A stretch of 64,000 bases of DNA from an uncultured delta proteobacterium (GCA_963736855.1 CAVTQK010000021.1:448001-512000); one strand, 5' to 3'; numbered from the stretch's first letter, positions 1 through 64,000 are shown. The notes: a model not told the origin generated them from the letters alone. Numbers and translations: made by a program.

Positions 1-1095
1 AATTCCATTTCCAGACGCTATGTTCGCACGAATCTGGCCCTGGCTCGCCTGATTCAGTCATTTTTCCCGATGATGCTTTTCTTCGCCAACCTGAGCCTGA
101 TTCTTGTGCTCTTTCTGGGCGGACGACAGACTATTCGATTTGCCATCACCCCCGGCGATTTTGTAGCCTTTATCAGTTACCTGGGGCTGTTGACATGGCC
201 GATGATGGCTTTAGGCTGGGTGACCAATCTAATCCAGCGCGGGGGTGCTTCTCTGGAGCGGATTGAGAAAATCTTAAACACGCTTCCTGAAGTGGCCCCG
301 GTGGATCCGGAAAAAGCACGGGCTCCGGGAAACCTGGATCTGTCCTTTAAAGGGGTTTCCTTTTCTTATGCCGTCCGGAGTGAAGCAGAGAAAACACGCC
401 CGGCATTGGATCTCATCGATCTGGAGGTTCCGTATGGAACGGTTCTGGGTATCGTGGGTCCGCCGGGCTCCGGCAAATCGACCTTGATAAGCCTGATCCC
501 CCGTCTTTACGATGTGACGCACGGATCCGTCTTGTTGGGAAAAACCGATATCCGGGATATGGATCCGGGTTCCTTAAGGACTTATATCGCCTTCTTGCCT
601 CAGGAGGCATTTCTTTTCGCGGACACCATCGAGCAGAACATCACCCTCGGGAAAGCCGGGGTCACGGAGGAGATGGTTTGGGATGCCCTTAAGAAAGCGG
701 CCCTGGATTTAACCATCCAGGAATTTCCGGATCGGTTGAAAACTCTGGTGGGTGAAAGGGGAATCATTCTTTCAGGCGGTCAGAAGCAAAGAGTGGCACT
801 TGCACGGACCTTCCTCTTAGATGCCCCTATCCTGGTCTTGGATGATCCTATCAGCCAGGTGGATATGGCTACCGGTCACCGGATCATCCAAGGGATCTTT
901 TCTGATCCCCGAAAAAGGACGGTCATTATTGTCTCTCATCGACTTTCAGCCCTGCGTTTTGCAGACCGCATCATCGTGATGGATCAGGGACACATTGTCG
1001 CTTATGGAACCCATGCCGAACTCCTGGTTTCGAGCCCCTATTTCCTAAGAAACCACCAGCTACAGACCATCGAGGAAGAATTCGGTGTACGGTGA
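1..1095 (+). CDS. ABC exporter, fused TMD-NBD subunit (5'-truncated by window); degenerate-site half of a heterodimer
   Basis: Frame is open from base 1. Walker A GPPGSGKS, signature LSGGQKQR, Walker B LVLDD (catalytic Glu replaced by Asp), H-loop SHR. Confidence 0.9.
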   Translation, partial: NSISRRYVRTNLALARLIQSFFPMMLFFANLSLILVLFLGGRQTIRFAITPGDFVAFISYLGLLTWPMMALGWVTNLIQRGGASLERIEKILNTLPEVAPVDPEKARAPGNLDLSFKGVSFSYAVRSEAEKTRPALDLIDLEVPYGTVLGIVGPPGSGKSTLISLIPRLYDVTHGSVLLGKTDIRDMDPGSLRTYIAFLPQEAFLFADTIEQNITLGKAGVTEEMVWDALKKAALDLTIQEFPDRLKTLVGERGIILSGGQKQRVALARTFLLDAPILVLDDPISQVDMATGHRIIQGIFSDPRKRTVIIVSHRLSALRFADRIIVMDQGHIVAYGTHAELLVSSPYFLRNHQLQTIEEEFGVR

Positions 1096-3085
1096 TTTCG
1101 GCTATTTTGAGGAAGATCGGCTCGGAAAACCCGACAACCTGAAACTGGTCGGACGCTTATATCCGTACTCCAGGCCTTACCGATGGCTTTTCTTGCTGAC
1201 CATCGTCCTGGTTTTAATTTTGACCCTTTTGGATCTTGCCATCCCTTACGTGACCAAAGTTGCCATTGACCGTTACATCGTACCGGTATCGGATGCCTCA
1301 AACTCACATGAACCCTCACAAACTCAACCTTTAACGCGCAGCTATAGCGTCAATTTCGCAGACCCGGTGAATCAGGAAATCATCTCCCGATATCCGGAGC
1401 AATTCCTGGTGAAGGAAGGCACGGCAACGATTCCTTACGAACACCTTCGGTCAATGGATTCCGAAGATCTGAAAAAATTGCGTCAAAAAGACCTGTGGGG
1501 TGTGGGGATCGCCGCTGGAGTGCTTCTGGCTCTGGTCATCGCCAGCTTCGTTTTCAATTTCTTTCAGGTCATGGTCCTGGAATATACCGGTCAATCCATT
1601 ATGCATGACTTAAGGATCGCCCTCTTTACCCATATTGAAAACCAGATTTTAGCTTTTTTCACCAGAAATCCGGTAGGGCGGCTCGTTACCCGGGTCACCA
1701 ACGACGTACAGAATATGAACGAATTATTTACCTCGGTGATTGTTGTTATTTTCAAGGATCTCTTCCTGCTGTTCGGAATCGCTGCCGTGCTTCTCGTAAT
1801 CGACTGGAAATTGGCGCTGATCTCTTTTGCCATCCTGCCTCTTGTCGTTATCGCATCCTTCCGGTTTGCCAATCTGGCCCGGGATGCATTTCGGACACTG
1901 AGAATCAAACTCGCCGAAATCAACACGCATATCTCTGAGACCATTGCTGGCATTCGAGTGATCCAATTGTTTCGGCACGAAGCGAAAAATTTTCGGCAAT
2001 TCGAAAAGCTCAACCATGAAAACTTCATGGCGGGTATGCAGCAGATCCGTGTATTTGCCATTTTCATGCCGCTCATCGAACTCCTGGGAGCCGTCGCCAT
2101 TGCAGTCATTATCTACTTTGGCGGCGGGGCAGCGATATCCAGTCGCATCAGCCTGGGATCCCTCGTCGCATTTCTGTCCTACATGCGAATGTTCTTCAAC
2201 CCCATTCGAGATCTGGCCGAAAAATACAACGTGATGCAAAATGCCATGGCTTCTGCCGAACGGATATTCCTGATCCTGGATGCTCGGGAATCCCTTGAAA
2301 GGCCTCCTGTCGACACTCTTTCCGAGATCTCCTCGTATCTTGGCATTCAAAGCATAACTTTTGAAGACGTATCCTTCTACTATATGAAAGGAGAGCCGGT
2401 TCTGGATCGGGTCTCCTTTAAGGTTTTCCCCGGCAAAACCCTGGCCGTCATCGGCCCTACGGGATCCGGGAAAACCACACTGATCAACCTGATCCCTCGC
2501 TTTTACGATCCCGTATCCGGAAAAATATTAATAAACGGCATCGATTCGAGAAGGTGGGATCCTCATCTTTTGCGCAAAAAGATGGCATTGGTCACCCAGG
2601 ATCCGTTCCTCTTTTCCGGTACACTTTACGAAAATATTTTTCAGGGGACCGGAATTTCAGATGAAGAAGAAACTGTACGGATTTTGGAACAAGCCGGTTG
2701 CATGCCCCTGATCCGACGCCTTCCCGAGGGGATCCAAACCGCAGTTTCAGAGGGCGGGAAGTCGCTTTCAAGCGGGGAACGTCAGCTCGTCTCCATCGCC
2801 CGGGCACTTGCCAGGGATCCGGACCTTATCATTCTGGATGAGGCCACATCGTACATCGATTCCCAGACCGAATCCCTCATCCAAAACGCCCTGACCATCC
2901 TCACGACTGTAAAGACGTGCATCCTCATCGCCCACCGGCTTTCCACGGCCCGCAGAGCCGATCAGATCCTCGTCCTGAATCACGGCCGGGTGGTGGAATA
3001 TGGAGATCATGAAGCGCTGATGGACAAAAAAGGGTTTTATTTTCGATTGTACATATTACAAAGCGAAGAGCTCAATTTGCGTTGA
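1085..3085 (+). CDS. ABC exporter, fused TMD-NBD subunit (partner of the upstream gene)
   Basis: N-terminal TM helices, GPTGSGKT, degenerate signature LSSGERQ, canonical ILDEATS, AHRLST. Overlaps the upstream gene. Confidence 0.9.
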   Translation: MYGDFGYFEEDRLGKPDNLKLVGRLYPYSRPYRWLFLLTIVLVLILTLLDLAIPYVTKVAIDRYIVPVSDASNSHEPSQTQPLTRSYSVNFADPVNQEIISRYPEQFLVKEGTATIPYEHLRSMDSEDLKKLRQKDLWGVGIAAGVLLALVIASFVFNFFQVMVLEYTGQSIMHDLRIALFTHIENQILAFFTRNPVGRLVTRVTNDVQNMNELFTSVIVVIFKDLFLLFGIAAVLLVIDWKLALISFAILPLVVIASFRFANLARDAFRTLRIKLAEINTHISETIAGIRVIQLFRHEAKNFRQFEKLNHENFMAGMQQIRVFAIFMPLIELLGAVAIAVIIYFGGGAAISSRISLGSLVAFLSYMRMFFNPIRDLAEKYNVMQNAMASAERIFLILDARESLERPPVDTLSEISSYLGIQSITFEDVSFYYMKGEPVLDRVSFKVFPGKTLAVIGPTGSGKTTLINLIPRFYDPVSGKILINGIDSRRWDPHLLRKKMALVTQDPFLFSGTLYENIFQGTGISDEEETVRILEQAGCMPLIRRLPEGIQTAVSEGGKSLSSGERQLVSIARALARDPDLIILDEATSYIDSQTESLIQNALTILTTVKTCILIAHRLSTARRADQILVLNHGRVVEYGDHEALMDKKGFYFRLYILQSEELNLR

Positions 3086-3295
3086 AATCATTTTCCGGTT
3101 AGGCCATTTACAGGCCGGACAAAAAGCCTGATAACCGGTTCCGGTAAAATCTGTTATTTATTCCTTGCAAAAGGTTTTTTTAAATGATAGCGGTTCAACC
3201 TTTAGGGGAATTCCCCTATATCGATGAAAATTGTTTATCAAACGGGCTGTCAGAGCCCATTTTTAAAATGCAATCAAGACAAGGAGGCATGAAAC

Positions 3296-5062
3296 ATGGC
3301 GTACGACGCAACAAAGATGGCGGACTGGCAGATTTCGGAAGCAGCTGAAAAGAAGATGCCCACCCCGGAACAATGGCGGGAAAAACTGGGTCTAAAGAAG
3401 GACGAAATGCTTCCTATGGGTCAGGTTGATGCAGGACTGGATTTTTTAAAGATCATCGAGCGGCTCAAGGACAAACCGGACGGCAAGTACATCGAGGTGA
3501 CCGCGATTACCCCTACACCGCTGGGCGAAGGCAAGAGCACCACTTCCTGCGGTCTCATGGAAGGCCTCGGCAAACGAGGTGTGAATGTCGGCGGTTGTCT
3601 GCGGCAGCCATCGGGCGGCCCGACCATGAACATCAAAGGGACCGCAGCCGGCGGCGGCAACGCCCTTCTGATTCCCATGACCGAATTTTCCATGGGTTTA
3701 ACCGGCGACATCAACGACATCATGAACGCTCACAACCTGGCCCTGGTGGCCTTAACCGCCAGAATGCAGCACGAGCGGAACTACAACGACGAACAGCTCG
3801 CACGCCTTACCCGTATGCGCCGGTTGAACGTCGATCCTACCCGCGTGGAGATGGGCTGGATCATGGACTTCTGCGCCCAGTCCTTGCGAAACATCATCAT
3901 CGGCATGGGCGGTCGACAGGACGGTTTCCTGATGCAGTCCAAGTTCGGGATTGCGGTAAGCTCCGAGCTGATGGCGATTCTTTCCATCGTGCGCGACCTG
4001 GCTGACCTGAAGGAAAAACTCAACAATATCACAGTGGCCTTTGATAAGAGCGGCAAGGTGATCACCACCCGAGACCTTGAGGTCGGTAATGCCATGACCG
4101 CCTGGATGCGCAACACCATTAACCCGACCCTCATGTCCACAGTCGAATACCAGCCTCTAATGGTTCATGCCGGGCCGTTTGCCAACATCGCCGTGGGCCA
4201 GTCCTCGATCATCGCCGACCGGGTCGGTCTGAAAATGTTCGACTATCACGTGACCGAGTCCGGCTTCGGCGCCGACATCGGCTTCGAAAAATTCTGGAAC
4301 GTCAAGTGCCGTTACAGCGGCCTGAAACCCCATGTTTCCGTGCTCACCACCACCATCCGGGCTCTCAAGATGCACGGCGGCGGACCCAAGGTCGTGGCCG
4401 GCCTGCCGCTGCCCAAAGATTATCAGAAAGAAAACCTGAGCCTGCTGGAAAAAGGCGCAGCCAACATGGTACAACACATCAACACCATCCGGATGTCCGG
4501 CATCAACCCGGTGGTCTGCATCAACTGCTTCCACACCGACACCAAGGACGAAATCGCCATGGTGCGCAAACACGCCGAGAAAGCAGGCGCGCGCTGTGCG
4601 GTTTCCACCCACTGGGCCAACGGCGGCGACGGCGCCCTGGAACTCGCCGACGCAGTCATAGATGCCTGTAAAGGTAAGCCCGAGTTTAAATTTCTGTATC
4701 CGCTGGAAATGAAGCTGCGCGAACGCGTAAACCTGATTGCCAAGAACGTTTACGGCGCAGCTGGTGTGGCCTGGACGCCTGATGCCGAGGCCAAGGCCAA
4801 GATGCTCGAGGCCGAATCCAAGTATGACGATTACACCACCATGATGGTCAAGACCCATCTGTCCCTGACCCATGATCCGGCAGTCAAGGGTACTCCCAAA
4901 GGCTGGACCCTGCCCATCCGCGACGTGCTGATCTTCTCCGGCGCCAAGTTCCTGTGCCCCTGCTGCGGCACCATCAGCCTGATGCCCGGAACCAGTTCAG
5001 ACCCGGCTTTCCGCCGCGTGGATGTCGACGTCAAAACCGGAAGAGTTTCCGGCCTCTTCTAA
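3296..5062 (+). CDS. fhs: formate--tetrahydrofolate ligase
   Basis: [52 protein letters not shown]. Strong RBS AAGGAGG upstream. Confidence 0.97.
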
Positions 5063-5081
5063 CAAACGTCTCTGAACCTCT

Positions 5082-5127
5082 CAAAAACACGGAGGGTCTG
5101 CGATGATGCAGACCCTCCGTGTTTTTG
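5082..5127. terminator. bidirectional intrinsic terminator between convergent fhs and ispD
   Basis: Perfect 20 bp inverted repeat caaaaacacggagggtctgc-gatgat-gcagaccctccgtgtttttg with A/T tails on both sides. Confidence 0.85.
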
Positions 5128-5190
5128 TCCGGCCCGAAACGCTTTGAAAACTTTCAATAAACCCTACTCTTGAAACCGTAAATCCTCCGC

Positions 5191-5913
5191 CTACAGTTGT
5201 TTTCCCGAGTGTCGGAAAACATCAGGACGTATTTGACTTCGCAAAGCCTTAGCCATGCTCAGATCTTCCGGTGTGGTGACCTTGATGTTGAACCTGCTGC
5301 CGCGTACCAGTTTCACCGGATACCCTGCCCGTTCGACCAGATGAGCGTCGTCCGTGGCCAACACCCCTTCCCGTTTGGCCTTCTCATGAGCATCTCGAAT
5401 GATATCGTACCGGAAGGATTGAGGGGTTTGAGCGATCCACACACCCTTCCTGTCAATGGTTTCACGGACCTTAAGGGACTCGTCGACTCTCTTAAGTGTA
5501 TCGGTGGCGGGAATCGCTAAAACAGCCGCACCGTTCGATTCGGCGCAATGAATAGTCTCGCTGATATGCTGCGAAAGCACAAAAGGACGTACACCGTCGT
5601 GTATCGCCACAATAGATGATATGCCCTCAGCGACCAAGAGGGCGCTATATACCGAATCCTGGCGCTCTTCCCCTCCGGGAATCAGTTCCACGGAGTGTTC
5701 AAGAGATATTGGCTGAAGGATGCACTGTTTACAGAATTCTTTATCCTCGTCGGGGATTACCATTAAAATCCGATCGATCTCCGGGCATGCATCGAAAGCC
5801 AGCAAACAGTGACACAGCATAGGCAGCCCATCAAGGATCAGATACTGCTTCCGGATTTTGGCCTGCATGCGGATCCCCTTGCCGGCTGCGACGATAATCC
5901 CGATGGTTTCCAT
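5191..5913 (-). CDS. ispD: 2-C-methyl-D-erythritol 4-phosphate cytidylyltransferase
   Basis: AAGKGIRM..KQY, GGEERQDSV, IHDGVRP, QTPQSF, TDDA, NIKVTTPED. Start trimmed to METIG at 5913. Confidence 0.95.
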   Translation of the reverse strand: METIGIIVAAGKGIRMQAKIRKQYLILDGLPMLCHCLLAFDACPEIDRILMVIPDEDKEFCKQCILQPISLEHSVELIPGGEERQDSVYSALLVAEGISSIVAIHDGVRPFVLSQHISETIHCAESNGAAVLAIPATDTLKRVDESLKVRETIDRKGVWIAQTPQSFRYDIIRDAHEKAKREGVLATDDAHLVERAGYPVKLVRGSRFNIKVTTPEDLSMAKALRSQIRPDVFRHSGKQL

Positions 5914-5947
5914 ATGTGATGGGGTTATGCCAAAGGGAGGTATGGAA

Positions 5948-7282
5948 TCAAACAAGGTAGCGGAGTTCTTTGGGAAGAGGGACACCCTTGCCCATGGTAT
6001 CCTCGCCGTAATTCACGCTTGCCAGGATTTCGATATCTTTTAGTGCCCTGCTATCCCCTTCAAATCGGACTGCCGTGATTTGTTCTTTCTGGATCTTTCC
6101 CCCTGCCCACTGGATATCGAGAACACTGCCGGCATCGAAACGGTCCTCCCCCACGCACAGTTCTACATGACCGCCGTAGTGCTGGACAATCTTTGCGACC
6201 AAAAGGCTCGGCCTGGCATGGAACCCCAAGCTGATCGGAATACCCACTGTGATGGACCCCCGTTCGATGTTTTCATTCAGAATCTCGCGGGCCAGAGTCT
6301 TTCCTCCAGTCAGAAAATGGCAGGTGTAAAACAGACAACAGTTGATAATCCGATCCAGGAGGATATCCGGATGGACAAGGTCGACCATGCGTTCCCGTAC
6401 CTGCTGATAAACATGTTTGTACCCCGCATCGAAAAGATGACGTTCATAAAAATGTAAAAGGTGTCCCGCAGTCTGGAGCAGGTGAAAAACCAGGGAAAAA
6501 TATCCCCGAAGCTGTTTAAGCTTTCTGTTGCCGAACCGATAGCCGCCATGAATCACATACGTATCAAAAGCGGACTGCAGGTTGTGCACCAGCATTTCGA
6601 ATCGCCGGATTTCCACCTCGTTGATCTTGGAGGGAATAATTTGCCGTATCTCCTCCACGTTGTAGTGCTTGAATATCCCGAGATGATCTACGGCTTCCGC
6701 CACCTGAAGGAATTCACTGGCGATTTTGACGATATTTTTCTTCTGTTGATCTTTGTTGAGATCATCGATGTCGAATTCCAGCAACTCGCTTGTGGCAACT
6801 CCCGGAAATGCCGAAGCATCGAAACCCTTCTCCGGCAGGGAAATCTCCAAACGCTTCCCCTCCTCCAGAATGACCGGCGCCAGCTTCAGGATCGATGCCT
6901 TGATGAACTGATGGGTCGCATGTCGTTCCCGGTCGAAGTCTTCCGTATCCGGCAGATCGTAAAACCGGATCCGATTCGAAATGTGCTGCTGGGAGTAGCC
7001 ACTCAGGCTTAAATGACGAATAGCGGCGGACAGCTCCCGGTAGAAATACCAGTTGCTGCTGTTCTTTGCGCCATGGAAATCGAGCAAATCCTCGAGGAGT
7101 TGAGAAGAAAAAATCAATGTGGCATAAAGCTTTTTGGTAAAAACCAGCACCGCCGAAGACTGGTTCCTCAAATAAAGGCAACATTTCAGGTAGTCATAGG
7201 AAAAAATCCTGACCTTCTCTCCAAAGGATATTTTGTATATTTTCTTTCCGTTTTCAATTTCCTGGAACATGGCCTTTGCCAC
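5948..7282 (-). CDS. large protein with C-terminal HPr (PTS phosphocarrier) domain
   Basis: C-terminal GFHARPS (His15-like) and DAGSVLDI (Ser46-like). Probable GTG start at 7282 after AGGAG; the longer ORF-track start overlaps rnpB. Confidence 0.75.
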   Translation of the reverse strand: MAKAMFQEIENGKKIYKISFGEKVRIFSYDYLKCCLYLRNQSSAVLVFTKKLYATLIFSSQLLEDLLDFHGAKNSSNWYFYRELSAAIRHLSLSGYSQQHISNRIRFYDLPDTEDFDRERHATHQFIKASILKLAPVILEEGKRLEISLPEKGFDASAFPGVATSELLEFDIDDLNKDQQKKNIVKIASEFLQVAEAVDHLGIFKHYNVEEIRQIIPSKINEVEIRRFEMLVHNLQSAFDTYVIHGGYRFGNRKLKQLRGYFSLVFHLLQTAGHLLHFYERHLFDAGYKHVYQQVRERMVDLVHPDILLDRIINCCLFYTCHFLTGGKTLAREILNENIERGSITVGIPISLGFHARPSLLVAKIVQHYGGHVELCVGEDRFDAGSVLDIQWAGGKIQKEQITAVRFEGDSRALKDIEILASVNYGEDTMGKGVPLPKELRYLV

Positions 7283-7390
7283 TCGTAGACTCCTGACTGA
7301 ATTGCACCCTGAAATCCGGGGATCCGAGACCCTCATCTGATGAAAAAAGAGAATGAAGCGACATGTCGAATCGTTCCGGGAAAAGATAAT

Positions 7391-7773
<383 letters not shown>

Positions 7774-7784
7774 AAGTTTTCAGA

Positions 7785-8534
7785 TCAGTCCTTCGGCACC
7801 GAAAACTCTTCTTCGATAATGATCTCCTCTTTTTTAGTCCAATATATCATCCTCTGGCAATGGGGACAATAGGCGATTTCGTCTTTTTGTTGGAGTTCGT
7901 TGTACATCTGAGGCGGGATATTCATATGGCATCCGTGACACACGGCATTTTTCGCTGCCGCCACTGCCACGTCCCCCACCCGTCCTTTGATCAACAGGTA
8001 TTCTTGCACCAAGTCCGCAGGGATTTTTCCAGAGATCTCTTGTCGGCTTTCAAGGATACTATCCAGTTGCTTTTCGACATCCTCCCTTTCAAGTGCTATC
8101 CTCGTTTTTTCTCTCTCGGCCTGGAGTTCGAACGAATGGCATTCCTCTGTTTTCGCTTTGAGTTCCGCTTCTTTCTTTTCAATATTTTCTAAATATTCCA
8201 GCATCACATCTTCCATAGACCAGATCTTATTTTTTTGATCATCGATCTCTTTAAGCATTGATTGGTACTCCCGGTTGGTCTTGACAGATCTCAATGAGAC
8301 CTCACTTTTTTGAAGACGGGCCTGAACCGTCTGAACATCCGATTCCATGGAGCGATACGCTTTACGCATTTCGTTGAGCGCATCTTTTGTCTTTTCTAAA
8401 ATTTCCTTTAAAGATATAAATTCCTCATCCAGGCGATTAAATTGCTGGGCTAACACCTTGAGTTTTTCTTGAGTCTTATGGATATGAATTTCAAGGTGTT
8501 GAAGTGTCAGGAGTATCTTCAATTGTTCGTTCAT
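7785..8534 (-). CDS. coiled-coil protein with C4-type zinc ribbon (DUF164/COG1579)
   Basis: Long coiled coil, VKTNREY motif, CHGCHMNIPPQ..CPHCQR. Usual position between nif3 and rnpB. Confidence 0.9.
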   Translation of the reverse strand: MNEQLKILLTLQHLEIHIHKTQEKLKVLAQQFNRLDEEFISLKEILEKTKDALNEMRKAYRSMESDVQTVQARLQKSEVSLRSVKTNREYQSMLKEIDDQKNKIWSMEDVMLEYLENIEKKEAELKAKTEECHSFELQAEREKTRIALEREDVEKQLDSILESRQEISGKIPADLVQEYLLIKGRVGDVAVAAAKNAVCHGCHMNIPPQMYNELQQKDEIAYCPHCQRMIYWTKKEEIIIEEEFSVPKD

Positions 8535-8580
8535 TTTCCATCCGATCTGTGGTTTAAACACACATCTCTGTTCTTATCTT

Positions 8581-9387
8581 TCATAAAACGGTAAAAGGAT
8601 CGGTCTCCATAGGGCAATGCTGAACGATAACATCGAAATCATTTCGATGGATCGATTCCTGAAGGCGGCTTATCCACACCTCAATGAATAAATATTCGGA
8701 ATGAAAATGACCGATATCGATGAGACCTCGGCCGTAATCTTGAATCCGCCTGGCATCGTGATATTTGAGGTCTCCACTCACAAAGACATCGGCATCCGAG
8801 CCAAGAAATACGTCCAGAAGACCGGACCCGCTCCCTGCACACAGGGCTACCTTGTGGATTGCCATCTTCGGATCACCGGAAAACCGGATATGGGAAAGGC
8901 CCAGGTTTTTTTTGAGCATTTTCACATAGGCTTTGAGTAGTCGGGGAGTATCCAAAATACCCATCCGGGAATACCCGCCCTTTTCGCCATTTTGTTCCGC
9001 ATCCATGATGACCGGATCGCGCAATCCAAGCCTATCCGCCAATATATCATTGACCCCGCCTTTGATACGGTCCAGGTTGGTATGGGCTGAATAGACGGCG
9101 AGACGATGCCTGACCGTTTTTTCGAGAATATGACCGATGGGAGTTGCGAGGTCGAGGGTTTTGAGGGGTCTGAAAAGGAGCGGGTGGTGGGTGATAAGCA
9201 TGTCGATTCGGCTTTTCACGGCCTTGTCGATGACAGTCCTCGTTGCGTCCAAAGCCACCCAGATCTTGCGCACCGACCAGTCCCGGTCACCCACTTGAAG
9301 TCCCACATTATCCCATGTCTCTGCCAAGCCGGGAGGCGTTTCTTGTTCTATGAGACGGGCGATATCATGGACGGTAGCAGTCCTCAT
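8581..9387 (-). CDS. Nif3-like dinuclear metal centre protein (YbgI family)
   Basis: AETWDNVGLQVG, ITHHPLLF, HTNLD, GDLKYH, DIGHFHSE. Start trimmed to MRTATV because the longer ORF overlaps the tRNA. Confidence 0.92.
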   Translation of the reverse strand: MRTATVHDIARLIEQETPPGLAETWDNVGLQVGDRDWSVRKIWVALDATRTVIDKAVKSRIDMLITHHPLLFRPLKTLDLATPIGHILEKTVRHRLAVYSAHTNLDRIKGGVNDILADRLGLRDPVIMDAEQNGEKGGYSRMGILDTPRLLKAYVKMLKKNLGLSHIRFSGDPKMAIHKVALCAGSGSGLLDVFLGSDADVFVSGDLKYHDARRIQDYGRGLIDIGHFHSEYLFIEVWISRLQESIHRNDFDVIVQHCPMETDPFTVL

Positions 9388-9456
9388 GTCTGTTTCAGTG
9401 ACGGCTTTTTTCTTTGAAATATTCCCGGGTGTATTTTTTTGATCAGATATAAAAAA

Positions 9457-9529
9457 TGGGCCCACCTGGATTCGAACCAGGGACCGACCGGTTATGAGCC
9501 GGTGGCTCTACCAGCTGAGCTATGGGCCC
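9457..9529 (-). tRNA. tRNA with CAT anticodon, most likely tRNA-Ile2 (lysidine-modified)
   Basis: GGGCCCATAGCTCAGCTGGTAGAGCCACCGGCTCATAACCGGTCGGTCCCTGGTTCGAATCCAGGTGGGCCCA. Lacks initiator features; lies downstream of rpoD like E. coli ileX. CCA is not encoded. Confidence 0.93.
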
Positions 9530-9692
9530 ACGCCCTTGAATCGCTCTATCAATCTCAATTTCCGCAACTCGTTGCGGGGTTAGCGAGCGATTAACTTGGA
9601 TCAAAATCCATTACGGTCGAAGTTCTCTCGCTGCTTTGAGCAAAAAGTTTTAATTTGGTTCTTATCTTTGGATTCTCATCTTGTCAATGATT

Positions 9693-9845
9693 GATGGCTT
9701 CGTAAAAAGTCCATCTGCTGCGTTGCACTGCATCCTTTGTCATTGCGGCGTACCCATATGTACGCCTCATTTCTCAGGATTTGCGCGCCTTGCATCTGAA
9801 GCTTTTTACTTTGCCATCCTAATTTTAAGTTTTTACGATTTCATC
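9693..9845. mobile_element. 153 bp MITE-like repeat, copy 1
   Basis: Imperfect terminal inverted repeats gatggcttcgtaaaaa / tttttacgatttcatc, flanked by direct repeat aatgatt. Near-identical to 43015-43167 and 60127-60279. Confidence 0.85.
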
Positions 9846-10128
9846 AATGATTGGGTGAATTCAAACCGGGTGCGGTGCGTCTGGTTGCAGCAGCACTCTA
9901 TGGGTTGCTGCCATGCCCCTGTCTTCCACCTCTAACAGCTGAAAGATTGAAGAGCCTGTATCAAGCTGCGTGAAATTCTATAGCGCAAGGCTTTTCGATC
10001 CATTTCAAGATTCGTTTGTTAACCCAGCAGTCCCACCGCAGCAGAACGGGGAATGCGCCCGCCGTTGCAGTTTAAAGCACCCTCTCCATGGGTGGCCAGT
10101 GACCCCCGATGGTAAGGATAATCCGCGA

Positions 10129-11949
10129 TCAGTTTTCAATGAATCCCTTGAGCCGGCGACTCCGGGTTGGGTGCCGAAGCTTTCGGAGCGCTTTAGCTTC
10201 AATCTGACGGATCCGTTCCCGGGTGACGGCAAAATCCTGGCCGACTTCTTCCAGTGTATGATCGGCTTTTTCACCGATCCCGAAGCGCATTCTGAGAACT
10301 TTTTCCTCCCGGGGCGTGAGTGTTGCCAGGACCTTTCGAGTATGTTCTGCCAGGTTCAAATTTACCGCCGCTTCTGAAGGAAGAAGAAACTTTTTATCTT
10401 CAATGAAATCGCCTAGGTGGCTGTCCTCTTCTTCCCCAATGGGCGTTTCCAACGAAATCGGCTCCCGTGCGATCTTGAGAACCTTGCGGACCTTGTCGAT
10501 GGGGATTTCCATTTTTTCGGCAATCTCTTCGGGTGTGGGCTCCCTCCCGAGTTCCTGTACAAGGTACCGGGAAGTTCGGATCAGCTTGTTGATGGTCTCG
10601 ATCATGTGGACCGGGATGCGTATGGTTCTGGCCTGATCCGCAATGGCCCGAGTGATGGCCTGACGGATCCACCATGTAGCGTAGGTAGAAAATTTGTATC
10701 CCCGACGGTATTCAAATTTGTCCACCGCTTTCATCAGGCCAATATTTCCTTCTTGAATTAAATCCAGGAACTGGAGGCCCCGGTTTGTGTATTTCTTCGC
10801 GATACTGACTACCAGTCTTAAATTGGCCCTGGTCAGCTCGCTTTTGGCCATTTTGACCTTTTGGTGTCCTTCTTCGACCTTAACAATGATACGCTTGAGC
10901 GCATGCATGTCAGCCCAATTGGTCCTTTCCCGCGCCTGGATTTTTTCAAGGAGCCCCCTGGTATCGACAAAAAACCGGGTCAGTTCGACGACTTTCAGCG
11001 ATGTGCGGCTCCTTGCCCATTTCAGGAATTCGGTTTTAGACCTGAACTTATCGCAAAGGCCGGTGATCGAAATGTTCATGGACGACGCTCGCTCGGACAG
11101 TTCATCATTTAAGGCCCTAAGTTCATCGATCTCTTTACGTATATCCTCTTCGATGCCCTCCATCACCGATCCTTCAAGACGCCAGTCCTTGAGAAAATCG
11201 AGAATCTTCAGGTTGCGACGATTGATATTTTTTCGAATCGCCCGTTTTTCGCTTTGGGGAAACAGGGGTGAAAAGAGCTGCTCCCTGAATTCCAGGTTCT
11301 CCTCATCAATTTTTCGAACCTCGTGGATGGTTTTCACGAACCCTTCGATTTTTACAGCCTCATCCACATAGGCATCGCCCTCATCAATGTCTCTGAGAAC
11401 GTGTTTGGGGCGGATTAGGCCGTTTTCGATTTGTTCTCCGAGGCCAAGAATTCGATCTACGCCGATCTGGGTTTCCAGTAGGCATCTCAATACTTCTTGC
11501 TCTCCCTGTTCTATTTTTTTAGCGATTTCCACTTCACCTTCACGGGTCAGGAGGGTAACCATTCCCATTTCCCGCAAGTACATCTTGACGGGATCTGTAA
11601 TCCCTCCCAGTTCCGAAGCGAATTCAGGATCGGGAATGCTTTTGCTTCTAACGTCCTGTAGATTATTTATCGATTTAGGCTCTTCTTTGTCCAGCACTTC
11701 GATGTCGAGATCGTTATGCATCACTTCCTGCTCTTCTGCTTGTTCCCGGGAAAAGCGGTTTTGCCTCAGCACTTTTTTTTCTTGTTCCGCGTTTAGGGAG
11801 CCTTTCTTTTGCCCCTTTACTAAAATTGGCCGAAACGATTTCGTGCCTGCGGAGGCCGCCTTAGTATCTTGGGTTCCGTTCATGGCCTGAGTTTCGGTTT
11901 TTTTCATTGTTTTCAATTTGTTTTTCCATTTATTCTGCTTTTTAGGCAT
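10129..11949 (-). CDS. rpoD: RNA polymerase primary sigma factor
   Basis: [63 protein letters not shown]. Confidence 0.98.
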
Positions 11950-11972
11950 AGCCGATGACCTCCCTTAAGGGA

Positions 11973-13766
11973 TTAATCCCGCTTTTGAATCATCCTCTGT
12001 TTTTCTTTCAAAAGGTTCGTCAGAAGGGCATGATCGTTCTCTTTTTGTGCGGCATGAATCCGTGCATTCAAGTCAGCCCTTTCGGGGCGGTGGCAATGGA
12101 ATTCAAATTGCCGGATCAGTTTCAAACATCCCTCAGTATTCCAGGAATCTTCTCCGGCAGCCAGGTGAACGATGCGTTTCCCCGTTTCCGGATCTTTGCC
12201 CATGGAAACAACCTCAGGAATCAATGCCTCGGGTGTGCCTGAATAGCTTAGAATCAGCTGACCGATATCCTTTAGGGCAGAGTCCGAAAATCGTTCCACG
12301 ATCCTGCGCGTTCGAATTTCGGGTATCATGACTGGATATTGTAGCATCATGGTGAGGATTTTCTTTTCGAAACGAACTGGCTGATCCGTTGAAAAGACAT
12401 TATCGGTGGGCCCACCTTGTTGAAAATCGTCTCCAAAGGTCTCCTTGGCTCCACTCTTATGCATTATGCGGAGCACTCTTTGAAAAAGCAAATTCTCTTC
12501 AATCCCAATCCCTTCGGCAGCGGCTTTCACGAATATAGACCGGTTGATCTCATCGTCAATGGAAGCCAGAGTGTTTTCCAGGTCGGATACAATGCGGCTT
12601 TTCCCTGAAGGGGTAAGTCCGTGCCGTATCTTTGCAGATTCGATTAAAAAGGACATGGCCGGCAATGATCGAGCCACCAGATCGGAAAACGTTTCCGGAC
12701 CTTTTTCTCGGACGAATACATCCGGGTCCTTCCCGTCTGGAAGCCTGACGATGCGAGCAGTCACGTTTTCACGGATAAGAATCGGAATAATCCGTTCGAC
12801 GGCTTTAATTCCCGCCACGTCCGGATCGAATACAAAGTAAAAAGTCTGGGCAAATCCTTTCAAGAGCCTGATGTGATCCGGCGTTACCCCGGTCCCCAGC
12901 GTGGCTACAGTATTCTCTATGCCATGCTGATGGAGCGCAATGACATCAAAATACCCCTCCACGATAATCACCGAATCGGACTCCCGGCACGCTTTCCTCG
13001 CTCGATCCAAGCCATACAGCGAACGGCCCTTCTGGAAGGTCGATGTTTCCGGTGAATTGAGGTATTTAGGAAGGGAATCGTCCAGGACACGCCCTCCGAA
13101 TCCGATCACCTGGCCTCCCAAATCCCGGATGGGGAAAAGAATCCGCTCCCTGAAGCGGTCGTAGCCTCCGCCTCCTTTTTTCCTGGGGATGACGAGACCC
13201 GATTTAAAAGCCGTATCCGCCGGGATGCGTTTCCGATTCAAATGCTCGGCAAAATGGTCCCATCCCTTGGGCGCATATCCGATCTGAAACGCTTCCAAAG
13301 TGGCATCGTTGATGCCTCGTTCATCGAGGTATACCCTTCCGACCTCCCCGTTTAATTCGTTCAAAAGGATCGTGTGGTAATACTCCATGGCCATTTGGTT
13401 GATTTCAAGGATGAGCTCTCGGTCGGTTCTGACATATTGCTGTCTGGACGAAGCCGTCCTTTCGGGCAGGGAAATACCATATCGCTTTGCCAAGGCAGTG
13501 GTTGCTTCAAAAAATGAGGTTCCTTGATATTTCATCAGAAAGGTGAGGATGTTGCCGCCCTCACCACAGCCGAAACAGTAAAAAATCTGCTTTTCGGGGC
13601 TGACTGTGAATGAAGGGGTTTTTTCAGCGTGAAACGGGCAGAGCCCGATGAAATTCCTCCCCGCCCTTTTCAGAATCACCACTTCGGAAATCACCTCAAC
13701 AATGTCGGATGCGCTTCTGATCTCCGAGATCTTCTCGTCTGGAATCCACCCGGTCAAGAAGGGCAC
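11973..13766 (-). CDS. dnaG: DNA primase
   Basis: CPFHAEKTPSF..CFGC zinc finger, KYLNSPET, TOPRIM VEGYFD..FDPDVAG. Confidence 0.97.
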   Translation of the reverse strand: MPFLTGWIPDEKISEIRSASDIVEVISEVVILKRAGRNFIGLCPFHAEKTPSFTVSPEKQIFYCFGCGEGGNILTFLMKYQGTSFFEATTALAKRYGISLPERTASSRQQYVRTDRELILEINQMAMEYYHTILLNELNGEVGRVYLDERGINDATLEAFQIGYAPKGWDHFAEHLNRKRIPADTAFKSGLVIPRKKGGGGYDRFRERILFPIRDLGGQVIGFGGRVLDDSLPKYLNSPETSTFQKGRSLYGLDRARKACRESDSVIIVEGYFDVIALHQHGIENTVATLGTGVTPDHIRLLKGFAQTFYFVFDPDVAGIKAVERIIPILIRENVTARIVRLPDGKDPDVFVREKGPETFSDLVARSLPAMSFLIESAKIRHGLTPSGKSRIVSDLENTLASIDDEINRSIFVKAAAEGIGIEENLLFQRVLRIMHKSGAKETFGDDFQQGGPTDNVFSTDQPVRFEKKILTMMLQYPVMIPEIRTRRIVERFSDSALKDIGQLILSYSGTPEALIPEVVSMGKDPETGKRIVHLAAGEDSWNTEGCLKLIRQFEFHCHRPERADLNARIHAAQKENDHALLTNLLKEKQRMIQKRD

Positions 13767-13908
13767 CCTCCACGATTTTGCAAGGGTATTGACGGTTATG
13801 GGAAGGACCTGTCAGGATTGACTGAATACGACCGCTCGTTTTTATCATCAGTAAGAGGCAATCGAACGGATAATGACCATACTTTATGATTTGATTTCAA
13901 ACCTTTTT

Positions 13909-13937
13909 AATATAAACGCTCAATAATTATTTGTCAA
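13909..13937 (-). promoter_or_regulatory. sigma70-type promoter for dnaG-rpoD
   Basis: Minus strand TTGACA-17 bp-TATATT in an AT-rich intergenic stretch ~140 bp upstream of dnaG. Confidence 0.65.
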
Positions 13938-14007
13938 TAGTTTTTTATCATGCTCCTTTCTTTTTTAACGGGTCATCTGGAAATAAATCGATTGTAAGAG
14001 GTTATTT

Positions 14008-14748
14008 TTATCGTGAAACACGACTGGCGATTTGGATCGCCTCTTTCAGGTCAAAGCGATTACTATAGAGCGCCTTGCCGGTAATAACACCCACCACGCC
14101 GACTGCTTCAAGGGGAAGAAGGTTTCGAATGTCATCCAAGGATGAAACGCCGCCCGAAGCGATGACCGGGGTTGATACGGCTGATGCAAAATTACTCGTG
14201 GCTTCGATATTGGGTCCGGTTTGCATGCCATCTCGAAGGATGTCGGTAAAGATAATCGCGGCCAGTTCCAACCCTTCGAATCGCTTGGCTAGATCCGCCG
14301 CCCGCATTCGGGTGGTCTGGGTCCATCCGTCCACTGCAACCCATCCTTCTCTGGCGTCGATTCCCACGGCTATTCTATTCGGATATTTCGCCGCTGCTCG
14401 TTCGACTATTTCCGGATCAGAAAGTGCCGTCGTTCCGATGATGACCCGCTCAACTCCCATGTCCAGGAACTTCTGAATACTTTCCGCGCCCCGGATCCCT
14501 CCTCCCACCTGGATCGGGGTGTTGACTTTTTCGATGATGCGTCGAATAGTGGAATGATTGACGGGACGCTTTTCAAAAGCGCCATCCAAATCCACGACAT
14601 GGAGGATCTCAGCTCCTTTTTCAGCCCATCTTTCAGCCATTTGCACCGGATCGTCTGAAAAGACCGTTTCATGTTCCCGACGACCCTGTTTGAGTCGGAC
14701 ACACTTGCCCCCTCGAATATCGATTGCTGGAATCACGATCATATTCAT
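14008..14748 (-). CDS. hisA: ProFAR isomerase
   Basis: IPAIDIRGGKCVRL, HVVDLDGA, QVGGGIR, TDILRDG, IASGGV. Start at MNMIV (14748) or MIV (14742). Confidence 0.96.
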   Translation of the reverse strand: MNMIVIPAIDIRGGKCVRLKQGRREHETVFSDDPVQMAERWAEKGAEILHVVDLDGAFEKRPVNHSTIRRIIEKVNTPIQVGGGIRGAESIQKFLDMGVERVIIGTTALSDPEIVERAAAKYPNRIAVGIDAREGWVAVDGWTQTTRMRAADLAKRFEGLELAAIIFTDILRDGMQTGPNIEATSNFASAVSTPVIASGGVSSLDDIRNLLPLEAVGVVGVITGKALYSNRFDLKEAIQIASRVSR

Positions 14749-14776
14749 GAAATTCCATGGGCTTGCGGCGAAACGG

Positions 14777-15364
14777 TTACAAGAGCCCCTTGGTGGAACG
14801 GACTTGGCGGATGCGTTCATCCAGCGACGTTGCCCTGCCGAGAGCCCGTCCCGCCCCTTTGAAGATGGATTCGATGATGTGGTGATGATTTTCGCCATAT
14901 GGAACATGAATATGGAGATTCATTCCTCCCCGAGTGGCCAACGCCCGAAAAAATTCCTTGGCCAGGGAGAGGTCGAATCCGCTTGTCCCCGCTACGGTTA
15001 CATCAACTTTGAAGACCAGAAACGGACGGTTGGAGAGGTCCATCGTCACCGCACTCAGGGCTTCGTCCATCGGTGTGACGGCATGTCCGAATCGACGAAT
15101 CCCTTTTCGGTCCGCCAGGGACTCCCGAAGCGCATCTCCGAGCACAAGCCCCACATCTTCGACGGTGTGATGGAAATCCACTTCGATGTCCCCCGATGCC
15201 TTAATGGAAAGATCGAAAAAGCCATGAACCGTAAACAGGGAAAGCATATGATTGAAAAACGGGATGGGAGTATCGATATGGGCTTTGCCGCTTCCATCCA
15301 GATCCAATCTGACCTGGATCTGGGTTTCTCCGGTTTTGCGACTGATGTCGGCGGATCGTTTCAT
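14777..15364 (-). CDS. hisB: imidazoleglycerol-phosphate dehydratase
   Basis: RKTGETQI, FFNHML, DFHHTVED, PMDEAL, ENHHHIIES, STKG. Confidence 0.97.
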   Translation of the reverse strand: MKRSADISRKTGETQIQVRLDLDGSGKAHIDTPIPFFNHMLSLFTVHGFFDLSIKASGDIEVDFHHTVEDVGLVLGDALRESLADRKGIRRFGHAVTPMDEALSAVTMDLSNRPFLVFKVDVTVAGTSGFDLSLAKEFFRALATRGGMNLHIHVPYGENHHHIIESIFKGAGRALGRATSLDERIRQVRSTKGLL

Positions 15365-15437
15365 TTTTCAGGCTTCTTGCAACGGTGATGCGCATTCAGG
15401 CATTTGGCCACCATATGATACATTCTAAACAAAAAAG

Positions 15438-15510
15438 TGGAGATGAGGGGGATCGAACCCCTGACCTCGGCATTGCGAACGCCGCGCTCTCCCAGCTGAG
15501 CTACATCCCC
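15438..15510 (-). tRNA. tRNA-Ala(CGC)
   Basis: GGGGATGTAGCTCAGCTGGGAGAGCGCGGCGTTCGCAATGCCGAGGTCAGGGGTTCGATCCCCCTCATCTCCA; anticodon CGC, G3:U70 pair. Confidence 0.95.
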
Positions 15511-15659
15511 ATTCAGGCTGGCTTGTATAACATGCGGTTCCAAGCGGGTCAACGAAAAAAAGCCTTGTATTGCATACCGTGAAAATATAATACCATCCGG
15601 ACACGGCTTCCATCATCCAATGGAAATATGGGCAGCACATCTTTTTCAGGAAATTTTCC

Positions 15660-17417
15660 ATGCAGTTACGAAACCGCTTTCTCAAAGACGCTATCAAGGG
15701 ATTTACGTTAGACCAGGATAAATTGTTGCCTCCCCAAGAAACGGTCCGGCACGTCAAAGAAAAAATGAAGGCCATCGGATTGAAAATCCTCGAGAAAACG
15801 GCACGGATCGATAACGGCCGGCTGGGAATCCCCGTCTTTTTCAGCATCTGTGGTCATGACGCCGAAGCCGTGACCGGAACCCGAAAACAAATGGGAAAAG
15901 GTGCCACCCCGGAGCAGGCCGAGGCCAGTGCGGTAATGGAGCTGGTGGAACGGTTCAGCTTCTTCAGTTTCATGAAAAACGAGGCCAACTTTTCAGTTCA
16001 AAGTCTTTCCACCCTTAAAAAAGAAGCTATCCCGTTTTCTCTGATCGCAAAGAGTGTTCACGATGAAAGCGACGAACTTGAAATCGGACTCCGCTTATTT
16101 GAATCCCTCCCCTTAAAATGGACAAGCGCTTACAATCTCACCCGGGGAGAAACCTGCCAGGTCCCTTTCGATTGGTTCTATGCCATCAATGCGTTCAACG
16201 GTCCTTCAGCCGGAAACTGTGCGGAAGAAGCCATCTGCCAGGGCATCTGTGAGGTGGTGGAACGCCATGTCTCGGCATTGGTGAGCCGAGACGCCACGCC
16301 GGTGCCGATACTGTCGACGAAAAGCGTCACGGATCCGACTGTCCTGGAGATGCTGGCAAAGTATGACCGGATCGGTGTGAAACTTTTTATTTCCGATTTT
16401 ACCCTCGACATGGGAATTCCTACCATAGGGGTTTTGGCCATGGATCCGGAGACATTTCCGGAAAAAAGCGAGATTGTCTGGACAGCCGGCACCACGCCGA
16501 ACCCTCAGAAGGCTCTGAGCCGGGCGCTTACCGAAGTGGCCCAGCTAGCCGGCGATTTCAACACATCGTCCAACTATGTGGCCAGCGGTCTCCCTAAACC
16601 CAGAAGCCTCGAAGAAATCCCGTTTATCACTCACGCACCGGCCATATTGGAGGTTTCTCAGCTGCCGGACCTTTCGGACACAAACCTTAAAGTCGAGGTG
16701 ATGCGATGTGTTGAGGCCCTGTCGCAAAAACAGATGGACGTGCTCGTCATCGACACTACCCACACGTTGTTGAAGATTCCCGCTTTTTACACGATCATCC
16801 CCGGCGCCCACTTCAGGGAACGGGCTGTTGGAGGCAGCGTGGGGATGTTCTGCGCCAAGCTTTTGACCGAAAACCTCCCCCCTGGGCAGGCAATCATTGA
16901 GCTGAACCGGATGGCCGAAAAACTTCCTCTAAAGCATTACATCCAATTCTACCTGGGATCCTGTCACCTGACTTTGAATGATCCGGAAAGGGCGTTAACC
17001 CACTTTCGACGCGCCCTCGACCTGGCCCCTGACGCTGAGGACTTATGCAGTATTTATGCCTTTATGGGGGTCTGCCTCAAAGATTTAGGTCGATATCGGG
17101 AAGCCATCGGCGCCCTTCAGGAAGGGATAGGCCATGATACCGAACGAACGGATCTGCACAATCTTTTGGGATTTTGCCACTTCAAACTTAAGGAGCATGA
17201 AACGGCGATCCGGCATTTCAAAGAGGTAATAAGACTGGATCCCACATCGGCCATCGATTATGCGAATATAGCGTCCAACTACTTGGAGATGAAAGAAAAA
17301 AAGAAAGCCATCCGATATTATGAAATGGCATTGGAGTTGGATCCGAGCATCGAATTTGCCCGGGCAAATCTCAAACGACTCAAGGCGGAACCGGTTTCAT
17401 CGGCAACGCCAAAATGA
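15660..17417 (+). CDS. YcaO-family ATP-dependent enzyme with C-terminal TPR repeats
   Basis: GKGATPEQAEASAVMELVER, NGPSAGN..EVVERH, RALTEVAQ. Last ~150 aa are TPR-like (LGSCHL, MGVCLKDLGRY, LGFCHF, NIASNY). Confidence 0.85.
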   Translation: MQLRNRFLKDAIKGFTLDQDKLLPPQETVRHVKEKMKAIGLKILEKTARIDNGRLGIPVFFSICGHDAEAVTGTRKQMGKGATPEQAEASAVMELVERFSFFSFMKNEANFSVQSLSTLKKEAIPFSLIAKSVHDESDELEIGLRLFESLPLKWTSAYNLTRGETCQVPFDWFYAINAFNGPSAGNCAEEAICQGICEVVERHVSALVSRDATPVPILSTKSVTDPTVLEMLAKYDRIGVKLFISDFTLDMGIPTIGVLAMDPETFPEKSEIVWTAGTTPNPQKALSRALTEVAQLAGDFNTSSNYVASGLPKPRSLEEIPFITHAPAILEVSQLPDLSDTNLKVEVMRCVEALSQKQMDVLVIDTTHTLLKIPAFYTIIPGAHFRERAVGGSVGMFCAKLLTENLPPGQAIIELNRMAEKLPLKHYIQFYLGSCHLTLNDPERALTHFRRALDLAPDAEDLCSIYAFMGVCLKDLGRYREAIGALQEGIGHDTERTDLHNLLGFCHFKLKEHETAIRHFKEVIRLDPTSAIDYANIASNYLEMKEKKKAIRYYEMALELDPSIEFARANLKRLKAEPVSSATPK

Positions 17418-17438
17418 GGAGTAAATCTCCGTTTCCCG

Positions 17439-18230
17439 TCAGGTCTTTTTTTCCAAGAGCTCTTGCGCCAATTGCATGAAATCGATGGAGCCGAAGCTGC
17501 CTTTACGATAAAAAAGGACAGGCTTGCCAGAAAGAGCGCTGTCTGCGATAGTGGTGTTGACCCTGATTTGTGAATTGAAAAGCAGGGGGCCGTATCGGGG
17601 ATCCTCTTTCAATTTCTCCACGATGCGGTGGCTGACCCGGGTCCGGGCATCGAAAAAAGTCGCCACGATTCCAGTAATCGAAAGTTCCGGGTTGATCTCC
17701 TGCCCAATGGCTGAAACCGTGTCGAAAAGCTCCTCTAGAGCCTCATAGGAATACGGATGAGTCTGGCAGGGAACCAGGATTTCCCGAGCGCATGCGAACA
17801 CATTAACTGTCAAAAGGGAAAGGCTCGGAGGCGTATCGATGAGAATGAAATCGTAGGATTCCGTCAGGCCTTCCAGGGCCTCTTTCAATCGGTATTCCCG
17901 CCCTTTGATATCCACCAGTTCCACTTCGGCACCGGCAAGATCCACTGTGGAAGGGATTAAATCCAGTCGATCCCATCGGGTTTTTATAGCCCGCTCCCGT
18001 GTTGAGCGGATCGCCGGATCCTTCATGAGGTCGTAGACCGTGGTCATCCCTTCCGGGATGCTCACCCCCAAACCTCGAGTGGCGTTGGCCTGGGGATCGG
18101 CATCCACAACGAGGATCCTTTTTCCTTTCAAGGAAAGTGCGGCACCCAGGTTAATGGTCATCACCGTCTTTCCCACACCTCCTTTTTCATTTGCGATGGC
18201 AATCGTCCGGCAATCGTGAGTACCTACCAT
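17439..18230 (-). CDS. ParA/Soj-family ATPase (orphan, no parB adjacent)
   Basis: NEKGGVGKT, DADPQANAT, DLAGAEVEL, IDTPPSLSLLT. Confidence 0.9.
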   Translation of the reverse strand: MVGTHDCRTIAIANEKGGVGKTVMTINLGAALSLKGKRILVVDADPQANATRGLGVSIPEGMTTVYDLMKDPAIRSTRERAIKTRWDRLDLIPSTVDLAGAEVELVDIKGREYRLKEALEGLTESYDFILIDTPPSLSLLTVNVFACAREILVPCQTHPYSYEALEELFDTVSAIGQEINPELSITGIVATFFDARTRVSHRIVEKLKEDPRYGPLLFNSQIRVNTTIADSALSGKPVLFYRKGSFGSIDFMQLAQELLEKKT

Positions 18231-18241
18231 GCGCCCTCCTT

Positions 18242-20488
18242 TTATTGAGTGATTCCCTCTATCCTCTCTCGTATCTGCAGTATCCGCTCCTGGATTTCAA
18301 GTGCTATCGCTTTTGACGATTGAATGGTTTCCAGTGCTTGCGTTCCCTCGAGCCTTCTTCCATCCGCGGTCCGACCCAAAAGGATCAGAGTGGAAGCATA
18401 GTCTTGTAAGCGCTGAATCAACGTATTCAATAGATAACGGGACGCCGCTTCCGAAAGCTTGAAGATATATTGAAACTTAATGTTTTCACGATAGTCTTTA
18501 AAGTGAAGGGAAATGGATTTTTCCGTCTCCTGCTTCATGCGCAGCACTCCTTTTTGCAGGGACTGAATCCCTTTGGCACGTTCGGCGGGTGCCGCCTTTT
18601 TTAACAATTTCATGACCCATCCGGTGAAGGAAAAAAAGCCGAAATGCAAGAATGCATCGGAGCGGATCTTGGCAGAGTAGCGCAAAGCCAGTTCATTTAC
18701 GGGCAATCGAATCCCGGCGCCCCCCCGGATCCAGTCCATATCCACCTTCACAGGCGCTGATGGCGGCTCCACGGACGAAGGGATGCCCAGAGTCCCCATG
18801 CTCCGATTGTATTCTTCCAGTGCGTCGCGGACCATGGCCTCAAAAGGAGCCGACATGCCTGTAAAATGACCGACTATCTTTGCCTCGGCATCCTTGAGAA
18901 AGCGGATTACCTCAGGGTTGATGGTTTCGGCGATAAACACATCCAGACTTTCTTTAAAATCCGAAAATACTTGATAAAGGGCTTGAGAAAAACCGCTTTT
19001 TTCCATTAGGCTTCGATAGCGATCATAAGACGGCTCCCATTCCCGGATGAACCTCATGATCCGGCTGCCGATCCCCGATGGACCGGTATCGAAAAACCGG
19101 TCGATATCCGATCTCAATTCACCTTTCAATTTTAAAACCGCGCCGTCCAGGGTGGTTTGAATCACGGACTTGACCTGTTCCGCGCGTTCTTGATGTTTCT
19201 CAAGTTTTTCAATAATCTGTCGGACATCGGAAGCACCCTGGGTGGTCCCTTTTTCCATGATCCGAATCCATCGATAAATTCCGGAAGATAATATCCAGAG
19301 CCGTTCCACATGATTTTTCAAAAGGAGTCGCGACCGATCCCCATAAATCAGTTTAAAAAGCTCGGATTCGAATCGTCGGGTTTGGTCGTTGGAAAACGAG
19401 AGCGGTCCTTCATCCTTTTCCCATTGCAGCATCCGGCTGCGGTCTTTTTCCGAAAGGCCGTCCTTGTCCGATGAAAAAAGGTTGAACAGAGCGGAGAAGA
19501 CAAAAAGACTTGGATCCGGCCGGATAAACGCAACATCTTTCCGGATTTTTTCCGCAACTTCCATTAGGTTTTCAATGGAATCGTGCTCATTGAAATCACA
19601 ATTGGCCACAAAAAGGGCATTGTCGAGTATCCCCATCTTTTTGATCATGGAAAGAAATTTGATGTCCGCCTGGCGGATTCCGGTCCTGCTGCTGATGACG
19701 TAAATGATCAGATGGGTCGATGCGAGATAATCTTGGATCATGGCCAGATGGAGTGGATTCGGGGCGTCGCTGCCCTGGCAATCGGCGATCTCGATATGGC
19801 TTTCAAAACGATCGGCGGGGATCTCCAACATCACATCCTTTAAATAAACTGCAAGAGACTCGTCACCGACAAACAGCCGGTGCTTTTCGAAATCCGCATT
19901 CGTGAATTCCCGAATGGTCATGGGAGATGATAGGAGATCGTAAACCCGATCGTAGCCTTTGAGGTAAGAAGCAAGAACAACACTGTGAATATTGCGGGTC
20001 TCCGTCGTTACAAGCTGCTCCGAGTCCAGGGACTCCAGGGCTTTTTTCAAACCGGCCCGGATCTCTTTTTGTCGGATATCAAAGGCTTCCCGATCTGGAA
20101 ATCCGTCCTGTCGAGGAAAAAGGATCAGGGCCTGTCGGGCGTCATCATTCACTTCGTCCCAGGTTTTGAAATGGAGCCTTGCGCGCAGGCGCTTCCCTGA
20201 CCGGATTCGCGTCACGATGGAAGTGACCACTCCGGCTCCTCGCTTGAGGTAGTCTCCCTTGAAAAGGGCGTTGACAAGAGTGCTTTTCCCGGATTTGATG
20301 GCGCCGACGACGGCAACACGAACCGTCTCCTCGACCAGCTGCTTTTGAACGGCGGTGCAAACGGATTCCCATTCCTCAAATGCGTCGTCGGCAACATGTG
20401 GGAGCAACTTAAGACGATTGAGCAGGTGGATGAGTCCCTGATCGGCATCCAGAAGCTCGTTGCGCATTTCACTATGGGTTTGCCTCAT
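18242..20488 (-). CDS. bacterial dynamin-like GTPase
   Basis: AVVGAIKSGKSTLVNAL, VVTSIVT, ADCQG (G3), followed by a long helical C-terminus with a hydrophobic paddle-like segment. Confidence 0.8.
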   Translation of the reverse strand: MRQTHSEMRNELLDADQGLIHLLNRLKLLPHVADDAFEEWESVCTAVQKQLVEETVRVAVVGAIKSGKSTLVNALFKGDYLKRGAGVVTSIVTRIRSGKRLRARLHFKTWDEVNDDARQALILFPRQDGFPDREAFDIRQKEIRAGLKKALESLDSEQLVTTETRNIHSVVLASYLKGYDRVYDLLSSPMTIREFTNADFEKHRLFVGDESLAVYLKDVMLEIPADRFESHIEIADCQGSDAPNPLHLAMIQDYLASTHLIIYVISSRTGIRQADIKFLSMIKKMGILDNALFVANCDFNEHDSIENLMEVAEKIRKDVAFIRPDPSLFVFSALFNLFSSDKDGLSEKDRSRMLQWEKDEGPLSFSNDQTRRFESELFKLIYGDRSRLLLKNHVERLWILSSGIYRWIRIMEKGTTQGASDVRQIIEKLEKHQERAEQVKSVIQTTLDGAVLKLKGELRSDIDRFFDTGPSGIGSRIMRFIREWEPSYDRYRSLMEKSGFSQALYQVFSDFKESLDVFIAETINPEVIRFLKDAEAKIVGHFTGMSAPFEAMVRDALEEYNRSMGTLGIPSSVEPPSAPVKVDMDWIRGGAGIRLPVNELALRYSAKIRSDAFLHFGFFSFTGWVMKLLKKAAPAERAKGIQSLQKGVLRMKQETEKSISLHFKDYRENIKFQYIFKLSEAASRYLLNTLIQRLQDYASTLILLGRTADGRRLEGTQALETIQSSKAIALEIQERILQIRERIEGITQ

Positions 20489-20682
20489 GGCGCGTCAACA
20501 TGGCCTTTCCAGGAAAGATTTAAAAGGTGTTCAAAAAAGATCCACCGGGGCTTGTCGAAAAGGATCCACTTGAGGGCGGCCGACAGGGGGGCTTGCCAAA
20601 TAAAGCGATCCGTGGTAAAAGGATATTTATACAACAGATAATGATGCCATATGCGAACAAATAGTGAAGGGAACCATGGTCC

Positions 20683-20850
20683 ATGTCTGAAAAGCATCCC
20701 GAATGTCCGCTTTATAATCCTTTAAATTGTAAAGAATATTACAATCCCAAGCTGTGCGCTTTTGTTAGAAAAGACAGGGTCTGCTTAAAGAAAAGAAAGC
20801 CCAAACAAAAGCCGAAACCCCAAGCACAGCAATTGGCTGATGGTTCATAA
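20683..20850 (+). CDS. small Cys-rich, Lys-rich protein (55 aa; not in ORF track)
   Basis: Translated by hand: MSEKHPECPLYNPLNCKEYYNPKLCAFVRKDRVCLKKRKPKQKPKPQAQQLADGS*. Fills the gap between dynamin and yqgE; purine-rich GAAGGGAA upstream. Confidence 0.65.
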   Translation: MSEKHPECPLYNPLNCKEYYNPKLCAFVRKDRVCLKKRKPKQKPKPQAQQLADGS

Positions 20851-20866
20851 CCTCTTCTTTTGTGTT

Positions 20867-21448
20867 TCATGCGTGTCCGGCCGTCTCGGCCAAAAGTGAT
20901 GGATCGATTCCAATTCCCCTCATCGCCTTTTCCCACCTTTTTTCAACCGGTGTATCGAAAATAACCCCTTCCTTGATGGGACCGGTCAGCCAGGCATTGG
21001 CTTTAATTTCCGACTCCAGTTGCCCGGGTCCCCACCCTGCGCATCCCAGCGTGATCATGAAATCAGACGGCCTTTGATCCATGACTATTGCTCTAAGGAC
21101 GTCGAGAGTGTTGCTCATGGACAGTGTCGCAGAAATACGAATGGATCCCTCCCATTGAAGCGGTGGACCATGAAGGATGAAAATCTCACCTTCATGGACA
21201 GGACCTCCCCAAAAAACGGGAACGGACCCTATCTCCTGAGGATAACGAAGATTAAGCTCGTCAAAAATCGCCTTTGCCGTCAGCATGGGATGCAAGCGGT
21301 TGATGATCAATCCGAAGGCCCCCATGGACGAATGCTCACAGATACAGGTGACTGTTTGAGCAAAATTGGGATCTCTCAAGCCGGGCATGGCCATCAGGAA
21401 TTGACACTTCAGAAACGCTGTGTTGTGCTCTTTCAGGGGAGCCTCCAT
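20867..21448 (-). CDS. YqgE/AlgH family protein
   Basis: FLMAMPGLRDPNF, GLIINR, GGPV, GCAGWGPGQLESE, C-terminal AGHA. Confidence 0.93.
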   Translation of the reverse strand: MEAPLKEHNTAFLKCQFLMAMPGLRDPNFAQTVTCICEHSSMGAFGLIINRLHPMLTAKAIFDELNLRYPQEIGSVPVFWGGPVHEGEIFILHGPPLQWEGSIRISATLSMSNTLDVLRAIVMDQRPSDFMITLGCAGWGPGQLESEIKANAWLTGPIKEGVIFDTPVEKRWEKAMRGIGIDPSLLAETAGHA

Positions 21449-21466
21449 GGATGCCGGCTGGTGACC

Positions 21467-21805
21467 CTATCGATCTTTTTCCCGCCCGTCGATGGAAGCA
21501 GTCTGGATCACCTCATCAACCAGAGCCATGGCTCCCATCATGTTGGGAAACCCTGTTGTAGTCAAGGAAAGCAGGACCGTGTGGAATATTTCCTCTGGAC
21601 TGGCGCCCGATTGAAGAGCTTTCCGTGTTCCTGACATCACGGCGCCTCGTGAATCACCACCGATGGCGATACCAAGCTTGATCAGGTTCTGATATTTTTC
21701 GGGTATCGGTCCGGCGCTTCGGCACTGATGACCCAACGCCTCAAAAGATTCGAAGAGATCTGGAAATCGCTCAATGAACTTCTGATAGATCTTTGGATAG
21801 TACAT
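21467..21805 (-). CDS. carboxymuconolactone decarboxylase (AhpD-like) family protein
   Basis: AGPI..K..LIKLGIAIG, GASPEEI, TTGFP. Confidence 0.8.
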   Translation of the reverse strand: MYYPKIYQKFIERFPDLFESFEALGHQCRSAGPIPEKYQNLIKLGIAIGGDSRGAVMSGTRKALQSGASPEEIFHTVLLSLTTTGFPNMMGAMALVDEVIQTASIDGREKDR

Positions 21806-21856
21806 GGGCCCTCCGAGATGGGATGATTTTTGTATCTGTGGTACTATTGAGTGGGT

Positions 21857-21884
21857 ATCATACCGGGTACCATCGTAAAGTCAA
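21857..21884 (-). promoter_or_regulatory. possible sigma70 promoter for CMD-yqgE
   Basis: Minus strand TTGACT-16 bp-TATGAT about 50 bp upstream of the CMD start. Confidence 0.45.
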
Positions 21885-22076
21885 GTCCATTGGACGATCG
21901 CGCTCTTCTGAAATGTTTCGCGCCTCTGGCATCCAAGATTGCGTCTTGACACGAGAAGCGATTGAAAGGTAGTGAATTTCACGCTCTCTTAACGGAAAAG
22001 CGCCTTTTCCATACGGCGTTTCCAAAATAGAGATGAAAATGCGGCAGAGCAGGTAATTTGTTCTTTCAGGTACTTC

Positions 22077-23420
22077 ATGGATAACGACTCTCAAAAGCGT
22101 AAAAAAGCACGGAAAGATGCGTTGACCATCTTCTCGCATGCTCTATGTGCTGTAGAAGCGGGGAAAGCCGTCCGAAGACACCTTCGTCTGGAAGGAGATC
22201 ATTTGTTTTTGGATTACCCTGTAGTCCCTTTTTCCCATTTTCGCCGGTGTATCGTCATCGGTGCTGGAAAAGCATCCGCGGCCATGGGAAAGGCGGTAGA
22301 GGATGTTCTGGGTGATTGCATTGAAGAAGGGCGTATTACTGTGAAATACGGACATACCCATCCGCTGTCCCGGATCCACCTGACCGAAGCGGGTCATCCC
22401 ATTCCAGATGCCCAAGGCGTTGCAGGCGCATCCGCCATTCTGAAAATGGTCCAAAGGGCCGGACCCGATCACCTCATCATCGCCCTTTTCTCCGGCGGCG
22501 GATCCGCCCTTCTTCCCCTCCCTATTGAGGGAATTTCGCTTGAAGAGAAACAGCACACAATATCGGTGTTGTTGAACTGTGGGGCAACTATTCATGAAAT
22601 CAATACTATTCGGAAACATGTATCCAGAATCAAAGGAGGCAGACTGGCCAAAGCCGCCTATCCTTCACGGCTGATAACGTTGATCCTGTCCGATGTCGTT
22701 GGAGACGATTTAGACGTCATCGCTTCCGGACCCACGGTTCCGGACTCCAGCACATTCGCAGATTGTTTAAATATCGTCTCCAAATACGACTTGGGAAAAA
22801 GAATTCCGACATCCATTATGGCTCTCCTCAACGGAGGCCTTTCCCGGAATACCCCGGAAACTCCCAAGCCGGGGGAACCGATATTTGAAAAAACGGAAAA
22901 CCGGATCATCGGAAGTAATTCAGAAGCGCTTTCTGCTGCGAAGGCAACATCGGAGCGTCTGGGGTACCGCACACTGGTTCTCTCATCCACGATTCAAGGA
23001 GACACCCGTGAAGCGGCCCTTTTTCATGCCGCGATAGTCAGAGAGATCCATCGCACAGGAAACCCCATCCCTCCTCCCGCTTGTATCCTTTCAGGGGGAG
23101 AAACCACAGTGAAGGTAACCGGGAATGGCATGGGTGGAAGAAATCAGGAGTTTACCTTGCAGGCAGCTTTAGAAATTGCCGGATGCGGCCCCCTCATCAT
23201 GCTTTCCGCCGGCACCGATGGCACCGATGGTCCCACCGATGCGGCAGGCGCTGTGGCAGACGATATCACCATCTCCAGGGCGTATGCCATGGGAATGGAA
23301 CCCATGCGGCATCTCGATAACAACGACGCCTATACCTTTTTCAAGGTTCTAGATGACCTGGTGATCACCGGTCCCACGGATACCAACGTCATGGATCTCA
23401 GGATTGCTCTGGCTCCATGA
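22077..23420 (+). CDS. glycerate 2-kinase (MOFRL/TtuD family)
   Basis: GAGKAS, AGHPIPD, SGGGSAL, SDVVGD..IASGPT, GGETTV, GGRNQE, GTDGTDG, TGPTDTNVMD. Confidence 0.92.
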   Translation: MDNDSQKRKKARKDALTIFSHALCAVEAGKAVRRHLRLEGDHLFLDYPVVPFSHFRRCIVIGAGKASAAMGKAVEDVLGDCIEEGRITVKYGHTHPLSRIHLTEAGHPIPDAQGVAGASAILKMVQRAGPDHLIIALFSGGGSALLPLPIEGISLEEKQHTISVLLNCGATIHEINTIRKHVSRIKGGRLAKAAYPSRLITLILSDVVGDDLDVIASGPTVPDSSTFADCLNIVSKYDLGKRIPTSIMALLNGGLSRNTPETPKPGEPIFEKTENRIIGSNSEALSAAKATSERLGYRTLVLSSTIQGDTREAALFHAAIVREIHRTGNPIPPPACILSGGETTVKVTGNGMGGRNQEFTLQAALEIAGCGPLIMLSAGTDGTDGPTDAAGAVADDITISRAYAMGMEPMRHLDNNDAYTFFKVLDDLVITGPTDTNVMDLRIALAP

Positions 23421-24375
23421 AAACCCAACTTCAATGGAGAAACTCGCCATGACCCCCCCGCTGTTTGCTTTTGAACCCATTTTGCTGGAAAAAATGGACG
23501 CATACCGGCAACGCCTTTCCCAAACGCCACAAAAAGGATCGGATTACAGTTCGGTTAACTTATGGGGTTGGAAAGAGGCCTACGATCTTCAATGGGCCTG
23601 GCATGATCCCCTGATCTGGATCCGACAGAATCGCCCCGGACCAATCCTGTGGGCACCTGTCGGCCCATGGGGAGAAATCGACTGGCCGCTGTATTTCCAG
23701 CACCTGGGGAACCCCGGCATCGTTTTCACCCGGGTCCCGGAACAGCTCCTAATACCTTGGAAAATCGCCTTTCCCGGCCGTCTTCATTTTGAAGAAGAGA
23801 GAGGAAACTGGGATTACCTGTACCGGATGGAAGACATGGTGCTCCTCAAAGGAAACCGGTTTCACCAGAAGAAAAACCTGGTCAATCAGTTCATTAAAAA
23901 ATTTACCTTTGAATATGTGCCGCTTGACGATGACCGGATCGCTGATGCCCTCTTAATGCAGGAAAGCTGGTGCACATGGCACGATTGCGAGTCCTCCGAG
24001 GTTCTTGATGCCGAAAATCAGGCCATCGCCCGGGTCCTCGGCACATTTTCTCATTTCAGAGATCTTTTCGGAGGCGGTATCCTTTGCAAAGGGAAAATGA
24101 TCGCCTACACCCTCGGAGAAAGGCTCGATTCGGATACACTCTTAATCCATTTTGAAAAAGGAGATCCCGGATATCCAGGGGTCTACCAAACCATCAACCA
24201 ACTTTTTCTTTCGCATCACGTAAACGCGTTTCGCATGGTGAATCGGGAGCAGGATCTCGATAACCCGGGCTTGAGGAAAGCCAAGCTTTCTTATCACCCC
24301 GTCGACTTTGTGCGCAAATACCGAGTCTCGCTTGAAAAACCGGGAGAGAAAAACGATCCTTCGCTTGGTCAATGA
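23404..24375 (+). CDS. DUF2156 (aminoacyl-phosphatidylglycerol synthase C-terminal-like, GNAT fold) stand-alone protein
   Basis: DYLY..LKGNRFHQKKNLVNQF, IHFEKG, GVYQTIN, NREQDLDNPGLRKAKLSYHP. No membrane domain; exact start uncertain. Confidence 0.85.
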   Translation: MLWLHENPTSMEKLAMTPPLFAFEPILLEKMDAYRQRLSQTPQKGSDYSSVNLWGWKEAYDLQWAWHDPLIWIRQNRPGPILWAPVGPWGEIDWPLYFQHLGNPGIVFTRVPEQLLIPWKIAFPGRLHFEEERGNWDYLYRMEDMVLLKGNRFHQKKNLVNQFIKKFTFEYVPLDDDRIADALLMQESWCTWHDCESSEVLDAENQAIARVLGTFSHFRDLFGGGILCKGKMIAYTLGERLDSDTLLIHFEKGDPGYPGVYQTINQLFLSHHVNAFRMVNREQDLDNPGLRKAKLSYHPVDFVRKYRVSLEKPGEKNDPSLGQ

Positions 24376-24388
24376 ACAGGAGATGTCC

Positions 24389-25900
24389 ATGCAGCAGTCG
24401 GCTTCAGGTTATCATCATTTAACGAGCTACGAGAGGGATCGCATGCAAGGTGGCGGGCTGGACTGGGCCAACTTACCGCACACCTATAAGTTTTACGAAG
24501 GGCGCAAGTCCATTCCCTTGCCCCGGGAGTTCGAATTTCCGAAGATCTCTCTACGTTCGCTTTATGCTTGCCAAATTGAAGGCGCGACTTGTGCCGCAAA
24601 CCTTGCCGTAGTCCAGCTCTCCACCATACTTTTTCTCGCCTACGGACTTACCGCTCGGCGCAAGGCGATTGGAGAAGATTTCTTTTTCCGGAGCGTTCCT
24701 TCGGCCGGGGCCCTCTACCCTGCGGAAATCTATGTGGGCGCATGGAATATGAAAGGTGTTTCCACCGGCTTGTACCACTTCGATACGACCCGGCATGTCC
24801 TCGTACCGCTTCGATCGGGGGACTTTCGGTATGCCTTGGGACCGATTTTCAATGACATCCCGATTTCTGACAAAATATTGACATTCTATGTGTCCGGCAT
24901 TTTTTTCCGGAGCAGCTGGAAATATCGCAAGCGGGCCTATCGCTATGTGCTGTTGGATGCCGGCCATTTGATCGAAAACCTCGTTCTTGCTCTGGATGTC
25001 TATCGGCTGTCTCCCGCTGTATCGCTGGACTTCAACGATGAACAGGCCCTTCAACTGATGGGATTTGATCCCGCAAAGGAGGTCTGCCTGGCCGAAATTC
25101 CCCTGACGGGAAAAGAAGCACCAAGGAAAAGAAAGACCTCTCCCCTTTCCCCCCTGGGACCCGAGGTCACCGATGCAAGCATTGTATCGGCAAGGGAAAT
25201 GACATTTCCCGAGATCCTCGATATCCATATATCCGGCAACACGATTCGACTCGGCGCACGACCCCAAGTACCCATGATGGATGCATTTGGAATCAAGGTT
25301 TCTTCCTGGGATCCCCTCCCTCAGCCCAAAGCCGAAGCCTCAGGATCGACCTTTGCTCAAAGCGTTTTGAACCGGCGTTCCCATAGAAATTTCGTCCCAA
25401 TGGAAATGAGACAAGAAGTGTTTGCAAGCCTTATCGATCTGGTGGCCGCTGCAGCCGCCGGTCATCGAGCGCTGCCGCCTTATGAAGGCGTGCTTGCTTG
25501 CGGTTTTTTAGCCCACACGGTAGAAGGACTTTTACCTGGTTTTTATTTGATGGATACCGAACATCGTACCTTCGGGCTGGTTCAAGCCGGGGTATTTGCG
25601 AACCAGATAGCCTCGGTTTGTCTCGATCAGGAATGGCTTAAAAACGCTTCGCTCCATTTTCTATTCATGACGCACCTTAGATTGCTGGACGAGCTGTGGG
25701 GAGCGCGCGGCTATCGGTATGCCATGGTCGCCGCCGGCCGCCTGGGTCAAGCCGTTTACCTGGCATGCACAACTCTGGAACTCGGGTGTTGCGGCATCGG
25801 AGCCTTCTACGATGGGGAGGCGCGAAAGCTGCTCGGGCTTGATCCGGATGCCGCACTGCTGTATCTGGTGGCGGCTGGCAATATCCGGAGGTTCCCTTGA
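24389..25900 (+). CDS. SagB/ThcOx-family FMN-dependent oxidase with tandem nitroreductase-like domains
   Basis: RSVPSAGALYP, WKYRKRAYRYVLLDAGH; second domain RRSHRNF..RGYRY..AGRLGQ..CGIGAFYD. Start placed after AGGAG. Confidence 0.85.
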   Translation: MQQSASGYHHLTSYERDRMQGGGLDWANLPHTYKFYEGRKSIPLPREFEFPKISLRSLYACQIEGATCAANLAVVQLSTILFLAYGLTARRKAIGEDFFFRSVPSAGALYPAEIYVGAWNMKGVSTGLYHFDTTRHVLVPLRSGDFRYALGPIFNDIPISDKILTFYVSGIFFRSSWKYRKRAYRYVLLDAGHLIENLVLALDVYRLSPAVSLDFNDEQALQLMGFDPAKEVCLAEIPLTGKEAPRKRKTSPLSPLGPEVTDASIVSAREMTFPEILDIHISGNTIRLGARPQVPMMDAFGIKVSSWDPLPQPKAEASGSTFAQSVLNRRSHRNFVPMEMRQEVFASLIDLVAAAAAGHRALPPYEGVLACGFLAHTVEGLLPGFYLMDTEHRTFGLVQAGVFANQIASVCLDQEWLKNASLHFLFMTHLRLLDELWGARGYRYAMVAAGRLGQAVYLACTTLELGCCGIGAFYDGEARKLLGLDPDAALLYLVAAGNIRRFP

Positions 25901-25945
25901 AGGATTCCCTTCATCACTTAAGTACATCAGGATCGGGGAGGGGCC

Positions 25946-26389
25946 ATGAGGGCCGTGGTTCAGAGGGTGAAGAAATGCTCGGTGAGCGTCAACGGAGAAA
26001 CGGTGGCCGGCATCCGAGAGGGGCTTTTGGTCTTTTTGGGGATACACCATGAGGACAGAAGCGCCGATGCCGAATACCTCGCGCAAAAGATCAGTCACTT
26101 GCGCGTCTTCGAAGACGACGCGGGGAAAATGAACCGTTCTCTCTTGGAAACCGCCGGGAAAATGCTGGTGGTATCCCAGTTCACTCTATACGGCGACTGC
26201 CGGAAAGGGAGACGTCCCTCTTTTATCTCCGCCGCTGCCCCGGATTGCGCCGAGCCGCTCTATCTCCATTTTGTCGAATCGGTCCGCAAGGCGGGTATCA
26301 AAGTTGAAACCGGTCGGTTTCAAGCGAAAATGGAGGTTGCCTTGACCAACGACGGTCCGGTCACCCTGCTCCTCGAGAGCCATGAATGA
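25946..26389 (+). CDS. dtd: D-aminoacyl-tRNA deacylase
   Basis: [27 protein letters not shown]. Confidence 0.97.
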
Positions 26390-26406
26390 GTTTGAGAATT
26401 TGAATC

Positions 26407-27615
26407 ATGGAACCTTGGAACCATTTAAAACGAATAGGCCTTCCCCTCGCCGTTTATTTTCTTTCTTTTCTGGCATCAGAAAACCTTTACGCGGCTTCCC
26501 TGTACGGTCTTGACCCGCTGATCGGAAAACAGGATGCCGTTCTGGTGGCCGATAACCATGGGAATATCCTTTTTTCCAAGCACGAAAACACCCCTTTAAT
26601 CCCAGCCTCCACGCTGAAAATCCTGACTGCATTCTTGGCGTTGAGGCATCTGGGATCCGATTATCGCTTTCATACGGATTTTTATCTGGATGACGAAAAC
26701 CGGCTCATCGCTCAAGGGTTCGGTGATCCATTCCTGGTATCCGAATCCCTGTCGGTCATCGCCAAAACTCTGGCAAATCAACTCCGGTCCATCCATGGCA
26801 TTCTCCTGGACGACACTTATTTTTCGAATCCCCTGGAGATTCCGGGCATATCCGACTCCTTTGAACCCTACGACGCCCCCAACGGGGCATTGTGCGTCAA
26901 TTTCAATACGGTTTCCTTCCAGCGGGCCGGATCCCGATTCGTCAGCGCCGAACCCCAGACTCCCCTTTTACCGATGGTAATGAGCCGGATCCTGAATTCC
27001 CGCATGGACAAAGGAAGGATTGTTCTTTCCAATAAACAGGGTGAAGCCGTCCTTTATACCGGCCAGATGCTGCGCCATTTCTTGGAAAAAGAAGGGATCA
27101 CCGTCACCGGAAATGTTGAGACAGGTCGGGCGGATCCGGCCCGAAACCGCCTAATCCTGCGATATGTCTCCGAGTACAGACTCTCGAATGTCGTAGAAAG
27201 GCTGTTGGAACACTCCAACAATTTCATCGCCAATCAGCTATTAATCAGCGTCGGTATAAAGGTTTATGGACCTCCGGGAACCTTAGAGAAGGGTGTTCGG
27301 GCTGTGATGTGCGATGCCGAAAAGGTTCTGAAGACCGATGGTATTCAGATTGTAGAGGGCTCTGGTATCTCTCGGGAGAATCGCATGACGGTTCTAGCCA
27401 TGCTCCGGGTTCTGAATGCTTTCATTTCCCACAGACACTTGATGGGCTTCAGAAACGGCGTTTTTTATAAAACCGGAACCCTCGACGGCGTCCGAACTCT
27501 TGCAGGCTACATCGAAACGCGTCCGGAACGGATTCACCCTTTTGCGATCTTCATCAACACCCCCGGTAAAACAGCCGACGATATTTTAATGAAGATCCGG
27601 GCAAGTCTTCCCTAA
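26407..27615 (+). CDS. dacB: D-alanyl-D-alanine carboxypeptidase/endopeptidase (S13, PBP4)
   Basis: Signal peptide, PASTLK (SxxK), SNN, KTGTL, GDPFL. Confidence 0.88.
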   Translation: MEPWNHLKRIGLPLAVYFLSFLASENLYAASLYGLDPLIGKQDAVLVADNHGNILFSKHENTPLIPASTLKILTAFLALRHLGSDYRFHTDFYLDDENRLIAQGFGDPFLVSESLSVIAKTLANQLRSIHGILLDDTYFSNPLEIPGISDSFEPYDAPNGALCVNFNTVSFQRAGSRFVSAEPQTPLLPMVMSRILNSRMDKGRIVLSNKQGEAVLYTGQMLRHFLEKEGITVTGNVETGRADPARNRLILRYVSEYRLSNVVERLLEHSNNFIANQLLISVGIKVYGPPGTLEKGVRAVMCDAEKVLKTDGIQIVEGSGISRENRMTVLAMLRVLNAFISHRHLMGFRNGVFYKTGTLDGVRTLAGYIETRPERIHPFAIFINTPGKTADDILMKIRASLP

Positions 27616-28397
27616 GGCGTTTCTATCTTGTTTCGGATGATGTTAGCGTAAGCGCTGTGGTTGTGAATGGACTCGAAATTTTCCGCGCTGACGGAAAACC
27701 AGGTGATGTTGGTATCGAAAATAAGCCTTTTGGCGATGTCTCTGACGATGTCTTCCACAAATTTGGCATTGGTATATCCCCGCTCGGTGACCTCCTTTTC
27801 GTCCACTCGTTTCAATACCGAATAGACGTCGCACGAGGATGACGCCTCGACGAGCTCGATCATGTCTTCCAGCCAGATGAATTTTTTGAATCGGGTCTCC
27901 AGCCGGACCTCTCCTCTCTGATTGTGGGCTCCGACGTCACTAATTTCTTTTGAGCAGGGGCATACGGATGTGATGGGAACAATCACCTCCGAAACCAGAT
28001 CTACTTTTCCGTTGGAATCGCTCGATCCGAGGATCCGGCAGTTGTAGTCCATCAACCCCGCGGAATGACTTACCGGCGCCCGCTTTTCAATAAAGTAAGG
28101 GAAGCCCATTTCAATGGTTGCCGATGCGGCGTTGAGGTGCTCTTTCATTTTTTCCAGGGTTTTCGAAAAAGTGCGTAGAGAGACTTCGGGACGAAGGGTA
28201 TGAAGGATTTCCACGAAACGGCTCATGTGGGTACCTCGGATTCGGTGGGGAAGATCCACGTACATATTGATGGTGGCCACCGTATGCTGAAATCCATCCC
28301 TCCGATCCCGGACCGTGATGGGGTATCTTAAATTTTTGATTCCCACCTTGTCGATGGGAATGTTTCGGTCATCCCGTTGGTTTTGAATATCAATCAT
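27612..28397 (-). CDS. folE2: GTP cyclohydrolase IB
   Basis: IDKVGI, GTHMSRF, CPCSKEIS..GAHNQR, KFVED, ESIHNH. Confidence 0.96.
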   Translation of the reverse strand: MIDIQNQRDDRNIPIDKVGIKNLRYPITVRDRRDGFQHTVATINMYVDLPHRIRGTHMSRFVEILHTLRPEVSLRTFSKTLEKMKEHLNAASATIEMGFPYFIEKRAPVSHSAGLMDYNCRILGSSDSNGKVDLVSEVIVPITSVCPCSKEISDVGAHNQRGEVRLETRFKKFIWLEDMIELVEASSSCDVYSVLKRVDEKEVTERGYTNAKFVEDIVRDIAKRLIFDTNITWFSVSAENFESIHNHSAYANIIRNKIETP

Positions 28398-29140
28398 GAC
28401 GAACTCGTAAAAAGGTATTCCGGTCTGACCCGGTGCAATGCATGAAAAAGATTCCCCTTGATTTTCCGATTTCTTTGGCTCATCTGATCCAAAAACGATT
28501 TGATCTCGCTGCGTTTTGAAAAACCCGCCGTAGGACAGGGGTTGTGGAATATCGGAAAAGAGGTTTCTTTCGCAAATCGACGGATAAGGGTTTCATCCAC
28601 GTATACCAAGGGCCGGATCAAGGTGAACTTCCCGTCGAAGAAGGTTTGAACCGGAAGCATGGTGCTGATTTCGCCGGCATAGAACATATTCAGAAGGAGT
28701 GTGGTGATGACGTCATCCTTGTTATGTCCTAAAGCCAGCTTATTGCAACCTAGCGCGTTCATCAGTTCAAAAAGCCTTTTTCGGCGCAGCCGGGCACATA
28801 AGAAGCAGGGATTCTCCCGGTTTTGAGGGCTGTGTCCCCTGACACCGTGATCCGATCGATCCAGGTAAAAAGGGTATTCCTGTTTTTCGCAATACGCCTT
28901 GAGGGCCTCTGAAAATCCGCCGTCAAATCCCGGATCTACGTGAATACCGATCAGTTCGTAATGAACGGGGGCCCGGCTTTGTCGTTCCCGTAATATCTGC
29001 ATCAGGCAGAGGCTGTCTTTGCCCCCGGAAAGCCCGATAGCGATCCGGTCCCCCTCTTCGATCATCCGGTATCGGTGCAACGCCTTTCCGAGAAAGCGGT
29101 TGATGGTTTTATAGGTATAGGTATGGTTGCGTCGGTTCAC
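28394..29140 (-). CDS. ttcA: tRNA 2-thiocytidine biosynthesis protein TtcA
   Basis: PP-loop SGGKDS, CFLCARLRR, GHNKDD, IRPL. Confidence 0.88.
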   Translation of the reverse strand: MNRRNHTYTYKTINRFLGKALHRYRMIEEGDRIAIGLSGGKDSLCLMQILRERQSRAPVHYELIGIHVDPGFDGGFSEALKAYCEKQEYPFYLDRSDHGVRGHSPQNRENPCFLCARLRRKRLFELMNALGCNKLALGHNKDDVITTLLLNMFYAGEISTMLPVQTFFDGKFTLIRPLVYVDETLIRRFAKETSFPIFHNPCPTAGFSKRSEIKSFLDQMSQRNRKIKGNLFHALHRVRPEYLFTSSS

Positions 29141-29161
29141 GATGGTCGGATATAGGGACGG

Positions 29162-29371
29162 CTATGCCTGGCCCGTCTTCCCGTCTCCCTTGAGGACAAC
29201 TTTTCCGGCCGCAATTTCCCTAAGAGCCACGACAATGTCCTCGTTTTTCGGAGAACTGACCAAATACTCCGATCCCTCCCGGATCTGTCGGACTCGCTTT
29301 GCCGTCATGTGCACGAGCAGAAACCGATTCTTGACTCGCTTCAGACAATCTTCAATGGTAATTCTTGCCAA
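29162..29371 (-). CDS. rpoZ: RNA polymerase omega subunit
   Basis: MARITIEDCL..NRFLLV..AKRVRQ..VALREIA. Confidence 0.96.
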   Translation of the reverse strand: MARITIEDCLKRVKNRFLLVHMTAKRVRQIREGSEYLVSSPKNEDIVVALREIAAGKVVLKGDGKTGQA

Positions 29372-29400
29372 AACTCCACCTCCGTTATCTCATCTAAAAT

Positions 29401-29868
29401 TTACATAATCTCCATCAGTTCATAGCAGCGTCGGCCACCGGGGGTTTGCACATCGATTTCACTGCCGGGTTTCTTCCCGACAAGGGCTTTCCCCAAAGGA
29501 GACAGAATGGAAAGCCGTCCCTTTTCCACATTCGATTCATCGGGCCCCACCAACTGATAAGAAACCTGTTCGCCGGTATCGCTGTTTTCCAGGATGACGG
29601 TGGATCCGAAAACCGCCCGATCCTTCGGCAGATTTATCGGCTCAATAATGTCCGCATGGGCCAGCTTGTATTGCAATTCGCTCATACGGCGTTCGAGAAA
29701 CCCTTGTCGATCCTTGGCCGCTTCATATTCCGCATTTTCGGTCAGGTCTCCATGCCCACGGGCTTCCTCGATAGCCTCAATATTTTTCGGCCGCTCCACG
29801 GAACGCAGATGTTCCAATTCTTTTTTCAAGGCTTCGTATCCGTTGTGAGTGATGGGAATTCTTTCCAA
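29401..29868 (-). CDS. greA: transcription elongation factor GreA
   Basis: ARGHGDLTENAEYEAAK, SPLGKAL. TTG start at 29868 after AGGAG. Confidence 0.95.
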   Translation of the reverse strand: MERIPITHNGYEALKKELEHLRSVERPKNIEAIEEARGHGDLTENAEYEAAKDRQGFLERRMSELQYKLAHADIIEPINLPKDRAVFGSTVILENSDTGEQVSYQLVGPDESNVEKGRLSILSPLGKALVGKKPGSEIDVQTPGGRRCYELMEIM

Positions 29869-29879
29869 TGCGTATCTCC

Positions 29880-30902
29880 TCACAAGTATTTGTCGGCCAA
29901 GATTTCGGCAATCTGGACCGCATTGGTGGCAGCGCCCTTGCGAATGTTGTCGGCGACCACCCATATGTTGATGCCGTTTTCAATCGATTCGTCCTTTCGG
30001 ATGCGACCTACCAGGGTCAAATCCTGACCAGCGGCATCGATGGGCATGGGGTATCTATTCTGGGAAGGGTCATCCACCACTCTTACACCTGGAGCATTTT
30101 GAAGAATGGATCTCACCGCATCCGGGGATACAGGTTCGGCTGTCTCGATATTGATGGACTCGCTGTGTCCGAAAAAAACCGGAACGCGAATGGTTGTGGC
30201 CGTCACCCCGATTGAACGATCCTCCATGATTTTATGCGTTTCATGCACCATCTTCATCTCTTCTTTGGTGTATCCGCTTTCCAGGAAAACGTCGATATGC
30301 GGCAGACAGTTGAAGGCAATTCGATGGGGATAGACTTCCCGTTTGACATCCAAAAAGTGGATCATGGCCCGGGTTTGATCAAAAAGTTCGTGGATGGCCT
30401 TTTTACCGGTTCCGGATACGGCCTGATAGGTGGAGACCACGATCCGTTTGATCCTGAAACGTCGGTGTATCGGATTCAGGGCCACCACCATCTGAATGGT
30501 GGAGCAGTTGGGGTTGGCAATGATCCCTTTACGGGTGTAGTCTGCCACAGCATGGGGGTTGACCTCGGGGACCACCAACGGCACATCCGCATCCATCCGC
30601 CACGCACTCGAATTATCGATGACTATGCAGCCATCCTTTGCCGCATGAGGAGCAAAACGGATGCTGGTCCCCCCGCCGGCCGAAAACAGGGCGATGTCGA
30701 TGCCTTTAAAGGAGTCTTCTTTGAGCTCTTCCACAGGGACGGCCTCTCCCTTGAACCCTACCATTTTACCCGCGGACCGTTTGGACGCCAAGGCTTTTAG
30801 CGATTTAACCGGGAATTTTCTTTCTTCCAGGCATCGAATCATCTGGTCTCCCACTGCTCCGGTAGCCCCAGCTACCGCTACATGAAACGCTTTTACCGTC
30901 AT
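29880..30902 (-). CDS. asd: aspartate-semialdehyde dehydrogenase
   Basis: GATGAVG, DNSSAWRM, NPNCSTIQ, STYQAVSG, DNIRKGAA. Confidence 0.97.
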   Translation of the reverse strand: MTVKAFHVAVAGATGAVGDQMIRCLEERKFPVKSLKALASKRSAGKMVGFKGEAVPVEELKEDSFKGIDIALFSAGGGTSIRFAPHAAKDGCIVIDNSSAWRMDADVPLVVPEVNPHAVADYTRKGIIANPNCSTIQMVVALNPIHRRFRIKRIVVSTYQAVSGTGKKAIHELFDQTRAMIHFLDVKREVYPHRIAFNCLPHIDVFLESGYTKEEMKMVHETHKIMEDRSIGVTATTIRVPVFFGHSESINIETAEPVSPDAVRSILQNAPGVRVVDDPSQNRYPMPIDAAGQDLTLVGRIRKDESIENGINIWVVADNIRKGAATNAVQIAEILADKYL

Positions 30903-31048
30903 ATCTTCCCACCCTTTTTTACTAAATCACTGAAAATGTCCCGATTGTTCAGGCATGCCCGACTGTAATTCAATTGAATTAAACCTTTTACCCTTTTCTT
31001 GGCATTTGCATTGTCGTGGAGGCACTACACGATGTTTGAACACCGATA

Positions 31049-31840
31049 TTATTTTTGATGGACCGGAATGGCTTTTTTGTCGTCTTCCACCGGGAGATCT
31101 AAGAGTTCGGATTTTGGTTTCAAGTGGAGACGGAAGGCATTGACAAGGCCCGACAGGATATATGCAGCCCCGATAGTAAACAGGGCGATGGAGGGCAATG
31201 CGGCGATGAAAATCATCAGCAAAATTGCTGCCACCAAGACATTGAACTTCATTTTGTGAAACAGTTCGACGTCCTTGAAAGTTTTAAACGGGATGGTACT
31301 CACCATTAAAAAAGAAAGGGAATACAACAGGATCAACATGGCTAACGGATATGGGGAAAAATCGATTTTGTGGAAAAGCAAAACAGTGGAAGCACACATT
31401 CCGGCAGCTGCCGGAATGGGCAACCCGGTAAAATAAGGCGAACCGCTTTGTCCCTGCGCATTGAAACGGGCCAATCGCAACGCACCGCACGCCAGAAACA
31501 AGAATGCACCCAGCCATCCGATCCTTCCCAACGGTTTCAAAGCCCACAGGTATATCATCAACCCCGGGGCAAGGCCGAAGGTCATCAGGTCTGCTAACGA
31601 ATCGTATTCCATCCCAAACTTGCTATTCGTATTTGTGGCCCGAGCCACTTTTCCGTCCATAATATCAAATACCACCCCCAAAAGGATGGCTACTGCCGCT
31701 GCTACGAACTTCTGATTGATTGCCGCAACGGCAGCATAAAAACCAACAAAGAGATTACACGAGGTTAACAGATTCGGAAGTACGTAAATTCCTCGACCCC
31801 GCCTGGTCCTGTCTTTTTTTATTCGTTTTTTTCTTTTCAT
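31049..31840 (-). CDS. pssA: CDP-diacylglycerol--serine O-phosphatidyltransferase
   Basis: LPNLLT, DIMDGKVAR..FG..YDSLAD, LRLARFN; adjacent to psd. Confidence 0.93.
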   Translation of the reverse strand: MKRKKRIKKDRTRRGRGIYVLPNLLTSCNLFVGFYAAVAAINQKFVAAAVAILLGVVFDIMDGKVARATNTNSKFGMEYDSLADLMTFGLAPGLMIYLWALKPLGRIGWLGAFLFLACGALRLARFNAQGQSGSPYFTGLPIPAAAGMCASTVLLFHKIDFSPYPLAMLILLYSLSFLMVSTIPFKTFKDVELFHKMKFNVLVAAILLMIFIAALPSIALFTIGAAYILSGLVNAFRLHLKPKSELLDLPVEDDKKAIPVHQK

Positions 31841-32508
31841 TTCAGATATCCTATGACTGAAATGCCCGCCCGGACGCGATCTCCGACATGTACCCGAAGC
31901 GGCGTCGATTCCGGAAGGTACAGATCGACACGTGATCCGAAACGGATCAACCCGAAGCGCTCTCCCCGGGCAAGCGCTTCATTTTCCCGAATTCTACAGA
32001 CAATACGCCGGGCAATGAGACCTGCCACCTGGACCACCGAGATCCATTTTCCGCCTCTTGTCTCCACCAGGATCGCATTGCGCTCATTCAGACCCGATGC
32101 CTGGCTTCGATCGGCCGCCATGAAGGACCCCGTATTGTGTCGGATTCCTGCAATACGCCCCGCAAACGGCATCCGATTGACATGCACGTCTAATAACGAC
32201 ATGAAAATGCCGATCTTCTTGCACGGCTCTGCGGAAAAAGGGCCTTTCGCAGCGTCTTCAATGGAGACAACACGTCCATCCGCCGGAGCAACGATCGCCT
32301 CCGACTCGATGGGATCTTTCCGATCCGGATCCCGGAAAAAATAGACGATAAAAAGTGTCGTCATCAATCCCAGAATCGCCAAAATCCAGAACCCGATGAG
32401 AGCAAAACCTCCCGTCAGCAGTGCCGCGATCAGGATAAACGGATAACCGGAGCGGGCGATGGGAATGCGATTGCTTCGGATTCGATTTTGAGTCGGTTGA
32501 TCCCCCAT
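31837..32508 (-). CDS. psd: phosphatidylserine decarboxylase proenzyme
   Basis: FFRDPDR, APADG, DVHVNR, NERN, FGSRVD self-cleavage motif. Confidence 0.94.
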   Translation of the reverse strand: MGDQPTQNRIRSNRIPIARSGYPFILIAALLTGGFALIGFWILAILGLMTTLFIVYFFRDPDRKDPIESEAIVAPADGRVVSIEDAAKGPFSAEPCKKIGIFMSLLDVHVNRMPFAGRIAGIRHNTGSFMAADRSQASGLNERNAILVETRGGKWISVVQVAGLIARRIVCRIRENEALARGERFGLIRFGSRVDLYLPESTPLRVHVGDRVRAGISVIGYLK

Positions 32509-32533
32509 TTCATTATATTATATCTGAATCATT

Positions 32534-33265
32534 TTATAGATTCAATCCTTTTTTTGATCTCACGTTCATTTTCGGAATGCCTAAATTGCCCGGCACTTTT
32601 CTCACCTCGGCACCGCGAATATATAACGGAATGATGAGACTCGGATCGGCCGTCTGGTTTTGTCTAAGGGCCGCAAGCCCAAGACGACCGAGGGCTGAGG
32701 CCCGAATGGCATGGTCTTCAGATTTCGGAAAATGAGCGATATCACCCTTCAATTCAAGGATCTTTTTCCTGTAACGGGATGCCCCTTCCCCGATAAAAAT
32801 ACAGGGCTCTTGGATGCCCGCGACTGCCGTTTCCGGTTCCCCAACCGATTCTTTCATCTCTCGGATTAGACTTCCTGTCGCAAACCGGCAGCGGGAAAAA
32901 TAGACCTCTCCTTTCCGGGCATCCAGCATGGGGCTGATCAAGATTCCCGTCTCTTGTAGCTGAAAGGCAAGGACGTCAAGGGTCGATATCGTTACAACCG
33001 GTTTTCCGGCAGCTACTGCCAATCCCTTGGCCGTACTTAGGCCGATCCTCAACCCGGTAAAACTCCCCGGACCATGCGTTACCGCAAAACCATCGATTTC
33101 CGATAAGCATAAACGGCAATCGGAAAGCACCTGGTGGATCCTCTCCATGAGATGTCGGGAGTGGGTTTCCGTATCAGCCGACGATATTTCCCCGAGCACC
33201 GTTTCCGGAGTCACCACGGCGGCGCTGCAATGACTTGCCGCTGAATCAAATGCCAGAATCCGCAT
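32534..33265 (-). CDS. tsaB: tRNA threonylcarbamoyladenosine biosynthesis protein TsaB
   Basis: ILAFDS, HSRHL, GPGSFTGLRIG, DARKGEVY, PLYIR. Start trimmed to MRILAFD. Confidence 0.93.
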   Translation of the reverse strand: MRILAFDSAASHCSAAVVTPETVLGEISSADTETHSRHLMERIHQVLSDCRLCLSEIDGFAVTHGPGSFTGLRIGLSTAKGLAVAAGKPVVTISTLDVLAFQLQETGILISPMLDARKGEVYFSRCRFATGSLIREMKESVGEPETAVAGIQEPCIFIGEGASRYRKKILELKGDIAHFPKSEDHAIRASALGRLGLAALRQNQTADPSLIIPLYIRGAEVRKVPGNLGIPKMNVRSKKGLNL

Positions 33266-35669
33266 ACATATTATTTTTCTTGGGCCGTTCCTGACCGCCT
33301 TTTCCAAAAGCGATGGAAAGGACCTCGTCCATGTGCCCAACCGGTGCAAAGTGAATCCTGCGTTTGACGCTTGCGGGCATTTCTTTCAGCTCTTTTCGAT
33401 TTTTATCAGGCATGATGATGGTTCGAATCCCGGTCCGCAGAGCACCGAGCGCCTTTTCCTTTAGTCCTCCTACCGGAAGAACCCGGCCCAACAAGGTGAT
33501 CTCACCGGTCATAGCGACGGTATTGTCCACAGGAGTTTTCCTGATGGCCGAGATCAGAGCCGCAGCCATGGCGATGCCTGCGGACGGCCCGTCTTTTGGC
33601 GTGGCTCCTGCAGGAACGTGGATATGAATATCCAAATTCTCCAAATATCCCTCCTTCACGCCAAAGGATTTTAGGTTTTTCCGGGCATAGCTCGCTGCCG
33701 CACGCGCAGATTCCTGCATGACCTCGCCCAGTTGCCCTGTTAGGATCAGTTCTCCTTTGCCGGGAATCAGGGTAGCCTCTACGTACATCACTTCTCCACC
33801 AACCTGAGTCCATGCTAGGCCGGCAGCCAGTCCCACCTGTTCCGGTTCACCTTCCATCTCTGGAATAAATTTCGACACCCCAAGAAAACGGGCAAGGTTG
33901 CCTCTGGTGACCCTGAACAGCCCTTCCTTCCCTTCTGCAATCTGCCTGGCCACTTTTCGGAAGATGGCCTGTATTTCCCGCTCAAGATTGCGTAGACCGG
34001 CTTCTAAAGTATATTCCCGAATTATCAGGGAAAGCGCAGCAGGGCTGATGACGACCGTATCCGGTGTCAATCCGTTTTCTTTGAGCTGTCGCGGGATCAG
34101 ATGCTTAAAGGCGATGACCCTTTTTTCTTCCTCGGAATAGCCGGAAAGCGAAATGATTTCCATCCGATCTAAAAGTGCGGGAGGGATAGAGTCGGTCAAG
34201 TTGGCGGTGAGGATGAACATGACATTTGAAAGATTAAAGGGAATGTTGAGATAGTGATCGCTAAAAGCATAATTTTGTTCCGGATCTAAGGCTTCCAGAA
34301 GAGCGGAAGACGGATCCCCCCTGAAATCGGATTCGAGTTTATCGATTTCATCCATCATGAAGACCGGGTTATTTGTACCGCACTGCTTCAACCCCTGTAA
34401 AATTCTACCGGGAAGCGCCCCGATATAAGTCCGACGATGCCCCCGGATTTCCGCTTCGTCTCGCAGGCCCCCCAGCGAAACCCGGATAAATTTTCGGTTC
34501 AAGGCCCGGGCGATGGCCTGTCCCAGGGAGGTTTTTCCAACCCCTGGCGGTCCGACAAAACACAAGATGGGCCCTTTCATTTTCGGGTTCAGTTTCCGGA
34601 CGCTCAGGTACTCCAGAACCCGGTCCTTCACGGTTTTCAATCCATAATGATCGGTGTCCAGAATTGTCTTGGCGGCCTGGATATCTATGACGTCCTTAGT
34701 GAATTTATTCCAGGGAAGTTCGGTAAGCCAATCCAGATAGGTCCGGACAATGGCGGCCTCTGCGGAGTCGGGATACATCTGCTCGAGTCGTTTGAGCTGC
34801 TTTTTCGCCTCTTTCTCCGCTTCCCGATGCATCCGTGACCGTCTGATTTTCTTCCGATATTCCGCCAGTTCAACGGCCCTCTCATCATATTCTCCGAGCT
34901 CCCGATGAATCGCCCGTACCTGCTCCCGCAGGAAGTAATCCCTCTGAGATTTGGAGATCTCGTCTTTGACATCCGACTGGATCTTTGCCTGCATGGCAGA
35001 AAGGTCCACTTCCCGAGATAAAAGATCGTTGATCCTCCGAAGACGATCGACGGGGTCAATGAGTTCCAAGATCATCTGGGACTCACCGATTTTCAGCTTG
35101 AGGTTCGAGGCAGCGATATCTGCCAGTTTTCCGGGATCTTCGATGCTGGTAAGGATTGCCTTGACATCCGCTGTCAACTCTCCCCTGAGGGCCAGTACCT
35201 TTTCCGACTGCTCCCGGACGTTTCGCATCAGGGCCTCGGTTTCAAGGCTGACCTTTTCGATGACCTGTTCAGGGAGCGTTTCGATCTTTACACGAAACAG
35301 GTGCGAAGTTTTATCGTATTTGAGAATCCTTCCCCGTACAATCCCCTGGGCCAATACCTTGACGCTGCCATCGGGGAGCTTGAGCACTCTCAGTACCCTG
35401 CCAACGGTTCCGACCATATAGATGTCCGCCGGTTTTGGGTTCTCCGTTCCAGGATCTTTCTGTGTTGCTAAAAACAAGAAGCCTTCCTTTGAAACAGCCT
35501 CCTCCACCGCCTGCACCGACTTTTCCCTGCTGACGAAAAGGGGCAGGACCATATCGATGAAAATCACCGCATCCCTTACCGGGAGAAGCGGCAAGGTTGT
35601 GGGAACCTCTGCTCCTTTTTCGTGCTCTTCTAAAATACTGATGAGGTCGTCTTTATCCGCTTCTGCCAT
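33246..35669 (-). CDS. lon: ATP-dependent protease La
   Basis: DHYGL, GPPGVGKTS, RGHRRTYIGALPG, PKDGPSAG, GGLKEK. Confidence 0.98.
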   Translation of the reverse strand: MAEADKDDLISILEEHEKGAEVPTTLPLLPVRDAVIFIDMVLPLFVSREKSVQAVEEAVSKEGFLFLATQKDPGTENPKPADIYMVGTVGRVLRVLKLPDGSVKVLAQGIVRGRILKYDKTSHLFRVKIETLPEQVIEKVSLETEALMRNVREQSEKVLALRGELTADVKAILTSIEDPGKLADIAASNLKLKIGESQMILELIDPVDRLRRINDLLSREVDLSAMQAKIQSDVKDEISKSQRDYFLREQVRAIHRELGEYDERAVELAEYRKKIRRSRMHREAEKEAKKQLKRLEQMYPDSAEAAIVRTYLDWLTELPWNKFTKDVIDIQAAKTILDTDHYGLKTVKDRVLEYLSVRKLNPKMKGPILCFVGPPGVGKTSLGQAIARALNRKFIRVSLGGLRDEAEIRGHRRTYIGALPGRILQGLKQCGTNNPVFMMDEIDKLESDFRGDPSSALLEALDPEQNYAFSDHYLNIPFNLSNVMFILTANLTDSIPPALLDRMEIISLSGYSEEEKRVIAFKHLIPRQLKENGLTPDTVVISPAALSLIIREYTLEAGLRNLEREIQAIFRKVARQIAEGKEGLFRVTRGNLARFLGVSKFIPEMEGEPEQVGLAAGLAWTQVGGEVMYVEATLIPGKGELILTGQLGEVMQESARAAASYARKNLKSFGVKEGYLENLDIHIHVPAGATPKDGPSAGIAMAAALISAIRKTPVDNTVAMTGEITLLGRVLPVGGLKEKALGALRTGIRTIIMPDKNRKELKEMPASVKRRIHFAPVGHMDEVLSIAFGKGGQERPKKNNMYADSGI

Positions 35670-36124
35670 ATGTTCTGGTTGCCTTCGAATAAATATTTTT
35701 TATGGATAATCGAAAATTGAAAAAACGATTCAATCCCTTGTGTTAAAAGCTTATTTGGTGACCGCTACCAACAATGTAGCCTGATTTCCATCTTTCATTA
35801 TAACCGCAAGGTCTTTTTAGTGCATAGCCCTTATAAAAACATGTTGACGGCTCGGTGCCACAAGCCGTCAGGGATTGAAACAACTAAGTCTGCTTTCCAT
35901 GAAACGCATTAACGGTCCAAACTGAAATGGCCTGACTCCTATTATATCCAATTCCATTTCTTTAAGAAAATGCACTCCCTGTAGCAAAAGCCTATTTTTT
36001 TTAATATATAACTTAATGAAAATATATCAAGAATAATATGCTTGAATATTGATTTTCTTGGGTAACTTCTATATTGTTTTTTTAAATATGGGCGTCAACA
36101 ACGTTTTCAGAAAAGAGGAGTGGT

Positions 36125-36901
36125 ATGCTGGAGAGAGTTTTGCTTTATGGGGTCATTTTTGTTTTCGGAACCTGTGTCGGGAGTTTTTTAAACGTCTGTA
36201 TTTACCGGATACCCAAAGGGCTGTCCGTGGTTCATCCCCGCTCCATATGTCCGTCATGCGGAAATCTCATTCGCTTTTACGACAACATCCCCATACTCAG
36301 TTTTTTTCTGTTAAAAAGACGTTGTCGGTTTTGTAAGATTGTCATTCCTTCTCGGTATCCGTTGGTGGAGTTTTTGGCCGGCCTGTTGGCTTTTTCCATC
36401 TGTATCCGATATGGAGTGTCTTTGTATGGGCTTGTGCTTTTTATTTTTGTCTCAGCTTTATTGACAATTGTTTTCATCGATATCGATCATCAGATTATCC
36501 CGGATACCATCACCCTGCCGGGAATAGTATTGGGATTGGCGGTTTCGGTCCTTGTCCCTGAAATGCAGGTAATCAATTCCCTGATCGGAATCGCTTCCGG
36601 CGGCGGCATCCTGTTGGCCATCGCCCTGGCGTATCATGCCTTGACTAAAAAAGAGGGGATGGGGGGCGGCGATATCAAATTATTGGCCATGATCGGCGCC
36701 GTGATCGGCTGGAAGGGCGTTCTCTTCACCGTTTTCATCGCATCCGTTACCGGAGCACTGGTGGGAATTCTCGTGATGTTCCGGTCGCAAAAAGGACTCC
36801 AAACCCCCCTCCCATTCGGCCCCTTTCTATCCATAGGCGCCATGGCCTATGTCCACCTGGGGACCGAAATGATTTCATGGTACTTTCAACTTGCTTCCTA
36901 A
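36125..36901 (+). CDS. pilD: prepilin peptidase/N-methyltransferase (A24)
   Basis: GSFLNVCIYRIP, CPSC..CRFC, FIDIDHQIIPD, GMGGGDIKL, PFGPFL. Confidence 0.93.
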   Translation: MLERVLLYGVIFVFGTCVGSFLNVCIYRIPKGLSVVHPRSICPSCGNLIRFYDNIPILSFFLLKRRCRFCKIVIPSRYPLVEFLAGLLAFSICIRYGVSLYGLVLFIFVSALLTIVFIDIDHQIIPDTITLPGIVLGLAVSVLVPEMQVINSLIGIASGGGILLAIALAYHALTKKEGMGGGDIKLLAMIGAVIGWKGVLFTVFIASVTGALVGILVMFRSQKGLQTPLPFGPFLSIGAMAYVHLGTEMISWYFQLAS

Positions 36902-36932
36902 GCCGGGTGGAATCGGGGCTTAGCAGACTTCT

Positions 36933-37664
36933 ATGAAATATGCCGTTTTATCCGATATTCACGGAAATTTTGATGCCTTTGAAAGGGTTCTCTCGGACAT
37001 CCATCCCATCGGAGTCGACCGGATCATCAGTCTGGGAGACATGATCGGATACGGCCCGCAACCTGAAGAGGTGGTCACCGAAATTCGGAGACGCTCCGTT
37101 CTGTCAATTATGGGAAATCATGAACTTGCGGTGGTCGACAGAAGCTATCTAAACTGGTTCAACCCCCAGGCCCGTAGATCCCTGGTCCAAACCATCGCGA
37201 TGCTCAGTCCGGATTCCTTGGCTTTTATCGAAAAACTCAAGGCTTTTTTAAGATTCGATCCATGTCATTTCGTGCATGGGTATCCGCCGGATTCGCCTTT
37301 GATCTACCTTTTTGAAGTCGGTGAAGAGACTTTGGTTCAAACCTTTTTGACCAAGAATTTTTGGATCTGCTTCGTGGGACATACCCATAATCTTGAAATC
37401 ATCTCTTTCGGCCGGGACGGGCTTTCCCGGTTACCGCTGCAACGGGGAAAAACGAAGCTCCAAAAAACGAATCAATATATCCTCAATATCGGGAGTGTGG
37501 GGCAACCCCGGGACGGCAATGTGGATGCCAAGTATATTATCTGGGATCCCGAAGAAAACACCGTCGATCTGCGGTTTGTTCCCTATGATTTTAAGGCCGC
37601 AGCGGACAAGATCCTCGCCGCCGGGCTTCCCGAAGTGCATGCCAGGAGGCTTTTGCCGAAATGA
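36933..37664 (+). CDS. calcineurin-like metallophosphoesterase (putative protein phosphatase)
   Basis: SDIHGN, LGDMIGYG, GNHE, VHG, GHTH, GSVGQPRDG. Confidence 0.9.
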   Translation: MKYAVLSDIHGNFDAFERVLSDIHPIGVDRIISLGDMIGYGPQPEEVVTEIRRRSVLSIMGNHELAVVDRSYLNWFNPQARRSLVQTIAMLSPDSLAFIEKLKAFLRFDPCHFVHGYPPDSPLIYLFEVGEETLVQTFLTKNFWICFVGHTHNLEIISFGRDGLSRLPLQRGKTKLQKTNQYILNIGSVGQPRDGNVDAKYIIWDPEENTVDLRFVPYDFKAAADKILAAGLPEVHARRLLPK

Positions 37665-39052
37665 AACAAATCGGCCGATACCGGGTTTGCGGGCTTTTGG
37701 GAAAAGGGGGCATGAGCAAGGTTTACGTCGTGTTGCTCCCGGTCATTGACCGGATCGGTGCGCTGAAGCTCTTGAGCCCTCACCCTCACCTCGTTGAACT
37801 TTTGGGAAAAAAAACGCTTCGCGCCTTATTTATCTCAGAAGCCCGGACACTTGCCGGGCTGCGACACCCCAATATTGTGGATATCCTGGATTTTGACGAG
37901 GCCGGCGGGAAGCTTTTTTATGTCATGGATTATTACGCCAACAACCTCGGCGTCATGATCGGTGAAACCTACCAGAGCGAGAAACCTTCCCGGATCATTC
38001 GCCTCGACAGGGCCATCCACTATGCGCGTTTAACCCTTGAAGGCCTGAGTCGACTTCACCATGCCGGCATCATTCATCGCGACATCAAGCCTTTTAACAT
38101 CCTGCTCACCGAAAACGAGGGAGTAAAGATCAGCGACTTCGGGTTATCCAAGATCCGGGGTGAAGTCTTCGAGGGTCCGCCCAACCTCAAAGTCGGGTCT
38201 CCCTATTATGCCGCGCCTGAGCAGGAAGCCCATCCGGACGCTGTTGATTTTTCCGCCGATATTTATTCGATGGGGGTCATCATGTATCGGATGCTCACAG
38301 GATACCTTCCGGGACATTCTGAAAATACTCCTCAGCAGATCCCGAAACCCAGCCGGTTGAATCCCGATCTTGCTGAAGACTGGGATACGTTTCTGATGCG
38401 GACCATGGCGGAAAACCCCCGGGACCGTTACCCGGACGCCGCCTTCATGCTCGAAGATCTGAACCGGCTGGCCGCGGAATGGGAAATACGTCGGGATCGT
38501 GTCTGTGTTTTAAATCCGGTTCCGCAAGAATCACAAGTAAAAATGAGCCAAAAACGCACCCTCCTGAGCGAGGGCCGTAAAATTTCCATCCGGAATGCTC
38601 CCAAGGTTTTCGGCCTCGACCCGCTTTGGCGCCCACAGTCGTATACTCTAAACACCTTTGTCATGGAAAACGAATCCACGGTTCTTGATCTTGCCACAGG
38701 TTTGATCTGGCAGAAGGGGGGGTCCGAGTATCCCATTCCCTGGAGGCAGACCGCAGAATACGTTTCATCACTGAATCGAATCCGTTTCGGCGGATATAAC
38801 TGCTGGCGCCTTCCAACCATCGAGGAACTCATGTCCCTGCTCACCCCCATGCCCCAAGGCACGGATTTTTGCATAAAGCCGATTTTTGACCCCAAATGCC
38901 GGTGGTTGTGGAGCATCGACCGATGCACATTCACCTCAGCCTGGTATGTCTCTTTTGACCTGGGGTTTGTTTTCCATCAGGAAATCAACGCCCGTTTTTA
39001 TGTCAAAGCGGTTTGCTCGGCTCCGACGATTACCCAGGATAACGCGGTTTAA
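37661..39052 (+). CDS. Hanks-type Ser/Thr protein kinase with C-terminal DUF1566 (Lcl C-terminal) domain
   Basis: LGKGGMSKVY, ALK, HRDIKPFN, DFG, APE; C-terminal DLATGLIWQ..WRLPTIEEL..WS..AWYVSF. ATGA overlap with the phosphatase gene. Confidence 0.88.
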   Translation: MKQIGRYRVCGLLGKGGMSKVYVVLLPVIDRIGALKLLSPHPHLVELLGKKTLRALFISEARTLAGLRHPNIVDILDFDEAGGKLFYVMDYYANNLGVMIGETYQSEKPSRIIRLDRAIHYARLTLEGLSRLHHAGIIHRDIKPFNILLTENEGVKISDFGLSKIRGEVFEGPPNLKVGSPYYAAPEQEAHPDAVDFSADIYSMGVIMYRMLTGYLPGHSENTPQQIPKPSRLNPDLAEDWDTFLMRTMAENPRDRYPDAAFMLEDLNRLAAEWEIRRDRVCVLNPVPQESQVKMSQKRTLLSEGRKISIRNAPKVFGLDPLWRPQSYTLNTFVMENESTVLDLATGLIWQKGGSEYPIPWRQTAEYVSSLNRIRFGGYNCWRLPTIEELMSLLTPMPQGTDFCIKPIFDPKCRWLWSIDRCTFTSAWYVSFDLGFVFHQEINARFYVKAVCSAPTITQDNAV

Positions 39053-39060
39053 AGATTCTG

Positions 39061-40309
39061 TTACAAGGGATCAAATTTTCCCAAAGAAGCCGGGTCCGCC
39101 TGGATATCATATCCGGCCTGCCCTAAGGCCGCCAGGATCTCCTGGATATGATTAAAACCCCGGGTTTCAAGTTCCATGCCCACCCGGCTCATATTGATGG
39201 GCAGGTCACCGATGTTGCGGTCATGCCGGATGTGAAGAACATTGGCTTTCAGGCTCGCCACATGGGAAAGGAGCATGGCCAGAGACCCCGGCACATCATC
39301 TAAAGCGACGGTCATCCGAATTACTCGCGCGTTCCGAATCAATCCCTGATTGATGATCCGTCCGATGAGCGGGCTGTCCATGTTCCCGCCGCTGATTACC
39401 AAAACAACCTTCTCCCCCGGCTTCGTCCGGACACTTCCTTCAAGAAGTGCCGCCAAGGGGGTCGCCCCTGCCCCTTCGGCCAGAATCTTCTTCTTCTCCA
39501 GGAGCATTAGTACAGCACTCGCGATGGATTCTTCATTTACCGTTGCAAAGGCATCCACATGTTTTTCAAGGATTCGAAATGTCCGTTTACCGATCTGCCG
39601 AACCGCAATGCCGTCGGCCAGAGTGGGGCCGGCCTCCACGACAATCCGTGTCCCCAATTGCCGAGACCGCAGAGCCGATGGACATGCCGCTGCTTGTATG
39701 CCGATCACTTGGGTGGCCGGGTTTTTGGACTTGACTGCGATGCCGATGCCCGCCGACTAGCCCACCTCCTCCGACCGGGACGAGGATCTTATCCGGCGCG
39801 TCGATATCTTCCAATATTTCCAGTCCCACGGTCCCCTGACCGGCAATGATCCAGGGATCATCAAAGGGGTGTATGAACAAGATGTCTTCCCCGGCCAGCT
39901 TCCGGGCTTCCTTGAGGCTTTCGCTCATGTTTTTTCCGGAAATGATGACGGTTCCTCCGTAAGCGCGGGTGGCTTCCTGTTTGCTTATGGACGCCCATTC
40001 CGGCATGACCACGGTGGCCTTTACCCCGGCCTGCCGGGCGGCCAAGGCCACTCCTTGGGCATGGTTTCCCGCCGAGGCCGCAACCACTTCCCGGAGGTTC
40101 CTTTTACGCTTCTCGGAAAGGAGCTTGAAGGTGGCTCCCCGGACCTTGAAAGAGCCGGTGTTCTGGAGGTTTTCCAGCTTCAGATAAATATCCGCTCCGA
40201 AAAGACGCGACAGATACGGGGAGTTCACTAGGGGGGTATGCAGCACTATGCCTTTGAGGATATCGGCTGCAGATTGGATTTGTCGGACGGTTGGCATGTA
40301 TTCTTTCAC
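39061..40309 (-). pseudogene. ilvA: threonine ammonia-lyase with C-terminal ACT domain, split by a +1 frameshift near 39749-39758
   Basis: 5' ORF has KLENLQNTGSFKVRG, SAGNHAQG, HPFDD, VPVGGGGL. 3' ORF has ADGIAV, EGAGA, SGGN and an ACT domain. Removing one base restores GIGIAVK..VIGIQ. May be a sequencing error. Confidence 0.85.
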
Positions 40310-40397
40310 CTTGACTTGATGGAGAAAGTCATTAAGATTTCTTACAGTTTTTCATATTTTACTCAAATAGCAATACATTTTCAATCCCGGGTTTTCC

Positions 40398-41207
40398 ATG
40401 ATTCAAAAAAATGCTCCATGCCGAATTTCATTAATGCCCAGGCCTCGCTTGTATGAAGTTCTATGGTTTGTGTTCATTTGCGGTCTCGGCGTTTATCTGG
40501 TGGCAAGGGGTGCGGCTCAAGGCGGATATCCGTGGCAATGGTATAGAATCCCCCGGTATTTCGGAATATTCGACGGTTCGAGTTTTGTCCCCGGCCCGAT
40601 CCTTAAGGGACTGATAGTCACCCTGCAGATCACCCTGGCCGGTCTCATCCTGTCGATGTCCGTCGGCCTTTCAACGGCCTTGTTGAGGCTTTCCCGCTCC
40701 TTCATCGGCAGGGCGTTGGCCAGAGCGTATCTCGAAATCATCCGCAACACGCCTCTTTTGGTGCAATTGTTTTTCATCTATTTCGTGCTGGCCCCTATCC
40801 TGGATTTAGGGCGCTTCGCCTCTGCAGTTTTAGCATTGAGCATTTTTGAAGGAGCCTATGCCTCAGAAATTTTTCGTGCCGCCATCTTGTCCATCCATAA
40901 AGGACAATGGGAGGCAGCCTTCAGCCTGGGATTGACCCGTTACCAAAGCTATCGTCATATCATCCTCCCCCAGGGGATCCGGAAAATGTTACCCCCGCTT
41001 GCCGGACAATCGGTATCCCTGATCAAGGATTCGGCCTTGGTAAGTACCATCGCCGTTTATGACTTGACGATGCAGGCCCAGGCGATCATCTCAGAAACCT
41101 ACCTGGCATTCGAGATTTGGTTTACGGTGGCGGCAGTCTATCTGGTACTGACACTAACCCTTTCCGCCGGCGTTTTCTTCATGGAGAGGAGATTGAAAGA
41201 TTTTTAA
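40398..41207 (+). CDS. polar amino-acid ABC transporter permease
   Basis: RNTPLLVQLF, AYASEIFRA, GQWEAA.SLG, LIKDSAL. Start uncertain. Confidence 0.92.
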   Translation: MIQKNAPCRISLMPRPRLYEVLWFVFICGLGVYLVARGAAQGGYPWQWYRIPRYFGIFDGSSFVPGPILKGLIVTLQITLAGLILSMSVGLSTALLRLSRSFIGRALARAYLEIIRNTPLLVQLFFIYFVLAPILDLGRFASAVLALSIFEGAYASEIFRAAILSIHKGQWEAAFSLGLTRYQSYRHIILPQGIRKMLPPLAGQSVSLIKDSALVSTIAVYDLTMQAQAIISETYLAFEIWFTVAAVYLVLTLTLSAGVFFMERRLKDF

Positions 41208-41228
41208 CCAGGAAAAAAAGGAGGCACA

Positions 41229-42062
41229 ATGAAGAGTAACAAAGGTTTCTGGACGGTTACCGGGATCTTTTTGTTGATCGCCATGATAGGAACCCCTGTC
41301 GCCGCCGGCGATCTCCAGCAGAAGCTGGCCGAAGAAAGCACCGTGGAGCAGATCCTGAAGCGAGGCGTCATGAGGGTGGGAATGTCCACCTTCGTTCCAT
41401 GGGCCATGAAGGACAAAACCGGGAAACTTATCGGTTTTGAAATCGATGTCGCCACGCGGCTGGCCCAGGACATGGGCGTCAAAGTAGACTTCATCCCCAC
41501 CAAATGGGCGGGAATCATCCCGGCGCTGGTTACCGGGAAATTCGATGTGATCATCGGCGGCATGGGAGTTTTGCCCCAGCGGAACCTCAAAATTAATTTC
41601 AGCATTCCTTACGACTATACGGGGATGTCGATGGTGGCCCACAAGGAGCTTGCCAAAGGGTTTTCTGGAGTCGAAGCGTTCAACCGCCCCGAAGTGACTT
41701 TGGCCGTAAGACTGGGCTCCACTGCCGTCACCGCCGCACAAAAGCATATACCACGCGCCGGACTCCGGATGTTCGATGACGAGGCGCAAGCCTACCAGGA
41801 GCTGATCAACGGGAGGGTCCACGCCGTGGTGGGATCGGCTCCTACCCCGGCTTCTTTCGCCTTGAAATATCCGGACAAGCTCTTTTTGCCCCTCACTGAA
41901 ACTTTCACTAAGGAGCCTATCGGTTTTGCCGTGAGGAAAGGGGATTTCGATACGTTGAATTTCTTTAACAACTGGATCACATTCGTGGGCGCCGAAGGGT
42001 GGCTGAAAGAACGGAAGCACTTCTGGTTCGAAACCAGAGAATGGGAATCCCTCGTCCAATAG
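41229..42062 (+). CDS. polar amino-acid ABC transporter substrate-binding protein
   Basis: Signal peptide, GFEIDVA, WAGIIPAL..GKFDVIIGGM, FSIPY. RBS AAGGAGG. Confidence 0.92.
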   Translation: MKSNKGFWTVTGIFLLIAMIGTPVAAGDLQQKLAEESTVEQILKRGVMRVGMSTFVPWAMKDKTGKLIGFEIDVATRLAQDMGVKVDFIPTKWAGIIPALVTGKFDVIIGGMGVLPQRNLKINFSIPYDYTGMSMVAHKELAKGFSGVEAFNRPEVTLAVRLGSTAVTAAQKHIPRAGLRMFDDEAQAYQELINGRVHAVVGSAPTPASFALKYPDKLFLPLTETFTKEPIGFAVRKGDFDTLNFFNNWITFVGAEGWLKERKHFWFETREWESLVQ

Positions 42063-42107
42063 AATTGATCCTTTCCTTCCAAGCATCTGACAGACCGGGA
42101 TCGCTGC

Positions 42108-43010
42108 ATGCATTTTAAACCGAAGATAACGAGAATGGATATCATCATCGGAATGCTGATGGCATCCGTCGCATTTTACCTTGCGTTTCGGATCCATTTC
42201 CGAATCCATTACCATTGGAACTGGGAAGCGATTCCCCAATATCTGTTTCGATACGATGCGACGGCTCGACGCTGGATACCCAACATCCTCATCCAGGGGC
42301 TCTTCACTACCCTGAAGTTGAGCCTTTGGGCCACCCTTTTTGCGACCCTGATCGGCGTGATTATGGGCCTCTTTCGGGTGAGCGGTAGCTTTTTCAAGAG
42401 AATGGCGGGGGCAACCTATGTGCAGTCGATTCGAAACCTTCCCCCGCTGGTTCTGATTTTTATCTTCTATTATTTTGCTTCCGACCAGATCCTTCCGGCT
42501 CTAGGTATCCCTGACCTCATTAACGATACCGAAGGTAATTCTTTGCGAATCTTTTCTTTTTTTTTCGCGCCGCCCTCCCTGCTTGCCCCTTTCCTTTCCG
42601 GGATGATCGCCCTGGCGGTTTTCGAAGGATCTTACATCACGGAAATCGTCCGGGCCGGCATCCAATCCATCGACCGTGGACAGTGGGAGGCTTCATGCGC
42701 GCTGGGCCTCAACCGCCGGCAACAACTGCGACATGTAGTTTTACCCCAGGCCGTCTCACGCATCCTACCCCCCCTGGCCGGACAGTTTATTTCCACCATC
42801 AAGGACTCGGCCATCGTGTCGGTGGTCTCTATTCAGGAACTCACATTCCAGGGTCTGGAACTGATGGCGGCAACCTACATGACCTTCGAGATCTGGATCA
42901 CGATCACGGGGATGTACCTGATGATGACGCTATCCTGCAGCCTGGCCTTGTCCAAGATCGAAAAGCGAATCTCCATCAATACAGTCCAGCACGAATCGTG
43001 CAAGAATTAG
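42108..43010 (+). CDS. polar amino-acid ABC transporter permease
   Basis: RNLPPLV, EIVRAGIQSI..GQWEAS.ALG, IKDSAI. Confidence 0.92.
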   Translation: MHFKPKITRMDIIIGMLMASVAFYLAFRIHFRIHYHWNWEAIPQYLFRYDATARRWIPNILIQGLFTTLKLSLWATLFATLIGVIMGLFRVSGSFFKRMAGATYVQSIRNLPPLVLIFIFYYFASDQILPALGIPDLINDTEGNSLRIFSFFFAPPSLLAPFLSGMIALAVFEGSYITEIVRAGIQSIDRGQWEASCALGLNRRQQLRHVVLPQAVSRILPPLAGQFISTIKDSAIVSVVSIQELTFQGLELMAATYMTFEIWITITGMYLMMTLSCSLALSKIEKRISINTVQHESCKN

Positions 43011-43014
43011 GACT

Positions 43015-43167
43015 CATGGCATCGTAAAAACTCAATATTGGGATGGCAAAGTAAAAAGCTTCAGATGCAAGGCGAGCAAATCCTGAGGAATGAGGCGTAC
43101 TTATGGGTACGCCGCAATGACGAAGGATGCAGCGCAACGCAGTAGATGGACTTTTTACGAAGCCATC
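43015..43167. mobile_element. 153 bp MITE-like repeat, copy 2
   Basis: Reverse orientation to copy 1; about 9 differences from copy 3; flanks aggact / aagact; 4 bp after the permease stop. Confidence 0.85.
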
Positions 43168-43216
43168 AAGACTCATGGACACAGCGCATCGATGAGAAGA
43201 GTGCCCGATGATTCAT

Positions 43217-44557
43217 TTACCGTATCAAGGAACCGAAAGCGATTCGATTCATGTGGGAAATGAGAACCTCCTCCAGGGTCGGTGAACCGTGATCTTTGTA
43301 TTCGTAACGGATTCGCAAAGACTCTTTATTCAAGGTTAGGATCCTGGAAAGATGAATGGGGGTAGCGAACAGGACAAGGTCGCACGGCGTGCGGTTGATG
43401 GTTTCCTGCAGGTCTTCGATCTGACGGCTGCCGTATCCCATGGCCGGAAGAACAGGGCCCATGTGCGGGTATTGATGAAAGGCTTTTTCAATGCTTCCGA
43501 CCGCATAGGGACGCGGGTCCACAACGGACGCCGCGTGGTAAAAAGTTGCGGCAAGGTAACCTGCTCCGTGCGCCATGCCGCCGTGAGTCAGTGTGGGGCC
43601 GTCCTCAACCACCAGAACCCTCTTTCCCGTGATCCTTTCGGGTTGATTTATGAGCAAGGGGGATTCCGCCATGATGATCCGCGCCCGGGGTGCGTGTTTC
43701 TCGATATTGGTTTTTACCTGCAAAACCCGGGAAAATTCGGCGGTATCCACTTTGTTGATGATCGCCACATCTGCCATAAGCAGATTGGTCTCACCGGGAT
43801 AATAGGTCAGTTCATGTCCGGCCCGATGGGGATCCAGCAAAACGATGTGAATATCGGGCCTGAAAAACGGTGTATCGTTGTTTCCGCCGTCCCAGATGAC
43901 GATATCGGCTTCTTCTTCGGCGGCTTTCAGAATGGCTTTGTAATCCACACCGGCATACACCACGATCCCCATGTCCACCAGCGGTTCATATTCTTCACGT
44001 TCTTCCAGGGTGCACCGGTGGGTTTTAAAATCCTGGTAATCGGAAAAACGCTGCACCACCTGTTGCAGAAGGTCTCCGTATGGCATGGGATGTCGGACCA
44101 CCACCACCCGATTCCCGCGTTTCCGTAAGATTTCAGCCACTTTTCGGGTAGTCTGAGATTTTCCGCATCCGGTACGAACGGCGCACACCGCAATAACGGG
44201 CTTTTTAGATGTCAACATGGTGTACGTGGCGCCGATGAGAATGAAATCGGCGCCTGCGGCCATCACGGCGGAAGCCTTATGCATCACCGTTTCGTGGGAG
44301 ACATCGCTGTAAGAAAAGGCGACCAGATCGATCTGGTGCTCGCTGATCAATGCCGTCAGTTGTTCTTCCGGGTAAATCGGGATCCCTTCGGGATATCCGG
44401 GTCCCGCCAACCGTGGCGGATAGAAGCGATTGTCTACATTGGGTATCTGTGCGGCAGTAAAAGCGATAACCCGGTACCGGGGATTTTCTCTAAAGTAGAT
44501 GTTGAAGTTGTGGAAATCCCTTCCAGCGGCTCCCATGATGATCACTTTTTCCACCAT
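43217..44557 (-). CDS. COG2403 P-loop protein (annotated cyclic 2,3-diphosphoglycerate synthetase/GTPase; ArcE arginine-synthetase-like)
   Basis: GAAGRDFHNFN, AVRTGCGKSQT, RHPMPYG, EEREEYE, WDGGNND, EDGPTLTHG, LPAMGY. Start after AAGGAG. Confidence 0.8.
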   Translation of the reverse strand: MVEKVIIMGAAGRDFHNFNIYFRENPRYRVIAFTAAQIPNVDNRFYPPRLAGPGYPEGIPIYPEEQLTALISEHQIDLVAFSYSDVSHETVMHKASAVMAAGADFILIGATYTMLTSKKPVIAVCAVRTGCGKSQTTRKVAEILRKRGNRVVVVRHPMPYGDLLQQVVQRFSDYQDFKTHRCTLEEREEYEPLVDMGIVVYAGVDYKAILKAAEEEADIVIWDGGNNDTPFFRPDIHIVLLDPHRAGHELTYYPGETNLLMADVAIINKVDTAEFSRVLQVKTNIEKHAPRARIIMAESPLLINQPERITGKRVLVVEDGPTLTHGGMAHGAGYLAATFYHAASVVDPRPYAVGSIEKAFHQYPHMGPVLPAMGYGSRQIEDLQETINRTPCDLVLFATPIHLSRILTLNKESLRIRYEYKDHGSPTLEEVLISHMNRIAFGSLIR

Positions 44558-44663
44558 GCATGTTCTCCTTTCCAATGTTTACCGTGCTAAAGGCTTGCTT
44601 CCATACCACACCTGGAGTATCTATCATATTGAGCCGGACAGATCAAAAAAATCGGACGAGGCG

Positions 44664-45308
44664 ATGACGCTTTGGGTCAATGAAATATTTTTCAGCATTC
44701 AAGGAGAATCCACTTACACCGGCCTTCCCTGTGCCTTTGTCAGGCTTTCCGGATGCAACTTGAGGTGTACATACTGCGATACGACATATGCCTATGATCG
44801 AGGAAAGCATATGACCATTCCGGAAATCCTGACAGAAGTGAAAAAACGGGATCCTCTATGGGTGGAAGTCACAGGAGGAGAACCATTGCTTCAGGACCTC
44901 ACGCCGGAATTGATCCGATCCCTCATCGGGGAAGGGTACCGTGTCCTTTTGGAAACCAACGGGAGCTTCGATATCGGCCGTATCGATCCGGAATGCATCC
45001 GTATCGTCGATCTCAAATGTCCTTCAAGCGGCGAGAGTAACCGGATCTTTTGGCAAAACATTGATCGTCTGACCCAGAAGGACCAGATCAAGTTCGTAAT
45101 CCAGGATCGGGAGGACTATGCTTTTGCAAAAGCAACGCTGGAAAAAATCGGAAGCAGAATCCCTTACGATCACCGGCTTTTTTCTCCGGTTCAATCCGTG
45201 CTCCCGGCTCGAGATTTGGCCGAGTGGATCCTTCAAGACGGAATCCGGGTCCGATTGCACCTGCAGCTCCATAAAATCCTTTGGCCCGAAAATCCCCGCG
45301 GCCGCTGA
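44664..45308 (+). CDS. queE: 7-carboxy-7-deazaguanine synthase (radical SAM)
   Basis: EIFFSIQGE, CNLRCTYCDT, TGGEP, ETNG, LQLHK; adjacent to queC. Confidence 0.92.
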   Translation: MTLWVNEIFFSIQGESTYTGLPCAFVRLSGCNLRCTYCDTTYAYDRGKHMTIPEILTEVKKRDPLWVEVTGGEPLLQDLTPELIRSLIGEGYRVLLETNGSFDIGRIDPECIRIVDLKCPSSGESNRIFWQNIDRLTQKDQIKFVIQDREDYAFAKATLEKIGSRIPYDHRLFSPVQSVLPARDLAEWILQDGIRVRLHLQLHKILWPENPRGR

Positions 45309-45381
45309 GTCAATAAACCTAAAATTATCATTTAATCTATAGGTTATAACTAGTTATCTCTAGAAATGTTGAGGATACGCC

Positions 45382-46071
45382 ATGAAGCCGAAAGCCGTGG
45401 TCCTGCTGAGCGGAGGGCTCGATTCCGCCGTTACCCTGGCAATTGCCCAAGCAGAAGGATTTTCCGCATATGCCTTAAGTTTTTCGTATGGACAGCGCCA
45501 TGTCATGGAGCTTGAGGCCGCCGGTCGGATAGCAGAATCCTTGGACGTGGAAAAGCACCTGGTGCTTGCGATCGAGCTGGGGAAGATCGGCGGAAGCGCT
45601 TTAACGGATCGTATCGAAGTACCCAAAGATCGGTTTACGAATCAGTCCCCTAAGGAAATTCCGGCGACCTACGTACCGGCAAGAAATACCATTTTTTTAT
45701 CGTTTGCTCTGGGATGGGCGGAGGTTCTAAAAGCCGAAACGATTTTCATCGGAGCCAATGCCGTAGATTTCAGCGGTTATCCCGACTGCCGACCTGAATA
45801 CTTCCAAGCATTCGAAACGATGGCAAACCTGGCAACCAGGGCAGCAGTGGAAAAAAATATTCGAATCCACATCAAAACCCCCCTGATCCGGATGTCAAAA
45901 GCCCAAATCATCCAAAAGGGTATGGTTCTCGGGGTCGATTTTTCTTTGACACATAGTTGCTACGATCCCTCGAGAGAAGGCATTTCATGCGGGAGGTGCG
46001 ACAGCTGCATATTAAGACGCAAAGGATTCCGGGAGGCCGGACTTATCGACCCGATTCCCTATGCCGGTTAA
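45382..46071 (+). CDS. queC: 7-cyano-7-deazaguanine synthase
   Basis: LSGGLDS, YGQRH, YVPARN, GYPDCR, SCY..CGRCDSC. Confidence 0.96.
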
Positions 46072-46101
46072 TAAAATGGACGGTTGATGACGCCGGATTT
46101 T

Positions 46102-46353
46102 CTATTTTTGAACAATGGCGCCGATGATTAGAAAAATAACCCCGAGGCCCACAAAAAGGAGGTAAAGCGGTGTCGTAGTCAAAAAGGAAAAGTACGCGCT
46201 GCTTTCCAGGAAACCGGTATTCATGAAATCGGAGAGGTAAAAGCTTGCCTCGGCTCCTTCCTTTTCCATCAGCTTTCCTAGGGCTTGATATCCCCAGACC
46301 AGAAATGCAGCCACCAGGCTGATCAGGCCGATGATGATGGGTTTATTTGCCAT
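46102..46353 (-). CDS. small two-TM membrane protein, unknown function
   Basis: 83 aa with hydrophobic N- and C-terminal helices; RBS AAAGGA upstream. Confidence 0.7.
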   Translation of the reverse strand: MANKPIIIGLISLVAAFLVWGYQALGKLMEKEGAEASFYLSDFMNTGFLESSAYFSFLTTTPLYLLFVGLGVIFLIIGAIVQK

Positions 46354-46440
46354 CTGATTCCTTTCTCTAAAAAAATGGCCTATGCCCCAGTCGTAAATCT
46401 AAGCCGCAATGCTTTCCCCGTATTTTCCTCGACAGTGATC

Positions 46441-46938
46441 CTAAACGATACGCAAAGAGGTCAGCGGTACCATCCCCTGTTTCTTTTCCTTTAAAGTTGA
46501 ATTCTTCAGACCTTCGATCAGCGAAGCGAGAACGGCCTGCTGCTTTTCGTCATCGAATTTGAATCTTAAACCGACACCTTCCGATGTGATTCTGACGACT
46601 TCGGATAGAATCTTGAACGGGTAGACTTCGTGGGGAAAATTGATCCGCAAGAATAGCTCTTCCCCCACCTGAAAAGGCCTCCTGGAAATCATGAAAACAC
46701 CGCTGACACTGATGTCCTGAAGATAATCGGTGAAGGCCCGGCTGACATCTGCATAATCCACGGCAAGGGTATATCGTTTTCTTTCATTACTCCGCCCCTG
46801 ATCCTTTTCCCGGCGCGATGGATCCTTCTCGATCTCTTTGAGAAGTCCCAAGCGCTCTTCAGGCGTCATCTGCTGAATGAGTCTCATAAGGCGGCCTAAA
46901 ACGATATACTGATTTTTTTGAGCATTACCGTATTTCAA
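46441..46938 (-). CDS. PilZ-domain protein (c-di-GMP receptor candidate)
   Basis: RSNER (RxxxR) and DISVSG (DxSxxG) motifs, EVVR..GVGLRF. Start uncertain (TTG at 46938). Confidence 0.8.
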   Translation of the reverse strand: MKYGNAQKNQYIVLGRLMRLIQQMTPEERLGLLKEIEKDPSRREKDQGRSNERKRYTLAVDYADVSRAFTDYLQDISVSGVFMISRRPFQVGEELFLRINFPHEVYPFKILSEVVRITSEGVGLRFKFDDEKQQAVLASLIEGLKNSTLKEKKQGMVPLTSLRIV

Positions 46939-47403
46939 GATCCACCCCCTATGAAAAAGCCCGATAAAAAACCCCTCTTTTTTCATATTTCAACAGATTG
47001 GAAAAGTCAATGACCATTTTTTGATCGTTCTGACAATCGATTATAAACCGATTAACAAGGTGAAATATCGGGATTTCGAGGTTCAAGCGTCAAACTTTGC
47101 TTTGAATCGAGTATCTGTTTGGTTCGCGAGGACAACGCCAAACCTCCTGACCGATTTGTTGAAAAAGGGATCTCCTCCTATCAGACTATGTAAACGGTGT
47201 AAAGCCTTGGAATTTTCTTTTTTTGTGTTTATATTATTGAGATTAAATTAATGGGGTATTCATGGGCGATATCGATAAGGCTTATCCGTTTCGATGTTAA
47301 CTGAGTTTCGGGCCGCTTTTGAATTACCTGAAAATCAACTGCCAAACTTTACACGGAACATGGGTTTTCCGAAAACAAGAGTTACCCGTTAAGGTAACAG
47401 TGG

Positions 47404-50400
47404 ATGCAAACTGATCAAAATTCCGAAAGGATAAAACCCCCCCGAAAGATCCCTCGTTGGATCCTTTGGATCGTATCGGGCCTTTTGATCGGTATCGTCC
47501 TTATCGGCGCGGTCATTTTCTTTATCATCCCCTATGTGGCATCCACTTCCCATTTTCGGGAATTGATCGAATCCCGCGCGTCCAGGATGCTGCATCGAAG
47601 CGTTTCTATTGAGTCGATCGACTTCGGATGGAAAAAAGGCCTTCGGGTGGAGTCGATTCAGATCTCAGACGATCCTAAGCTTCACGAGACACCGATGGGG
47701 TCTATCGGCCTTTTAAAGGTCATCGTCGATTTCCCGAAACTGGTTAAAAGCGGCCGGTTGGCATGCGATATCTTCCTTGATGCCGTAGCGGTTCATATCA
47801 TTCGGGGAAAAGATGGAAAAACCAACCTGCAGCAGTTTTTAGCCGGCTTGTCTGCTCCGAAAGAAAGCCGACCGGCCGCTGCGGATGAAAAAAAAGGGTC
47901 CTATGCCATTCCTGTGACCGACTTTGACGCGCTATTAATTATCCGTCATATGAATATCCTTTATGAAGATCGGATTCAAAACCAAACAGCCGGTCTATAC
48001 GACGCGTCCTTGGACATCCATGTTCCATCGCTTATTGCCCAACCTCTTTCCATGAAAGTATCCGCCGAAGTCCGATCCCAGGGAAAGCCTCTCTCCCCTT
48101 TGAATGCCTTTCTGAAAATCCAGGACCTTTTCGATGAATCCGCAAATATTCAGCCCGACCGGATGTCCATCGACATGGAACTTTCAGCCCCGGGGGTTCA
48201 GATGACCCTAAAAGGTAACTTATCTCAAAAAAATTTGGCCGGTACAGGATATGCGGATCTTGAAAAGGTTCAGCCCGTTCTTTTTTCCGTGTTGCCGGAA
48301 CAATTGCTTCCGACGGTGAAAACCGGCCGATTCGAGTTCACCGCGACAGCGACCCAGCTCGATGATTCCCGCGCCGCCTTTGACACGCGCATCCGGCTCA
48401 AAGGGATCGAAATCCAGGCATTCTCCGATAAAGAATCGCCGGCGGGTCCCCTTTCACTGGACCTGAGTCAAAAAGGCACCATCAACATTCCAAAGGGGGA
48501 CCTGATCATCGAAACAGGAGGACTTTCCTTGAATTCCAGCCGGATGGAATGGCATGGAGAAGTGAACGGTCTTTCAACCTCCAGTCCCGACATGCGATTC
48601 AACATGGGTCCGTCGAAATTTAATCTTTACGAATTGTTGACTGCGGCCGAATCTTTTTTGCAAACCTCTTTTCCTTTCAAGCTCCTGGACCCATCTTCAC
48701 CATTGCTTGAAATCCATGGAATGGAAATTTCAGGGCATCCCCTTCAGGGTCGGCTTTTTATCGATATCCGCGGGATATCCGGTTCGATTAGGCGGTTTCG
48801 GGTTCCGTTTCAGGAAGACACGGCCTTTGCCGATGTCGGCAAGTTGGCGATATCTCTTCCTCAGTTAAGAGGAAGCCTCGCAGACTTTGTCCCGGCTGAA
48901 ATCCTTGCTAATGGATCGCTGACCGTCGCGGATCTCAACCTACATGGACATAGCGGTTTGAAAATCGATTCTTTGACAATCCCCGCATTCCGACTGGAAA
49001 CCCGAGGGCTTCGAGTCGACAAGCGTGCCCCTTTTGGATTTACCCTCCCCTTCTCCTTTACCACCTCCCTTGAGGCGAATGGAATTCAGGGTCCGGATCT
49101 CGAACACGCTCACCTGAATTTGTTATCCTTCCAGATTCAAGGAAACCTCGGATCCAATCCTTTTGCAGAGGCTGCTCTGAAAGGGTTTCGACTGCATGTG
49201 CCTGACTTCAAATGGCGGCATGAAGCACTCGGAACGCTTCGTGGCAATGTCTTAATGGAGGCAGAGGCGCCTCATATCCGTATCCAAGGACTGAATCCCC
49301 TTAAAGGCGATGTCGAGCGGTTTCATTTGAGGCTTCTCGTCGATAAAGGAATTGAGGCAACGCTTAATGCCGATGTTCTCGATATGGGGCGCCAATATTT
49401 TAAAACCGATACAAAGGTTGCGATGGATCTGGGATTTCTGGATTCGATATTGCCGGCTTTTTTTGATGACCGGCATCGGTTTTCTGGCAAGGCCCAGGTA
49501 ACCTGCAACCTGTCCGGCCATATTCCGCCGTCTTTCACGTTGTCGTCACTGTCGTCATCGCCGATGGAATGGATTCTCGAACCCAAATCGTCCGTCATCG
49601 AATCAGCAGGGCTTTCCTTGAATTTTTCCCGTGTGGGCGGATCCTGGCCGATTAACGCAGGGACTGTGTTGGAGGTCAAAAGCATAACGACCCCAACACC
49701 TGTGGCATATGCGTTCGATGGGAAAAACGCTTCCGGAACCCTCAAAGGGGATATTCAAATCGAAGGAATCCGGTCCTCCGTGCTCCCCGTTCCGGACGCG
49801 TCACAGAAGCCTTCTCCAGTCTCCATTTACCTGGCCGTCACCGGGGACCACAACCGGCTCAGTTCGACTTCACTTTCAGCCTCGCTGGATATCCAACCCC
49901 TGGGCATCAAAGGGGAAACCTCCTTTTCCGTCGAGGGAATCGACGCTCTTCTCAAGTCATCCAAAGTCGGAAATCCCTCGGGGTGGTCCCAATTCTTAAG
50001 CGGCAAAGCCAGGATCACGGCGGATTTGCCCGAAACCGGAAAAATTTTTCTGGATCCAAAAACAATACTTCAGGGAGGATTTAAAGCAGGAGCTGAAATC
50101 GAATCAAACGCAGATCAAGGGATGCGCGTGAAGATGTGGGCAGACACAAAGAATTTTGATATCGAAAAAGAGAAAACTCTTTCCATCAAAAACCTCAACA
50201 CAGCCTTGTCTTTTGAAAAACGGTATCGGCCCATGCATCAGATGCATCCGGAAAAGGCGATGACGGATCGCCTCTCCGATTTGGTGATCCAGGATCGCAC
50301 TTTCCGGCAAACGGATTCGTTTGAACCCGATATGTTCGGCACGCCGGCTGGTGGATTACAGTCCCGGCTGAACCCAAAACCGTCAATCGATCTCGGGCCT

Positions 50401-51078
50401 GCGCGATTGTTCCTTTCACCCCACGTAGTCCCGATTCGCCACGCCGCATTGGACCTCAATTTCAACGACGGCCTCCCTCAGATTCGACGCTTGGAAGCCC
50501 ATCTTCTTGAAGGGGCGATCATGGGCTCGGCAATGGTATCCCGAGAAGACGATGATTTGAATTTCGGGGCACGCCTGCTTTTTTCCGACATCGACTTAAA
50601 AAAAATGCTCGAAAGAGAAAAACAAACCCCCGGGGAGGAGGACTCAACCATCGGGGGGCAACTGGAAATCGCGTTTCCTCTGGTATCTTCCCTGCGTCAA
50701 CTGATTGAAAATCTCCAGCTCAGTCTCCAGTTCAACCATATCGGTTCCCGCGCATTCGGACGAGTGCTCTATCTTTTGGATCCCTATGAAAGCAATGAGA
50801 CCATTGCCTCCCAGCGGAAACTCCTGCACAGCGGAGTGCCCCGCTGGATCGATGTCAACGTATCAAACGGGATCCTCTCCCTGGATGGGGAAGTCATCGT
50901 CAAAGGCGTTCCCATCAAGATCCCGCATCTGGAGCGATTGAACCTTGCCGCTGTTTCCGGTTTGGAGACCTATGAACCGTATCTTTCATCCTTGAATACA
51001 TGGGTTCCTATTCTTAAAATCGTATCGGATTCATCCTCGCCGTTCGGCTGGATGAAAAAAATTAAAACAAAGAGGTGA
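47404..51078 (+). CDS. AsmA-like / YdbH-like inner-membrane-anchored periplasmic beta-rich bridge protein (1224 aa)
   Basis: Single N-terminal TM; AsmA-type start (IESRASRMLHRSVSIESIDF..GLRVESIQI; IIRGKDGKTNL); long amphipathic beta-strand character; followed by a DUF1318-like gene. Confidence 0.7.
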   Translation: MQTDQNSERIKPPRKIPRWILWIVSGLLIGIVLIGAVIFFIIPYVASTSHFRELIESRASRMLHRSVSIESIDFGWKKGLRVESIQISDDPKLHETPMGSIGLLKVIVDFPKLVKSGRLACDIFLDAVAVHIIRGKDGKTNLQQFLAGLSAPKESRPAAADEKKGSYAIPVTDFDALLIIRHMNILYEDRIQNQTAGLYDASLDIHVPSLIAQPLSMKVSAEVRSQGKPLSPLNAFLKIQDLFDESANIQPDRMSIDMELSAPGVQMTLKGNLSQKNLAGTGYADLEKVQPVLFSVLPEQLLPTVKTGRFEFTATATQLDDSRAAFDTRIRLKGIEIQAFSDKESPAGPLSLDLSQKGTINIPKGDLIIETGGLSLNSSRMEWHGEVNGLSTSSPDMRFNMGPSKFNLYELLTAAESFLQTSFPFKLLDPSSPLLEIHGMEISGHPLQGRLFIDIRGISGSIRRFRVPFQEDTAFADVGKLAISLPQLRGSLADFVPAEILANGSLTVADLNLHGHSGLKIDSLTIPAFRLETRGLRVDKRAPFGFTLPFSFTTSLEANGIQGPDLEHAHLNLLSFQIQGNLGSNPFAEAALKGFRLHVPDFKWRHEALGTLRGNVLMEAEAPHIRIQGLNPLKGDVERFHLRLLVDKGIEATLNADVLDMGRQYFKTDTKVAMDLGFLDSILPAFFDDRHRFSGKAQVTCNLSGHIPPSFTLSSLSSSPMEWILEPKSSVIESAGLSLNFSRVGGSWPINAGTVLEVKSITTPTPVAYAFDGKNASGTLKGDIQIEGIRSSVLPVPDASQKPSPVSIYLAVTGDHNRLSSTSLSASLDIQPLGIKGETSFSVEGIDALLKSSKVGNPSGWSQFLSGKARITADLPETGKIFLDPKTILQGGFKAGAEIESNADQGMRVKMWADTKNFDIEKEKTLSIKNLNTALSFEKRYRPMHQMHPEKAMTDRLSDLVIQDRTFRQTDSFEPDMFGTPAGGLQSRLNPKPSIDLGPARLFLSPHVVPIRHAALDLNFNDGLPQIRRLEAHLLEGAIMGSAMVSREDDDLNFGARLLFSDIDLKKMLEREKQTPGEEDSTIGGQLEIAFPLVSSLRQLIENLQLSLQFNHIGSRAFGRVLYLLDPYESNETIASQRKLLHSGVPRWIDVNVSNGILSLDGEVIVKGVPIKIPHLERLNLAAVSGLETYEPYLSSLNTWVPILKIVSDSSSPFGWMKKIKTKR

Positions 51079-51080
51079 GC

Positions 51081-51662
51081 ATGAAATCCTTTTGGATTAT
51101 CCCGGTGTTTCTTTTTGTCGGATGCACGCTGGCTCAGGTGAATGTGGAGGTTTTAAGCGAACGAACCGCACTGGAAAACCAGATCCTGGGCACCTACAAC
51201 GCTTTGGACAATGAAATGCTTCTGCTGGCTTCCGTGAGGGCCGTGGATGCCACCGGTGCTTTTCAGGATACGCCTCCGAAAAGCCGGGAACAGCAGGATG
51301 CGGTCACCGCCCTGCAGGTTTTGGCGTTTCATGCGGACGATCTTACGGCATTTAAAAAGCTGCAGTGGGTGGGTGAAAACAACCAGGGGCTCCTGAGCGC
51401 TTTTCCTATGCAAAAAAAACGTGTTCCGGAGGACCTGGGAGCCTTTGCCGAGCGGTATTCCCAGAAGGAACTTGACTCAGTGGTCTCTCAGATCAACACC
51501 GCCCGTGAAACGCTTATGCGCCGAGTTATCGACCTGAACGAGAATCTCACCGAAGCCGATTGGCCCAGCGTCCGTGCGATCTTCGGTAAGCTCAACGCGG
51601 ATAACGCCCTTCCGGGAGAAAAGATCCAGGACGAGAACGGAACATGGAGAATCAAATCATGA
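51081..51662 (+). CDS. lipoprotein with DUF1318/YdbL-like domain
   Basis: Lipobox FVGC; VGENNQGLL, VSQINTARE and PGEKIQDENGTW resemble YdbL/DUF1318 motifs. Confidence 0.7.
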   Translation: MKSFWIIPVFLFVGCTLAQVNVEVLSERTALENQILGTYNALDNEMLLLASVRAVDATGAFQDTPPKSREQQDAVTALQVLAFHADDLTAFKKLQWVGENNQGLLSAFPMQKKRVPEDLGAFAERYSQKELDSVVSQINTARETLMRRVIDLNENLTEADWPSVRAIFGKLNADNALPGEKIQDENGTWRIKS

Positions 51663-54600
51663 ACTCGGTTAATGCCCTCCGCAAATATTGCTCTTGTCTC
51701 GGTGTCGCACTGGCTGTCCTTTTATGGAGTCGAGGGACCCTGGGGACACAAACCGAGCCTTTTTCGACCAATCAGCCCATACAGATCACTGCAGAGGCGG
51801 ATCCGGTGTTGTCATTTTCAGTATCTTCGGATGGAAAAAAGATTGCATTTGTTTCGAAAAAAAAGCGGTTTCCCGATCTATGGCTCCGAAGCATAGATCC
51901 GGCTGCCCACTTTTCCATGCGCCAGCTTACCGACACTCCGGCTTTGGAATCCGATCCGGCCTTCTCCGAAAACGGCCGCTACATCACTTTCGTTAGCACG
52001 CAAGATGACGCCAAAGGTGATATCTTTGTCATCGACTTAAATCAAAAAACCCCGGCACCGGTCCGGATCACGGGCAAGGAGACCGAAGACGGCGCACCGA
52101 GTTTCGGTCCGGGTGAAACTTTGTTTTTTCATCGCAAGGGCCCCGAGATGCGGGACTATGAACTGGTAGTTGTAAGCATCGGTGCATATGTCCGGGGAAC
52201 GAACGAAAAACAGAAGCCCGTCGTGCTTCCCACACAAGGAGACGCTGCTTTACCGTCCGTTTCTCCAGATGGTCTGGAGGTCGCTTTTGTCAGCACCCGG
52301 AACACCGATTCCTCGGATATTTTCGTCATGAACCTGAAGACCCGGGCGCTCCGGCAGTTGACCACCGGCCTCTTCAGAAACCTTTTCCCCCGATGGTCCT
52401 TGGACGGCCGTTACATCCTTTTTTCGCGATGGTCATGGAATACCAACGGTGACGAGACTGTCGACGAACGGGATCATGCCGTCCTGTTTCGCGTCCCTGC
52501 AAGCGGCGGAGATCCATATCCGCTGACTTCGGCACGCTTTTCATCGATCCGCCCTGCTCCGGCTGAAAACGGAATCTATTTTCTCTCGGATTCAAAGGGG
52601 ATCCCCAACTGCCTACGTATCCCATCGGATGGACAGATTCCCCGGATGGAAAATCCGGAAACACAGCTTGAATTGGCCCGCAACATGTCCCTGAAGCTTC
52701 CCCGTGATCCATATCTTTCGCTCCTGGCTTACCACAAAGTTCTCGAAACGTATTCCCATGTTCCGGCTATTGCAGTTCAAGCCCTCTATTCGATCGGGCT
52801 GACAAGCCTGGAAGAAAAGATGCCGATTCATGCCATACAGGCCTTCGAAAAGATACTGAGCAGATATCCTGACCAGGAGCCCGAGGCCTCTTTAGCGCGG
52901 ATTCAACAAGTTCTCTTAAAAGCTGAAACGGCACTTCAGAGATCCAAAAGCCCCCAAATCCGCATGCAGATCGTTGAAAATGCAAACCGGGAACTGGATC
53001 ATATAGCTGAGGGCAAGGCACTGGATATCCGCCTTTTTTCAGACATCGAAAGAGCCCGACTTCTGAGTCGCACCGAAAGCTCGAGCGCAAACTTGTTGCA
53101 GGCGATCCGCATGCTGGACATGGTCATCGCCGAACCTTCCGCTCAATCCGAACGGGTGGTGGAAGCCATGGTTCTCAAGGGAGATATTTACCGTAAAATC
53201 GGAAATTACGAAGCCGTCTATCCGGTATATCTCGCCGTCATCCAGCGATTTCCCGATGTTCCCGTATGGGCAGACGCCGCCCTGGAACGCATGCTCGATC
53301 TCATCCTCTCTCAAAAAGGGTCCACTCTGCCTGAGGACCGTATCCAACTGCTGAAATCCCTTTCCGATCAGCATCGAACTGATACGCAGAAGCTGGCTAT
53401 GGGCGCCCTCAACCGGGTCGGAGACATCCTTTATGCCGCCGGTGAATGGTCCAAGGCCAAGGCGGCCTATCGCCAGGTGATAGATCAATTCCCGGTTCGC
53501 ACCACCCAGACCGCGGCCGCACGGTTCGCGCTGGCTGAAATCCTGTATCAGGAACAACGGTTTCGAGAAGCACTGGATCTGTATGAAAACGAGATCCACC
53601 TGAGAGAAAAAGAAGATCGTATCCGAAAATTGGCCAGAGCAGGCTTCATCCAAAAATCGATCGACGCCGCCGAATATTTTTTCGATCTCGGGGAAATCGA
53701 CGCCGCCCGGAGTCTTTTTAAGGAGATCATCGATTTCGACGGAAGCTTTGTCGAGGCCCATCGGGGATATATCAAGTGCGCCGCCGCCCAGATGGACATG
53801 GATAAGGTTATTTTAACCTACCGAACCCAGACGATACAAGCCCCTGCGGATCCAATCGCAACATACGCTCTTGGCCTTGGCCTCTCGTATCGGGAGGACA
53901 AAAAAAGCCTCAAGGAAGCCCGAGGGCTCCTCGAGCGGGCGATTCTTCTCAACGGCCAGATCAGCCATTTCCACCGAACTCTGGGGTATGTCCTGGAAGT
54001 CCTCGAAACGGTGTATGGTGAAAAAGGGGGGCTGGAAGGTGCGCTGGAATCATACCAAAAGGCGTTTTTCCTGACCGATCCGGAGGGCGACCCGAACAGC
54101 CACGCCGAACTCAACCTCAATTTGGGAAATGTTTACTTCCTCCTGGGCCAATACGCCAAGGCGTTTCATCATTACGACAAGCGCCTGGCTTCGAAAAAAT
54201 CGATTCCCAGCCTCAAGGCCGCTATTTTATTTTACAAGAGACTGGGAACGGCTGCATTCCAGATTCGCAAAATGGAGGAGACCATCAACGCCTTTTCCGA
54301 GGCCGTCCGACGGATCGATTCCGGGATCGACACCCAAGACCCTTCGACCTATCTGAACAGAGACCACCGGTGCGTCATGGATCGGATCGTGAGTCCTGCC
54401 TTGCGCATCCGGTCCCTGGAAAAAGAGGCTTCAAGGATCGCCGAAGCCCAGGCTGACGCGAACCGTGCTCTCTCCGATATTCAGGCCAGGCGGCAGCAGC
54501 CGCCCAGTCCCGCCTGGAAAGAATACCGCGAAAAGATCCAGCAGCAAATTAAGCTCCAGGAAACGCTGAATCAGAAGGCCCTGTCCCTGGCCAGGACCTC

Positions 54601-57600
54601 TATGAAGTCCGGTCTGCACAGCCAGGCAGATTGGAATGGCTTCAAGGGCACCCTGTCCCTGATGCTTTCAAAAGCCAGAGAAGCTGTCTTGCTTCCGGAA
54701 CAACTCATCGAATTGAAGGTCGAGATGTTGGACAGGCTCGGTCTGGCCTATCAGGAAGCCGGCAGATACCCGGAATCCATCCAATCCTTTGAGCAGGCCT
54801 TTGCTTTGAATGAGAAGCTCGGTTTTAAGAAAAATCTTGCCCTAAACCTGAGATCCATCGCATTCAACCGATATCTTCTGGCGGAAAGACAATCCGGCGA
54901 GGCACGCATCCGGACCCTTCAACTGGCATCCAAAGAGTTTGCTCGTGTCATCGGACTGGTGGATGCCTACGGTGTTCCATCACCTGCCTCGGAATCCGCG
55001 GATGCCTTGATCCGCATCGATGTCCAAACGGCGCTGGATGAGCCTGGCGCAACCCAAAGCGGAAAGGGGTTTTCAAAGACCCAGGAAAAGCGATTGGCGG
55101 AAGCGTTCATGAGCAGAATCTCCATTGAACTGGGAGAAATTGAAACCGCCAGTGAGAGCATGAACAGCCAGACGGCCTCTTATGCAGAAGGGCAAGCGGT
55201 ATCCGATGCAGATGCTTACGGGGTGGCCCTCCTGTTCCATCGGGCCGGTCACCTGGCTGCCTCCCAAAAGGATTGGAAGAAAGCCTACGATAATTTCCTG
55301 CGTTCCGGGGAACTGACCCTGCGTGCCGACATTCCCCTGGGCTCCTATTATAACGCCGTCAATCTGTCTAAAGCGGTCACCCAGGTTCAACCTGATGATC
55401 CCGATAGACGTCGAATGGCCTCAGCCCTGGAAACCTTCGACGCCAAAACACTCAGTCTTCTAACCCGGAATTCTACCGCGGCAACCCCGAAGCTTTTGGC
55501 AGGGTATCACAACGCCATGGGCGTCTACCTGGTTTCGATCCCGGCAAGCCCGAAAAAAGACATCCGGGAAACCATTGAAAAATCCCGACGGTTCCAACGC
55601 GCCATGCTGCATTTTTCCAGGGGGATCCGGATACTGGAGGAACCTAACGTTAAAACCCTTAACCGGGAAGAAGCGTCGCTGCTTTCCACTCTACACCTGA
55701 ATCTGGGCCGAGCAGCCCTTGAACTCAAAGAAGATTCGGCGGCAGCCGACCATTTTCAAAAGGCCCTTAATCTGGCTGAAAGCTCCATCCTGCCTGATAT
55801 CCAATGGCGTACCCTGATCGCTCTCGGACGTCACGAAGAAGCACTCAAGGTCCTGGAATCGGTGACTGCCTTGCGGGCCGGTTGTACCAAAGGCGAAATC
55901 CTGGATGGATTTTTTAGCTCCGTAAGAACCCTCATTGAAAGGCAAGAAACGGAAAGCGCTTTGAACCTTTTGGAAAAGGCGGCGGAATTGGAGCGATACC
56001 ATCGACTGGCTCCGTTGATCCTTAGATTTTCCCATCATGAAAAGCGCTTTTTCATCGAGGCCCTTTCACGGCTGGATCGAATTGATGCATTGCAAGTACA
56101 CCTTTCAGGTGCCGATCCTTTCCGGAAAAAGGACTTGGAATCGGAATTGACCCTTGAAAAAACCCGACTGGCCGACCAGATGGGCGAAAACAATCAAAAC
56201 CTTCCGGATTTCATCCGCCTGATTCCAGATGATGAATCTCGAATATCGGCGATTCGTTTGGTGGGGCTTTCCGCAATTGCCGAATCGATGGCCGATGAGG
56301 CGGTCCGAAACCCAGCCGATGCGGATTTTCGTAAAAAATACACTGAAGCGGTGGACCGATATAAAGCGATCTTCAAAAAGACGCTCAGCCGCCGCTCACC
56401 GGATATGCCGTCCAATCCCCTGGTGCTGTTCGGCCCCGAATCGTATGAGGCCATCGATATTATGGAAACCCTACCGGAAGGTGGCCGGTTTGTCCGCATC
56501 TTCAAGACCTCCCGGGCCTCCGACCCCGTCATTTCATTCATCCTCAAGAAGGATCAGCTTTCAGGCAGCCTCCATGGATCTCTGGAAACTGCACTGAAAA
56601 CCGTGCAGTCGCCCGATCCATCCTCAACTTATCTTGCTTTCGATTACCCGGATGAACTCCCGGTAAACGACCCCATCCTTGAAAGGGGCTATAATCTCGT
56701 TTTAAGCGCGGCCCATTTCATGCGCTCTTTTCATCATAAAAAATTGTTTAAAAGAATCGTGGTCCGCATCCCTTCCCCTGCTTCTAGAAAGGAAGAGACC
56801 TCCCTATCCTCCCCTGATCTCTTACCGTCCCTTTCGGGGAAAGATCCCTCGGGGTTTCATGTCCTGGTGGTGGACACTCCGGTATTTTTGGCTCAGCAGG
56901 TCCCGACAAGGCCCGGGGCGTTTTCCACTCCGTTTGCCGCCGTGGATCTGAAAAACGGGGAACGTTTTCCCCTTTTGCACATATTGAATCGACTCGGCCA
57001 TGCTTCCATCGCACTCCTGGAAAAAGCATCGCCTGAGGATGCCTTTTGGATCGGGCATTTGTTCTCCATCTATGGATGTCCGACACTGGTCCTTCCTGCT
57101 CAATCAGGCTCCGATGATCGGTTTGCCGACGCGTTTCTTAAAGCCTTCCGCACCCATACCGCCGGCGAATCCCTGAAATTGGCCCGTTCGGAGGTTGTCG
57201 GCGCCGGGAAATGGATGCTCGTCGGTTTCCCCGGTATGACTCTGGAGGAATCCAAAGCTTTTGCCCGATCCCATTTCGAATCGTACATCACCCGCGCAAA
57301 ACGCGCCTTTGATCGCAAGCAATTCGGCGAAGCCTTGATCCTTTTTGAAAACGCCATCGATATCGCCTCTGAAACCGATGTGTTCCGATCTCATCTTTTA
57401 GACCTCTACCCTTATGCCCGCGAGAGCGCCTATTTGGCCGGGGATCGAAATAAGGCTCTGGATTTTTCCCAGCGCTTGGTCAAGATTCTGGAAACGGAGC
57501 AACCGGCCTCTAAAGCCCATGCCGAGGCCCTATTAAGGCTCGGGCTTGTGCAGGCCCATTTGGAAATGTACGCTCCGGCCACTGAAACGATGAACCAGGC

Positions 57601-60121
57601 CTTGAAAATCTATCAGGCCCTTCATTTATCTCCCCAACAGGCGGAAACGCTTACAGAAATGGCTTGGGTAGCCGAACAGACTACGGATTATGAGACAGCC
57701 CTGACTTATTTTGAATCCTCGGTTTCGCTGACAAAAGATTCGGATCCCCGGTGGCGTTTGGGTGACCGGTTCCACAGCATCGGCCGTATCTTTGATTTGC
57801 GTTTGAGTCAGTATGCCAAAGCCATTACCAACTATCAGAAGGCAGCCTCCCTCTATCGTCAAGGGGAGCAAAGTTCCGAATCCACGGCACGAATCGCGCA
57901 GACTCTATTGGATGTGGGTCGATGCTATCGGCTCATGGGAAATCTTTCCGAGGCCGAAAAGCACTACGAACAGGCCTTGAAATTGTTATCCTCTGAGCCG
58001 GCCCAGGATACGCTGCGGTCCAAGATCCTCATCGAGCAGGCTAACAATGCCTGGTATCAGGCCCGATATGAACCGGCTTTTCGCTTACAGCAAAAGGCTT
58101 GGGCTATCGCCCTAGAACAGGGTCTCTTGCCCATGCAGGTCATCGCCCTCAACACCTCCGGACCGTTGTGGTGGGCACTCGGGGACAACGAAAAGGCTTT
58201 AGCGGAACTGAATCAGGCCCTTGAGATCGCAAAACGCTTACCCCATCGGGAAGATGAGGTCGCTACCACCCTGAACAACATCGGGATGATCCTCCGGGAA
58301 ACCGGACGGTTCCCGGAAGCACTGGATGCTTTCGAAAAGGCGCTGTCCATCGATAAGCGTCTTAGATCCCGTTGGGCCATGGCATACGACTACCGGCATA
58401 TCGGGGTGACCCACCTGAAGATGGGCCTTCCTCAAAAAGCCATCCCCTTATTGACCACGGCTCTCAATGAAGCCCGTGCCATCGGAAACCGCATCCACGA
58501 GGCAAAAGCCCTCTTAGACCTGGCCGACGCCCATTTGGCCGCCAACAATCCGTCGGATGCCGGTCGTATGTATCAGGAATCGCTTGCCCTATCCGATTCC
58601 CTTGCCATCCAGGAGATTCAATGGCGCGCCCTGTACGGACTGGCACGCATCAAGGAAAAGGCACAACCGGATGAGGCCATACGGCTTCTGAAAGAGGCGG
58701 TAAAGATCATCGAATCCATCCGGTCCAACATCCGGATCAGCCGGCTCAAGGACGGGTTCTTGTCCAACAAGTTAATGGTTTACGAAATCCTCTGCCGACT
58801 CCTGGCCGACTCCGGTAATCCGGTGGAAGCCTTCGAGATGGCTGAGCGATCCCGTTCGAGAAACTTCATCGATCTTTTGGGAAGCCAGTCTTTCTCCCTG
58901 GATCCTGCCGTGGATCGACGCCTTTATGATCGATATCATGCACTCAAAGAACGGATCGAAACCATTAAACAACAGATAATCCAGGATACTGATGCCGAAG
59001 AACGTAAAAGGCAGGAGGCTCTCCTGAAAAAAGCGACATCCGACCTTGAAACAGTGATGATTGAGATTCAGGCATCCAACCCCAGACTTTCCTCGCTGGT
59101 CGCCGTCGAACCCCTTCGAGCGACGGAACTTCAGCAGATGATAGAACCGGGAGTCGCCCTTCTCTCCTACTATATATTGGAAAATGAGCTTTTCTGCTGG
59201 CGTATCCTTCCCCAGGAAATTCGCCTTTTTCGTCAAAAAATCAACCGAAAAGAACTGGAAGAAACCCTTCTGGACTTTCGGCGACGCATCCAAAATCTGG
59301 AGCCGTTCGAAAAGCCGTCCCATGAACTTTACGACATCCTGGTTAAACCTGTTCTTTCCGGCCTGGAGCATATCAAACATCTGGGTATTGTCCCCCATGG
59401 ACATCTTCATTATCTTTCCTTCGCCACCTTATCTGATGGAACGGATTTTCTCATCGACCACTTCCCCATCTTTTATCTTCCCTCTGCCTCCGTCCTGAAA
59501 TATACGAAGGAAAAGCGCATTTCGGGAAAAAACCTCGATGTCCTGGCTATCGGAAACCCGGATTTGGGGAACCTCAACCTGGATTTGCCCTTTTCGGAGC
59601 ATGAAGTCCATTCCATCCAGTGGAACTTCCCGAAAATCACGATCCTGACAAAGGAAAGGGCCACGGAGAAATGGGTTGTTGACAATATCGATCGCTTTGG
59701 AATAATCCATCTGGCATCACACGGCGAGTTTGATCCCGTCAATCCGCTTCTTTCCGCAATCAAACTGTCTAAGGAAGGGGAAAGTGATGGAAACCTGGAG
59801 GCTGCCGAAATCTTCGGACTGAAACTTTCGGCGGATCTCGTGGTCTTAAGCGCCTGCCAGACCGGACTCGGAAAGATCACGGCAGGCGACGATGTGATCG
59901 GGCTCAACCGGGCCTTTCTTTACGCAGGCACCCATGCCATCATCTCCAGCTTGTGGAGAGTCAGTGATATCTCAACGGCCATGCTGATCAAGGCATTCTA
60001 TCGTGAATATGTTGATAAAAACAAAGCAGAAAGCCTTCGCCTGGCTGCCTTGCACGTCAAGAACCGCTACCCCCATCCGGGATACTGGGGAGCCTTTACC
60101 CTGGTCGGAGATTACGAATAA
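51659..60121 (+). CDS. giant exported TolB-like propeller / TPR / CHAT (caspase-like) protein, ~2820 aa
   Basis: Signal-peptide-like N-terminus; PD40-type repeats (SSDGKKIAFVS, PAFSENGRYITFVS, PSVSPDGLEVAFVS); many TPRs; C-terminal CHAT with HLASHG (His codon 59720) and LSACQTG (Cys codon 59855), SLWRV, WGAF. ATGA overlap with the lipoprotein gene. Confidence 0.88.
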   Translation: MNSVNALRKYCSCLGVALAVLLWSRGTLGTQTEPFSTNQPIQITAEADPVLSFSVSSDGKKIAFVSKKKRFPDLWLRSIDPAAHFSMRQLTDTPALESDPAFSENGRYITFVSTQDDAKGDIFVIDLNQKTPAPVRITGKETEDGAPSFGPGETLFFHRKGPEMRDYELVVVSIGAYVRGTNEKQKPVVLPTQGDAALPSVSPDGLEVAFVSTRNTDSSDIFVMNLKTRALRQLTTGLFRNLFPRWSLDGRYILFSRWSWNTNGDETVDERDHAVLFRVPASGGDPYPLTSARFSSIRPAPAENGIYFLSDSKGIPNCLRIPSDGQIPRMENPETQLELARNMSLKLPRDPYLSLLAYHKVLETYSHVPAIAVQALYSIGLTSLEEKMPIHAIQAFEKILSRYPDQEPEASLARIQQVLLKAETALQRSKSPQIRMQIVENANRELDHIAEGKALDIRLFSDIERARLLSRTESSSANLLQAIRMLDMVIAEPSAQSERVVEAMVLKGDIYRKIGNYEAVYPVYLAVIQRFPDVPVWADAALERMLDLILSQKGSTLPEDRIQLLKSLSDQHRTDTQKLAMGALNRVGDILYAAGEWSKAKAAYRQVIDQFPVRTTQTAAARFALAEILYQEQRFREALDLYENEIHLREKEDRIRKLARAGFIQKSIDAAEYFFDLGEIDAARSLFKEIIDFDGSFVEAHRGYIKCAAAQMDMDKVILTYRTQTIQAPADPIATYALGLGLSYREDKKSLKEARGLLERAILLNGQISHFHRTLGYVLEVLETVYGEKGGLEGALESYQKAFFLTDPEGDPNSHAELNLNLGNVYFLLGQYAKAFHHYDKRLASKKSIPSLKAAILFYKRLGTAAFQIRKMEETINAFSEAVRRIDSGIDTQDPSTYLNRDHRCVMDRIVSPALRIRSLEKEASRIAEAQADANRALSDIQARRQQPPSPAWKEYREKIQQQIKLQETLNQKALSLARTSMKSGLHSQADWNGFKGTLSLMLSKAREAVLLPEQLIELKVEMLDRLGLAYQEAGRYPESIQSFEQAFALNEKLGFKKNLALNLRSIAFNRYLLAERQSGEARIRTLQLASKEFARVIGLVDAYGVPSPASESADALIRIDVQTALDEPGATQSGKGFSKTQEKRLAEAFMSRISIELGEIETASESMNSQTASYAEGQAVSDADAYGVALLFHRAGHLAASQKDWKKAYDNFLRSGELTLRADIPLGSYYNAVNLSKAVTQVQPDDPDRRRMASALETFDAKTLSLLTRNSTAATPKLLAGYHNAMGVYLVSIPASPKKDIRETIEKSRRFQRAMLHFSRGIRILEEPNVKTLNREEASLLSTLHLNLGRAALELKEDSAAADHFQKALNLAESSILPDIQWRTLIALGRHEEALKVLESVTALRAGCTKGEILDGFFSSVRTLIERQETESALNLLEKAAELERYHRLAPLILRFSHHEKRFFIEALSRLDRIDALQVHLSGADPFRKKDLESELTLEKTRLADQMGENNQNLPDFIRLIPDDESRISAIRLVGLSAIAESMADEAVRNPADADFRKKYTEAVDRYKAIFKKTLSRRSPDMPSNPLVLFGPESYEAIDIMETLPEGGRFVRIFKTSRASDPVISFILKKDQLSGSLHGSLETALKTVQSPDPSSTYLAFDYPDELPVNDPILERGYNLVLSAAHFMRSFHHKKLFKRIVVRIPSPASRKEETSLSSPDLLPSLSGKDPSGFHVLVVDTPVFLAQQVPTRPGAFSTPFAAVDLKNGERFPLLHILNRLGHASIALLEKASPEDAFWIGHLFSIYGCPTLVLPAQSGSDDRFADAFLKAFRTHTAGESLKLARSEVVGAGKWMLVGFPGMTLEESKAFARSHFESYITRAKRAFDRKQFGEALILFENAIDIASETDVFRSHLLDLYPYARESAYLAGDRNKALDFSQRLVKILETEQPASKAHAEALLRLGLVQAHLEMYAPATETMNQALKIYQALHLSPQQAETLTEMAWVAEQTTDYETALTYFESSVSLTKDSDPRWRLGDRFHSIGRIFDLRLSQYAKAITNYQKAASLYRQGEQSSESTARIAQTLLDVGRCYRLMGNLSEAEKHYEQALKLLSSEPAQDTLRSKILIEQANNAWYQARYEPAFRLQQKAWAIALEQGLLPMQVIALNTSGPLWWALGDNEKALAELNQALEIAKRLPHREDEVATTLNNIGMILRETGRFPEALDAFEKALSIDKRLRSRWAMAYDYRHIGVTHLKMGLPQKAIPLLTTALNEARAIGNRIHEAKALLDLADAHLAANNPSDAGRMYQESLALSDSLAIQEIQWRALYGLARIKEKAQPDEAIRLLKEAVKIIESIRSNIRISRLKDGFLSNKLMVYEILCRLLADSGNPVEAFEMAERSRSRNFIDLLGSQSFSLDPAVDRRLYDRYHALKERIETIKQQIIQDTDAEERKRQEALLKKATSDLETVMIEIQASNPRLSSLVAVEPLRATELQQMIEPGVALLSYYILENELFCWRILPQEIRLFRQKINRKELEETLLDFRRRIQNLEPFEKPSHELYDILVKPVLSGLEHIKHLGIVPHGHLHYLSFATLSDGTDFLIDHFPIFYLPSASVLKYTKEKRISGKNLDVLAIGNPDLGNLNLDLPFSEHEVHSIQWNFPKITILTKERATEKWVVDNIDRFGIIHLASHGEFDPVNPLLSAIKLSKEGESDGNLEAAEIFGLKLSADLVVLSACQTGLGKITAGDDVIGLNRAFLYAGTHAIISSLWRVSDISTAMLIKAFYREYVDKNKAESLRLAALHVKNRYPHPGYWGAFTLVGDYE

Positions 60122-60126
60122 CATTT

Positions 60127-60279
60127 GATGAAATCGTAAAAACTCAAGATTAGGATGGCAAAGTAAAAAGCTTCAGATGCAAGGCGCGCAAATCCTGAGG
60201 AATGAGGCGTACATATGGGTACGCCGCAATGACGAAGGATGCAGTGCAACGCAGCAGATGGACTTTTTACGAAGCCATC
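60127..60279. mobile_element. 153 bp MITE-like repeat, copy 3
   Basis: About 4 differences from copy 1 (reverse complement); flanked by direct repeat acattt; just after the CHAT gene stop. Confidence 0.85.
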
Positions 60280-60297
60280 ACATTTAAAGGAACGGAT

Positions 60298-60825
60298 ATG
60301 TTGTTACGACGGGTCATCATCACGATTTTTCTTTCAATGATACTGGCCGGAGCTCACCTCAGCCACTCGGCCGAACGGGTCTGGGTCTCTTCTTTCGACG
60401 CCAAACTCAAGGCCGACAAAACCGCATCATCTCAAACCCTCGCCGTCCTGACGGTGGGAGCCGAACTGACCGTAAACAGCGAGGATGAGCGATGGTATCT
60501 TGTCACCGCTCAAGACGGGAAAAAGGGGTGGATCTATCGAGGCAAAGTCTCTTCAGAGCCTCCACAGCCTTCCGGCGAAAAAACCGAAGGCGATTCGGTG
60601 GGAAAGCTCCTGACAGGGCTTACCGGCAGCCGGATCGGATCCGGTGAAGCCGATACCTCGAGAAGCATGCGCATGCTCTCTGTGGAAAAAAAGAAAAAAA
60701 AGGACGGGTCTCAACCCGATCAGAATTACGAGGAAGCCCTTGAATCGGTTCTGTCGCGCCGGATTCCAGACGTTCGTGTCGATCAATTCCTGGAAGCCGC
60801 CAAAATCGGTGAATATGCGCCATAA
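60298..60825 (+). CDS. exported bacterial SH3-domain protein
   Basis: Signal peptide ending SHSA; AKLKAD..LTVGAELTV..WYLVTAQDGKKGWIY. Start moved out of the MITE to ATG 60298 after AAAGGA. Confidence 0.75.
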   Translation: MLLRRVIITIFLSMILAGAHLSHSAERVWVSSFDAKLKADKTASSQTLAVLTVGAELTVNSEDERWYLVTAQDGKKGWIYRGKVSSEPPQPSGEKTEGDSVGKLLTGLTGSRIGSGEADTSRSMRMLSVEKKKKKDGSQPDQNYEEALESVLSRRIPDVRVDQFLEAAKIGEYAP

Positions 60826-61787
60826 TGGAAGGATTTTTCATGTTTAAATCAGGCATCACCCAGACGGGTTTTAAAACAATCTCCAGAAAACGGCGCACCT
60901 TAGTCAAAATATTGGGAATGGCGCCGCTGATAGTGGCCCAACCGGCCATGGCCATTGACTTTTTAAAACTTCTGGAGCCCAAGAAGGATTCAACCGGCAA
61001 GGAAGGTCCTACAGACCTTGAAAAGGCGCTTCAGATCCTTCAGGGGGCCACCGACATTATCGGAAGCAGCGTGGAATTGGACTACGAATCCGAAATGATC
61101 ATCGGGAAAAGCGTTGCCCTGGAAGGATTCAAACGATACGGGCTTCCCGTGAAAGAAGATTCCCTGCAGAACTATGTCAATCTGGTCGGACAGGCTGTCG
61201 CCCGCAATTTCAAACCCCAGGATAGAACCTATTTCTTTGTCGCCGTTCAAAGCGAAGTGTTCAACGCCTTCTCCTGTCCCGGAGGAATCATCTTCATCAC
61301 CTCCACCCTGATCCGAAATCTTCGGGATGAATCCCAGTTGGCGGGAGTCCTGGCCCATGAGGTGGCCCATGTGAATCTCAAACACGCCCTTCAATCCATC
61401 CGCAGGGCCAAGTTTTTCGAAGGAGTCGGAAAAATCACCGTGGCCACAACTAAAGTGGACAAAAAGGAACAGTACCAGAACATGATTAACGACCTTCAGA
61501 CAGTCCTGTTTGACAAGGGGCTCGATCAGAACATGGAGTACGAAGCGGACCGATACGGAATGGAGATCGCCTATCGAACCGGGTATCAGCCGGCCGGCTT
61601 TATCGGGGTCCTGGAGATGTTGAAACAAAACGAAGCCGGCGCAGTTAAAAAGGGTTCCTGGTTTTCCACCCACCCGCCTCTTTCCCAGCGGATCCAACGA
61701 TGTCAGGTAAAGTTTCAGGATTATCCGGATGCCGGTTCCATGGCAACGGTGGCCCATCGTTTCCTGGAGTATCGGAATCGATTTTAA
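60825..61787 (+). CDS. M48-family zinc metalloprotease (possibly Tat-exported)
   Basis: NAFSCPGG, LAHEVAHV (HExxH), EYEAD, STHP; RRTLVK..AMA signal. TAATG coupling to the SH3 gene. Confidence 0.88.
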   Translation: MEGFFMFKSGITQTGFKTISRKRRTLVKILGMAPLIVAQPAMAIDFLKLLEPKKDSTGKEGPTDLEKALQILQGATDIIGSSVELDYESEMIIGKSVALEGFKRYGLPVKEDSLQNYVNLVGQAVARNFKPQDRTYFFVAVQSEVFNAFSCPGGIIFITSTLIRNLRDESQLAGVLAHEVAHVNLKHALQSIRRAKFFEGVGKITVATTKVDKKEQYQNMINDLQTVLFDKGLDQNMEYEADRYGMEIAYRTGYQPAGFIGVLEMLKQNEAGAVKKGSWFSTHPPLSQRIQRCQVKFQDYPDAGSMATVAHRFLEYRNRF

Positions 61788-61807
61788 ACTCTCAGAAAAT
61801 ACCTCCG

Positions 61808-62932
61808 ATGAACGCTGATACCCGAAAGATGCTTTATCGCACCCGGATCCGGCGCCTTCAAAAGGCGATGAAAAAAGAAAACATCGATACCCTGATGGTC
61901 TCAATCCAGGAAAACCGGCGGTATATCAGCGGATTCACCGGCGAGGACACCCAGTTTGACGAATCGGCCGGCGCTCTTCTTATCACCGAGAATCGCCTGG
62001 TTCTTGCCACCGATTCCCGGTACGAAACCCAGGCCCGATCCGAAGCCCCCCTTTTCGAAGTCTTTTGTTACCGGGAGGGATTGCCAAAATCACTCCCGGA
62101 GATCCTGAAATCCTTCAAAACCGAAAGACTCGGATTTGAAAGCGTGAGGCTGTCTGTCCAGGAACTGCACAAGATCGAGGATCAGCTGAAAAAGGAAAAA
62201 ATCCGAGCGGTATTGGTCCCTGTCGCGGACCTGGTGGAAAAACAACGTGAAATCAAGTCCGCTGCAGAAATTGCGGCGATCCAAAGGGCTCTCAGGCTTG
62301 CAGAAGAGGCATTTCAGCGCACCCTTCCGATTCTCAAACCGGGAATCACTGAAAAGGAGGCGGCTTGGGGTCTGGAAAAAGAGATGCGGGAAGCCGGAGC
62401 CGAAGGCGTGTCGTTTCCCGTCATCGTAGCCTTCGGGGAAAACAGCGCCCTTCCCCATGCCGTGCCGGGAGGCCGGAGCCTCAAACCCGGCGAACCCATT
62501 CTTTTCGACTGGGGAGCCCGCCTTGACGGCTATTGCTCCGATATCTCCAGAAGCTTTTGCATCGGAAAACCGAATGCGTTTTTTAAAAAGGTGTATCAGG
62601 CGGCACGCGATGCCCAGGAAAAAGCCGTCGAGGCGATCCGACCCGGCGCAAATACCAAGGACATCGATCACATCGCCCGATCCCTCATCAACCGGCGAAA
62701 ATTCAAGGGTTGTTTCGGACACGGCCTCGGGCACGGAGTCGGCCTTGCCATCCATGAAGCCCCGAGACTCGGCCCCATCAAGGACGATACGCTGTTGCCG
62801 GGTATGGTTTTTACCGTGGAACCGGGGATCTACATCCCTGAATGGGGCGGTATCCGCCTGGAAAACATGGTCGTCGTTAAAAAGGACCATGCCCAAGTGC
62901 TCAATCGGCTGCCCACCGATATTGAATTGTAA
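61808..62932 (+). CDS. Xaa-Pro aminopeptidase (M24B)
   Basis: [55 protein letters not shown]. Confidence 0.92.
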
Positions 62933-63033
62933 AGAAAACAGTGTCTGTAAGGGGTCATCTTACATATCGCCGAAACCCATACCCACTGCAGGACGATATT
63001 TTTTTCGCCGCATCCCCCTGAAGTCCTAAAAGC

Positions 63034-63490
63034 GTGGAGCGGTCTCCACCCGGCGTTTTTCCTTGGCAGCAACCTCTTCCTCCAGCAGATGATACAGAAA
63101 GGCCCGTCGCCCATGCCCCGCCTCTGATTGAGACACCAACATATGATGACCCCGTTGCACCTTCCACAGAGGATTACGTCGCCGACCCGGTTTATCCCAT
63201 GGATTCTTATTTCTGAAAAATCCGTCCGGAGTTGACCTGCCCTGCCTGTGCGATGCACCTGTCTGCGTCGCGAACGCGACAGGCAGGCGCAGACAGGCGG
63301 CCTATGCCCGAACCAGCCGGGAAAATGGCCTCTTGCAGATAATATTCGTATTGACAGCGGATTTCCCTTCAGTTAATCGAGAATTTACACGCCACGTCAA
63401 ATGTGTGTTCCCATATCTTGGGATGCAGACGATGGTAAAGCACAATTCATGCTCGTGCTTAATCCGTCCGCAAAAAAGCGACTTCTTATC
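63034..63490 (+). mobile_element. probable IS91-family remnant (transposase C-terminal tail plus oriIS-like end)
   Basis: Peptide RPVAHAPP..YDD..EDYVADPVYPMDSYF* resembles, from memory, the tail of deltaproteobacterial IS91 transposases. AAAAAAGCGACTTCTTATC (~63472-63490) resembles oriIS ends. No catalytic core is present. Confidence 0.45.
63241..63297. repeat. nested REP-like palindromes
   Basis: Outer cctgcctgtgcgatgca|cgcagacagg is interrupted by an inverted related unit cctgtctgcgtcgcgaacgcgacaggcagg (63258-63287). Confidence 0.7.
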
Positions 63491-63565
63491 ACCGGCCATC
63501 TGTGTCAAAAGTGAGGACTGACCCCTTGTCCTTTTTGGGTAGTTCTAGATTTTGGAGCAGGTAAA

Positions 63566-64000
63566 ATGCCGAACCGACATACCGTGAGCCAGGGCGAATG
63601 CATCTCGTCCATCGCCGCTCGTTACGGCTTCTTCCCGGCGACGATCTGGGATAATACGGGTAATTCCCGGCTCAAGGCCGAGAGGGGGGACCCTAACGTG
63701 CTCTACGAGGGTGATGTGGTCGTTATTCCCGATAGGCGGGTTCGCTCGGAACCTTCAGCTACTGAGCAGCGGCACCGGTTTCGCCGCAAAGGCGTCCCGG
63801 AGAGATTGCTGTTTCAAATCCTCGATGAGGAGCAACCCAGGGCCAACCAACCCTACGTCCTGGATGTCGACGGGCGATTGACCCAGGGGACCACGGATGC
63901 CGAGGGGGCGGTCGTGGAATTCATCCCACCCGACGCCCGGAAAGCTCGCCTGCTGATCGGCGAGGAACGACAGGAGTACGTGCTCGACCTTGGATGCCTC
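63566..64000 (+). CDS. LysM-domain protein, 3'-truncated by window (not in ORF track)
   Basis: GGAG RBS; MPNRHTVSQGECISSIAARYGF..IWD..N..LK..R.DPNVLYEGDVVVIP, then GTTDAEG; open to base 64000. Confidence 0.8.
   Translation, partial: MPNRHTVSQGECISSIAARYGFFPATIWDNTGNSRLKAERGDPNVLYEGDVVVIPDRRVRSEPSATEQRHRFRRKGVPERLLFQILDEEQPRANQPYVLDVDGRLTQGTTDAEGAVVEFIPPDARKARLLIGEERQEYVLDLGCL

What the first reader, a model, noticed from the sequence alone, without database searches (positions are those of the whole stretch)
47404..62932. Envelope operon coupling an AsmA/YdbH-type intermembrane bridge to a giant exported caspase-like (CHAT) protease, SH3 protein and M48 protease
Seen in sequence: six co-oriented genes with tight junctions (2 bp gap at 51078/51081, ATGA overlap at 51659-51662, TAATG at 60823-60827, 20 bp before the peptidase). 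The only large gap is a MITE insertion. The first five products carry a TM anchor, lipobox or signal peptide. Established: E. coli ydbH-ynbE-ydbL encodes an AsmA-like lipid bridge with a lipoprotein partner; CHAT domains are caspase-clan Cys proteases; M48 proteases such as BepA do outer-membrane quality control. Inference: this may be an undescribed periplasmic machine in which a TPR/propeller scaffold senses envelope state or cargo on the bridge and triggers proteolysis, or in which the bridge helps export or anchor the giant protein. I know of no description linking YdbH/YdbL-type genes with CHAT proteases.
Basis: partly seen in the sequence, partly recalled or inferred. Interest (0 to 1): 0.82.

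Follow-up and report, generated by a model that had tools for sequence, protein, structure and literature searches.

The report
Membrane bridge paired with double-caspase giant
Five neighbouring genes, inherited together in a scattered set of bacteria, encode a predicted membrane-to-membrane lipid bridge, its lipoprotein partner, a 2,820-residue protein with an export signal and one intact plus one dead caspase-like domain, and a small SH3 protein paired with a zinc protease, which likely places outer-membrane building under its own dedicated proteolytic control.

Summary
Real and conserved, with five genes rather than six. In 80 GTDB loci the bridge precedes the lipoprotein in 71 of 75 and the giant follows it in 67 of 77. 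In all 10 exceptions the giant lies elsewhere in the genome. Lipoprotein clade and giant mark the same 14 of 61 relatives and the same 8 of 301 phylum genomes. The giant has an export signal, no internal membrane helix, an invariant His-Cys dyad and a second, dead CHAT module. The bridge is AsmA-like but not a YdbH orthologue; the lipoprotein carries a fused YdbL domain. SH3-M48 is a portable pair that elsewhere flanks CHASE2 cyclases; the M24 peptidase is a bystander. Lipoprotein and SH3 protein share a conserved S-V/I-R-G-V/L motif, a candidate cut site (post hoc). Best reading: a protease-controlled lipid bridge; binding, cleavage and transport are untested. Ten paper searches found no description. 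This scan noted the same system before on five other genomes.

The parts
47404..51078 (+). AsmA-like bridge protein, 1224 aa: N-terminal membrane anchor (residues 23-42), then an almost all-beta periplasmic body
   Evidence: Pfam DUF748, YhdP and AsmA matches at the N-terminus, all under cut-off; hydrophobic scan; AlphaFold2 model of residues 29-1224, pLDDT 82.3, pTM 0.57; Foldseek top match LPD-3, probability 0.89, and Vps13 N-terminus, 0.99
51081..51662 (+). Lipoprotein, 193 aa: lipobox Cys15, clade-specific N-terminal strand and helix, variable linker, fused YdbL (DUF1318) domain
   Evidence: PF07027 over cut-off at residues 85-192; Cys15 invariant; profile match to E. coli YdbL, probability 96%, and to PDB 28oj, E 1.4e-5
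51231..51245 (+). Lipoprotein motif S51-V-R53-A/G-V55 just before the variable linker; candidate protease site (inferred, post hoc)
   Evidence: Arg53 in 44 of 44 aligned orthologues, in 105 of 114 wider relatives and in 1 of 9 lipoproteins from genomes without the giant
51659..60121 (+). Giant protein, 2820 aa: signal peptide, TolB-like PD40 propeller, TPR solenoid, dead CHAT module, TPR solenoid, active-type CHAT module
   Evidence: Pfam PD40, TPR and CHAT; no internal membrane helix; 42-sequence alignment
55676..57358 (+). Internal duplicate TPR-helical-CHAT module (residues 1340-1900) without the catalytic His and Cys
   Evidence: Global profile alignment to the C-terminal module, probability 98.6%; model pLDDT 89.2; folds like Csx29, DdvA and separase; no conserved His-Gly or Cys at the aligned positions
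59312..60112 (+). C-terminal CHAT domain with His2688 and Cys2733
   Evidence: PF12770, 211.6 bits; dyad invariant in 42 of 42 and present in 107 of 108 wider full-architecture relatives; most conserved part of the protein, 73% mean identity
60126..60280 (.). 155-bp miniature inverted-repeat element inserted between the giant and the SH3 gene; not part of the system
   Evidence: 83 near-full-length copies in the genome, terminal inverted repeats, 4-bp target duplication; empty site in contigs of runs X1 and X4
60298..60825 (+). Exported SH3b protein, 175 aa, with a flexible linker and a conserved C-terminal tail (S-I-R-G-L motif, here S-M-R-M-L at 60664-60678)
   Evidence: PF08239 over cut-off; Arg and Leu of the motif invariant in 17 of 17
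60825..61787 (+). Exported M48 zinc protease (HEVAH intact; twin-arginine-type leader in many relatives); probable start at 60840
   Evidence: PF01435, 105.5 bits; motif table; fused to the SH3 protein in 6 loci
61808..62932 (+). M24 Xaa-Pro peptidase; co-oriented neighbour, not part of the conserved system
   Evidence: PF00557 and PF01321; no signal; follows M48 in 7 of 7 family loci and 0 of 5 outside the family

Best explanation
The five genes are inherited as one unit and likely build a periplasmic lipid bridge of the YdbH-YnbE-YdbL type that is controlled by its own exported caspase-like protease. Shown: gene order, co-occurrence after the operon splits, export signals, domain content, the invariant dyad and the dead second CHAT module. 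Predicted: the 1224-aa protein is an inner-membrane-anchored beta-groove bridge and the lipoprotein caps its outer-membrane end, with the YdbL regulator fused on. Inferred: the giant docks on the bridge end through its propeller and TPR solenoid, stays off until a signal arrives, uses the dead CHAT module as a scaffold or substrate-holding part, and then cuts after the invariant Arg53 of the lipoprotein. That would release the YdbL domain and switch the bridge's assembly state. In E. coli free YdbL inhibits the bridge and is cleared by DegP in vitro; a fused YdbL cannot be titrated that way. Inferred, weaker: the SH3-M48 pair supplies the input, as it plausibly does for CHASE2 cyclases elsewhere, and the SH3 tail with the same S-I-R-G-L motif is a second substrate or a competing ligand. 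Functional linkage of bridge, lipoprotein and giant: about 0.9. The full mechanism: about 0.4.
For: Adjacency 71 of 75 (bridge) and 67 of 77 (giant) in 80 GTDB loci. Giant elsewhere in the genome in 10 of 10 loci without it, and in 2 further cut or gapped loci. Same 14 of 61 relatives and same 8 of 301 phylum genomes carry lipoprotein clade and giant; 18 further genomes with only a distant DUF1318 lipoprotein have no giant match. Bridge C-terminus in 6 of those 8 and 0 of the other 293. Strong SH3 orthologue in 6 of the 8 and 0 of 293, and elsewhere in 8 of 10 genomes where it is not adjacent. Bridge and giant trees: distance correlation 0.947, 21 of 24 supported splits shared. Dyad in 107 of 108 relatives, N-terminal hydrophobic stretch in 102 of 108, internal membrane-like stretch in 1 of 108. 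E. coli YdbL residues E35, N58, R61 and W104, needed for full function (bioRxiv 10.64898/2026.03.16.712125, section read), correspond to E99, N139, R142 and W189, kept in 109 to 114 of 114 relatives. Arg53 kept in 105 of 114 against 1 of 9 in the giant-free clade. The lipoprotein and SH3 motifs rank 2nd of 25,725 window pairs; 2 of 50 control chunks reach that score. Separase cuts after Arg and a periplasmic TPR-CHAT exists in DdvA (PMC11506125, passages).
Against: No binding, cleavage, transport or co-transcription was shown. Kin are not independent, so the tallies overstate, and tree agreement also follows from shared descent. In 80 metagenome loci of the wider lipoprotein clade only 5 have the giant beside them and 8 a bridge match upstream; about 30 follow a 416-aa gene, FabF in the two tested; many are short contigs and same-genome presence could not be tested. 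The bridge was not found with the C-terminal query in G118 and G370, nor a strong SH3 orthologue in G079, G118, G024 and G359. The shared motif was noticed after the fact; an R/K-G-L/F motif is also in 10 of 10 distant SH3 proteins from other neighbourhoods, so it may belong to the M48 partner. CHAT specificity varies (Met or Leu in craspases). The window's own SH3 motif has drifted to S-M-R-M-L. The VIA search of the bridge model was led by beta-barrels (best Z 11.3), with Vps13 at Z 8.9 and LPD-3 at Z 8.2. The genome also has a TamB, so this bridge need not be the main lipid route.
Confidence: 0.42

Rival explanations
1. The bridge and lipoprotein serve the giant: they guide, anchor or export it (or a lipidated form or fragment of it) to the outer membrane or surface, where the protease acts on outside targets.
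For: About 11 of 67 giant N-termini carry a lipobox-like Cys, read by eye. The AsmA-like GspN is reported to help move lipoproteins to the surface in Acinetobacter (PMC12802150, search listing only). The bridge evolves faster than the giant (mean tree distance 2.69 against 1.70). TamB is present for routine lipid supply.
Against: No outer-membrane barrel or secretion gene is conserved beside the five genes in the loci printed. Most giants have a plain signal peptide. The lipoprotein keeps the YdbL residues tied to bridge function. A similar bridge-plus-lipoprotein pair exists without any giant.
Confidence: 0.2
2. An envelope-surveillance or anti-phage system: the giant senses an invader or damage in the periplasm, as proposed for DdvA, and cleavage of the bridge or another target causes growth arrest or sends a signal inward.
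For: The closest folds are the defence or defence-regulating proteins Csx29 and DdvA. Distribution is patchy: 8 of 301, 1 of 20 and 1 of 101 genomes. Distant SH3-M48 pairs flank CHASE2 adenylate cyclases in 7 of 10 loci.
Against: Single copy, ordinary GC, among housekeeping genes, kept in 10 of 11 genomes of the family. No sigma factor, cyclase, nuclease or cas gene is conserved beside it. The giant has no membrane helix or cytoplasmic part.
Confidence: 0.2
3. The giant is mainly a scaffold or general periplasmic quality-control protease attached to the bridge; its substrates are cargo or misfolded envelope proteins, not the bridge parts.
For: About 2,000 residues of propeller and TPR, with a strongly conserved TPR block at 561-860 (54% identity); a dead CHAT module detected in 96 of 108 relatives; M48 relatives BepA and LoiP are envelope proteases (matches under cut-off).
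Against: Characterised CHAT proteases are narrow, switchable enzymes (PMC11506125 passages). The clade-specific Arg motif of the lipoprotein is left unexplained.
Confidence: 0.13
4. The genes are neighbours by history only: an ordinary bridge operon, an unrelated TPR-CHAT gene and a mobile SH3-M48 pair that travelled together.
For: Each module occurs in other contexts: bridge plus lipoprotein without the giant, SH3-M48 beside cyclases. The operon is often split.
Against: All parts persist after splitting (10 of 10 for the giant, 3 of 4 for the bridge, 8 of 10 for SH3), and no part was found alone in the 293 other phylum genomes.
Confidence: 0.05

Closest known systems
E. coli YdbH-YnbE-YdbL intermembrane bridge (PMC11126948; bioRxiv 10.64898/2026.03.16.712125)
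   Same: Inner-membrane-anchored AsmA-like protein followed by a lipoprotein and a YdbL domain, in that order; YdbL functional residues kept.
   Different: Bridge is 1224 aa against 879 and is not a PF11739 member; no YnbE (PF13617) match; YdbL is fused to the lipoprotein; co-inherited with a 2820-aa double-CHAT protein and an SH3-M48 pair.
DdvA, the periplasmic TPR-CHAT anti-sigma factor of Myxococcus xanthus (PMC11506125)
   Same: TPR-CHAT outside the cytoplasm with a His-Cys dyad; fold match to the dead module (Z 14.1, rmsd 4.3, 255 aligned).
   Different: No membrane helix, no cytoplasmic anti-sigma part, no adjacent sigma factor; has a propeller and two CHAT modules; tied to a lipid-bridge operon.
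Csx29 (Craspase) and separase
   Same: Helical solenoid followed by a caspase-fold protease; best structural matches of the internal module (separase Z 17.3, rmsd 7.2, 322 aligned; Csx29 Z 15.1).
   Different: Exported; no CRISPR link; the whole CHAT module is duplicated and the first copy is dead.
BepA / LoiP M48 proteases
   Same: Exported M48 domain with HExxH.
   Different: No TPR half; 79 bits against a cut-off of 570 for BepA; paired or fused with an SH3b protein; HExxH lost in 3 of 6 fused copies.
Leptospira LIC_11026 family (NCBIfam NF047499, hypothetical)
   Same: Bridge relatives L113 and L202 match it weakly (E 4.8e-8 and 1.3e-5); L. borgpetersenii lists one DUF1318 and one CHAT gene (PMC8055020 supplements).
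   Different: Matches are far below cut-off; the two Leptospira genes are not adjacent and their orthology to this system was not tested.

Membership tests
YdbH-YnbE-YdbL bridge | Bridge protein of the YdbH family (PF11739) | tested here: not met
   No PF11739 match while E. coli YdbH scores 970 bits; profile comparison to YdbH, probability 2%
YdbH-YnbE-YdbL bridge | Downstream lipoprotein of the YnbE family (PF13617) | tested here: not met
   Lipobox present, but no PF13617 match; the profile aligns to YnbE only over the signal, lipobox and first strand, probability 29%
YdbH-YnbE-YdbL bridge | YdbL (DUF1318) domain encoded downstream | tested here: met
   PF07027 over cut-off; fused to the lipoprotein
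YdbH-YnbE-YdbL bridge | Strand augmentation between bridge and lipoprotein; supports growth without TamB and YhdP | not testable with these tools
   Needs a complex structure and a complementation test
AsmA-like / repeating beta-groove superfamily | N-terminal membrane anchor and chorein/AsmA-type N-terminal domain | tested here: met
   Vps13 N-terminus matched by Foldseek (probability 0.99) and VIA (Z 8.9, rmsd 5.2, 189 aligned)
AsmA-like / repeating beta-groove superfamily | Continuous hydrophobic beta groove along the whole length | tested here: inconclusive
   Model almost all strands, top Foldseek match LPD-3 but TM-score 0.13; VIA rows led by barrels; the groove lining was not inspected
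CHAT (separase-like) cysteine proteases | CHAT domain with His-Gly and Cys dyad behind TPR repeats | tested here: met
   (C-terminal module)
CHAT (separase-like) cysteine proteases | Dyad in the internal module | tested here: not met
   Fold kept, His and Cys absent
CHAT (separase-like) cysteine proteases | Proteolytic activity and specificity | not testable with these tools
   Needs an assay
DdvA-type anti-sigma factor | Single membrane helix, cytoplasmic sigma-binding domain, adjacent ECF sigma gene | tested here: not met
   No internal membrane helix; no such neighbour in the loci printed
BepA | M48 domain with HExxH | tested here: met
BepA | C-terminal TPR half; family score over cut-off | tested here: not met
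   320 aa, no TPR; 79 of 570 bits
TolB | Full-length TolB over the family cut-off | tested here: not met
   Propeller repeats only; TIGR02800 78.7 of 343 bits

The most novel reading that the evidence does not exclude
A periplasmic caspase-like switch for a bridge-like lipid transporter: a separase-like giant with a dead and a live CHAT module clamps onto the bridge and, when triggered through the SH3-M48 pair, cuts the lipoprotein at S-V-R-G-V to release its YdbL cap, gating lipid flow to the outer membrane. It would be the first dedicated protease switch on an AsmA/VPS13-family bridge and the first proteolytic relay of this kind in the periplasm, shared by sulfate reducers and nitrite oxidisers.
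Probability: 0.3. Interest if true: 0.9.

Novelty: new variant of a known kind. Interest (0 to 1): 0.72.

Why it matters
How AsmA-like bridges are switched or matched to demand is open even in E. coli. Here a bridge is obligately co-inherited with one large, probably switchable protease, and the sequences point to a named bond (after Arg53 of a 193-residue lipoprotein) that can be tested in vitro. Substrates of exported CHAT proteases are unknown (DdvA's trigger and target remain open in the passages read), so a genetically linked candidate substrate would open that question too. The protein family reaches Nitrospinota, Nitrospirota, Planctomycetes and Magnetococcales by source labels. The SH3-M48 pair emerges as a portable periplasmic input module also used beside CHASE2 cyclases.

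Tried and rejected
Complex prediction of the giant's residues 35-850 with the mature lipoprotein could not be run: the queue was full; binding is untested. A second-look fold alignment of the bridge model could not be run either, the machine being busy. Sequencing runs: no RNA holder listed. Promoter and terminator scan: nothing above shuffles for promoters; 35 terminator-like sites against 25.0 +/- 6.1, none tied to a junction. Local profile alignment did not detect the internal CHAT module (probabilities under 3%); only the global mode and the fold search did. YdbH orthology and YnbE membership rejected. M24 as a member rejected. Plasmid carriage: no match for the lipoprotein in 72,556 plasmid records. 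The AsmA family search of the own genome found nothing, not even this bridge, so it says nothing on other AsmA-like genes. Leptospira link: in L. borgpetersenii the DUF1318 gene and its two flanking hypothetical genes shift together (3.2- to 3.4-fold) and a distant CHAT gene 4.7-fold between two strains (PMC8055020 supplement rows), but hundreds of genes differ between those strains, and no Leptospira protein appeared among the named hits; left open. The idea that the SH3 tail motif is specific to the giant was weakened. Proteomic evidence: no DUF1318, CHAT or YdbL term in the one supplementary file of PMC11887813 held as text; its other tables were not seen and could hold detections. Paper searches without a description of the system: (YdbH, YnbE, YdbL; CHAT domain, signal peptide, periplasmic, caspase; CHAT domain, Leptospira; LIC locus tags; CHASE2, M48, SH3; DdvA; CHAT, separase, arginine, S1 pocket; DUF1318, CHAT; Desulfonema magnum proteome), 134 (AsmA, CHAT domain; both hits were an author's name). 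The library lacks most subscription papers, and bioRxiv supplements were closed.

Full report
Observation. The six ORFs and four tight junctions are as stated. The one wide gap holds a 155-bp element with inverted ends and a 4-bp target duplication, present in 83 near-full-length copies in the genome. A contig of run X1 skips exactly 159 bases there and one of X4 skips 163, so without the element the giant's stop lies 17 bases before the SH3 start. The M48 gene probably starts at 60840. The relatives' labels place the organism in Desulfobacterales.

The bridge. Pfam gives DUF748, YhdP and AsmA at the N-terminus, all under cut-off. There is one membrane helix at 23-42. A model from 59 sequences is almost all strands (pLDDT 82.3, pTM 0.57). 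Foldseek ranks the lipid bridge LPD-3 first (probability 0.89, TM-score only 0.13) and matches the Vps13 N-terminus. The VIA search is led by beta-barrels, with Vps13 at Z 8.9 and LPD-3 at Z 8.2, so the groove is supported but not proven. It is not a YdbH orthologue.

The lipoprotein. Cys15 is invariant. The C-terminal half is YdbL: PF07027 over cut-off, probability 96% against E. coli YdbL, E 1.4e-5 against PDB 28oj. YdbL residues E35, N58, R61 and W104, needed for full function in E. coli (bioRxiv 10.64898/2026.03.16.712125; abstract, passages and one results section read), are kept in 109 to 114 of 114 wider relatives. The N-terminal half does not match YnbE beyond the lipobox and first strand.

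The giant. Signal peptide, PD40 propeller, TPRs and a C-terminal CHAT domain, with His2688 and Cys2733 invariant in 42 of 42. It aligns globally to the C-terminal one (probability 98.6%; local mode failed), models at pLDDT 89.2 and matches Csx29, DdvA and separase, but lacks the His and Cys. Of 120 proteins listed by a search with a distant relative, 108 have propeller plus terminal CHAT. Of these 107 keep the dyad (the exception is a partial record), 96 show the internal module, 102 an N-terminal hydrophobic stretch and 1 an internal one. Source labels include Nitrospinota, Nitrospirota, Planctomycetes and Magnetococcales. About 11 of 67 N-termini look lipidated, read by eye.

SH3, M48, M24. 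The SH3 protein has a linker and a conserved tail. It is always followed by M48 in the loci mapped, and the two are fused in 6 loci, 3 of which have lost HExxH. Distant SH3-M48 pairs flank CHASE2 adenylate cyclases in 7 of the 10 loci fetched. M24 has no signal and follows M48 only within the family (7 of 7 against 0 of 5).

Linkage. The GTDB scan found 191 relatives and kept the best 80. Bridge directly upstream: 71 of 75 loci long enough; giant directly downstream: 67 of 77; SH3 after the giant: 30 of 42. For the 10 loci without the giant, the genome holds it elsewhere in 10 of 10. For the 4 without the bridge, 3 hold it elsewhere. For 10 genomes without adjacent SH3, 8 hold it elsewhere. 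In unbiased samples the lipoprotein clade and the giant mark the same 14 of 61 relatives and the same 8 of 301 phylum genomes. Eighteen more genomes have only a distant DUF1318 lipoprotein and no giant match; 13 of these were mapped and none has a giant beside it. Bridge C-terminus and strong SH3 each hit 6 of the 8 and none of the other 293. Trees of bridge and giant agree in 21 of 24 supported splits for 31 loci, which shared descent alone also gives. Kin are not independent, so I give no p-value.

Against a universal operon. In 80 metagenome loci of the wider clade (best 80 of 438), only 5 have the giant beside the lipoprotein and 8 a bridge match upstream; about 30 follow a 416-aa gene, FabF in the two tested. 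Many contigs are short, and I could not test those genomes for the giant. In two other phyla only the seed genome had the clade (1 of 20, 1 of 101). The window's genome also has TamB.

A candidate cut site. The lipoprotein has S-V-R-G-V just before its variable linker; the SH3 tail has S-I-R-G-L just after its linker. The pair ranks 2nd of 25,725 window pairs between the two profiles, and 2 of 50 control chunks reach its score. Arg53 is in 105 of 114 wider relatives and 1 of 9 giant-free lipoproteins. Separase cuts after Arg, but craspases do not (PMC11506125, passages). The motif was noticed after the fact, and a looser R/K-G-L/F form is in 10 of 10 distant SH3 proteins, so it may be read by M48 instead. 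It is a lead.

Mechanism. Most likely a YdbH-YnbE-YdbL-like bridge with a dedicated protease switch (0.42). In E. coli excess YdbL inhibits the bridge and DegP degrades free YdbL in vitro; a fused YdbL needs another control, which a cut in front of the linker would supply. Rivals: export or anchoring of the giant (0.2), envelope surveillance or defence (0.2), scaffold or general quality control (0.13), chance neighbours (0.05). Binding, cleavage, transport and co-transcription are all untested.

Comparison and novelty. It works like the E. coli bridge but fails two of three sequence tests for membership. An exported CHAT is known (DdvA), but as a membrane-anchored anti-sigma factor. Ten searches found no paper joining these parts. 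Papers seen: bioRxiv 2026.03.16.712125 (abstract, passages, one section); PMC11126948 (listing and an empty term search); PMC11506125 and PMC6061681 (passages); PMC8055020 (one passage, supplement rows); PMC11887813 (listing, empty search of one supplement); PMC12802150 (listing). Earlier notes of this scan describe the same five-gene set on five other genomes; they came after my reading was set and are not independent evidence. Verdict: new variant of a known kind, interest 0.72.

Noticed in passing
L144, L145, L148, L149, L150, L152, L153: Distant SH3-M48 pairs with an R/K-G-L/F tail motif sit beside CHASE2 adenylate cyclases in 7 of 10 loci fetched; three also have a FadL-like outer-membrane protein next to M48. 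A search for CHASE2, M48 and SH3 together found no paper.
   Followed up: partly
L179:5409-7276, L185:8731-10570 and about 30 metagenome loci: The same lipoprotein clade directly follows a fabF-like gene, followed by an unannotated 481-aa gene, without bridge or giant beside it.
   Followed up: partly
window:39061-40309: A PLP-dependent dehydratase-family gene (PF00291) is split over two overlapping frames, a probable frameshift.
   Followed up: no
window:17439-20488: A 748-aa dynamin-family gene directly upstream of a ParA-like ATPase.
   Followed up: no
window:15660-17417: YcaO domain fused to TPRs, with no obvious precursor gene checked.
   Followed up: no
window:63034-63490: A second repeat family (56 blast hits in the genome) with a 60-aa ORF that recalls a transposase C-terminus (from memory; no Pfam match).
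   Followed up: no
window:63566-64000 and beyond: A 209-aa protein with a weak LysM match, then a 407-aa unknown and helicase-like pieces past the window end.
   Followed up: no
window:43021-43168: Another copy of the 155-bp element.
   Followed up: yes
window:47109: A contig of run X2 carries about 870 extra bases in the intergenic region upstream of the bridge gene (table 8).
   Followed up: no
L108:3523-4755 and L140:7430-8837 (G096): One genome has both a fused, diverged SH3-M48 beside the giant and a separate, well-conserved SH3-M48 pair elsewhere.
   Followed up: partly
L043:245-5345 and L202:10772-13143: CsgG-TPR, fibronectin-III and DUF4384 genes next to the bridge or lipoprotein in two loci.
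   Followed up: no
L028:10564-19000: In the closest relative the giant is in two ORFs (2414 and 537 aa); several other loci also show splits, possibly assembly or sequencing errors.
   Followed up: no
window:46441-46986: A divergent PilZ-domain gene upstream of the operon, next to a radical-SAM gene and queC.
   Followed up: no
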